From the IMG/VR virus record IMGVR_UViG_3300032328_000071, positions 1-36,484 of that record: a stretch of 36,484 bases of DNA; one strand, 5' to 3'. Below the pieces are notes generated by a model. It did no database searches, was not told where the DNA came from, and saw only the letters and a program-made list of their open reading frames with translations. Origin of the DNA: a virus. Positions 1 through 36,484 of the stretch are shown here, one piece after another. Both the position numbers and the translations under genes were made by a program. The stretch's first letter is position 1; each line of letters opens with the position of its first letter.

Positions 1-123
1 TAGGCTCACTTGCGCCCATGATTGGTAAGCTATTTGACGCTAAGTCTGTAGCTACAAAAGCCATGCTTCAGGCTAAACAGTCTGGCAAAGGCTCAAACAT
101 GGGTACGGCTTTGCAGATTGAGA
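1..123. repeat. Terminal direct repeat copy 1 (identical to 36362..36484); assembly-type overlap of a circular or permuted genome
   Basis: Base-by-base comparison: 1-123 equals 36362-36484 exactly. Confidence 0.95.
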
Positions 124-416
124 TGGCTTTAGAACAGGCTAGGGCGTTTGAGGAAGAGTTAAAGATGCTCTTCATGCAGACAGGAAAGATTGACGTATGG
201 CAGAAGATTAAAGCCCGTCAAGCAGAGATGGACTTGGCAGATGCCAAAGAAATTAGTGCATTAAAGAAGGCAGAGAAAGCAGCTAAACAAAAAGAGCAAG
301 AACAACTAGAGATTGGCTTGGCAATAGGTGGAATCTGTTTTGTATTGTTTCTAGTCTTTGTTGGCGTCAATGAGTTGATGACATTCTGTGAGACAACAAG
401 AAGGTGTGGTCGGTGA
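1..416 (+). CDS. 3' part of junction-spanning gene: helical Ala/Lys/Glu-rich protein with C-terminal membrane anchor (full gene = 36274..36361 joined to 1..416, 167 aa)
   Basis: ORF 18..416 is open back to base 1. It is in frame with ATG 36274: 105 nt separate it from the repeat copy of ATG 18. Hydrophobic C-terminal segment IGLAIGGICFVLFLVFVGV. Confidence 0.6.
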   Translation, partial: GSLAPMIGKLFDAKSVATKAMLQAKQSGKGSNMGTALQIEMALEQARAFEEELKMLFMQTGKIDVWQKIKARQAEMDLADAKEISALKKAEKAAKQKEQEQLEIGLAIGGICFVLFLVFVGVNELMTFCETTRRCGR

Positions 417-568
417 ATGAGTATCAAAAGACCTTTGATCTATGCCTCAAAATCTTTGTTTACGGAGTAGTGGCTTTGTACTTCTTAGGTTTTCTGAAGT
501 TCTTACCTGATGATCTGTCTGACAGAATTGTCAATCTTCTACTTGGAAAGGTTGGTCTTGGTAAATGA
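413..568 (+). CDS. Small single-pass membrane protein (51 aa, GTG start); not in the ORF track (<60 aa)
   Basis: GTG 413 overlaps the upstream stop (GTGA), and its own stop overlaps ATG 565 (ATGA). Hand translation VNEYQKTFDLCLKIFVYGVVALYFLGFLKFLPDD... has one hydrophobic helix. Confidence 0.35.
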   Translation: MNEYQKTFDLCLKIFVYGVVALYFLGFLKFLPDDLSDRIVNLLLGKVGLGK

Positions 569-774
569 AATACTTACTTGTATTTGTAGCTTTTATGCTA
601 CATGGTTGTGATGAGAAATATCGCTATTTTTGCCAAAACCCAGACAATTTCCATGCTGAACAATGTCAAAAACCTAGATGCCAATTCACTCAGACTTGCC
701 CTGAGTACTTGGTTGCCCCAATCTTGGAGAAAAAAATCAATGATGTCCAACCAGAAACAAAAGTTAACAACTGA
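565..774 (+). CDS. Cys-rich lipoprotein (69 aa)
   Basis: N-terminus MKYLLVFVAFMLHGC is a signal peptide plus lipobox-like L-H-G-C. There are four further Cys in the mature part. ATGA coupling to the upstream ORF. Confidence 0.6.
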   Translation: MKYLLVFVAFMLHGCDEKYRYFCQNPDNFHAEQCQKPRCQFTQTCPEYLVAPILEKKINDVQPETKVNN

Positions 775-1258
775 AGAGATTGAGGTAAGAATTTGGGGGT
801 TTGTTGTGATTGCAGTCACACTTATCCTCATGTTTATTGTTGCTGCTTTGCTCTACTCTGTGACTTTTGTCACTCAGCCAATCAAAAGTATGGCCCCGAT
901 TGACCAAGCCTATACCAAGATGCTGAACGACATTGTTCTGCTAATCGTGGGTGGTATTGGTGGAGTTATTGGTAAACGGGCTATGTCTAGTGCCGCTAGA
1001 GCGTTTAATCCTCCAACGCAACCAATGTGTCAACCAATGGGCTATGGAGGCTCTCAGGGCGGTTTTAACTCGTCCTATGCCCCTCCGCAATCTGCGTATG
1101 GTTTGCCTAGTCAACCATTTGGTGCTATGCCTGTTTGGAAGAACCCAGAGTTGGATGAATCTTGGACACCTGGCCCTCCTCCAACTACGCCACCTGACCA
1201 CTTAGAAGATGACCAAGAGCGTGAAGAACTGGCTCAAGCAAGAAAAGAGGCTGAATAA
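740..1258 (+). CDS. Two-TM membrane protein with Pro/Gly/Gln-rich acidic tail; positional holin candidate
   Basis: This is track ORF 602..1258. Preferred start is ATG 740, with GGAGA at 726-730. Hydrophobic helices IWGFVVIAVTLILMFIVAALLY and IVLLIVGGIGGVIG. It lies directly upstream of the spanins and endolysin. Confidence 0.55.
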   Translation: MMSNQKQKLTTEEIEVRIWGFVVIAVTLILMFIVAALLYSVTFVTQPIKSMAPIDQAYTKMLNDIVLLIVGGIGGVIGKRAMSSAARAFNPPTQPMCQPMGYGGSQGGFNSSYAPPQSAYGLPSQPFGAMPVWKNPELDESWTPGPPPTTPPDHLEDDQEREELAQARKEAE

Positions 1259-1755
1259 TGTTCCCAATCCCTTTGCCTTGGATAATCGTGGGTGTTTTGG
1301 TATCTCTCTTTGGTACATACCGAGTTGGACACCACTATGGATGGCTAGAACGTGATGGCGACATGAAGATTGCCATTGCTCAAAAGAATGATGAAGCTCG
1401 TAAGATCGAGCAAAACATGACCGAAAAACTTTCTCAACAATCTGCCAAACTTCAGGAAGCCAATGATGCTATCAACAAAAAAACTACTGCTCTTGCTGTT
1501 GCCAATCGTGCTGGCAAGTTGCGCCTCTGCCCCCCAAGTAACGTACAAACCACCACAAATACCGCCTTTACCAGCTCAGATTCAAAAGCAACCAGTGAAC
1601 CTAACAGACCGACTAATGAACCTTCTGATGCCGAAAGAGCAACAATCGATGCCATCGCAGAAATAGTCGCTCAAGGGGATAAGAATACTGTCGCTTTGAA
1701 CGCTTGCGTAGACTCGTATAACCAGATGAGAGATTTGCTAAATGGTAACAAATGA
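1258..1755 (+). CDS. i-spanin (Rz-like)
   Basis: N-terminal TM (PWIIVGVLVSLFGTY) followed by a charged helical domain. It contains an embedded +1-frame lipoprotein ORF. TAATG junction upstream, and the 3' end overlaps the endolysin start. Confidence 0.8.
   Translation: MFPIPLPWIIVGVLVSLFGTYRVGHHYGWLERDGDMKIAIAQKNDEARKIEQNMTEKLSQQSAKLQEANDAINKKTTALAVANRAGKLRLCPPSNVQTTTNTAFTSSDSKATSEPNRPTNEPSDAERATIDAIAEIVAQGDKNTVALNACVDSYNQMRDLLNGNK
1463..1666 (+). CDS. o-spanin (Rz1-like lipoprotein) embedded in the i-spanin gene
   Basis: MMLSTKKLLLLLLPIVLASCAS carries a lipobox (L-A-S-C). The mature part is Pro-rich (PPQIPPLPAQ). The ORF lies wholly inside 1258..1755 in another frame, the classic Rz/Rz1 architecture. 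Confidence 0.75.
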   Translation: MMLSTKKLLLLLLPIVLASCASAPQVTYKPPQIPPLPAQIQKQPVNLTDRLMNLLMPKEQQSMPSQK

Positions 1756-2338
1756 ACAATTAGCTAGATTACATATTGGTAATCAATGGGTAGATGCTCT
1801 GAACGCTACCTTTGATCGTTTCAACATTGATACACCAGTTCGCCAAGCGGCATTTATTGGTCAATGTGGGCATGAGTGTGGCAACTTTAGACTGCTTGAA
1901 GAGAACCTTAACTATCGTGCTGAAACTTTACAGAAGTTATGGCCTAAACGCTTTGATGCCGCCAAAGCACAGGCTTGCGCTCGTAATCCTAAGTTGATTG
2001 CAAATACTGTTTACAGCTCACGTATGGGCAATAGAGATGAAGCTTCAGGGGATGGGTATCGTTTCCGAGGCCGAGGATGTATCCAGTTGACAGGCTCTGC
2101 AAATTATCACCATGCAGGTCAGGCACTAGGTGTTGACTTCATTATGGAGCCTGATTTGGTTGCTACGCCTCAGTACGCTGCCCTTACAGCAGGGTGGTTT
2201 TGGGACACTCACAAGCTAAACCAATTTGCTGATGTCCGTGACTTTAAAACCATGACAAAGAAGATAAATGGCGGTTTTATTGGCCTTGAAGACCGCATCA
2301 AACATATAAATCATGCACTTGAAGTTTTAACAAGTTAA
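1742..2338 (+). CDS. Endolysin, glycoside hydrolase family 19 (chitinase-like lysozyme)
   Basis: GH19-type stretches FIGQCGHECGNFRLLEENLNY and YRFRGRGCIQLTGSANY. It follows the spanins. Confidence 0.88.
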   Translation: MVTNEQLARLHIGNQWVDALNATFDRFNIDTPVRQAAFIGQCGHECGNFRLLEENLNYRAETLQKLWPKRFDAAKAQACARNPKLIANTVYSSRMGNRDEASGDGYRFRGRGCIQLTGSANYHHAGQALGVDFIMEPDLVATPQYAALTAGWFWDTHKLNQFADVRDFKTMTKKINGGFIGLEDRIKHINHALEVLTS

Positions 2339-2373
2339 ATATAATTGTCATAAATACTGTATAAGGTGTTGAA

Positions 2374-2748
2374 ATGCCTAACATTCCTACACCAGAAGAT
2401 GCAAAACTTTTCGCACAAAGTGTCAGAAAGTGGCAGCGAATTCTTAGTCTGGGTGATTGGAGAATTGAAAAAGGAAGTAAACCAGCAAAGGCTGCTATGG
2501 CTTCTGTTGAGTTTAATACTTCTGCTCGATTGGCTACTTACAGACTAGGTGATTTTGGTGCTGAGAAGATCACACCTGAGTCTCTGGATCAGACTGCTTT
2601 GCATGAGTTGCTTCATGTGTTTCTGCACGATTTAATGACTGTGGCGCAAGACCCTAAATCATCTCAAGATGAAGTGGAAATGCAAGAGCATAGGGTTATC
2701 AACTTGCTAGAAAAATTACTGTCTAAGGATTCTCATGGTTTCAAGTAA
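2374..2748 (+). CDS. HExxH-motif protein (putative Zn-metallopeptidase-like phage protein)
   Basis: AAGGTG lies upstream of ATG 2374. Contains ALHELLHVFLH (HExxH). Confidence 0.65.
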   Translation: MPNIPTPEDAKLFAQSVRKWQRILSLGDWRIEKGSKPAKAAMASVEFNTSARLATYRLGDFGAEKITPESLDQTALHELLHVFLHDLMTVAQDPKSSQDEVEMQEHRVINLLEKLLSKDSHGFK

Positions 2749-3727
2749 TAACATGAATTCTTGTACAGATGAGCAGTTTATGGAACTGTGGGACAAGCAC
2801 CGATCTGTTACGAAAATAGCAAAGATTTTAGGGATCACTGAAAGAGCAGTTAACTACCGCAGACGTAGCATGGAAAATACCCATGATGTCAAATTGGGCG
2901 CTAATGATTCTCGCAGTGCCAAATATGATGCTACAAGGCCAAAATCGTTCTCTCCTTTAAAACAAGTAGACCTTGGCATCCTAGATGGGACTGTGATTGT
3001 CTTCTCTGATGCTCACTTCATACCTGGTCAACGCTCAACAGCGTTTAAAGGGCTTCTATGGGCTATAGAGAAGTTTAAACCCAAGGCGGTAATATGTAAC
3101 GGGGATGCCTTTGATGGTGCGTCTATAAGCCGCCACGATGTAACTGATGAACCACAGACTTCTGTTATCCAAGAGCTAAAGGCTTGTCAGGGTGCGTTAG
3201 GCGAGATTGAGGAAGTTGCTAAAGCAGCGAGACACAATGTAAAGTTATTGTGGACATGGGGCAATCACGATATTCGGTTTGGCAATAGATTAGCGCAACA
3301 CGCACCACAGTTTAAAGATGTTATTGGTTTTAAACTGACAGACCACTTTCTTGATTGGGAGTTCTGTTGGGCAGTCTGGGCTACTGAACAATGTATTATT
3401 AAACACCGATATAAAGGTGGCGTTCATGCGACTCACAACAATACAGTAAACGCTGGTGTGTCAATAGTTACTGGACACTTGCACTCTTTGAAGGTAACGC
3501 CATTTAGTGATTTTAATGGCGTGAGGTTTGGCTGTGACACAGGAACACTTGCTGAGACTGATGGCCCACAATTCACCTATGCCGAACTAAACCCTAACAA
3601 CCACAGATCAGGATTTGCGGTGTTAAACTTCTTTAATGGTCAACTATTATGGCCTGAGTTAGTCCACAAGTTTGATGAGGACATGGTTCAGTTTAGGGGT
3701 GAAGTGATTGATGTAGGTGCATTTTGA
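2735..3727 (+). CDS. Calcineurin-like metallophosphoesterase with N-terminal HTH segment
   Basis: Phosphoesterase motifs VFSDAHF, NGDAFDG, GNHD and GHLH. N-terminal TKIAKILGITERAVNYRRR looks like an HTH. An alternative start is ATG 2753, just after the upstream stop. Confidence 0.8.
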   Translation: MVSSNNMNSCTDEQFMELWDKHRSVTKIAKILGITERAVNYRRRSMENTHDVKLGANDSRSAKYDATRPKSFSPLKQVDLGILDGTVIVFSDAHFIPGQRSTAFKGLLWAIEKFKPKAVICNGDAFDGASISRHDVTDEPQTSVIQELKACQGALGEIEEVAKAARHNVKLLWTWGNHDIRFGNRLAQHAPQFKDVIGFKLTDHFLDWEFCWAVWATEQCIIKHRYKGGVHATHNNTVNAGVSIVTGHLHSLKVTPFSDFNGVRFGCDTGTLAETDGPQFTYAELNPNNHRSGFAVLNFFNGQLLWPELVHKFDEDMVQFRGEVIDVGAF

Positions 3728-3867
3728 GTGCTTGGCTAATCATACTTACGGGGGCTATTTACGCCTATATTGCTGGTGAACAGCTTTGGAAAGATAACCC
3801 ACACATGGCTATTGTGTACGCAGGGTACGCATTTTCAAATGTGGGTCTCTATCTGTTGGCAAAGTAG
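3724..3867 (+). CDS. Small two-helix membrane protein (47 aa, TTG start); not in the ORF track
   Basis: TTG 3724 overlaps the upstream TGA. Hand translation (M)SAWLIILTGAIYAYIAGEQLWKDNPHMAIVYAGYAFSNVGLYLLAK has two hydrophobic segments. Confidence 0.35.
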   Translation: MSAWLIILTGAIYAYIAGEQLWKDNPHMAIVYAGYAFSNVGLYLLAK

Positions 3868-3868
3868 C

Positions 3869-4084
3869 TTATTCGCTATCGTCTAAACCAGCAACAATTA
3901 CTTCTTCTGCTGCGTCTTCTTCAAACTCATCTTCAAGTTCGTCAATAGCTTCATATTCAACTTCCCACCCATTCTCCTCTTGGAACTGGATAAATTCTTG
4001 AATGATTTGAATCTTCTCGAAGTCAAAGGTTTCAACAACAATTTTCTCACTGCCTGTCCAACCAAATTCCATTTCAAATTTCAT
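3869..4084 (-). CDS. Very acidic small protein (71 aa)
   Basis: Track ORF 3869..4102. Preferred start is ATG 4084, preceded by AAGGAG. About a third of residues are Asp/Glu, with a C-terminal run DELEDEFEEDAAEE. Last gene of the leftward operon. Confidence 0.7.
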   Translation of the reverse strand: MKFEMEFGWTGSEKIVVETFDFEKIQIIQEFIQFQEENGWEVEYEAIDELEDEFEEDAAEEVIVAGLDDSE

Positions 4085-4138
4085 GGTGTTCTCCTTACGC
4101 AACCGATTGTTGCAATGAAATACTAGGCTAAATTTATG

Positions 4139-4447
4139 TCAGTCAAGTGTCTTCTGAAACACTCCGTTGGGCAATAGTGTGCCCTTCCGATTCTTAATCT
4201 GATCGTACGCTATTTCCATGCAGTCTACCAGATGTATGTCTTGCAAAGCGCAATAATTGATAAGGCAGACCATGACATCACCAACAGAATCCACAATAGC
4301 TTCTTTGTCATTTTTAATCGTGGCATCTGCTAATTCTCCGATCTCTGACATTGCTTTTAGAAGCTGAACTTCTGCTGTACTGTTTGGGATAATCTTACGG
4401 GCTTCTGACCATTGAATGATCTTCATCTCAATTGCTGCGTAACTCAT
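4139..4447 (-). CDS. mazG: MazG-like nucleotide pyrophosphohydrolase
   Basis: From the MSYAAIE start (AAGGAGAG upstream; ATGA overlap with the upstream gene). Typical phage MazG pattern ...WSEARKI...EIGELADA...DSVGDVMVCLINY. Confidence 0.8.
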   Translation of the reverse strand: MSYAAIEMKIIQWSEARKIIPNSTAEVQLLKAMSEIGELADATIKNDKEAIVDSVGDVMVCLINYCALQDIHLVDCMEIAYDQIKNRKGTLLPNGVFQKTLD

Positions 4448-4626
4448 CTCACTCTCCTTAAAGGTTCTTGATATTTCTCTGGTGGTGGTGGAAGCATTTT
4501 CTCTGAGGGTGGAGTCCATCCATGTTTTCTCCAAATAGCTTGGACATCCGAACCTGATTCCCATTTGAAATCTTTGTTTGGCATAGATGGATAACTGATC
4601 TTTGAATACGGGGGTTTTTCTATCAT
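4444..4626 (-). CDS. Hypothetical protein (60 aa; Pro/Trp-rich)
   Basis: Track ORF 4444..4635. ATG 4626 forms an ATGA overlap with the stop of 4623..4931, and its own stop overlaps the MazG start. Confidence 0.55.
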   Translation of the reverse strand: MIEKPPYSKISYPSMPNKDFKWESGSDVQAIWRKHGWTPPSEKMLPPPPEKYQEPLRRVR

Positions 4627-4931
4627 ATTGCCCATTCTCTCTCGTTTCTGCCTGAATTTGATTTAACTGTTTTACCAGTTAGATGGATAAGACCAATCTT
4701 CTGCATTTCGTTTAAACGTCTTGCAACTTGATTGCTCTCTAGTTTGGTCAGAGATGAGATGCCATCCTTTCCAAGCGCACCATAGGTCTGTAAACACTCC
4801 AGAATGATGTCATAGTGTTTGTTGACTACTGGCTTGATTGCCTCTGCTGCTTCAAATGAAGTGAGAGGGTCTGTAGTCCTAACTCGTGGAAAGTTAGGAA
4901 ATATCCTATCGAAAGCACTTTTAATATCCAT
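4623..4931 (-). CDS. Winged-helix DNA-binding protein (MarR-like fold suspected)
   Basis: 102-aa ORF. The ...ILECLQTYGALGKDGISSLTKLESNQVARRLNEMQKIGLI... pattern is typical of wHTH proteins. AGGAG lies upstream of the ATG. Confidence 0.65.
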   Translation of the reverse strand: MDIKSAFDRIFPNFPRVRTTDPLTSFEAAEAIKPVVNKHYDIILECLQTYGALGKDGISSLTKLESNQVARRLNEMQKIGLIHLTGKTVKSNSGRNEREWAI

Positions 4932-5019
4932 TATTGACTCCTATTGGGTGAGGGGAAAACTGCTCGTCTGCAAGCTAGGAAAATCCTTTGCACAGCTCTC
5001 CCCTCGAGTTTATATTAAC

Positions 5020-5265
5020 TTAAAACGGGTCTTTATCAAAATCGTCTAACCACTCTTTGTGTTCAGACATATCTGCTTTTTTAGGGGCTGGCTCTTTTGG
5101 TGATACTGCCAAGCCCATAAATTTTCCTGATTTTCCATCTTTAACCCAAGCTGACAACCAGTAATCCTTGCCATCAACAGTAATATTCCCTTTGTAATGG
5201 GGATGTTTATCTGTTTCTTTCTTATCGTTTTTAAATAAAACGCCTGAATTATCTTTTTTGTCCAT
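5020..5265 (-). CDS. Small protein with SSB-type acidic C-terminal tail (DUF736-like N-terminal pattern)
   Basis: It ends ...WLDDFDKDPF, resembling the acidic/aromatic SSB tail. It lies directly downstream of the annealase gene (TAATG junction). Confidence 0.55.
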   Translation of the reverse strand: MDKKDNSGVLFKNDKKETDKHPHYKGNITVDGKDYWLSAWVKDGKSGKFMGLAVSPKEPAPKKADMSEHKEWLDDFDKDPF

Positions 5266-5873
5266 TACATTTCCTTCGCTTTCTTTAACGCTGAACGCAC
5301 TTTACTAGGCAGGAGTGTCCACAATGCAATCTTTTGTTCTGCATCAAGGTTCTCTCCTTCCAACTTATCCCAAGCTGCCTTGGGGTCACCTTGCTCACAG
5401 GTAGCAATCAATTCAACTGCCATCTCTTGCAAGTACTGTAATTCCTCTGGAGGAATATTATCTTGTGCGCCTTGAGTAGGCGTAATCACTACTGATCTGC
5501 CCTCTTCAGGTAAGTCTTCACCCGCATAAATGTATAGACCCAAGCCATGCAGACTTAAAGCCTTTGTCATGCAACGCATAATGGCAGTGTTTACCGCAAA
5601 CGCATCGGGAGTTGGGATGGCCTTGTTGCGATAGTCCATCACAGGCAACTGACAAGTCATTGGTTTGCCAAACATGGTAGCGGTAACGAACACCATTGCC
5701 GTACCATTTATGTCCATGAAACACTTGTCGCCAAACATCTCTACCTTGTAGGTGGCGGTAGGATCAGCTTTAAGAGCTTCTGCCCATGCCCAAGCCCATG
5801 ATAGGTAGGTCAAGTTGTTTTTCTTCTCTGTATGAGAATTGACATCTTTTTTAAGTAACGCTTCTATTGACAT
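5265..5873 (-). CDS. Rad52/Sak-like single-strand annealing protein (DUF1071-type signature)
   Basis: NLTYLSWAWAWAEALK... and ...HGLGLYIYAGEDLP match my memory of Sak/DUF1071 proteins. Preferred start is ATG 5873, with AAGGAG upstream. Confidence 0.65.
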   Translation of the reverse strand: MSIEALLKKDVNSHTEKKNNLTYLSWAWAWAEALKADPTATYKVEMFGDKCFMDINGTAMVFVTATMFGKPMTCQLPVMDYRNKAIPTPDAFAVNTAIMRCMTKALSLHGLGLYIYAGEDLPEEGRSVVITPTQGAQDNIPPEELQYLQEMAVELIATCEQGDPKAAWDKLEGENLDAEQKIALWTLLPSKVRSALKKAKEM

Positions 5874-5874
5874 A

Positions 5875-6063
5875 TTAACTCCTTTGATTTTCATTTAACT
5901 CTTGTTGAATAATCTCTTTTTGTTGTTCAGGATATAAATCCTTGAACTCGATAAAGTCTGCTTCTTGGCAACAAACTATTTTATCTCCCTTAATTGCCAA
6001 GCAATAGGGGCAGTAGTGTATGTCTGAGAACTCTGACACATAGGTTTGGAACAGTGTTTTCAT
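5875..6063 (-). CDS. Small Cys-rich (zinc-ribbon-like) protein
   Basis: CPYC...VCC cysteine pattern. ATGA overlap with the upstream gene. Confidence 0.6.
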   Translation of the reverse strand: MKTLFQTYVSEFSDIHYCPYCLAIKGDKIVCCQEADFIEFKDLYPEQQKEIIQQELNENQRS

Positions 6064-6263
6064 GTGAGACTATCGAAAGCCATTTCCCACACAACATCAC
6101 CAGCTAGATCAGTAAGTTTGTTCAACTCATCGTCTGTCAATGGTGTTCCATCTTCATAGCATCCACCTGAAAAGTAGGCATCAGCAAAGTCTGGATAATC
6201 ACTGCTATCTACTCCATCTACTTCTAGGTCTACAACCTTTTTTCCATTAAGAATCGGCATCAT
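6060..6263 (-). CDS. Small acidic hypothetical protein
   Basis: 67-aa ORF with ATGA overlaps at both ends. The YPDFADAYF...EDGTPLTDDELNKL pattern recurs in phage small proteins (from memory). Confidence 0.65.
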   Translation of the reverse strand: MMPILNGKKVVDLEVDGVDSSDYPDFADAYFSGGCYEDGTPLTDDELNKLTDLAGDVVWEMAFDSLT

Positions 6264-6457
6264 TCGCCCCTCACTTCTATCATTGCATCTGCGTATTGAT
6301 AAGCACGAGTTGCAATTTCTTCATAGTTCATTTGTGGGTCTATGCCAGCAATAATCCCATGCATTGCTTTTGCTGCAAAGTAATCACGCAATGTCATGCC
6401 GTTTCCCAAAGGAAAATACTCATCGTATTGGCAAGGAAAAGCTGGTTGATTTTTCAT
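6260..6457 (-). CDS. Hypothetical protein (65 aa), first gene of the leftward operon
   Basis: Track ORF 6260..6505. Preferred start is ATG 6457, preceded by AGGAG (caaacaggagtaaatATG). Confidence 0.65.
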   Translation of the reverse strand: MKNQPAFPCQYDEYFPLGNGMTLRDYFAAKAMHGIIAGIDPQMNYEEIATRAYQYADAMIEVRGE

Positions 6458-6532
6458 ATTTACTCCTGTTTGTTTATTAAAATGTAGGCTTTTTGTTGCC
6501 CACACCCATAATGTGCCACACCTTTTTATCTT

Positions 6533-6561
6533 TTTATACTAGGATAAACCCTAATAGACAA
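6533..6561 (-). promoter_or_regulatory. Candidate sigma70-type leftward early promoter
   Basis: The minus strand reads TTGTCT, then a 17-nt spacer (attagggtttatcctag), then TATAAA. It sits about 75 nt upstream of ATG 6457. Confidence 0.4.
6542..6556. promoter_or_regulatory. 15-mer GGATAAACCCTAATA, copy 1 (operator-like; fills the spacer of the leftward promoter)
   Basis: An exact second copy lies at 12393..12407. Confidence 0.5.
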
Positions 6562-6582
6562 GCATAAAAACAACAGTAGTAT
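6555..6582 (+). promoter_or_regulatory. Candidate rightward early promoter (weaker match), -35 overlapping the leftward -35
   Basis: TAGACA (6555-6560), a 16-nt spacer, then TAGTAT (6577-6582). The predicted start falls at or next to ATG 6590. Confidence 0.25.
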
Positions 6583-6589
6583 TCTGAGC

Positions 6590-6769
6590 ATGAAAACTGA
6601 AATACTTGAAAAAAGATGCGCTGAAGCCTTGCTTGGGTACGCTCAAACAATGGCAGATGCTTATACAACCGAACCAGAGGACTTTGATGCGGCTGTAACA
6701 GCTTTGCTTGCTAGAACGCTAGAACTCCATCTAAACCGAACAATTAACATAGAGAACCTTTACAAATGA
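6590..6769 (+). CDS. Small hypothetical protein (59 aa), first gene of the rightward operon; not in the ORF track
   Basis: Hand translation MKTEILEKRCAEALLGYAQTMADAYTTEPEDFDAAVTALLARTLELHLNRTINIENLYK. Its stop overlaps ATG 6766 (ATGA). No SD upstream. Confidence 0.5.
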   Translation: MKTEILEKRCAEALLGYAQTMADAYTTEPEDFDAAVTALLARTLELHLNRTINIENLYK

Positions 6770-7128
6770 CCCAAGAAGCAGTTATCAGAGCATTGCAAAA
6801 CGGCCCACTTACATCCTACCAAATAGAGGATTTAACAGGCATACCCAGACTTTCTATTGCAGCTTGTTGCACAAAGATGAGCTATAAGAAGAAATTAAAA
6901 ATTGGAAAGATTAAGATGGGCAGGTCATGGGTTTCTCAGTACACCTTAGCGCCACACATGATTGAGGCTGAAAAGGTAGAAGAGCCACGTGACTTTTTGA
7001 ACCCGTTTGACATCAGGAATGCACAAGGTATCTTTACTAAGGCTGAATATGCGACTATGAACGCCCAGGCTGTAAGATTGCTTGGCAGACAACCAACAAA
7101 TGAAATAACCAACAATCAATTTATTTGA
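6766..7128 (+). CDS. Winged-helix DNA-binding protein (possible early regulator)
   Basis: N-terminal VIRALQNGPLTSYQIEDLTGIPRLSIAACCTKM... is wHTH-like. Confidence 0.6.
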   Translation: MTQEAVIRALQNGPLTSYQIEDLTGIPRLSIAACCTKMSYKKKLKIGKIKMGRSWVSQYTLAPHMIEAEKVEEPRDFLNPFDIRNAQGIFTKAEYATMNAQAVRLLGRQPTNEITNNQFI

Positions 7129-7236
7129 TACAATGTTTTGAAACACGGCTAGATGGGGCTTGATCTCCCCATCGAAAAGCGAGCCTCTCCGCCTGCCGAT
7201 TGTTTCTTTCAGTAGAGGACTGAGCTAGGAAAAATC

Positions 7237-7953
7237 ATGCTATTGCAGCCTAAAAATTGGGCCGTCTTTCAACATTACAAAGACAGATGCCCCCCTTGGA
7301 TAAAACTTCATCGTGACCTGTTAAACGATAGGTCTTATATGCGCTTGCCTATTGCTAGCAAGGCACTAGCACCTATGCTCTGGTTGCTTGCAAGTGAATC
7401 AAAAGATGGTGTTTTTGATGGCTCACTAGATGAGCTAGTCTTTCGTTTACACGTCACGCCAAAAGAATATCAAGATGGAGTTAAGCCATTGATTGATAAC
7501 GACTTTTTCATACTTGTTAGCGGAGTGCTAGCAGAACGCAAGCAAGTTGCTATCCCAGAGACAGAGGGAGAGACAGAGACAAAGAAGAAGGCAACTATCG
7601 TTGCACCGCCTGAAGGCGTTTCTGATTCTGTTTGGCAGGAATTCAAATCTTTGAGGAAAGCCAAGAAAGCCCCGATAACCCAAAGAGCCATAGACAAGAT
7701 TTCAGAGGAAGCCAAATTAGCAGGTTGGACACTTGAGAAAGCCTTGGAGGAATGTATCGTGCGTGGTTGGCAAGCATTCAAAGCAGATTGGGTTGCGAAA
7801 AAAGGAAACCCTGCCGACAACATAAGGCTTACAGTTCCAGCATCAAATGAGCCTGACGCTGCGCTTGAGAAGATCAAGGCTGATGCAAAAATAACTCGCC
7901 CTCCAACACCTGAAGAAAGGGCAATTCTTAACTCTTATCGGAGAAAAGCATGA
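7237..7953 (+). CDS. Putative replication initiation / replisome-organiser protein
   Basis: N-terminal ...PPWIKLHRDLLND...LWLLASES... resembles phage replisome-organiser N-domains (from memory). A central acidic linker PETEGETETKKK separates two domains. Confidence 0.5.
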   Translation: MLLQPKNWAVFQHYKDRCPPWIKLHRDLLNDRSYMRLPIASKALAPMLWLLASESKDGVFDGSLDELVFRLHVTPKEYQDGVKPLIDNDFFILVSGVLAERKQVAIPETEGETETKKKATIVAPPEGVSDSVWQEFKSLRKAKKAPITQRAIDKISEEAKLAGWTLEKALEECIVRGWQAFKADWVAKKGNPADNIRLTVPASNEPDAALEKIKADAKITRPPTPEERAILNSYRRKA

Positions 7954-8078
7954 CTGAAGAAGAATGGAAAGTTATTGGTGAACTATTGGAAATCCTTAAA
8001 GAGAGATTTGATGACCAAGAACAAAGAATAAAAAATCTTGAGAAAACTATTCAATCTTTGCGGAAAGCCATCAAGTGA
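7950..8078 (+). CDS. Small coiled-coil protein (42 aa); not in the ORF track
   Basis: ATGA overlap with the upstream stop. Translation MTEEEWKVIGELLEILKERFDDQEQRIKNLEKTIQSLRKAIK. Confidence 0.45.
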   Translation: MTEEEWKVIGELLEILKERFDDQEQRIKNLEKTIQSLRKAIK

Positions 8079-8092
8079 ACTACTTTGAAGCC

Positions 8093-8185
8093 ATGAGACT
8101 GCTAGACAGAGTAAAAGAGGGCGTACCATATCCCGTACGTCTCATTACTGAAGCGTTAATCCTAACTGGTGACTTAGATGAGTAG
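8093..8185 (+). CDS. Small hypothetical protein (30 aa; 36 aa if GTG 8075 is used); not in the ORF track
   Basis: Translation MRLLDRVKEGVPYPVRLITEALILTGDLDE. Its TAG stop is the first triplet of the 18-mer motif at 8183. Confidence 0.3.
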   Translation: MRLLDRVKEGVPYPVRLITEALILTGDLDE

Positions 8186-8200
8186 GGTATATACCTATGG
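8183..8200 (+). promoter_or_regulatory. 18-mer TAGGGTATATACCTATGG, copy 1 (contains the 10-bp palindrome GGTATATACC)
   Basis: 17/18 identical to 10395..10412. It begins on a stop codon and ends with an ATG(G). Confidence 0.45.
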
Positions 8201-8409
8201 CATACAGTAGAAAAAACATCTCTAATGCAGGAGACAGAGTTGTTTTAGAGAAGGCCGAAGCAAGGGAGATATACCGAACTTGGCAATCAAACAGAGATAA
8301 CGATTTTGTTCGTGCCAGGCTTGAGCGTTGCGAAAAGGTCTATGGATCAGGAGCAAGAGATCGAGTCAGGACCTATATGTCAAGAATGAAAGAAGGACAA
8401 ATTGAATGA
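8197..8409 (+). CDS. Hypothetical protein (70 aa, basic)
   Basis: ATG lies inside the 18-mer. The stop TGA 8407-8409 overlaps ATG 8406. Confidence 0.7.
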   Translation: MAYSRKNISNAGDRVVLEKAEAREIYRTWQSNRDNDFVRARLERCEKVYGSGARDRVRTYMSRMKEGQIE

Positions 8410-9133
8410 GCTGGCTTTATTCGCAGGCGCTGGTGGAGGAATACTTGGGGGAAAACTTCTCGGATGGAGAACAGTCTGTGCCGTCGAGTGGGAAAAATAC
8501 CCAGCAAGCGTATTGTGCGCCCGACAAAATGACGGACTTCTCCCCCCTTTCCCAGTTTGGGATGACGTTCAAACCTTTGACGGAAGACCATGGAAAGGAA
8601 TTGTTGACGTTATATCTGGAGGCTTTCCGTGCCAAGACATCAGTTCAGCCGGAAAAGGAGCAGGAATTGATGGAGAACGATCAGGAATGTGGGGAGAAAT
8701 GGCACGGATCATTGGGGAAATACGACCAAGATACGTCTTTGTGGAAAACTCACCAATGCTCACTTCTAGGGGACTTGGACGAGTTCTCGGAGACCTGGCC
8801 GCGTTGGGGTTTGATGCGAAATGGGGAGTTTTGGGAGGTCAAGAGTTTGGCGCATCACATTCAAGGGACAGAATTTGGATTGTCGCATCCGACCCCATTA
8901 AAAACGGATCACTTCAAATTTCTCAGATTTCGCAAGGAGTCAGTATTGAAAAGCACGTTTGGGATGCACAGGAATTCAATCGCTTATTGGATGACTGTCA
9001 ACCATGGGAAGATACCAAGCGTGGAATGGATATATTGGGTGATGGGGTGGCCGAGTGGGTGGGCCAGTCTGAATGCCTTGGAAACGGCCAAATACCAATC
9101 GTGGCTGCAACGGCATGGAGAATCCTAAAATGA
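8402..9133 (+). CDS. DNA (cytosine-5)-methyltransferase, compact phage type (243 aa, TTG start)
   Basis: Motif I FAGAGGG (8420-8440). Motif IV GGFPCQDIS (8618-8644). Motif VI ENSP (8744-8755). Motif VIII SRDRIWIVA (8861-8887). Motif X LGNGQIPIVA (9077-9106). The stop overlaps the rusA ATG. Confidence 0.9.
   Translation: MNELALFAGAGGGILGGKLLGWRTVCAVEWEKYPASVLCARQNDGLLPPFPVWDDVQTFDGRPWKGIVDVISGGFPCQDISSAGKGAGIDGERSGMWGEMARIIGEIRPRYVFVENSPMLTSRGLGRVLGDLAALGFDAKWGVLGGQEFGASHSRDRIWIVASDPIKNGSLQISQISQGVSIEKHVWDAQEFNRLLDDCQPWEDTKRGMDILGDGVAEWVGQSECLGNGQIPIVAATAWRILK
8406..9128 (+). CDS. Alternative-frame ORF co-extensive with the methyltransferase gene (possible overprinted gene; coding status unproven)
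   Basis: 240 stop-free codons in the +1 frame. ATG start in ATGA overlap with the upstream gene. AAGGA (8393-8397) lies 8 nt upstream. See findings. Confidence 0.4.
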   Translation: MSWLYSQALVEEYLGENFSDGEQSVPSSGKNTQQAYCAPDKMTDFSPLSQFGMTFKPLTEDHGKELLTLYLEAFRAKTSVQPEKEQELMENDQECGEKWHGSLGKYDQDTSLWKTHQCSLLGDLDEFSETWPRWGLMRNGEFWEVKSLAHHIQGTEFGLSHPTPLKTDHFKFLRFRKESVLKSTFGMHRNSIAYWMTVNHGKIPSVEWIYWVMGWPSGWASLNALETAKYQSWLQRHGES

Positions 9134-9558
9134 CATTCATGGTAACTTTTAAAGTAGACGCTAACCCTGTTGGCAAACAAAGGGCTAGATACGTCAAGAG
9201 GGGAAACTTTGTGCAAACTTACACCCCTGAGAAAACTAGAACCTATGAAACCTTAATCAAGGATGCTGCAATTGAGGCAATGGGTAGCTCAGAACCACTA
9301 GAAACCCCTGTGAGCCTTTATTTGTATATAAGAGTACCAATCCCTAAGTCATGCACTAAAAAGCGTCTAGAAGCCATTTCTAATGGGTCAGAGAAGCCAA
9401 CAAAGAAGCCTGACGCAAGTAATATCCTAAAAAGCGTAGAAGATGGCATGAACGGGGTTGTCTACCATGACGACTCGCAGATCATAAACATCCACGTGAC
9501 CAAGGTTTATTCGAGTCTGCCAGGCGTTGATATTTGCGTTAAGGAGTGCTTGGAATGA
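9130..9558 (+). CDS. rusA: RusA-like Holliday junction resolvase
   Basis: From ATG 9130 (ATGA with the MTase stop). Typical RusA pattern ...PVGKQRARY...TYTPEKT..YE..I........P......V.L......P.P....KK........KPD..N..K...D..NGVVY.DD.QI. Confidence 0.82.
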   Translation: MTFMVTFKVDANPVGKQRARYVKRGNFVQTYTPEKTRTYETLIKDAAIEAMGSSEPLETPVSLYLYIRVPIPKSCTKKRLEAISNGSEKPTKKPDASNILKSVEDGMNGVVYHDDSQIINIHVTKVYSSLPGVDICVKECLE

Positions 9559-10397
9559 GAAACCCGTTTGAGATTACCGAACCTACTTGCATCAGCTTCT
9601 CGGGAGGCAGAACATCGGCATTTATGCTGTACAAGGTTTTAGAGGCTCACCAGATGAGCCTACCGCCCGAAGCAATCGTATGCTTTGCGAATACAGGCAA
9701 GGAGTGTGAGGAGACTTTGGAGTTTGTCCATGATTGCGAGACAAATTGGGGTGTCAAGATAAATTGGCTTGAGTACAAAGCCCATGAAACCCCAAAAGAT
9801 AGGTTTAGAGTAGTCAATTTTGAGACGGCAAGTCGAGATGGAGAGCCTTTCTTTGACTCAATTAACCAAAACGGCAAGCCATACCTACCTAATCCAGTTG
9901 CCAGGATCTGCACAATCAACATGAAGATTCGAGTCATTCACCATTATTTGAAGTCTTTGGGGTGGAAGCACAACGAAAACATGCATTGGGTGGGCATTCG
10001 GGCTGACGAACAACGAAGGGCAGCCAAGATTGACAGAAGCAGAACCCCACTTGTGGCGGCAGGAATTACCAAAGAACACGTTGGAGCGTTTTGGAAAAGC
10101 CATGCATTTGACCTTAAGTTGCCAAACAACAATGGGGTAACGATGCATGGAAATTGTGACTTGTGTTTTTTGAAGCCAGCTCACCAGATTCAGTCCCTAA
10201 TCCAAGAAAAACCCGAGAGGGCTTTGTGGTGGATGAAGATGGAAGCCCATGCCAATAGTTCTAACAAAACCTATGGAGACGGGGCAAAGTTCCGAAAAGA
10301 CCGCCCAAGTTATGCAGAAATGCACAAATATGCTTTAGCTCAGACAGATATGTTTGATAAAGATGAAGAGGGAATTGCTTGTTTTTGCGGAGACTAG
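9555..10397 (+). CDS. PAPS-reductase / ATP-pyrophosphatase (PP-loop) family protein with C-terminal Cys cluster
   Basis: PP-loop SFSGGRTS near the N-terminus. Cysteines at NCDLCF and ACFCGD. ATG 9555 follows AAGGAG (9541-9546) and overlaps the rusA stop. Confidence 0.8.
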   Translation: MRNPFEITEPTCISFSGGRTSAFMLYKVLEAHQMSLPPEAIVCFANTGKECEETLEFVHDCETNWGVKINWLEYKAHETPKDRFRVVNFETASRDGEPFFDSINQNGKPYLPNPVARICTINMKIRVIHHYLKSLGWKHNENMHWVGIRADEQRRAAKIDRSRTPLVAAGITKEHVGAFWKSHAFDLKLPNNNGVTMHGNCDLCFLKPAHQIQSLIQEKPERALWWMKMEAHANSSNKTYGDGAKFRKDRPSYAEMHKYALAQTDMFDKDEEGIACFCGD

Positions 10398-10412
10398 GGT
10401 AAATACCTATGG
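10395..10412 (+). promoter_or_regulatory. 18-mer TAGGGTAAATACCTATGG, copy 2
   Basis: It starts on the TAG stop of 9555..10397. Its ATG opens only a 10-codon mini-ORF (10410..10442). Confidence 0.45.
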
Positions 10413-10460
10413 TATTACGCAAGCAATTAGGTAAGATTTAATTTTTAACAGGAGTGAATC

Positions 10461-10697
10461 ATGGAAAAAACTTGGGAATTTGACACAACTACAGGTGCAG
10501 GTAGCGAGATTGTTACTGTCGTTTATGAGTATGAAAACGATGGAGAGACAACCTATAACGAATCCATCAAAGAAGTTTGGTTTGAGGGTAGAAACGTAAT
10601 AGGGCTATTCTCTGATGAGCAATTCAAAGAACTAGATATTGAAGCAGCAATGCGGTTTCAGAATCACAAACTCAACTACAAGCAGGAGGATGTATGA
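10461..10697 (+). CDS. Hypothetical protein (78 aa, acidic)
   Basis: AGGAG lies upstream. ATGA overlap with the next gene. Confidence 0.7.
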   Translation: MEKTWEFDTTTGAGSEIVTVVYEYENDGETTYNESIKEVWFEGRNVIGLFSDEQFKELDIEAAMRFQNHKLNYKQEDV

Positions 10698-10936
10698 CCA
10701 TAGAAGGCATTATCCGCATGGCAAAACAGGCAGGGTTTGCTGATGAAGAAATTGATACTTGTCAACAGATATTGATTCACTTTGCCAAACTAGTAGCAGA
10801 GCATGAACGTGAGGCGTGTGTAAGTATTGTTGATGAAGCAATAGATTTTTGGGTAAAAGGAGGCTATCCAGAAGGCGCAGAAGTCAGAGAGGCTATGAAT
10901 ATTGCAGAAGCTATTCAAGCAAGGGGGCAAGCATGA
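10694..10936 (+). CDS. Hypothetical protein (80 aa)
   Basis: ATGA overlaps at both ends. The ...FAKLVAEHEREACV...AIQARGQ pattern recurs in phage small proteins (from memory). Confidence 0.7.
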   Translation: MTIEGIIRMAKQAGFADEEIDTCQQILIHFAKLVAEHEREACVSIVDEAIDFWVKGGYPEGAEVREAMNIAEAIQARGQA

Positions 10937-11445
10937 AAAAAGAACTTCTCATTGGTTGCGGATCTAACCACACAAAGAAGATGGCAGTAGATGGAACGCC
11001 AACCTTTGATAACCTAACCACTCTGGACTACAACGCTGACCACAATCCAGACGTTTACTGGGACTTGATGAGTCTCCCACTGCCGTTTAAAGACAATGAG
11101 TTTGATGAAATCCATGCTTATCAGGTGCTAGAACACCTTGGGCAGCAGGGTGACTACAAACTATTCTTTGCCCAATTCTCAGAGTTCTGGCGACTTCTCA
11201 AGCCAAATGGTCATTTCCTTGCGACTTGCCCATCAAGAAGTTCAGTCTGGGCTTATGGTGATCCAAGCCATACAAGAATCATGCAGCTCGAACAACTGGT
11301 GTTTCTATCCCAAGATGAGTACAAGAGGCAGGTTGGCAGAACGCCCATGTCCGACTTCAGGAATATTTACAAAGCAGACTTTAAAACTGTCTTTCAAGAA
11401 GAGGACGATGACATCAGGTTTGTACTAAAAGCTATTAAGAATTGA
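10933..11445 (+). CDS. Class I SAM-dependent methyltransferase (170 aa; substrate unknown)
   Basis: From ATG 10933 (ATGA with the upstream stop). LLIGCGS...FDEIHAYQVLEHL...LKPNGHF is typical of the Methyltransf_11-like fold. Confidence 0.75.
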   Translation: MKKELLIGCGSNHTKKMAVDGTPTFDNLTTLDYNADHNPDVYWDLMSLPLPFKDNEFDEIHAYQVLEHLGQQGDYKLFFAQFSEFWRLLKPNGHFLATCPSRSSVWAYGDPSHTRIMQLEQLVFLSQDEYKRQVGRTPMSDFRNIYKADFKTVFQEEDDDIRFVLKAIKN

Positions 11446-11468
11446 TTCTGTAGCATATAATTCAAGCC

Positions 11469-11795
11469 ATGAAACAACGTGGCGGCTCAAGAAAAGGCGC
11501 TGGTCGCAAGAAGATCAGCGAAGAAGGTAGGACTATCCGAGCAAGGGTAGCTCCTATCCATGAGCAAGCATTGACCTTGGCAGGGAATGGTTCTTTGTCC
11601 GAAGGAATAAGACGTTTAGCAGAGAAGCATTGGAGATTGATTCATGGAGAGCAGCCCCGACAAAGCAATTCAGTATTTGATCGACACCGCACCCTTGTAC
11701 GCCCAAGCGAAGTCAGAGCGCCTGTACTTGGAGGAGTTCCGAAAGTCCAAGAAGGCTCACCTGATGAGCCAGGCAGGGACGGAAGTTCTGGGTAA
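11469..11795 (+). CDS. Basic protein, N-terminal part RHH/Arc-like; the 3' third overlaps the next gene out of frame
   Basis: MKQRGGSRKGAGRKKISEEGRTIRARVAP...LSEGIRRLAEKHW looks genuine. The last ~50 codons overlap 11644..11970, so the real end is uncertain. Confidence 0.45.
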   Translation: MKQRGGSRKGAGRKKISEEGRTIRARVAPIHEQALTLAGNGSLSEGIRRLAEKHWRLIHGEQPRQSNSVFDRHRTLVRPSEVRAPVLGGVPKVQEGSPDEPGRDGSSG

Positions 11796-11970
11796 ACAAG
11801 AAACCTTTGCCTATGCCCATGAGGAATATATCGAAGTGCTAGAGGGCATAAGAGCTGCCGTGGAAAAGGAAGAGAAGTATCGTTGGCTGATGACTGCTGC
11901 CCAAGCAAGGATCGAAGTCTGGAGAACAAACCAGTACTCAGCCAGAATGGAAATCAGGGCAACCCAATGA
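11644..11970 (+). CDS. Conserved phage protein of unknown function (108 aa)
   Basis: GGAG lies upstream. The ...AKSERLYLEEFRKSKKAHLM...IEVWRT... pattern is recalled from phage proteins near packaging genes. The stop overlaps ATG 11967. Confidence 0.7.
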   Translation: MESSPDKAIQYLIDTAPLYAQAKSERLYLEEFRKSKKAHLMSQAGTEVLGKQETFAYAHEEYIEVLEGIRAAVEKEEKYRWLMTAAQARIEVWRTNQYSARMEIRATQ

Positions 11971-12224
11971 ACAACAAGCTGAACAACAAGGAAAGATTCC
12001 ACCTGGCAAGGGTGAAGATGCTTCCCTGTTCAGTATGTGATAAATCAGGGCCATCAGAAGCTCATCACTACAAGCAAGGGCTTCAATACACCTGCATAGC
12101 CCTGTGCAAAGACTGCCATACAAACCCAACACTAGGATGGCATGGTCAGAAGAGAATGTGGCATATCAAGAAGATGGAAGAGCTTGATGCCTTAAACATC
12201 ACAATCCAAAGACTATTTGACTAA
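11967..12224 (+). CDS. HNH/Ref-like zinc-binding nuclease (85 aa)
   Basis: From ATG 11967 (ATGA). LPCSVC...EAHHYKQG...ALCKDCH...GWHG gives Cys pairs and His residues in the HNH/Ref arrangement. It is the last gene before the packaging region. Confidence 0.6.
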   Translation: MNNKLNNKERFHLARVKMLPCSVCDKSGPSEAHHYKQGLQYTCIALCKDCHTNPTLGWHGQKRMWHIKKMEELDALNITIQRLFD

Positions 12225-12317
12225 GACGTCAAAGTAAGCAAGTAGCCCAACACAAAGGGCTAATCCAAACCCAACAGCGGTTAACAGATCAAGTAAGTTA
12301 TCTTTAAAGTCTTTCAT
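12213..12317 (-). CDS. Possible small membrane peptide (34 aa); not in the ORF track
   Basis: Hand translation MKDFKDNLLDLLTAVGFGLALCVGLLAYFDVLVK. It lies about 75 nt downstream (leftward) of the second 15-mer copy, mirroring the geometry at 6457/6542. No clear SD. Confidence 0.25.
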   Translation of the reverse strand: MKDFKDNLLDLLTAVGFGLALCVGLLAYFDVLVK

Positions 12318-12356
12318 ATTCAAACCCATTTAGTAGACACGTTTAAGTCAAACGCA

Positions 12357-12490
12357 AAGAGATAGTAGCATTAAACAAAAGAAATAACATAGGGATAAAC
12401 CCTAATAAACTGTTTGATTTTGTAGCCACAATTAGAAAAAGAAAAGAAGAGATAGACCACTCCATGTTGTCCTCATCTCATAAGAGATAG
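12357..12490 (+). repeat. Three copies of AAGAGATAG (12357, 12447, 12482) in a purine-rich stretch; iteron-like
   Basis: Exact 9-mers read directly. Related ATAGAGA strings lie at 12491-12508 and 12554-12560. Confidence 0.6.
12393..12407. promoter_or_regulatory. 15-mer GGATAAACCCTAATA, copy 2
   Basis: Exact match to 6542..6556. Confidence 0.5.
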
Positions 12491-12610
12491 ATAGAGAGAA
12501 TACATAGAGGATATAAGGGATAAGGCATTGGGTTAGATAAGCATTAAAGAAACATAGAGAAACCTTTTAGAGGCCGATCTACTTACACCCTTTGCGCATC
12601 TGAGACAAAC

Positions 12611-12627
12611 TATGCATTTTTTGCATA
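12611..12627. promoter_or_regulatory. Palindrome TATGCA-ttttt-TGCATA
   Basis: 6-bp perfect inverted repeat with a T5 centre. Confidence 0.35.
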
Positions 12628-12670
12628 ACCTTTGGTCTAAGGGTTTCTACTGCTGTATGCCTGACCAGGT

Positions 12671-12705
12671 ACTGTATGGATACACAGGACTGTACGGATA
12701 GACAG
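12671..12705 (+). repeat. Tandem imperfect 17-mer ACTGTAYGGATASACAG x2 (18-nt period)
   Basis: actgtatggatacacag (12671-12687), then g, then actgtacggatagacag (12689-12705). 15/17 identical. Confidence 0.7.
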
Positions 12706-12732
12706 TAGGGTTAGTACGTAAGGGTAGGGTTT

Positions 12733-12849
12733 ACCCCCCCCATGTGTAAAAGTGAGGGGGTGCTGTGGCAGGGGACATAAACACACATCAACATACCCTT
12801 TACAGTCAAGACCCCCTACCCCCTCCCCCAACCACAAAAGATAGTCCCC
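12733..12849. other. G/C-tract island: C8, G5, G4, three C5 tracts and C4 within about 115 nt
   Basis: C8 at 12734-12741; G5 at 12756-12760; G4 at 12771-12774; C5 at 12812-16, 12819-23 and 12825-29; C4 at 12846-49. ACCCCC/GGGGGT can form a hairpin. Confidence 0.6.
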
Positions 12850-12900
12850 AAAAAATTTTTTATAGTTTAGAATTTGTAGACATTAAATCAAGGAGAAGAT

Positions 12901-13344
12901 ATGGCTGGATTTCCTATGCGTAGAGCGTTGGAGAAGAAGATAGAGACTCTGGGAGGCATTGAGTTCGTTACTGCACACATAGCACAGGGAATGACTATTG
13001 GACGCTTGGCAGAGTTCATAGAGTGTTCTAGGCCCATGCTTTCTTTCTGGATAAACCATACGGATGAGAGAAGAGATGCGGTACTCGCTGCACGTAAGCT
13101 AAAGGCTGAGAAACTGGCAGAAGAGGCTTTAGAGATTGCTGATGAAGCAGATGAAACAAGTAACAGTGGAGTCAACAAAGCACGACTCCAAGTAGACACC
13201 CGTAAGTGGATGGCCTCCAAGCTAGACCCTGAGAACTATGGAGACACTGCTAAAACCCAAGTTAATATCAGTTTGGGTGATCTACACCTCCAAGCCTTAA
13301 AGCACATGGGTAAGGCTGATGTAATACTGGAAAACAATGAATAA
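12901..13344 (+). CDS. terS: Terminase small subunit
   Basis: HTH-like N-terminus (MTIGRLAEFIECSRPMLSFW) and the ...KARLQVDTRKWMASKLDPENYGD signature recalled from TerS families. It overlaps the terL start. Confidence 0.78.
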   Translation: MAGFPMRRALEKKIETLGGIEFVTAHIAQGMTIGRLAEFIECSRPMLSFWINHTDERRDAVLAARKLKAEKLAEEALEIADEADETSNSGVNKARLQVDTRKWMASKLDPENYGDTAKTQVNISLGDLHLQALKHMGKADVILENNE

Positions 13345-14731
13345 CCCCTTTATCCAGTTCATTACCCTATATCGGAATGACCCTAATCTGTTTGTCAAAG
13401 AGGTGTTGGGAGTAGAGCCTGATGATTGGCAACAAGACTTTCTTAACGCTGTCGCCACTGGTGAGCGTAAGATTAGTATCAGGTCTGGTCACGGAGTGGG
13501 TAAATCTACAACAGCTTCTTGGGCAATGCTTTGGTTCTTGTTGACGAGATATCCCGTCAAAGTCGTGGTTACTGCACCTACTTCTGCCCAACTGTATGAC
13601 GCTTTGTTTGCCGAGCTAAAGAGATGGGTCAAAGAACTTCCCCAACCTATCCAAGACCTACTCGATGTTAAACAAGAGAGGATTGAGCTAAAGGCTTCCG
13701 CTACCGAGGCTTTTATCTCTGCTCGAACATCTCGTGCCGAACAACCCGAAGCCCTACAAGGTGTCCACTCTGAGAACGTCATGCTGGTAGCAGATGAGGC
13801 TTCTGGTGTCCCAGAGGCAGTATTCGAGGCCGCTGCTGGTTCTATGTCTGGTCATAACGCTTTAACCATCCTACTAGGCAATCCAGTTCGGTCATCTGGC
13901 TTTTTCTTTGACACACACAATCGTCTAAAAGATGAATGGTGGACAAGGCGGGTATCTTGTATTGACTCTACCCGTGTCAGTAAAGAGTACGTAGAAGACA
14001 TGAAATCCCGCTATGGCGAGGAAAGTAATGCCTATCGGATAAGGGTTCTGGGTGAATTCCCAAGAAGTGATGATGACACCATTATCCCTATGGAATTACT
14101 TGAATCTGCCAAACATAGAGACACAAGAGCCTATGAAGATGCTCCGATTATCTGGGGACTAGACGTAGCTCGGTTTGGATCTGACTCTTCTGTCCTCTGT
14201 AAGCGCCAATCCAACGTAGTCCACACCCTAGAGCGTTGGAGAAACCTAGACCTGATGCAGTTAACAGGTGCAGTGGTGGCTCAGTACGAAGCCTGTGACC
14301 ACAAGAGTAAACCCGCAGAGATTCTGGTTGACTCTATTGGACTAGGAGCTGGTGTTGTTGACCGATTAAGAGAACTAAAGTTGCCATGCAGAGGAATCAA
14401 TGTGTCCGAAAGCCCTGCAATGGGTGGCACTTATCTCAATCTTCGTGCGGAACTATGGCACAAAACCAAGGCTTGGCTTGAAAAACGTGACTGCAAGATA
14501 CCCAATAACGAAGATTTCATTGCTGAATTGGCGACTGTAAGGTACACCTTTACATCCAACGGCAAGATTAAGATTGAATCCAAGGATGATATTAGAAGAC
14601 GGGGATTGAAATCTCCTGACATGGCTGATGCTTTTGTGTTGACATTTGCATCCGATGCCGCTACTGTGTCTTGGGGATCAAATATGTCTTGGGGCAAACC
14701 GATTAAAAGGTTGATCCGTGGCCTAGTCTGA
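13337..14731 (+). CDS. terL: Terminase large subunit
   Basis: Walker A SGHGVGKST, Walker B VMLVADEASG, and a nuclease-domain Asp cluster WGLDVARFGSD. Confidence 0.93.
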   Translation: MNNPFIQFITLYRNDPNLFVKEVLGVEPDDWQQDFLNAVATGERKISIRSGHGVGKSTTASWAMLWFLLTRYPVKVVVTAPTSAQLYDALFAELKRWVKELPQPIQDLLDVKQERIELKASATEAFISARTSRAEQPEALQGVHSENVMLVADEASGVPEAVFEAAAGSMSGHNALTILLGNPVRSSGFFFDTHNRLKDEWWTRRVSCIDSTRVSKEYVEDMKSRYGEESNAYRIRVLGEFPRSDDDTIIPMELLESAKHRDTRAYEDAPIIWGLDVARFGSDSSVLCKRQSNVVHTLERWRNLDLMQLTGAVVAQYEACDHKSKPAEILVDSIGLGAGVVDRLRELKLPCRGINVSESPAMGGTYLNLRAELWHKTKAWLEKRDCKIPNNEDFIAELATVRYTFTSNGKIKIESKDDIRRRGLKSPDMADAFVLTFASDAATVSWGSNMSWGKPIKRLIRGLV

Positions 14732-14747
14732 TTGCCGTTGCCATTTT

Positions 14748-14779
14748 AGAGCCACCTTAAGCAAGTGGCTCTTTTTTTT
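14748..14779 (+). terminator. Rho-independent terminator after terL
   Basis: Stem AGAGCCAC / GTGGCTCT, 9-nt loop, then T8. Confidence 0.8.
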
Positions 14780-14825
14780 ATTACCACAGTATGGTAGTAT
14801 TGCGAAACCTATATTGGAGATTCCT

Positions 14826-15011
14826 ATGAAAATGGATGAAGCAGCCAAAAAGATTGGCAAGGTAATGGGTGAATACAAGCGTGGCAAGCTCAAGTCTTCC
14901 TCTGGTCAGAAGGTTAAATCCCGTGACCGAGCAGTAGCTATCGCAATGAGCGAGGCTCGTGCTATGCCAAAACGTGGTGGTCGTACCGCAACCAACCGAA
15001 GCAAAAAGTAA
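14826..15011 (+). CDS. Small lysine/arginine-rich protein (DUF6496-like pattern)
   Basis: Preferred start is ATG 14826, after GGAG. The ...GEYKRGKLKSSSGQKVKSRDRAVAIAMSEAR pattern is recalled from a conserved small-protein family. Confidence 0.65.
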   Translation: MKMDEAAKKIGKVMGEYKRGKLKSSSGQKVKSRDRAVAIAMSEARAMPKRGGRTATNRSKK

Positions 15012-15025
15012 CTTAAGGAAAAATT

Positions 15026-15346
15026 ATGTCTTTCTTAACAAGAGATAACAATGGAAATACCATCCCTAATGTATTTAGGATTGGTACGACACAAGTTTTT
15101 ACAGTAACAAATTCTAGTGTTGCAAGTACCGCTTTTGCGGCCTCAACAACTCATGTTCGAGTTTCTTGTTCATTAGGCCATTGCCATATCCAGTTTGGAT
15201 CTGCACCAACAGCAAGTATTACGACAAGCCCAATGTTGGCAAACAATACATCTGAAATTTTCCCCGTGGCTTCTGGTGACAAGATTGCTGTTATTAAAGA
15301 TTCTGGTGTTACTGCTTCCACAATTAGCGTTACGGAGTTGTTATGA
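15026..15346 (+). CDS. Hypothetical Ser/Thr/Ala-rich beta-type protein (106 aa)
   Basis: AAGGA lies upstream. The stop overlaps the next ATG. Confidence 0.7.
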   Translation: MSFLTRDNNGNTIPNVFRIGTTQVFTVTNSSVASTAFAASTTHVRVSCSLGHCHIQFGSAPTASITTSPMLANNTSEIFPVASGDKIAVIKDSGVTASTISVTELL

Positions 15347-15489
15347 AGCCTGGACTCTATGCCAACATTAATGCCAAGCAAGAACGTATCAAGGCTGGCT
15401 CTAAAGAAAAGATGAGAAAGCCTGGCACTAAAGGCGCACCTACTGCTAAAGACTTTAAGCAAGCGGCTAAGACTGCCAAGAAAAAATGA
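15343..15489 (+). CDS. Small lysine-rich protein (48 aa); not in the ORF track
   Basis: ATGA overlaps at both ends. Translation MKPGLYANINAKQERIKAGSKEKMRKPGTKGAPTAKDFKQAAKTAKKK, a pattern recalled from other phages. Confidence 0.6.
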   Translation: MKPGLYANINAKQERIKAGSKEKMRKPGTKGAPTAKDFKQAAKTAKKK

Positions 15490-15773
15490 GTGCAGCGTGG
15501 ACCAGAAAAAAAGGGCAAAACCCTAAAGGTGGGTTAAATGCTAAAGGTCGTGCTAGTTTAAAAGCACAAGGCCAAGACATTAAAGCCCCTGTTAAATCTG
15601 GAGACAATCCACGTAGAGCTAGTTTCCTAGCAAGGATGGCGGGAAACGATGGTCCTGAGTACAAAGATGGTAAGCCAACTAGATTACTTCTAAGCCTCCA
15701 AGCATGGGGTGCAAGCAGTAAAGCAGATGCTAGAGCAAAGGCTAAAGCTATTTCTGCAAGGAATAAAAAATGA
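15486..15773 (+). CDS. Basic protein (95 aa)
   Basis: ATGA overlaps at both ends. Carries the ...KGQNPKGGLNAKGRASLKAQG...RRASFLARM... pattern. Confidence 0.7.
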   Translation: MSAAWTRKKGQNPKGGLNAKGRASLKAQGQDIKAPVKSGDNPRRASFLARMAGNDGPEYKDGKPTRLLLSLQAWGASSKADARAKAKAISARNKK

Positions 15774-16210
15774 AATGCCCTATCGCTACTTATGACATCA
15801 AGGCCAACTTGAAAGCCCGTAATTGGGCAATCAAGAATGTTGATTATGGTCCTGCTAACCCAGAAGAAGACAACGAAGAATACTGGCAGAACCTTGCTGA
15901 TATGTGGGCAGTATCTATTGATGAAGTCCAAGAGATGCGTTGCGGTAACTGCGCTGCCTTCATCCAAACTCCAGAGATGTTGGACTGTATCCTAAAAGGT
16001 ATAGACGAAGAGACAGATGGCTATGCCAAAGACGTACAAGGTGCGGCTAATCTAGGTTACTGTGAACTGTTTGACTTTAAGTGTGCAGGTGAGCGTACCT
16101 GTTCCGCATGGCTGTCTGGTGGCCCTATCACTAAGAAGATGACCAAGAATCAACAGAATATGTTGATGATGGCTAAGACCGAATACGACATGGAGAATGA
16201 AGATGAATGA
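15770..16210 (+). CDS. Acidic Cys-containing hypothetical protein (146 aa)
   Basis: CGNC plus three further Cys (GYCELFDFKCAGERTC). Confidence 0.72.
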   Translation: MKCPIATYDIKANLKARNWAIKNVDYGPANPEEDNEEYWQNLADMWAVSIDEVQEMRCGNCAAFIQTPEMLDCILKGIDEETDGYAKDVQGAANLGYCELFDFKCAGERTCSAWLSGGPITKKMTKNQQNMLMMAKTEYDMENEDE

Positions 16211-16979
16211 TCTAATGAACTCTGTAATTAGCGATGCTGAAAGAGAAGAGTACAAGCGAAGATTTGCACTAGGAAACCCCAAATTAATGGCTCCACCTAG
16301 GGCGGCTTATAACTCAATGGCGTTTCAAGACCCAAATGGTCCTTATAGCGAAACTCAGCAAAATGCTGCTGATGCTTATGGAGATATTGTTAGAGCACGT
16401 TTATCCAAGGACAGACAGTCAGGTCGATCACAATCTGAGCCTTTTACACGTGGAATGGGAAACACTAGCGCAGGGCCATTAAGTAACACATACTACTCTG
16501 CAAGTTCTGATGCGTTAACAAATGTAGCAAATCGTCCTTTTTCAGCAGATGCTAATAACTTTGCCGATTCAAATATTACTCGTGCAAGAAGTGAATTAAA
16601 TATGCGTTCTAATGAAGGCGAGTTTGCTGCACCAGGCTACGGGGATCTTGGACAGTTTGCTGGTTCCTTTAATCCAGCCAATATTCCAATGGGAAACAAT
16701 AGACTGTCACCTATAGATCAGTACAAACTTATTAACCAAGATGCAGGATTATTATCTGGTGATGTGACTCTTCGTAACTATAAGGGACCTTTACCCTTGG
16801 GTACAACTGAAGCTTTAAATAGAAACTCTGTTTCTCCTCAAGTATTAATAGATTTACAAAACGCTGCTGCAGCAAACCTTGGTGGTGATTCTGATCTGGG
16901 TCGGTATGCGGTTCCTGGCTATGGGGATCAAGGACAATTTTTTGGTGGTGGAATACTTCCATATCTACGCTCCAAATAA
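16197..16979 (+). CDS. Hypothetical virion-module protein with two PGYGDxGQF repeats
   Basis: 260-aa ORF. An alternative start is ATG 16203. Confidence 0.72.
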   Translation: MKMNDLMNSVISDAEREEYKRRFALGNPKLMAPPRAAYNSMAFQDPNGPYSETQQNAADAYGDIVRARLSKDRQSGRSQSEPFTRGMGNTSAGPLSNTYYSASSDALTNVANRPFSADANNFADSNITRARSELNMRSNEGEFAAPGYGDLGQFAGSFNPANIPMGNNRLSPIDQYKLINQDAGLLSGDVTLRNYKGPLPLGTTEALNRNSVSPQVLIDLQNAAAANLGGDSDLGRYAVPGYGDQGQFFGGGILPYLRSK

Positions 16980-16987
16980 GGAAATAT

Positions 16988-19135
16988 ATGATTAACGAAA
17001 ACCCCATGTTGATGGCAGAAACCCTGCAAGGCGAGATGGAGGGTGATGAGGTAATGTCTGAAGAGCAACTTCAAGGCGTTATCTCTGCTGAAATTTACGA
17101 TGCTATTTCTTTTATTGATGATGACATTGGTGGCAATCGTGCGTTAGCTACTGAATACTATTATGGTCAAGCCTTTGGTGATGAAGAAGAAGGCCGTTCA
17201 CAAGTAGTTTCAATGGATGTCCGTGATACTGTTCAAGGCATCCTACCAAGCTTGATGCGTATCTTCTTTGGCCCAGAGCGTGTGGTTGAGTTCACTCCCC
17301 AAGGACCAGAGGATGTTCAGAATGCTGAACAAGCTACAGACTATGTAGACTTCATCTTTAAGCGTGATAACCCTGGATTTAAGATTCTTCACTCTGCCTT
17401 TAAAGATGCCTTGGTTCGCAAAGTTGGTATTGTTAAATACTATTGGGATGAGTCAGTAGAAGTTAAAGCAGAATCATTCTCTATGCTTGATGAGCAAAGC
17501 ATGATGTTGTTGACAGAGAATCCTGATGTGGAAATCTCTGCGGTGCGTGAGTATCCATTCCCTGGCACTGAGCCAATGGTTGACGCTCAAGGTATTCCAC
17601 CTCCCATGATGTACGATGTGGAGATCAAGCGCAGAATCAAGACAGGCAAGGTAAAGATTGAAGCTCTACCCCCAGAAGAGTTCTTGATTGACCGCAGAGC
17701 AAAGTCCATTGATGAGGCTACTTTTGTAGGCCACAGGACTATGAAGACTGTTTCCGATCTAGTCGCTATGGGTTATGACTACGATGAGATGGTAGAAGTT
17801 GCGGGTAATGGTAATGACTTTGACAACAACCAAGAGTACCAAGCCCGTAACCCGTTTGCTGTTATCAGCACCGCAAACAATGGTGACCCATCTAGCAAGA
17901 GTGTTCTCTACATTGAAGGCTACCTAAAGGTAGACTTTGATGGCGATGGCATTGCTGAGATGCGTAGAATTTGCACAGTAGGTACTGGTAACAAAGTTCT
18001 GCGCAATGAGATTGTCGATGACAGGCAGTTTGCTGACTTCTGTCCTGATCCAGAACCCCATACCTTTTTTGGTATGTGTCCTGCTGACGTAGTGATGGAT
18101 ATTCAGCGCATTAAGTCTAATGTTCAACGTGGCATCTTGGACTCTTTGGCTCAAGCTATCCACCCCCGTACAGCGATTGTTGAGGGTCAGGCCAACATGG
18201 AAGATGTGTTGAATACTGAAGTTGGTGCTGTGATTCGTATGAGAGCGCCAGGTATGGTTCAGCCGTTTACCACTCCATTTGTTGGTCAAGCCGCATTCCC
18301 AATGCTTGACTACTTGGATGACATTAAACAGACCCGTACAGGCATTTCTAAGGCCGCCGCAGGGTTAGATGCAGATGCTCTACAGAGTACAACCAAGGCC
18401 GCAGTATCAGCGACTGTTAATGCTGCCCATCAGCACATTGAGATGATTGCCCGTATCTTTGCGGAAACTGGTTTACGTAAGTTGTTTACTGGCATCTTAA
18501 AGTTGGTGGTTGAGAACCAAGACAGAGCCAGAATGGTTCGTTTGCGTAATACATTCGTGCCAATTGACCCCCGTTCTTGGGATTCAAACATGGATGTAAC
18601 AGTTAATGTTGGCGTTGGTGATGGCACTATTGAAGATAGAATTAATATTCTGAACCAAGTAGCTATGCGTCAGGAAATGCTGATTAAAGAAACTGGTCCT
18701 AATAATCCTGTTGTAACAATACCACAGTATACAAATACGCTAACCAAGATGTTGCAATTAGCTGGTATCAAGGATTCACAGAATTACTTTAACCAGTTAC
18801 CTGCTGACTTCCAACTGCCACCACCAGAGGCTCCAAGGCTCACCCCAGAGGAGACATTGGCTCAAGTACAGGCACAAGCTATTCAAGCCGATATTCAAAA
18901 GAAAGCCGCTGAATTGGATTTAGAGCGTCAGAAAATGATTATGTCTGATGACAGAGAACGTGATCGTATTGAACAAGATGGTATTTTGCGTAGATATGAG
19001 CTAGAATTGAAATATGGTGTACAAATTCAAAGTGCGGAGATTAATGCCGCAATGAATACAGACCGAGAATTAATCCGTCAACAGGCTGCAATGAATCAGA
19101 CGCAAGTCCCTCAACAGCCCCAACCAATGATGTAA
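16988..19135 (+). CDS. Portal protein
   Basis: 715 aa. The N-terminal pattern ...NRALATEYYYGQAFGDEEEGRSQVVSMDVRDTV...P.L..IF is typical of P22-like portal families. Position is upstream of scaffold and capsid. Confidence 0.88.
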   Translation: MINENPMLMAETLQGEMEGDEVMSEEQLQGVISAEIYDAISFIDDDIGGNRALATEYYYGQAFGDEEEGRSQVVSMDVRDTVQGILPSLMRIFFGPERVVEFTPQGPEDVQNAEQATDYVDFIFKRDNPGFKILHSAFKDALVRKVGIVKYYWDESVEVKAESFSMLDEQSMMLLTENPDVEISAVREYPFPGTEPMVDAQGIPPPMMYDVEIKRRIKTGKVKIEALPPEEFLIDRRAKSIDEATFVGHRTMKTVSDLVAMGYDYDEMVEVAGNGNDFDNNQEYQARNPFAVISTANNGDPSSKSVLYIEGYLKVDFDGDGIAEMRRICTVGTGNKVLRNEIVDDRQFADFCPDPEPHTFFGMCPADVVMDIQRIKSNVQRGILDSLAQAIHPRTAIVEGQANMEDVLNTEVGAVIRMRAPGMVQPFTTPFVGQAAFPMLDYLDDIKQTRTGISKAAAGLDADALQSTTKAAVSATVNAAHQHIEMIARIFAETGLRKLFTGILKLVVENQDRARMVRLRNTFVPIDPRSWDSNMDVTVNVGVGDGTIEDRINILNQVAMRQEMLIKETGPNNPVVTIPQYTNTLTKMLQLAGIKDSQNYFNQLPADFQLPPPEAPRLTPEETLAQVQAQAIQADIQKKAAELDLERQKMIMSDDRERDRIEQDGILRRYELELKYGVQIQSAEINAAMNTDRELIRQQAAMNQTQVPQQPQPMM

Positions 19136-19408
19136 ATGGACGATTTAGAAATTAACCTCGCAAGAGGAGACAGAGCGAGACTTCTTCTTGAGGATGAACT
19201 TCTCAATGAGATGCTTAAGCGAATAGAAGATGATTGTTATCGTGAGATTCGTTCTTCCAAACTAATGGAAGGACCAGTTAGAGAGCAAGCTTACTTGCTT
19301 CTGACAACAGTTGATATTCTCAGAGCTAAGTTACGTTCTGTTATGGATACGGGCAAGATGGCAGAAGTTGCTCTTGTTCGCAGACGGGGTAGACCCCCAA
19401 ACAAATGA
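19136..19408 (+). CDS. Hypothetical protein (90 aa)
   Basis: TAAATG junction with the portal gene. Confidence 0.68.
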   Translation: MDDLEINLARGDRARLLLEDELLNEMLKRIEDDCYREIRSSKLMEGPVREQAYLLLTTVDILRAKLRSVMDTGKMAEVALVRRRGRPPNK

Positions 19409-19429
19409 TTGTTAAACTAAGAGGTAAAT

Positions 19430-20416
19430 ATGTCCGATAACGCAAATGCAGTCGGTTCGATTACAGTAAATCAAGCAGCGCAAAGCTTTGCTACTATGCT
19501 AGACGCTCAAGAGGGTGTTGACACTGGTGCAGAGGCGCAACCAGAGGAGGGGCAACCCGAATCTGAGTCTGAGGAAATGGAATCTGCGGAGCCGCAAGAA
19601 GAAGCAGAGGAAACTTCCGAGGAAGTAGGAAGCGAAGACGAAGAGTCCGAAGAGCAAGCTCCAAGGGATGAGAAGTTTGTTGTCAAAGTTGATGGCAAAG
19701 AAATCGAAGTCCCAAAGGAAGAACTTATCCGAGGTTATCAACGTGAAGCTGACTACACACGGAAAACGCAGAAACTAGCAGAAGAGCGCAAAATTGTCGA
19801 GTCTGAGTTTCAGCAAGTACGTGTAGAGCGTGAACAATATTCACAGGTGTTAGGACAATTACAGCAAAAACTGCAGGAGTTTGAGCCGCAAGAGCCTGAT
19901 TGGAACCGATTGGAAGTTGAAGACCCGACTGAATATGCCCGTCAATGGACATCACATCAGCGTAGGCAACAACAGAGATATGCGGTACAAGCAGAGCAAG
20001 AGCGTATCAATCAAATGCGTCAAGTTGAATCACATAGGCATATACAAAATGTTTTAGCGCAGGAAACTGCGGTATTGAAAGAGAAGATCCCTGAGTGGAA
20101 TTCTCCAGAGAAAGCTAAAGCAGAAGGTAAGGCTTTGTTAGAGTATGGTCAGAATTTGGGTTTTACCGAGCAGGAACTGAACAGCATTAGCGATTCACGG
20201 GCATTACTAGCGCTTCACAAGGCGTGGAAGTATGACCAGATGATGAGCAAGCGTCCAGAATTCCAAGCGAAGATTAAGAAAGCACCAAAGATGGTTAGCT
20301 CTGGTTCGGCAGGTAGCGTAAGTTCTAAGTCGAGTGATATAAATAACGCAAAAAAGCGTCTTGCACAAACAGGAAGCGTCAGAGATGCCGCATCACTTTT
20401 CGAGAAATTTATTTAA
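19430..20416 (+). CDS. Scaffolding protein
   Basis: Very acidic N-terminal region and a helical Glu/Gln/Lys/Arg-rich body. Lies between portal and capsid. Confidence 0.72.
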   Translation: MSDNANAVGSITVNQAAQSFATMLDAQEGVDTGAEAQPEEGQPESESEEMESAEPQEEAEETSEEVGSEDEESEEQAPRDEKFVVKVDGKEIEVPKEELIRGYQREADYTRKTQKLAEERKIVESEFQQVRVEREQYSQVLGQLQQKLQEFEPQEPDWNRLEVEDPTEYARQWTSHQRRQQQRYAVQAEQERINQMRQVESHRHIQNVLAQETAVLKEKIPEWNSPEKAKAEGKALLEYGQNLGFTEQELNSISDSRALLALHKAWKYDQMMSKRPEFQAKIKKAPKMVSSGSAGSVSSKSSDINNAKKRLAQTGSVRDAASLFEKFI

Positions 20417-20425
20417 GGACCTATC

Positions 20426-21406
20426 ATGGCTGCTATTACAAACACCTACACCCGCTTTGACGCCAAGGGTGTACGGGAAGATCTTTCTAACGTCATTTAT
20501 CAGATCTCTCCAGAAGAGACACCATTCATGAGCAATGTTGGTCGTGAGAACGTCACCAACACTTTCTTTGAATGGCAAACCGATGATTTGGCCGCTGCAA
20601 TCACAACCAATGCACAGATCGAGGGCGATGACATCACCTCTTTCACAGCTGTTACAGCTACAGTTCGTTTGGGCAACTACACCCAGATTAGCCGTAAGGA
20701 TGTAATCATTGCTGGTACATTGGAAGCTGTTGACAAAGCAGGCCGTCGCTCAGAATTGAGCTATCAAATGGCTAAAAAATCTGCGGAAATTAAGCGTGAC
20801 ATGGAGTCAACAATGTTGGCTAACCAAGCCGCTGCCGCTGGTTCTACGTCATCTGCTCGCAAATCAGGCGCTTTGTTGGCCTTCTTGAAGACCAATACTA
20901 GCGAAGGTACTGGTGGTTCTGATCCTTCATACACCACTATCCCTGATGCAGCTCGTACTGATGCTACAACTACTAACTTGCGTTCATTCAGCGAAGCATT
21001 GCTGAAAGACGTAATTCAGAAGGTGTGGACAGAAGGCGGCTCTCCTTCTATCGTTATGGCTGGTCCTGTTAACAAACAGAACTTGTCTAAGATGGCTGGT
21101 ATTGCTGCACAGCGTTTTCATGTTACAAGTGCTAAACCTTCAACGATCATTGGCGCTGCCGATGTTTATGTCTCCGATTTTGGAAACGTGAGCATTGTTG
21201 CTAACCGCTTCCAACGTGAGCGTGATGTTTTTGTGCTTGATCCTGAGTACGCAAGCGTTTGCTATCTGCGTCCCTTCCAGACAGTTGAACTGGCTAAGAC
21301 AGGTGATGCCGAGAAGCGTATGCTTTTGTGTGAGTGGGGCTTGAAGATCAAGAATGAGAAAGCTCATGGCGCTGTCTATGACTTGAACTCAACAATTCAG
21401 ACCTGA
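20426..21406 (+). CDS. Major capsid protein
   Basis: The N-terminal pattern ...REDLSNVIYQISPEETPFMSNVGRE...FEWQTDDLA is recalled from a podovirus-associated HK97-fold capsid family. It is followed by a strong terminator. Confidence 0.88.
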   Translation: MAAITNTYTRFDAKGVREDLSNVIYQISPEETPFMSNVGRENVTNTFFEWQTDDLAAAITTNAQIEGDDITSFTAVTATVRLGNYTQISRKDVIIAGTLEAVDKAGRRSELSYQMAKKSAEIKRDMESTMLANQAAAAGSTSSARKSGALLAFLKTNTSEGTGGSDPSYTTIPDAARTDATTTNLRSFSEALLKDVIQKVWTEGGSPSIVMAGPVNKQNLSKMAGIAAQRFHVTSAKPSTIIGAADVYVSDFGNVSIVANRFQRERDVFVLDPEYASVCYLRPFQTVELAKTGDAEKRMLLCEWGLKIKNEKAHGAVYDLNSTIQT

Positions 21407-21416
21407 TCTGAGTAAC

Positions 21417-21446
21417 CAAGGGTGGGCTAATAACCCACCCTTTTTT
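21417..21446 (+). terminator. Rho-independent terminator after the capsid gene
   Basis: Stem AAGGGTGGG / CCCACCCTT, 7-nt loop, then a T-run. The next ATG is at 21448. Confidence 0.85.
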
Positions 21447-21447
21447 T

Positions 21448-21762
21448 ATGACTACAAAAATCTTTGACATAAACCAAGAGATGGGAACCAAGAAGCTTTG
21501 GCATTACGACAATGACAAAGATGAGGCAACCATTCAGACAATTATTGATGCTACTCAAGTAGTAGAAGCAAACAAAGAACGATTTAATTCGTTTGATGAA
21601 AAGGCCAATTGGAAGGGTGATATGCACCATGTTGCATCCATCCCGATGGCTTTGTTTTATCAGATGAAAGCCGAAGGTAAATTAGAAGACCAAGCTTACA
21701 TGAAGCGTTGGTTGAATGACCCTGATAATCGTGCATTTCGCACAAGACCTGGAGAAGTTTAA
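21448..21762 (+). CDS. Hypothetical protein (104 aa)
   Basis: ORF with a TAATG junction to the next gene. Confidence 0.7.
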   Translation: MTTKIFDINQEMGTKKLWHYDNDKDEATIQTIIDATQVVEANKERFNSFDEKANWKGDMHHVASIPMALFYQMKAEGKLEDQAYMKRWLNDPDNRAFRTRPGEV

Positions 21763-22427
21763 TGGATAGTAAGACCATTGGGATATTAGTCCCAACACGG
21801 GACTTTGTTAATTCTGGATTCGCATTTGACTTAGCTAGGCTAGTTGGATTTACTGTAGGTACAACAAATCACAAAGTAGTGATCTACACTAGTTCTGGGA
21901 CATTGTTGTCAGCACAACGTCAGGATTTGGCTAGGGATGCTATTGAAGCTAAGTGTACCCATACCCTGTGGCTAGATAGCGATATGCGGTTTCCAAAAGA
22001 TTCCATTATTCGCTTGTTAAAACACGATACAGGTATTGTCTGTGGAAACTATGCCAAGCGTAGATTCCCGACAGAACCTATTGCGGTGAAAAAAAATACT
22101 CCAGATATGGATGCAACATTTATCAATCGGGTATATACTGAGGACGATTCAACAGGACTTGTTGAAGTAGACTACTGCGGAATGGGTGTAATGCTCGTTA
22201 AATCCGAAGTCTATAAATCTATGGAATATCCTTGGTTTGCTATCCCTTGGGTTCCCGCTGCGGAAGACTACATCGGTGAAGATGTATGGTTTTGCCGTAG
22301 AGCCGCACAAAATGGGCATAAAACTTATGTTGACCAGGATCTTTCTAAAGAGATCCACCATATTGGCACATTTGAATACAAACATGAACACACACTAATG
22401 TGTAGGGATGTAGAAAATGGCACTTGA
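21762..22427 (+). CDS. Glycosyltransferase (GT-A fold, family-2-like)
   Basis: N-terminal beta-strand IGILVPTRD and DxD-type LWLDSDMRF. Confidence 0.7.
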   Translation: MDSKTIGILVPTRDFVNSGFAFDLARLVGFTVGTTNHKVVIYTSSGTLLSAQRQDLARDAIEAKCTHTLWLDSDMRFPKDSIIRLLKHDTGIVCGNYAKRRFPTEPIAVKKNTPDMDATFINRVYTEDDSTGLVEVDYCGMGVMLVKSEVYKSMEYPWFAIPWVPAAEDYIGEDVWFCRRAAQNGHKTYVDQDLSKEIHHIGTFEYKHEHTLMCRDVENGT

Positions 22428-23037
22428 TACTTTTGCAGGGCTTAAAGCAACAATAGCGGATTATCTCAATCGGGATGATCTGACTTCTATTATTCCAAGC
22501 TTTATTACTATTGCAGAAGCTAAATTCAACCGCAAGTTGCGTACACGCCAAATGATTAAACGTGCTGAAGGACAGATTGAAACTTCATTCTTTGCGTATC
22601 CTGCTGATTGGCTACAAGCTAAAGAGTTCCAATTAAACACCAATCCCATTGTGAGACTACAGTTTGTTACTGAGGCTCAAGGTGATGAACTAAAAGCACA
22701 GAGATATGTTACTGTTGGACAGCCAGTTTATTACACAATTACTGGTAGCCAATTAGAATTTATACCTACTCCTGATACTACATATAGCGCAGAACTTACA
22801 TATTATGCTAAGATTCCTGCGTTGAGTGATGCAAACACAAGCAACTGGCTTTTAGCTTATGCCCCAGACTTGTACCTGTATGGTGCGCTCATGGAGGCTG
22901 CACCATATTTGAAAGACGATGAACGTCTACCAGTATGGAGTCAGATGTATATCAACTCCTTGGGCGACATTGAGGTGGCAGATCAAAGGGCATCTGTTTC
23001 TTCAACTCCACTTGTTCGTGCCCGTTCTTTGGGATAA
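22417..23037 (+). CDS. Virion structural protein, possible head-tail adaptor
   Basis: The N-terminal LKATIADYLNRDDLTSIIPSFITIAEAKFNRKLR signature recurs in head-completion/adaptor-position genes (from memory). Confidence 0.55.
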   Translation: MALDTFAGLKATIADYLNRDDLTSIIPSFITIAEAKFNRKLRTRQMIKRAEGQIETSFFAYPADWLQAKEFQLNTNPIVRLQFVTEAQGDELKAQRYVTVGQPVYYTITGSQLEFIPTPDTTYSAELTYYAKIPALSDANTSNWLLAYAPDLYLYGALMEAAPYLKDDERLPVWSQMYINSLGDIEVADQRASVSSTPLVRARSLG

Positions 23038-23040
23038 AAA

Positions 23041-23436
23041 ATGTCATCTTTTACAGACTACACAGAAAATCTTGCACTAACCTACTTGTTTACAACAGGT
23101 GCTGCAACTCGCCCTACCGCTTGGTATGTGGGGTTATTTACTGCCGCACCTAGTGATGCTGGTGGCGGTACAGAAGTATCTGGTAATGGTTATGCCCGTG
23201 TGGTTACAGGAACTATCTCAGGTAGTGGTACGGCAACTACTTTTACCAACGCTGCCGCAATTGAGTTTGCCGCTGCTTCTGGTGGTAATTGGGGAACAAT
23301 TGGTTGGGCAGGTATTTTTACTGCTTCAACTGGTGGAACTTTGCTTGCTTGGGCGCCATTGACTACTGCAAAAGCAATTAATGACGGAGACATTTTCCGC
23401 ATTCCTGCTTCTAGCTTGTCTATAACATTGGCATAA
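23041..23436 (+). CDS. Conserved Gly/Ala/Thr-rich virion-module protein (131 aa)
   Basis: The ...EVSGNGYARV...NWGTIGWAGIF...GG.LLAW..L pattern recurs in phage tail modules (from memory). Confidence 0.68.
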   Translation: MSSFTDYTENLALTYLFTTGAATRPTAWYVGLFTAAPSDAGGGTEVSGNGYARVVTGTISGSGTATTFTNAAAIEFAAASGGNWGTIGWAGIFTASTGGTLLAWAPLTTAKAINDGDIFRIPASSLSITLA

Positions 23437-23437
23437 G

Positions 23438-23842
23438 ATGGCTGCTTACGGGCGTGGCGATTACAGTGGGGGTAGATACTCCTATGGAGCTTACTTAGGT
23501 GAGCTTGCAATTGTTGATGCCTCAACTGTAGTTGTTAGCGGTGAGAAGATAAAAGATGCTCAGTTTGAGATAAGTTCAACTAGCACAGTATCTGTAGGTG
23601 CAGTAAAGATAGCGAGTACAGGTGTTGTAATTGTTGACACATCTGTAATGACCGCTGCTGGTGGATTGGATGCTGTTGGCGCTCTTTTTATCATTGATAT
23701 TAGTAGTTTAAATATTCAATATAACCGCATACAGCATTTTTCAGCAGCAATTAATGATACTTCTAGTGTTGTGATTAATGCTAGAAAGAAATGGGAAACA
23801 GAATCAGATGTGTCCGAAACTTGGACAACAGTTTCTGTATAA
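23438..23842 (+). CDS. Hypothetical protein (134 aa)
   Basis: ORF directly after the upstream stop. Confidence 0.62.
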   Translation: MAAYGRGDYSGGRYSYGAYLGELAIVDASTVVVSGEKIKDAQFEISSTSTVSVGAVKIASTGVVIVDTSVMTAAGGLDAVGALFIIDISSLNIQYNRIQHFSAAINDTSSVVINARKKWETESDVSETWTTVSV

Positions 23843-23866
23843 AGTTTAGACTATTAGGGGTAAAAC

Positions 23867-24676
23867 ATGGCAGATACAACCACCACAAATCTAGGCTTAA
23901 CAAAGCCAGAAGTTGGCGCATCCACAGACACATGGGGTACTAAGATCAATACTGATCTGGACTCTATTGATGCCTTGTTTGATGCTGGTCCTGTTTTAAA
24001 GATTACCAAAGGTGGTACTGGTGGTGCTACTGCATCAGCCGCAAGGACTGCTCTTGGAGTGGCGGTTGGTACAGATGTATTGGCCTACGATGCTAATTTA
24101 CAGAGCTTTGTAACTGCCTTTACTTTACCTACTGCCGACTCTACAGCTAACTATGTTCTGAAGACAAACGGATCTGGAACATTAGGCTTTGCGGCTCCTA
24201 GTGATGTATCACTTGCGGCAGATCAAACCTTCACAGGAACCAATACATTTACTGGCTCTAGTAGCAAAACAGCCATTGTTCTAAACGATGCAGCAGAGGT
24301 AGCTACAGTGTCTGCAACAGCGGCAACTGGCACGATTGCTTACGACATTACAACTCAATCTGTCCTGTACTACACAAGCAACGCAAGTGCTAACTGGACA
24401 GTTAACTTCAGAGGCTCTAGCGGTACTTCCTTAAATACTTTGATGAGTACAGGTCAATCAATGACTGTTGCTTTCTTAGTCACTCAAGGCTCTACTGCTT
24501 ACTACAATTCTGCCGTTCAAGTTGATGGCACTACATCTGGAGTTACAACTAGGTGGCTAGGTGGTGCGCCTACTGCGGGTAATGCTAGTGGCATTGATAG
24601 CTATCGTTATTTGATTATCAAGACAGGTAGTGCAACATTTACAGTCTTGGCAAGCAACACACAATTTAAGGCTTAA
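23867..24676 (+). CDS. Tail fibre-like protein
   Basis: Classic fibre N-terminus [29 protein letters not shown]. Confidence 0.72.
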
Positions 24677-24679
24677 ACC

Positions 24680-26659
24680 ATGCCATTACAAGCAACTAGC
24701 GGTGCAGCTTCTTATGATGCCTTTGGTGGTGGTGTTCCTGTTGTGCCTAACTACATCGAAGAAGTGTTTAGCACATACCTTTATGCTGGAAATGAATCTA
24801 CACAGGCTATTCCAAACGGCATTGATTTATCTACTAAAGGTGGTCTAGTATGGTTAAAAGCAAGGGATATTGCTTTAAGTAATTGGTTATTTGATACACA
24901 AAGAGGCTCATCAAATAGAATCTCTAGTAATAGTACAAGTGCTCAAGCATCTGCATCAGGATGGATAAATTCTTTTGATACAAATGGATTTACTTTAGGT
25001 TCTAATGGAAATGTTAATGGAAAAGATGCTGGCACAAGTGTCCCATATAACTACGTTTCATGGACTTTCCGCAAGCAAGCAAAGTTTTTTGATATTGTGA
25101 CGTGGAGTGGAGATGGAACAGGTAATCGAGCAATTCCACATTCGCTTGGCTCAACTCCAAGTTTCATCACTACAAAACATTTAAATGGTGGCGAAAGTTG
25201 GTACAGTTATCACAGGTCTGTAACTAGCCCCAATGCAAACTGGTGGCGAAACTATGGCATTTTAAATGGCACAAATGCTTTTGATGATTGGGGTGATAAT
25301 AGTGGTTTATATCAAGAACCTGATGCAACCAATTTATATATTGGAAGTTGGTACAACGCATCGGGTAAAACCTACGTTGCCTACTTATTCGCCCATAACG
25401 CAGGAGGCTTTGGCCTAACTGGTACAGACAATGTGATTTCGTGTGGGTCGTTTACGACTGACTCAGGAGGCAACGCTACGGTGAATTTGGGATATGAGCC
25501 TGCATGGTTAATGTTCAAATGCTCTAGTAATGCTGGGCAAAATTGGAACATGATTGATACTATGCGTGGATGGTCACTGAGTACAGACCTTCATTTAGAA
25601 GCCAATAGTTCAATTGCAGAAGACCCCGGAGGATACGGCAATCCTACTGCAACAGGTTTTGTAATGGGTGGTCAGGGTAACACGCAGACCTACATCTACA
25701 TAGCAATTCGCAGAGGCCCGATGAAAGTGCCTACTTTGGGGACTAGTGTCTATAACGCTATTGCTCGGGCTGGAACAGGGGCAGTAGCCACGGTGACAGG
25801 TGTTGGATTCCCACCTGATTTGTTAATTTCAAAAATTCGTACTTCAACTGTAGGGGCAAACTGGTCGGATAGGTTGCGTGGTTCCACTGCAAACTTAATC
25901 TCTAGTTCAGATGGCGCAGAAGCAATTTCTGCAAATCGAGTAACTGCACTTGGGCAAGACGGTTTCTCGCTTGGCACAGCAAGTGAAGTTAATACCAGTG
26001 GGTTTGACTACATTAACTGGAACTTCAGACGAGCGCCATCGTTTATGGATGTGGTTTGCTATACGGGAAATCAGACCACCAGAACTGTTAACCACAACTT
26101 GGCGGTTGCGCCTGAGTTAATCATCACCAAAAACAGATCAAGTGCTGGCTTTACCGCTTGGTTAACTTGCGTTCCTAGTATTGGTATGAATAACATTTTA
26201 TCCCTAAATACAAGTGGAGCTATTGATACTGGGTGGAGTTCGCCATTTACATCAACACCTCCCACTAGCTCTGTCTTTGGGCTTTCCTCCGGCCAACAAA
26301 GAAATGAAACTGGAGTTACATACGTTGCTTATCTCTTTGCAACGTGCGCTGGAGTCTCTAAGGTAGGCTCATACACAGGGAACGGCACAACTCAAACTAT
26401 TGATTGTGGATTTGGTGCTGGTGGTGCTAGGTTTGTGCTAATCAAGCGTACAGACTCAACTGGTGATTGGTATGTTTACGACACAGCCCGTGGCATGACA
26501 GTATTGACAGACCCGTATTTGCTTTTAAACAGCACAGCGGCTGAAGCAGCAACCCTTGGTTCTGTCACAACAGTTTCAACGGGTTTTGCGTTGAACTCAA
26601 CCATCTTAGCCGCCATCAACGTAAGTGCTGGCTCATACATCTTTTTGGCTATAGCGTAA
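24680..26659 (+). CDS. Large tail fibre / receptor-binding-type protein with an internally duplicated module
   Basis: N-terminus ...NYIEEVFSTYLYAGNESTQAIPNGIDLS..GGLVWLK is recalled from podovirus fibre-like proteins. Duplicated W.FR.A..F.D.V...G.G and YVAYLFA blocks. Confidence 0.75.
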   Translation: MPLQATSGAASYDAFGGGVPVVPNYIEEVFSTYLYAGNESTQAIPNGIDLSTKGGLVWLKARDIALSNWLFDTQRGSSNRISSNSTSAQASASGWINSFDTNGFTLGSNGNVNGKDAGTSVPYNYVSWTFRKQAKFFDIVTWSGDGTGNRAIPHSLGSTPSFITTKHLNGGESWYSYHRSVTSPNANWWRNYGILNGTNAFDDWGDNSGLYQEPDATNLYIGSWYNASGKTYVAYLFAHNAGGFGLTGTDNVISCGSFTTDSGGNATVNLGYEPAWLMFKCSSNAGQNWNMIDTMRGWSLSTDLHLEANSSIAEDPGGYGNPTATGFVMGGQGNTQTYIYIAIRRGPMKVPTLGTSVYNAIARAGTGAVATVTGVGFPPDLLISKIRTSTVGANWSDRLRGSTANLISSSDGAEAISANRVTALGQDGFSLGTASEVNTSGFDYINWNFRRAPSFMDVVCYTGNQTTRTVNHNLAVAPELIITKNRSSAGFTAWLTCVPSIGMNNILSLNTSGAIDTGWSSPFTSTPPTSSVFGLSSGQQRNETGVTYVAYLFATCAGVSKVGSYTGNGTTQTIDCGFGAGGARFVLIKRTDSTGDWYVYDTARGMTVLTDPYLLLNSTAAEAATLGSVTTVSTGFALNSTILAAINVSAGSYIFLAIA

Positions 26660-26668
26660 GGAATCATC

Positions 26669-27175
26669 ATGCAAGTAAGAATTCAATCAACAGGCGCAGT
26701 AATGTACGAAGCAGAATTTCGTGCATATCAACAAGCCAATGGTGGCCCATCATGGGAAACAACAACAACTGAAGTTTTAGAGGCTTTGGGTGCTGATGTA
26801 GTCCTAGAAGGCGCACAAGCTACTGGTGGTACTGTTTACCAATACTCTCAAGCCTCTGGTGTTGAGCAGATTGATGGCAAATGGTACACGAAGCATACTC
26901 TTGGTCCTGTCTTTACAGATACTACAGTTGAGGGCGTAACTACCACAGCCGCAGAGCATGAAGTGGCTTACAAGGCTACTAAAGATGCTGAACAGGCTAA
27001 GAGTGTTCGTCAGTCCCGTGATGACAAGCTCAAAGAATGCGATTGGGTTGTTATCAAAAACTTGGAGACAAACTCCAACATTCCTGGTGCATGGGAAGTT
27101 TATCGCCAAGCATTGCGTGATGTTCCAACTCAGTCAGGATTCCCTTGGACTATTACTTGGCCTGATGCACCATGA
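26669..27175 (+). CDS. Tail fibre assembly / chaperone-like protein
   Basis: The C-terminal ...DKLKECDWVVIKN...AWEVYRQALRDVPTQSGFPWTITWP matches the remembered tail-assembly-chaperone motif. Confidence 0.62.
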   Translation: MQVRIQSTGAVMYEAEFRAYQQANGGPSWETTTTEVLEALGADVVLEGAQATGGTVYQYSQASGVEQIDGKWYTKHTLGPVFTDTTVEGVTTTAAEHEVAYKATKDAEQAKSVRQSRDDKLKECDWVVIKNLETNSNIPGAWEVYRQALRDVPTQSGFPWTITWPDAP

Positions 27176-27396
27176 ACGAAGTAAGCCATGAGCAAATCTA
27201 TGAGCGTCTACTAACTGTTGAAGCTAAAGTAGATACGATTGATAAGAACACAAGTGGTCTTGTAGAAGCTATTGACGCTGCCCAAGGAGCTATTAAGGTT
27301 CTTGGATGGGTAGCTTCTATTGCTCAACCAATTCTATGGATTGGTGGCGTTATTGTTGCTGCTGGTGCTATTTGGCAGACATGGCTTAAAAAGTAA
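27172..27396 (+). CDS. Small membrane protein (74 aa)
   Basis: ATGA start. C-terminal hydrophobic segment VLGWVASIAQPILWIGGVIVAAGAIW. Confidence 0.62.
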   Translation: MNEVSHEQIYERLLTVEAKVDTIDKNTSGLVEAIDAAQGAIKVLGWVASIAQPILWIGGVIVAAGAIWQTWLKK

Positions 27397-28052
27397 TGGC
27401 TAATGTAAAACAACAACTAGATATTCCTGCTATACCCTCTTTAGGTACATCAGGAATTGTCTATTCTCAAAGTGTCCAGAACCAAAACAATGGCATCTTG
27501 AGGTTGTTTTTTACCAAGTTACTGAATTCAATACAGTCTATTTTTGGACCAAGGGGTGGAAAGTACATTAACTTTCCTTATGGAGCTTTTCAAGACTCCA
27601 CAAATCAAACTGCTGCCAATACTACAACAGCTTATGCTGTCACTTTCAATACTACAGATTTTTCCAATGGTGTCACAATGGCAAGCGGTAGTCGGATTAC
27701 TGTTGCTAGTTCTGGCATCTGGAACTTGCAGTTTTCCATTCAACTAAAAAACACAACCAATAGTGGTCAAGATGTGGATATTTGGTTTCGCAAGAATGGC
27801 ACAAATATTGACAATTCAAACAGCAGATTTCACCCGCCAGCAAGAAAAGGCTCTGGTGATCCAAGCCACATTATTGCTGCATTGAACTTTTTTGTAGAAA
27901 TGAATGAAAGTGACTATATTGAAATCATGTGGAGAACTGAAAATACTGGTGTGTCTATAGAGGCATTTGCAACAAGTTCAAGCCCGACAAGACCAGCGGT
28001 TCCTTCAGCAATTGCCACCATGACGTTTGTGTCTAACCTACCCAACCAGTAA
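27396..28052 (+). CDS. Fibre/receptor-binding-type protein (218 aa; C-terminal jelly-roll-like pattern)
   Basis: TAATG junction. The fold assignment from ...SGIWNLQFSIQL...VDIWFRKNG... is tentative. Confidence 0.65.
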   Translation: MANVKQQLDIPAIPSLGTSGIVYSQSVQNQNNGILRLFFTKLLNSIQSIFGPRGGKYINFPYGAFQDSTNQTAANTTTAYAVTFNTTDFSNGVTMASGSRITVASSGIWNLQFSIQLKNTTNSGQDVDIWFRKNGTNIDNSNSRFHPPARKGSGDPSHIIAALNFFVEMNESDYIEIMWRTENTGVSIEAFATSSSPTRPAVPSAIATMTFVSNLPNQ

Positions 28053-28058
28053 AACATC

Positions 28059-29534
28059 ATGGCATACATTCCACTACAAATTCCACCAGGCGTATACAAG
28101 AACGGGACTGAATATCAGTCTAAAGGCCGTTGGAATAGCGCAAATCTAGTACGTTGGTACGAAGGCACTATTCGTCCAGTAGGTGGATGGAGGAAGCGTT
28201 CTACCTCTCAGTTAACGGGTATGGCTCGTGGTTTGATTAACTGGCGAGACAACTCAAACAATAGACGTATCGGAATTGGTACACATTCAAAGCTTTATGC
28301 AATGAATGAAGGCGGCACTTTAACTGACATTACTCCTACATCTTTTACTGTTGGTGATGCTGATGCTGTATTAAAGATTGGTTATGGCTATGGCACTTAT
28401 GGAAGTTCTGCCTATGGTGTTGCCAGACCAGACTTAGGTTCATATACCCCTGCCACTACTTGGAGTTTGGATACCTTTGGCGAGTATCTCGTTGCTTGTT
28501 CATCCAAAGATGGTAAGTTGCTTGAGTGGCAGTTAAATGTTGCTAATGATGCTGTTGCAATTACTAACGCACCAACTAGCTGTACTGGTCTTATTGTTAC
28601 TCAAGAACGATTCTTATTTGCACTAGGTGCGGGTGGTAATCCCCGTAAAATTCAATGGTGTGACCAAGAAAACAATACTGTTTGGACTCCTGCCGCTACC
28701 AATCAAGCTGGAGACTTTGAGTTAACCACAATTGGCTCTTTACAGTGCGCTAAACGCATCCGTGGGGCTACTATTCTGTTTACTGATGTGGATGTACATA
28801 CTGCCACCTATATTGGCCCTCCGTTTATTTATGGCTTTGAGCGTGTAGGTACAGGTTGTGGTGTTATTTCTAAGCAATCAGTAGCCGCTACTGACAATGC
28901 TTGTATCTGGATGTCTGGTACAGGATTCTGGATATACGATGGCTTTGTCAAACCATTAAATTCTGATGTTTCTGATTATGTGTTTAGTAATATGAACACA
29001 ACTCAGTCATCTAAGGTTTACTGTGTCCATAACTCAACTTATGGTGAGATCTGGTGGTTTTACCCAAGTGCTGCTTCTAACGAAGTAGATTCTTATGTTT
29101 CTTACAACTATCGTGAGAATCATTGGGCTATTGGTACGTTAGCACGTACGTGTGGTACAGATCGTGGAATATTTAATAACCCAATTATGGTGTCTACAGA
29201 CGGGTACGTCTATGAGCATGAAATTGGCTTTGCTTACGATGGTCAGACATTGTTTGCTGAATCAGGACCAGTAGAGCTAGGTAATGGGGATAGAACCATG
29301 AGTCTGACAGGATTAGTTCCTGATGAAAAGACTGCTGGTGACGTACAGGTGCGTTTTAGCACTAAGTTCTATCCTAATTCAACTGAATACAACTATGGCC
29401 CATATCAAATGGCAAGCCCTACTTCAGTACGTTTAAGCGGAAGACAAGTAGCCGCAAAGATTGAAGGCGTTAGATTAACTGATTGGCGAGTTGGTGTTAT
29501 CAGATTTGATGGGAAACCTGGCAGTATTAGATGA
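28059..29534 (+). CDS. Large tail structural protein (491 aa)
   Basis: The N-terminal ...GVYKNGTEYQSKGRWNSANLVRWYEGTIRPVGGW pattern is recalled from podovirus tail genes. Confidence 0.75.
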   Translation: MAYIPLQIPPGVYKNGTEYQSKGRWNSANLVRWYEGTIRPVGGWRKRSTSQLTGMARGLINWRDNSNNRRIGIGTHSKLYAMNEGGTLTDITPTSFTVGDADAVLKIGYGYGTYGSSAYGVARPDLGSYTPATTWSLDTFGEYLVACSSKDGKLLEWQLNVANDAVAITNAPTSCTGLIVTQERFLFALGAGGNPRKIQWCDQENNTVWTPAATNQAGDFELTTIGSLQCAKRIRGATILFTDVDVHTATYIGPPFIYGFERVGTGCGVISKQSVAATDNACIWMSGTGFWIYDGFVKPLNSDVSDYVFSNMNTTQSSKVYCVHNSTYGEIWWFYPSAASNEVDSYVSYNYRENHWAIGTLARTCGTDRGIFNNPIMVSTDGYVYEHEIGFAYDGQTLFAESGPVELGNGDRTMSLTGLVPDEKTAGDVQVRFSTKFYPNSTEYNYGPYQMASPTSVRLSGRQVAAKIEGVRLTDWRVGVIRFDGKPGSIR

Positions 29535-29935
29535 TTGATTGCAGTGGATTTACAGAAAACGGGGAACTAAAATGGTGGGTTCCTTACTTTTTGGAAAGTG
29601 AGCAATTATTATTAAATGCGCTAGAATATGGCAACGAAACGCATAGTCTTGAGGATGTCGCAATGGCCCTCAATAAAGATGAAATGCAATTTTGGCCTGG
29701 TATTAATACCGCCATCGTTACCGAAATAATTACCCATCCAAAACAAAAGTCTATTAATATTTTCCTAGCCGCAGGGAATATTGATGAGGTTATCAGGATA
29801 CTTCCATTTGTTGAAAAACACGGAAAAATGGAGGGTTGCACTCAAATGACAATGACAGGCCGTAAAGGATGGGAAAAAGTTATGAGCAAGATCTACAAGG
29901 TTGAATCAAGAGTTTTCTTGACTACGGAGATATAA
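29531..29935 (+). CDS. Hypothetical protein (134 aa)
   Basis: ATGA overlap with the upstream gene. Confidence 0.68.
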   Translation: MIDCSGFTENGELKWWVPYFLESEQLLLNALEYGNETHSLEDVAMALNKDEMQFWPGINTAIVTEIITHPKQKSINIFLAAGNIDEVIRILPFVEKHGKMEGCTQMTMTGRKGWEKVMSKIYKVESRVFLTTEI

Positions 29936-29936
29936 A

Positions 29937-32309
29937 ATGAGTTTATCAAGTTCCAAACAAAGTTCAGAGTCAAAGCTTGACCCTCAATTTAAAGAGGCTT
30001 ATCTTCAGAATTTGACTGATGCCAGAGGCATTGCCGCAAATTTAACTCCAAGAGAGTTTGCGGGTTACAACCAAGATCAGTTAACTGGCGCTCAGATTGC
30101 CCGTAACTTTGCCGATCCAAATAGCGAAGTGTTTACTGGTATGCGTTCTGCTTTTGATGTTGCAGGGCGTGTAGCTAATTACAACCCACAAAATGTTGCC
30201 TATAACGCTTATGGTGGTGCTACTGTAGACCCCGCATCTTTGGCTGCTCAACAAGGTTATAACGCTACTACTGGTACTTTTACTGGTGCAGGACCCGCTT
30301 CTCAGTTTGCTGGAGCGCAAGCATCACCTGCTTCTTTAGCGCAAGCTACTGGCTATACCTCACAAGGGTTTAGCGGTCAAACTGCTGCTGCTCCGTCTAT
30401 GTTTACTGGAGTTGGCGCAGGTACTTCTGCTACGGCAGTTGGACAAGGCTATAACGCTGAAAGATTTGGTGGTATTAGCGCTGGCGCTGCAGAAAGAGCA
30501 AATGCCGCTGCTTTAGCCCGTGGTGATATTCGTGATGTTTCTGCCCAACAAATTGCCGCAGAACGTGTTGCCGCAGAGCGTATTGCCGCCCAACAAGCCG
30601 CTGCCGCACAAGCCGCCCGTAGTGGTGCAAGGGATGTATCTGCTACTGGTGTAACAGGCGCACAAGTTACTTCTGAGGCTTTGGGACAGATTGCTCCACA
30701 AGCTCGTTCCAATGTACGTGATATTCAAGCTGGATCATTCTTAAATCAGAATATTCAGCAGTATATGAATCCATATACACAAGCTGTGACTGAACAAAGT
30801 TTAAGGGATTTAGAGCGTTCACGCCAGTTGCAACAACAACAGACTGCGGCTCAAGCTACTCAAGCTCGTGCTTTTGGTGGATCTCGCCAAGGTGTAGCAG
30901 AAGCAGAGACTAATCGTGCATTCGGAGAGAATGCTGCTCGATTGGTTGCCCAACAGAATGCTGCTGCTTATGCTGCAGCGCAACAAGCTTCTGAGGCTGA
31001 TATTGCTCGTACCATGCAAGCACAGCAGCTTAATCAAGCTCAAGATGCCGCTACTACTCAACAAGCCTTACAGTTGGCAGGTCAGTTTGGTTTGGCTAAT
31101 CAAGATGCTAATTTACGTGCGGCTTTGGCTAACCAAGGTGTTGATGTTCAGTATGGCTTGACAAATGCTCAGTTGCAACAACAAGCAACATTGGCAAACC
31201 AAGATGCTAATTTACGTGCTTCACTTGCCAACCAATCCACTGGATTACAAGCGCAACAGTTAAACCAAGCTTCTGCCTTACAAGCCGCACAAGCTAATCA
31301 AGATGCCTCATTAAGAGCTGCCCTTGCAAATCAGGGTGTTGATCTAAGTGTTGGGCAGTTAAACACTCAAAATACTCAACAAGCAAATCTTGCTAATCAA
31401 GCTGCCGCCAATCAAATGGCTCAGTACAACGCAAGTAACTTACAGCAAGCAGGTTTATCATCTCAAGCTGCGGCTAACCAAGCGGCTCAGTTTGGCGCAC
31501 AAGCAGGTAATCAAGCTTCACTTGCAAACCAAGCGGCTCAGAACCAAATGGCTCAATATAACACTAGCAATTTCCAACAAGCTGGTTTAGCCAATCAAGC
31601 AGCAGGTAATGCTCAAGCTCAGTTTAATGCCCAACAACTCCAACAAGCTGGTTTAGCTTCTCAAGCGGCTGCCAATCAAGCGGCTCAGTTCGGTGCTGGC
31701 GCTCAGAACACATTAGCCGCACAAAATGCTGCAGCGCAAAATGCCTTGGCTCAGTTTAATGCAGCTAATTTGCAACAAGCAGGGTTAAGTAATGTTGCGG
31801 CTCAGAACCAACAAAATCAGTTTAATGCCGCTAATCAGCAAGCAATGAGCCTAGCAAATTTAGGCTTCCAAAACCAAGCTTCACAGTTTGGTGCTTCTGC
31901 ATTTAACCAAGCAGGTTTGGCTAATCAAGCGGCTCTAAATGCTCGTGCTGCCCAACAAGCAGGATTGACTCAACAAGCAGGAATAACTAATGCAAATAAC
32001 TTCTTGCAAGCTAACTTGGCTAATCAGCAAGCAGGTTTGACTGCTAACCAACAGCGTTTAGGTGCTTCTGGCTTGATGTCAAATATTGCTCAAGGTGGTC
32101 AACAAATGGGCTTTGCTGGCGCACAGAACTTGCTCAATATTGGTGGTCAACAACAGCAGTTCTCACAACAACAGTTGGATGCCATCCGCAATCTGCCATT
32201 GGAGCAACAACAGATTATCAACCAAGCATTGGGACTCAATGTGGGTGGTGGCTCTGGTGCAACAAGTCAATCAAGCGGTTCAAGCTTTGGTGGAAGCTTA
32301 CTCAAATAA
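29937..32309 (+). CDS. Ala/Gln/Asn-rich repetitive virion protein (790 aa; putative internal/ejection protein)
   Basis: Long ORF with a central ...YMNPYTQAV...AFGGSRQGVAEAE... block, then 33-aa and roughly 18-aa repeats. First of three large genes ending in the SLT protein. Confidence 0.82.
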   Translation: MSLSSSKQSSESKLDPQFKEAYLQNLTDARGIAANLTPREFAGYNQDQLTGAQIARNFADPNSEVFTGMRSAFDVAGRVANYNPQNVAYNAYGGATVDPASLAAQQGYNATTGTFTGAGPASQFAGAQASPASLAQATGYTSQGFSGQTAAAPSMFTGVGAGTSATAVGQGYNAERFGGISAGAAERANAAALARGDIRDVSAQQIAAERVAAERIAAQQAAAAQAARSGARDVSATGVTGAQVTSEALGQIAPQARSNVRDIQAGSFLNQNIQQYMNPYTQAVTEQSLRDLERSRQLQQQQTAAQATQARAFGGSRQGVAEAETNRAFGENAARLVAQQNAAAYAAAQQASEADIARTMQAQQLNQAQDAATTQQALQLAGQFGLANQDANLRAALANQGVDVQYGLTNAQLQQQATLANQDANLRASLANQSTGLQAQQLNQASALQAAQANQDASLRAALANQGVDLSVGQLNTQNTQQANLANQAAANQMAQYNASNLQQAGLSSQAAANQAAQFGAQAGNQASLANQAAQNQMAQYNTSNFQQAGLANQAAGNAQAQFNAQQLQQAGLASQAAANQAAQFGAGAQNTLAAQNAAAQNALAQFNAANLQQAGLSNVAAQNQQNQFNAANQQAMSLANLGFQNQASQFGASAFNQAGLANQAALNARAAQQAGLTQQAGITNANNFLQANLANQQAGLTANQQRLGASGLMSNIAQGGQQMGFAGAQNLLNIGGQQQQFSQQQLDAIRNLPLEQQQIINQALGLNVGGGSGATSQSSGSSFGGSLLK

Positions 32310-32318
32310 GGAACTATC

Positions 32319-33893
32319 ATGGAATTTCTATTGCCAAAAGGCCAACTTAAAGGCTTATCTGAAGAAGATCAAAAAGCTGCTAAAGATGAAGCCTTTAATC
32401 AGTTCTTGTTAGGTAGCATCTTTGGTGGCGGTGGTATTTCTACTGGCTATCAAGCTGTCCAGAATATTATCCCTAACTTGCAAAAGCAAAGACAACAACA
32501 AGGTTTGTTGCAAGAGCTAGGTGCAATTAATAAAGAGTTTTTCCCAACTCCAGAACAAGAGCAAGCTCAAGCCCTCAATGCTAATCTTGGAAGACCTAGA
32601 ACGGCATCTAGCCCATATGCTTTGAGTACGGCATTAGGTATGCCACAAGATAGAGTTGCGCCTCAAGCCCTTCAAGGTGAAGCACCTAACTATGCTGATT
32701 TGCAAACTAGGTTAGCTCGGTTATCTTTGAATCCTAATGCGGCTTCAATGATTCCTGCATTGTCATCTGCATTTGGTGCATTTAAGCCAACTGTTACTGA
32801 TGGTGTGGTTACTGACATTAGAAACAGGCCAACTGCTGTCATTCCTCGTATGGACACTAAAACTGGTATGCAGTTTGGTGGCAACGTAGAGGGTGGAAAT
32901 GTAAACTTCAATGCAGGGGCTATACCTGGCTTTGCAAATGCACAAGCTAGAAATACATTGCCACCATTAGCTATAGGTCAAGAATATACATTTGACAGAA
33001 ACGGCAATGTATCAGGTGTACGTACTGCGGATGGGGCATTTATGTCTCTTGAAGAGCTTGCAAGAGCAAAAGCAGTCGGTGAATCCGCAGGTAAAGCTGA
33101 GAGAGTTTTGAATAAAGTAACAGGCGAAATGGAGTTAAGACCACTATCATCAATACTTAACCCTCCTAAAGTTGGTCAAGGTGGTGCAGGTCAAGGATCT
33201 GGCGCAGTTGTAGAAGCTTCTCCAGCGCAAAAAACATTAGATCTTGCGGCTAATGATCGCTTTTTAGCATTTTCTAAAAGTAGCTTAGAGTCTGCAAGTA
33301 GTGCTGGTGGTCGAAAGATTGCTGCTGAACAACTTTATGACCTTGCAACACAAGTTAATAACAATAAGTTAACTGGTTTGCAAGCAGGTATTGCTAGTTA
33401 TATGAATGCAATACCAGGCGTTGGTAAGTTATTTGAGCAAGATATTACTGATGTAACTCGCATGACGCAGTTAATTAAAACAGCTCAATTGGATAAAACT
33501 GCTGCTCAAAAAGGCGCTGCCAGTAACTTTGATGCTAAAACAATTGGTGAAAGCTACGCATCTATAACAGATCCTGCTTCATCAACACGGATGGCTGCTG
33601 CTTTTGAGGTTGCATTAGCTGACAAAGATATTGCACAAAATCAGTTTGTTGAAAACTACACGGGCGATCCTAAAAAGGCAATGACAGCATGGCAAAACTC
33701 TCCAGATAACAAGCCTCTGTTCAATCACCCTAAATTTAATCAGTTCTTAAGCGAACAAGTTAATACATGGGTGCAACGTGGCGCAGAAGGCAAGCCTGTA
33801 CTTCCTGCTGGTTTCCAATTTGGAACAGGCAAGACTTCTGGTTCTTATTTGATTAAGAAACCTGATGGCACAATTTATCGCATAGGTCAATAA
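32319..33893 (+). CDS. Internal-virion-type protein (524 aa)
   Basis: AAGGA lies upstream. TAATG junction with the next gene. Confidence 0.78.
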   Translation: MEFLLPKGQLKGLSEEDQKAAKDEAFNQFLLGSIFGGGGISTGYQAVQNIIPNLQKQRQQQGLLQELGAINKEFFPTPEQEQAQALNANLGRPRTASSPYALSTALGMPQDRVAPQALQGEAPNYADLQTRLARLSLNPNAASMIPALSSAFGAFKPTVTDGVVTDIRNRPTAVIPRMDTKTGMQFGGNVEGGNVNFNAGAIPGFANAQARNTLPPLAIGQEYTFDRNGNVSGVRTADGAFMSLEELARAKAVGESAGKAERVLNKVTGEMELRPLSSILNPPKVGQGGAGQGSGAVVEASPAQKTLDLAANDRFLAFSKSSLESASSAGGRKIAAEQLYDLATQVNNNKLTGLQAGIASYMNAIPGVGKLFEQDITDVTRMTQLIKTAQLDKTAAQKGAASNFDAKTIGESYASITDPASSTRMAAAFEVALADKDIAQNQFVENYTGDPKKAMTAWQNSPDNKPLFNHPKFNQFLSEQVNTWVQRGAEGKPVLPAGFQFGTGKTSGSYLIKKPDGTIYRIGQ

Positions 33894-36034
33894 TGGCAAC
33901 TAAAGACGAAATCTTTGCTTTTGCTGCTCAAGAGGCAGAGCGCCAAGGTGTTCCTCTTTCGTTGGTACAGGGCGTAGTTGATACAGAGTCTGGTGGTGTT
34001 TTTAACGCTATAGGACCTAAGACTAAAACTGGTGATCGTGCTTATGGTCCTATGCAGTTGATGAGTTCTACTGCAAAAGATCTTGGTGTTAACAGGATGG
34101 AATGGAAAGATAACATTCGAGGTGGTGTTAAATATCTAAGCCAGTTATCACAAAGATACGATAACCCCGATTTGGTTCTTGCCGCATATAACGCAGGGTT
34201 GGGTAATGTAGACAAGTATGGCGGTATTCCACCATTTAAAGAAACACAAAACTATGTTCAAAAGGTTAAAAACTTTATGGCTAAATCTACAACTGATGAT
34301 GAGTTTGTTCCTTTCGGACAAGGTACAGCAACTCAAGCGCCTATTCAAAATGTAGGTGCTGATGAGTTTGTTCCATTTACTGGCACACAAAGACAAGTTC
34401 AACAACAACCTCAACAAACTGGTGGTAGCCAGTTTATGCAAGACGTTCAAGCAAGCTTTAGACCATTAGATGTGTTGCGTGGCAAGACTACTACTGGACA
34501 ATTAATCTTTGGTACTGCTGACTTGATGGCTCAAGGAATTAAAAAAGGCTTAAGTGCGGCTGGATTGTCTGATGAATACCTTGGAATTGATCGCACTAAA
34601 CAACCTGTTGCCACACCTACTCAATCTATTAGCGACATTTTAAGAGGCACTTACAAAGTTGCCACAGAGCGTCCTGGTCTATTAGTTGGTGGGCTTGGTA
34701 CTGGTTTGCTTGACCCTGCTAACTTGGTATTGCCTGGTGCTATGCAGAAATCTATGGTTGCTGCTACCCCAACTGCAATTGCACAGATGGCTCCTAAAAC
34801 TGTTGCTTTAGCTCAAAACATTGGTGCTGGTTCTGGTACTGCCGCACTTTCATCTGCTGCTGGACAACAGGCTACAACAGGTACTATCAATCCTGCTCAA
34901 GTAATGAATGAGGCCGCTGTTGGTGGCATTTTGACTGCTCCTACTGCTACTGTTAGTGGATTAAGTACACCAAAAACGCCAGCTAATTTAACTCAGGCTC
35001 AATTAGTTGCTGAACGTGCGATTGCACAAGGCGCTACATTGCCTCCAACTCAAGTTAATCCATCTTTTTTAAACAGGCTTATTGAAGGTATATCTGGTAA
35101 ACAACAAACAAGCCAAATTGCTTCAGTCAAGAATCAGCAATTAGTTAATGAACAAGCTCGTAAAGCTTTAAATCTTGCTCCTGATGTTGAAATTACACCA
35201 CAAGTGTTGCAACAATTTAGAGCTGAAAAGGGTTTGGCATACGATGCTTTAAGAGCGAATCCTACTTATTATTCAGACAAACAGTTTTTCTCTGATCTTG
35301 GCAAAGAAACGTCTAGGCTACAAAACATGAAGTCTTTAGATGTATCGGCAGAATTAAATTTGTTGAACAATTTAAAACAAATCAATTTCAATGGGGATGA
35401 GTTGGTTGAGTCAATTAAACGACTAAGAGATAGCGCACAAACAAACTCATCACCTTTTGCCAATGCTAGGGATAAAGATCTTGGTAGAGCGCAAAAGTTT
35501 GCTGCACAACAATTAGAAAATCTTGCAGAACGGAATCTTCAAAACTTTAATCAACCTGATGTAATGGCAAACTTTAAGCAAGCCCGTCAGGATATTGCTA
35601 AAAGTTACACCATTGAAAAAGCATTAAACGCTACTACTGGAAATGTATCTGGTGCTGATTTAGGAACTCTTGCCAGAAAAGGTAAGATTGTTCCTGCTGA
35701 ACTACAAACCTTGGCAAATGCAGCAGGTGCATATCCAACTGCATTTCAAAATGTAGCAAGGATTGGTAGTGTTCCAGGCTTTAGCCCACTAGACATTGGA
35801 ACTGCTGGTATCGCTAGTGCTGCCGCAGGTAATCCATCTGTTATGTTGAGTGCCGCAACAAGACCGACATTGCGTTCTCTTGCAGTTTCTCCAATGTACC
35901 AGCGCAATATGTTGCCTAGTTCGCAACCACAAGTGCCAGGACTATTAAACAGAGTAACTTCTAATCCTATGACTAACTATGGATTAGGACAGTTGCCTGA
36001 ATATGGTACTGAGCGTTTCTTGCTCCCAAGATAA
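33893..36034 (+). CDS. Internal virion protein with N-terminal lytic transglycosylase (SLT) domain
   Basis: SLT motifs VVDTESGG, GPMQLM and AAYNAGLGNV within the first ~110 aa, followed by a long C-terminal extension. Confidence 0.88.
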   Translation: MATKDEIFAFAAQEAERQGVPLSLVQGVVDTESGGVFNAIGPKTKTGDRAYGPMQLMSSTAKDLGVNRMEWKDNIRGGVKYLSQLSQRYDNPDLVLAAYNAGLGNVDKYGGIPPFKETQNYVQKVKNFMAKSTTDDEFVPFGQGTATQAPIQNVGADEFVPFTGTQRQVQQQPQQTGGSQFMQDVQASFRPLDVLRGKTTTGQLIFGTADLMAQGIKKGLSAAGLSDEYLGIDRTKQPVATPTQSISDILRGTYKVATERPGLLVGGLGTGLLDPANLVLPGAMQKSMVAATPTAIAQMAPKTVALAQNIGAGSGTAALSSAAGQQATTGTINPAQVMNEAAVGGILTAPTATVSGLSTPKTPANLTQAQLVAERAIAQGATLPPTQVNPSFLNRLIEGISGKQQTSQIASVKNQQLVNEQARKALNLAPDVEITPQVLQQFRAEKGLAYDALRANPTYYSDKQFFSDLGKETSRLQNMKSLDVSAELNLLNNLKQINFNGDELVESIKRLRDSAQTNSSPFANARDKDLGRAQKFAAQQLENLAERNLQNFNQPDVMANFKQARQDIAKSYTIEKALNATTGNVSGADLGTLARKGKIVPAELQTLANAAGAYPTAFQNVARIGSVPGFSPLDIGTAGIASAAAGNPSVMLSAATRPTLRSLAVSPMYQRNMLPSSQPQVPGLLNRVTSNPMTNYGLGQLPEYGTERFLLPR

Positions 36035-36035
36035 C

Positions 36036-36128
36036 ATGAAAGATTGGCTGTTTGCAATCATTGCAGCAGTCAGTATTACTGTCTTTGTGGCCTTTTGTAG
36101 CTACATAATTGTTTGGGCGTACCCGTGA
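36036..36128 (+). CDS. Possible 30-aa membrane peptide; not in the ORF track
   Basis: Translation MKDWLFAIIAAVSITVFVAFCSYIIVWAYP. Its stop overlaps GTG 36125. Confidence 0.35.
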   Translation: MKDWLFAIIAAVSITVFVAFCSYIIVWAYP

Positions 36129-36277
36129 AATGGTTACTAATGTCATCAATATTGTTTACATTGGTGGCATCTAGTAAAGATAAAACTGAATATAAATGTG
36201 TCAGGTGGGCGTGGACAGGTGATGTTTACAACCGAAAAGTAGTATGCCTTGAGTGGCAAAAGGTAGATAAGAGATGA
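36125..36277 (+). CDS. Possible small secreted/membrane protein (50 aa, GTG start; alternative ATG 36140); not in the ORF track
   Basis: (M)KWLLMSSILFTLVASSKD... is signal-peptide-like. Its stop overlaps ATG 36274 (ATGA). Confidence 0.35.
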   Translation: MKWLLMSSILFTLVASSKDKTEYKCVRWAWTGDVYNRKVVCLEWQKVDKR

Positions 36278-36484
36278 TTCCCATCGATCCTCTAACCGCT
36301 TTAGCTGGCATACAGTCAGCAATCAGCATGGTCAAGAAGGCAGCTAATGTTGCCAATGACTTAGGCTCACTTGCGCCCATGATTGGTAAGCTATTTGACG
36401 CTAAGTCTGTAGCTACAAAAGCCATGCTTCAGGCTAAACAGTCTGGCAAAGGCTCAAACATGGGTACGGCTTTGCAGATTGAGA
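36274..36484 (+). CDS. 5' part of the junction-spanning gene (continues at 124..416 of the window)
   Basis: ATG 36274 is preceded by an in-frame TAA two codons upstream, and the ORF is open to the window end. Confidence 0.6.
   Translation, partial: MIPIDPLTALAGIQSAISMVKKAANVANDLGSLAPMIGKLFDAKSVATKAMLQAKQSGKGSNMGTALQIE
36362..36484. repeat. Terminal direct repeat copy 2 (identical to 1..123)
   Basis: Exact identity, read directly. Confidence 0.95.

Follow-up and report, generated by a model that had tools for sequence, protein, structure and literature searches.

The original description of M.EcoHK31I is reportedly that of Lee, Kam and Shaw (1995, Nucleic Acids Res 23:103), and the alpha and beta chains of M.AquI are said to have been described by Karreman and de Waard in 1990. 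According to two papers, M.EcoHK31I is a C5-methylase composed of two polypeptides that are both required for activity. The alpha chain contains motifs I-VIII and X; the beta chain contains motif IX, is encoded within the alpha gene in a different frame, and has 42 N-terminal residues that are dispensable (PMC2836561; PMC3404938). The second of these papers presents M.AquI as a naturally split C5-methylase with the break in the variable region, in which consecutive ORFs encode an alpha chain with motifs I-VIII and a beta chain with motifs IX and X (PMC3404938). A C5-methylase can accordingly have its large domain and its small domain on separate chains. In the overprinted genes of viruses a new frame lies over a constrained one, and the same nucleotides are constrained in both (PMC8227390). 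M.EcoHK31I is the only described precedent for a beta frame inside an alpha gene, and a literature search found no description of a family-wide two-frame methylase arrangement.

The window analysed here is a stretch of 36,484 nt, positions 1 to 36,484 of the virus record IMGVR_UViG_3300032328_000071. It contains a locus (Table 1) that is quite probably a two-chain cytosine-5 DNA methyltransferase encoded by two co-extensive frames, frame A (alpha) and frame B (beta). Both frames would be translated, the two chains would associate and methylation would need beta, predictions that are drawn from sequence comparison. When compared by description, the locus resembles M.EcoHK31I in having an alpha chain with motifs I-VIII plus X, together with a conserved, selected second ORF inside the alpha gene. 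The two differ in that beta is here co-extensive with alpha, whereas the beta ORF of M.EcoHK31I is short and internal (117 aa). According to the literature the recognition domain of M.EcoHK31I is in alpha, whereas the selection pattern places it here in beta, and the present arrangement spans a very large phage and prophage family. Unlike in M.AquI, motif X is here part of the alpha frame, and the overlap of the ORFs extends along their entire length.

A preliminary description of the locus had given the coordinates of both frames, their TTG and ATG starts, a first internal methionine of frame A at residue 96, the ATGA overlap with the upstream ORF and the spacing of the AAGGA, and all of these hold. 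Frame B begins 4 nt after frame A and ends 5 nt before the frame-A stop. The resulting overlap of 723 nt is the longest on the same strand in the window, the next largest being 291 nt, which agrees with the claim that frame B is the sole long alternative-frame ORF on that strand. The five antisense ORFs of 64-73 aa noted at the locus are likewise present in the ORF listing. The gene 3' of the locus is RusA-like (match to phrog_140, E 2e-42). The ATG of frame B is invariant (119 of 119 distinct start contexts) because the Asn codon 2 of frame A is always AAT; among the Asn codons elsewhere in frame A, AAC is the more frequent (886 vs 647 AAT). In these 119 contexts a Shine-Dalgarno-like motif is placed 2-6 nt from codon 1 of frame A, equivalent to 6-10 nt from the ATG of frame B, a spacing that fits B better than A. 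Where frame A starts 9 nt upstream, its own GGAG provides a Shine-Dalgarno sequence for frame B.

Table 1. Features of the two-frame locus, with positions counted along the window.
Feature	Position	Strand	Remarks
AAGGA, Shine-Dalgarno-like	8393..8397	+	Common to both starts; 4 nt to the TTG of A, 8 nt to the ATG of B
Frame A ORF (alpha)	8402..9133	+	TTG start, TGA 9131-9133, 243 aa
Frame B ORF (beta)	8406..9128	+	ATG start, TAA 9126-9128, 240 aa, +1 relative to A
TGA of the upstream 70-aa ORF (8197-8409)	8407..8409	+	Overlaps the frame-B ATG as ATGA
Frame-A-selected segment, codons 1-162, motifs I-VIII	8402..8887	+	A dNN/dSN 0.15
Motif I, FAGAGGG	8420-8440	+	Frame A
Motif IV, GGFPCQDIS	8618-8644	+	Frame A
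Motif VI, VENSP	8741-8755	+	Frame A
Motif VIII, SRDRIWIVA	8861-8887	+	Frame A
Frame-B-selected segment, B residues 162-225, putative target-recognition domain	8889..9080	+	Begins at the PTP of SHPTPLKTD
Frame B IPSVEWIYWVMGWPSGW, motif-IX-like	9012..9062	+	Family consensus LNPxWVEWLMGWPxGWT
Frame A GNGQIPIVAATAWRILK, motif X and C-terminal helix	9080..9130	+	A dNN/dSN 0.24; frame A selected again
Both stops and the next start within 8 nt	9126..9133	+	B TAA 9126-9128, rusA ATG 9130-9132, A TGA 9131-9133

Frame A carries the catalytic features of the enzyme. It matches PF00145 (108 bits, E 7e-31, residues 4-168) and phrog_363 (E 3e-57), and reaches 84 bits against TIGR00675, which is under the cut-off of 100.65. 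A frame-A profile matches residues 13-176 of M.HhaI (E 4e-18) and the alignment ends after motif VIII. The AF2 model of frame A is of moderate confidence (pLDDT 56.9, pTM 0.55) and contains a helix at residues 231-242. With this model Foldseek retrieves M.HhaI (2i9k) and M.HaeIII (1dct) at E 1e-9 over about 175 columns, corresponding to the large domain only. The C5-methylase motifs I, IV, VI, VIII and X (GNGQIP) are all in frame A, and most are invariant across an alignment of 94 sequences; the pairs of strings earlier set side by side for the two frames read as listed. In its motifs and its large-domain fold frame A is like the monomeric M.HhaI and M.HaeIII (PF00145). Unlike in these enzymes, selection on the segment that joins motif VIII to motif X acts in the +1 frame and not in frame A.

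The selected frame alternates in the order A, B, A along the locus, and the frame that is not selected is a stop-free passenger. The switches are sharp, after codon 162 (A to B) and at the G of the GN codons (B to A), and coincide exactly with the boundaries of the large domain with the small domain. Within 8402..8887 frame B is a passenger leader, and within 8889..9080 frame A is an unconstrained linker that is kept stop-free. In this hypervariable middle region dNN/dNS is 0.10 (0.08-0.13) for B and dNN/dSN is 0.89 (0.61-1.3) for A. A selected recognition domain and a motif IX between VIII and X are therefore absent from the frame-A chain, the middle of which is also of low complexity and has a pLDDT <50, so that frame A alone would lack a recognition domain. 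Within the clade of the window the B protein of the middle region is nearly invariant and the A protein is variable (per-site variants NS 0.88, NN 0.12, SN 0.25). The 17 codons of the motif-IX-like segment give 0.42 for B (dNN/dNS) and 0.92 for A (dNN/dSN), and the codon-phase entropy tracks frame B over a stretch that begins about 22 codons ahead of the GN codon and reaches the codon just before it.

Amino-acid selection on the first ~160 residues of frame B was considered and rejected. The first-pass dNN/dNS of 0.65-0.69 is matched by a simulation of selection on frame A only, which gives 0.70 in the +1 frame (1.15 in the +2 frame). Consequently, the residue-level claim for the N-terminus of B was dropped and stop avoidance alone holds there. 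The preliminary description had raised a possible overprinted gene, which in the usual sense does not apply: the frames alternate and are not constrained on the same nucleotides. A de novo overprinted gene is ruled out for this reason and because the N-terminus of B lies at the A-only null. The locus shares with viral overprinted genes a long same-strand overlap and, by prediction, two products from one DNA stretch. It differs from them in that the constraint alternates and in that the predicted second product resembles the missing domain of the same enzyme. The proposal that recurrent strings of frame-B proteins are the methylase motifs read in the +1 frame stands for MSWLYS.., ..AKTS and SWKT.Q, which correspond to motifs I, IV and VI. 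It does not extend to (W)PTP and EW.MGWP.GW, where B is the selected frame and the string GRVADGVA.. of frame A is the by-product.

The dual open frame is real and far beyond chance. Frames A and B are both open over their full extent in all full-length viral loci (79 of 79), in about 155 of the 159 related loci of the viral and metagenome sets, and in about 68 of 80 loci from bacterial genomes of many phyla, the latter having been chosen on frame B. When synonymous codons of the window are permuted with the frame-A protein and its codon usage fixed, 5.6 stops are expected in frame B and none of the 200 permutations is stop-free. The third frame of the window has 13 stops where the permutation expects 11.9, which indicates that the sense strand lacks a general depletion of stops; the earlier caveat that such depletion explains part of the openness fails on this strand. 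In the viral gene set the third frame has 16.4 stops vs 13.7 expected, and the expected stops are 9.3 for A and 5.3 for B, with none observed in either. Against the shuffled-codon control called for in the preliminary description, the +1 frame of the homologues is open far beyond expectation. The permutation gives a probability of about 0.001 per gene that frame B is stop-free, yet all 74 distinct genes of the first viral set are. Frame-A identity goes down to 56%, so the loci are not near-clonal.

The same pattern is found for the two passenger segments. The N-terminal part of frame B is expected to contain about 3.0 stops and has none in 129 of 132 loci; the middle of frame A is expected to contain about 2.6 and has none in the 132 loci, across dozens of unrelated types of recognition domain. 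In the N-terminal part, A-synonymous changes that would create a frame-B stop are depleted 7-fold (ratio 0.14, against 0.98 in the control frame). These observations and the permutation result, together with B-synonymous changes that are 10 times the B-nonsynonymous ones in a middle region where A is unconstrained, and with the invariant ATG, leave hardly any credence for an untranslated shadow ORF that is open through the composition of the methylase and is miscalled by gene finders. Such a shadow would account for N-terminal motifs of B that are the +1 reading of the methylase motifs, for a constraint there (0.65) that equals the null (0.70), and for the failure of AF2 to fold B. Of the two possibilities left by the preliminary description, a conserved dual-coding gene or a widely annotated shadow, the first is borne out by openness across hundreds of diverged loci, by the invariant ATG and by purifying selection on the C-terminal part of B. 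The remark that proteins of the frame-B kind are widespread in annotations under the label hypothetical protein is also correct. Searches with the frame-B protein yield 5,139 clusters when grouped at 90% identity, and the representative clusters number 8,527.

Some genomes have one of the frames broken. A single nonsense mutation in frame B with A intact occurs in a few loci (L097, L109, L152/L154), and frame A is interrupted with B intact in others (L174, L186, L191, L211). Both kinds of locus were counted against the two-chain reading. Hence, neither frame is indispensable in every genome; some of these loci may be decaying prophages.

The frame-B protein has no match in Pfam or NCBIfam and matches phrog_1008, phrog_26627 and phrog_35493. 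Its AF2 model, built with 98 sequences, has a pLDDT of 40.8, with residues 1-177 <50, which is too low for a fold search. A frame-B profile found no methylase in the PDB. A chimeric A+B+A profile brought no gain against the PDB methylases (68 vs 69 bits), nor did chimeric A+B+A sequences gain in score against PF00145 of Pfam. The lack of profile support for a motif IX in B and the low AF2 confidence for B were counted against the two-chain reading. Directly before motif X, frame B contains the pattern L-x-P-x5-[LV]-M-G-[WFY]-P-x-x-[WFY], which resembles LxPRECARxMG[FY]P..[FY], and at the level of this pattern the segment can be regarded as motif-IX-like. Of 150 B-type representatives, 115 have an IX-like motif about 30 residues from the C-terminal end, whereas none of 120 A-type proteins has one.

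Frame B could instead encode an independent protein, for instance a regulator that binds DNA or a factor acting against host defence, with A alone forming a complete methylase that has a short or flexible recognition region. This is unlikely, since the selected part of B corresponds exactly to the gap that separates motif VIII from motif X and ends in the IX-like pattern, whereas A in that gap has no amino-acid constraint. Natural in-frame fusions of motifs I-VIII of A to the B module and the precedent of M.EcoHK31I also point to a two-chain enzyme. An independent role would agree with the strong C-terminal selection on B and its own conserved start, with the absence of any methylase domain to which B is significantly similar in sequence or profile searches, and with the genomes in which B is intact and A is nonsense-mutated.

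In the preferred two-chain reading, ribosomes would be recruited at one Shine-Dalgarno site and would initiate either at the TTG at 8402 (frame A) or at the ATG at 8406 (frame B). The alpha chain would consist of the catalytic large domain with motifs I-VIII, of some 64 linker residues in which the amino acids are indifferent, and of motif X, which would pack back onto the large domain. The beta chain would begin with a leader of about 160 residues, probably disordered and also of indifferent amino acids, followed by a C-terminal part in which the target-recognition domain and the motif-IX-like helix would form the small domain. Beta might additionally be initiated at internal methionine codons, as is seen in M.EcoHK31I. 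Alpha and beta would associate into an active, sequence-specific orphan methylase, and the assembled enzyme may protect the phage DNA against host restriction. The 160-residue leader of beta, found in place of an internal start, was counted against this reading.

The selected segments, taken in order, also spell the canonical succession of motifs I-VIII, recognition domain, IX and X. One ordinary chain could therefore be made through two programmed ribosomal or transcriptional frameshifts, from A to B after motif VIII and from B to A before motif X. A conserved slippery sequence is absent from both junctions, where the nucleotides vary, and slippery heptamers and homopolymer runs are absent from the window. 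Moreover, such a mechanism needs neither the 5' ATG of B, nor an open B, nor an open middle of A, yet stops are selected against. Two successive frameshifts are accordingly quite improbable, although the first junction of some relatives is occupied by a poly-C run of 10-14, and A is fused to B in contigs whose runs are of different length.

Natural in-frame fusions of motifs I-VIII of A with the recognition domain and IX segment of B occur in P0241 and P0242, and in them the B module is placed directly after motif VIII, as in ordinary methylases. A search for single-frame relatives with an artificial chimera returned only A-to-B fusions, which end in frame B and lack motif X, a further point against the frameshifts. 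The examined fusions change frame at homopolymer runs or at scattered positions. Four B-type representatives have IX and X in one chain; in the one of them inspected at the DNA level (P0373, L249), this arises from the insertion of a gene for an HNH endonuclease between IX and X.

Among 139 distinct relatives 15 contain homopolymer runs: 12 have a stretch of 10-11 G after motif IV, and the poly-C run after motif VIII, exactly at the first junction, is found in 3. Slippage at such runs could switch the combination of frames that is expressed, and two loci with runs (L091, G10; L165, C12) have their frames fused when compared with their kin. Phase variation is nevertheless very improbable as an explanation of the locus, for the window and most relatives have no run >=7, the run-length differences seen between metagenome assemblies may be sequencing errors, and the fusions lose motif X.

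The two-chain arrangement can be considered beyond the window. Members of the family are found in cultured phages of Salmonella, Pseudomonas, Klebsiella, Acinetobacter, Vibrio, Ralstonia, Microcystis and Mycobacterium. On balance, sequence evidence favours the view that the cytosine methylases of this very large phage and prophage family are obligate two-chain enzymes with starts 4 nt apart. If this is true, a function could be assigned to at least 8,500 representative clusters, and thousands of hypothetical proteins of the form MSWLYS...WPTP...EWLMGWPxGWT would be the missing specificity subunits. The arrangement would also be among the longest and most widespread same-strand dual-coding arrangements in prokaryotic viruses: a 240-codon same-strand overlap is kept across bacterial phyla, in which the frames alternate in information and yet both stay open. 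The number of PTP modules per putative recognition subunit ranges from 0 to 5. A detachable recognition subunit with such modules might, as a conjecture, let phage methylases swap or multiply their specificities. Natural split methylases are already used as scaffolds for targeted methylation (PMC2836561), and the family, if the reading is true, would supply many more. Gene finders permit only one of two co-extensive ORFs, and the public records consequently show either a methylase or a hypothetical protein, never both. This is the case of RefSeq NC_054959 (gp35) and of PP083311 (CDS0044), in which the annotated gene is frame B and the frame of the methylase carries no annotation.

The two-frame methylase gene is real and strongly conserved. 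The preliminary description covered both frames with their starts and stops, the AAGGA motif and the antisense ORFs, and all of these match the sequence (table). It is also right that the overlap of frame A (alpha) with frame B (beta) stands out in the window, where the ORF listing gives no other same-strand overlap above 291 nt. The second-largest, of 291 nt, is a 96-aa alternative-frame ORF (11138-11428) inside the ORF at 10849-11445 and may be a chance product. Profile searches assign frame A to PF00145 (E 7e-31) and phrog_363, and frame B to three PHROG families but to no Pfam or NCBIfam model.

Features of the two-frame gene in the window and homopolymer runs in related loci (L-numbers)
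Feature	Position	Strand	Remarks
Frame A ORF	TTG 8402 to TGA 9131-9133	+	243 aa; first internal Met at residue 96
Frame B ORF	ATG 8406 to TAA 9126-9128	+	240 aa; +1 relative to A
TGA of upstream ORF	overlapped by frame-B ATG	+	read from the sequence
AAGGA	8393-8397	+	4 nt to frame-A TTG, 8 nt to frame-B ATG
Antisense ORFs of 64-73 aa	methylase gene	opposite	five found
Poly-G runs	just past motif IV, codon ~83		L003, L013, L024, L040, L063, L075, L083-L085, L091, L147
Poly-C runs	just past motif VIII at A-to-B junction, codon ~165-172		L026, L039, L102, L165

The relatives comprise 79 viral and 80 metagenome loci selected by frame A, and 80 bacterial-genome loci selected by frame B. In the viral set, with 79 full-length loci at 56-97% frame-A identity, every locus is open end to end in both frames, and the third frame is interrupted every 10-60 codons. 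Among the 159 loci selected by frame A the exceptions are L097, L109 and L152/L154, each with a single stop in an otherwise intact frame B, and L091, an A-to-B hybrid. Both frames are open in about 68 of the 80 bacterial-genome loci, where a single nonsense mutation occurs in A in five loci and in B in one; the sources include Pseudomonas, Acinetobacter, Citrobacter, Pantoea, Bradyrhizobium, Nitrosomonas, Treponema, Planctomycetota, Flavobacteriales and Verrucomicrobiota. Clustered at 90% identity, frame-B proteins give 5,139 clusters; the 50% level has 8,527 representative clusters. Frame-A proteins number at least 8,000 among the matches listed.

Openness was compared with chance by shuffling synonymous codons while the frame-A protein and codon usage were held constant, a control that the preliminary description had proposed. 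Under this permutation 5.6 stops are expected in frame B of the window, which was stop-free in 0 of 200 permutations; for the first viral set, with 74 distinct genes, 5.3 B stops are expected and none is seen. The converse permutation, with B held constant, predicts 9.3 frame-A stops against none observed. The third frame carries 16.4 stops for 13.7 expected, so the strand has no general stop depletion and the earlier caveat of a generally stop-depleted region does not hold for the sense strand.

For 132 distinct genes, selection was measured by an OLGenie-style count, in which low ratios (dNN/dSN for A, dNN/dNS for B) indicate constrained amino acids. Over codons 1-162 (motifs I-VIII) the ratios are 0.15 for A and 0.65 for B; in the hypervariable middle they are 0.89 (0.61-1.3) and 0.10 (0.08-0.13), in the 17 codons of 'LNPxWVEWLMGWPxGW' 0.92 and 0.42, and from GNGQ to the end 0.24 and 0.49. 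The mild constraint on B over codons 1-162 is only apparent, because simulated selection on A alone yields 0.70 in the +1 and 1.15 in the +2 frame, reproducing the observed 0.65 and the control value of 1.21. Per-nucleotide entropy tracks frame A through codon 162 (the end of RIWIVA), tracks frame B from about 22 codons ahead of the GN codon to the codon just before it, and returns to A at the G of GN; the switches are sharp. Within the window's own clade of nine sequences, 8889-9080 translates to a nearly constant protein in B and to a freely variable one in A (per-site variants NS 0.88, NN 0.12, SN 0.25).

The passengers, segments of one frame lying where the other is selected, are likewise kept stop-free. 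With B held constant, the middle should contain 2.6 A stops (stop-free probability 0.087 per locus), yet none was observed in 132 loci whose middle sequences fall into dozens of unrelated types; there the third frame carries 5.3 stops for 4.9 expected. The N-terminal part should contain 3.0 B stops and has none in 129 of the 132 loci. A-synonymous changes yield a B stop 7-fold less often than a B missense (ratio 0.14; control frame 0.98). The permutation results, the regional selection and this stop avoidance exclude a shadow ORF. The conserved dual-coding alternative raised in the preliminary description is supported by the openness of both frames across the relatives, the ratio of 0.10 for B in the middle and the invariant ATG of frame B.

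The frame-B start is conserved as well. Its ATG is invariant across 119 distinct start contexts and is present because the Asn codon 2 of A is AAT, in 119 of 119, against 886 AAC and 647 AAT elsewhere in frame A. Across the contexts an SD-like motif lies 2-6 nt from codon 1 of A, which puts it 6-10 nt from the ATG of B. The first codon of A is ATG in 67, TTG in 14 and GTG in 9 contexts. In the remaining 29, A begins at an ATG 9 nt upstream and its first codons supply GGAG 7 nt before the ATG of B, which thereby gains a dedicated ribosome-binding site inside A. Such upstream starts (ATGGAGCAATTAAATG) occur in L003, L014, L017, L018, L021, L052 and others.

In solved C5-methylases the large domain holds motifs I-VIII together with X, and the small domain holds the recognition domain and motif IX (PMC3404938); the switches of selection from A to B and back to A coincide exactly with these borders. 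Profile alignment of A covers M.HhaI residues 13-176 and M.HaeIII residues 1-165 and ends after motif VIII. AF2 models A (pLDDT 56.9) with an alternating strand-helix large domain, a middle of pLDDT below 50 and a terminal helix; the model matches both enzymes (E 1e-9, about 175 columns). For B alone AF2 predicted no fold (pLDDT 40.8; residues 1-177 below 50, only 178-220 at 50-60). A segment of frame B is putatively motif IX, by pattern and position only.

A double frameshift would join these parts into a single chain, but the junctions have no conserved slippery site, and neither the open passengers nor the ATG of frame B is required by such a model. If B had an independent function, A would lack a selected recognition region altogether. 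Two polypeptides are the simplest model that also covers the open passengers and the separate start of B: alpha would be the large domain joined by a linker to motif X, and beta would carry a leader ahead of the small domain. We infer that both frames are translated, that the chains associate and that beta is needed. In M.EcoHK31I, alpha carries motifs I-VIII and X, beta carries motif IX in another frame within alpha, and both chains are needed, the first 42 residues of beta being dispensable (PMC2836561, PMC3404938). The preferred reading of the present gene is a split methylase of this kind in a new, co-extensive form; compared by description, it differs from M.EcoHK31I in that its frames overlap end to end and its recognition domain would lie in beta, and also in family size.

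Of 139 distinct relatives, 15 carry homopolymer runs, with poly-G of 10-11 and poly-C of 10-14, and length differences between runs coincide with frame fusions in L091 (G10; kin G11) and L165, the locus of protein P0242 (C12; L102 C14). These differences may reflect phase variation by slippage or homopolymer sequencing error; the window gene contains no such run.

Among cultured phages, 61 records have a frame B that is alignable across 85-100% of its length, including Salmonella Lederbergvirus, Pseudomonas Detrevirus, Klebsiella Uetakevirus and phages of Acinetobacter, Vibrio, Ralstonia, Microcystis and Mycobacterium; in Mycobacterium phage Nitzel it opens 76 nt past the start of A. The records inspected annotate A or B, never both. 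Frame B is a 'hypothetical protein' and the methylase frame lacks annotation in NC_054959 gp35 (RefSeq; L246 401-1084) and PP083311 CDS0044 (GenBank; L163 601-1329); other phage records make the reverse choice. With a 6-kb window query, nucleotide similarity to cultured phages (68-86%) is confined to the 5' ~435 nt of the gene (8403-8837), in phages of hosts as far apart as Pseudomonas, Vibrio, Salmonella and Microcystis.

Two relatives are arranged differently. In L249 (about 900-1300; contig of protein P0373) a third-frame ORF with HNH endonuclease motifs (HH.DGN...N...C..CH...H) separates the motif-IX segment from the motif-X segment, and the junction sequence is present in duplicate. The ORF resembles a mobile endonuclease that has entered the methylase gene, with the side effect that motifs IX and X come to lie in one frame. 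In L140 (899-2480) frame B exceeds 526 codons and contains at least five 'WPTP' modules, and frame A terminates without the GN motif X; this may represent another layout or an array for multi-specific recognition. Downstream in the window, a phosphoadenosine-phosphosulfate-reductase-like gene (9546-10397; phrog_424, E 3e-49) follows rusA, overlapping its end by 13 nt, and together with an ORF of unknown family at 10933-11445 may form a DNA-modification cluster beside the methylase.
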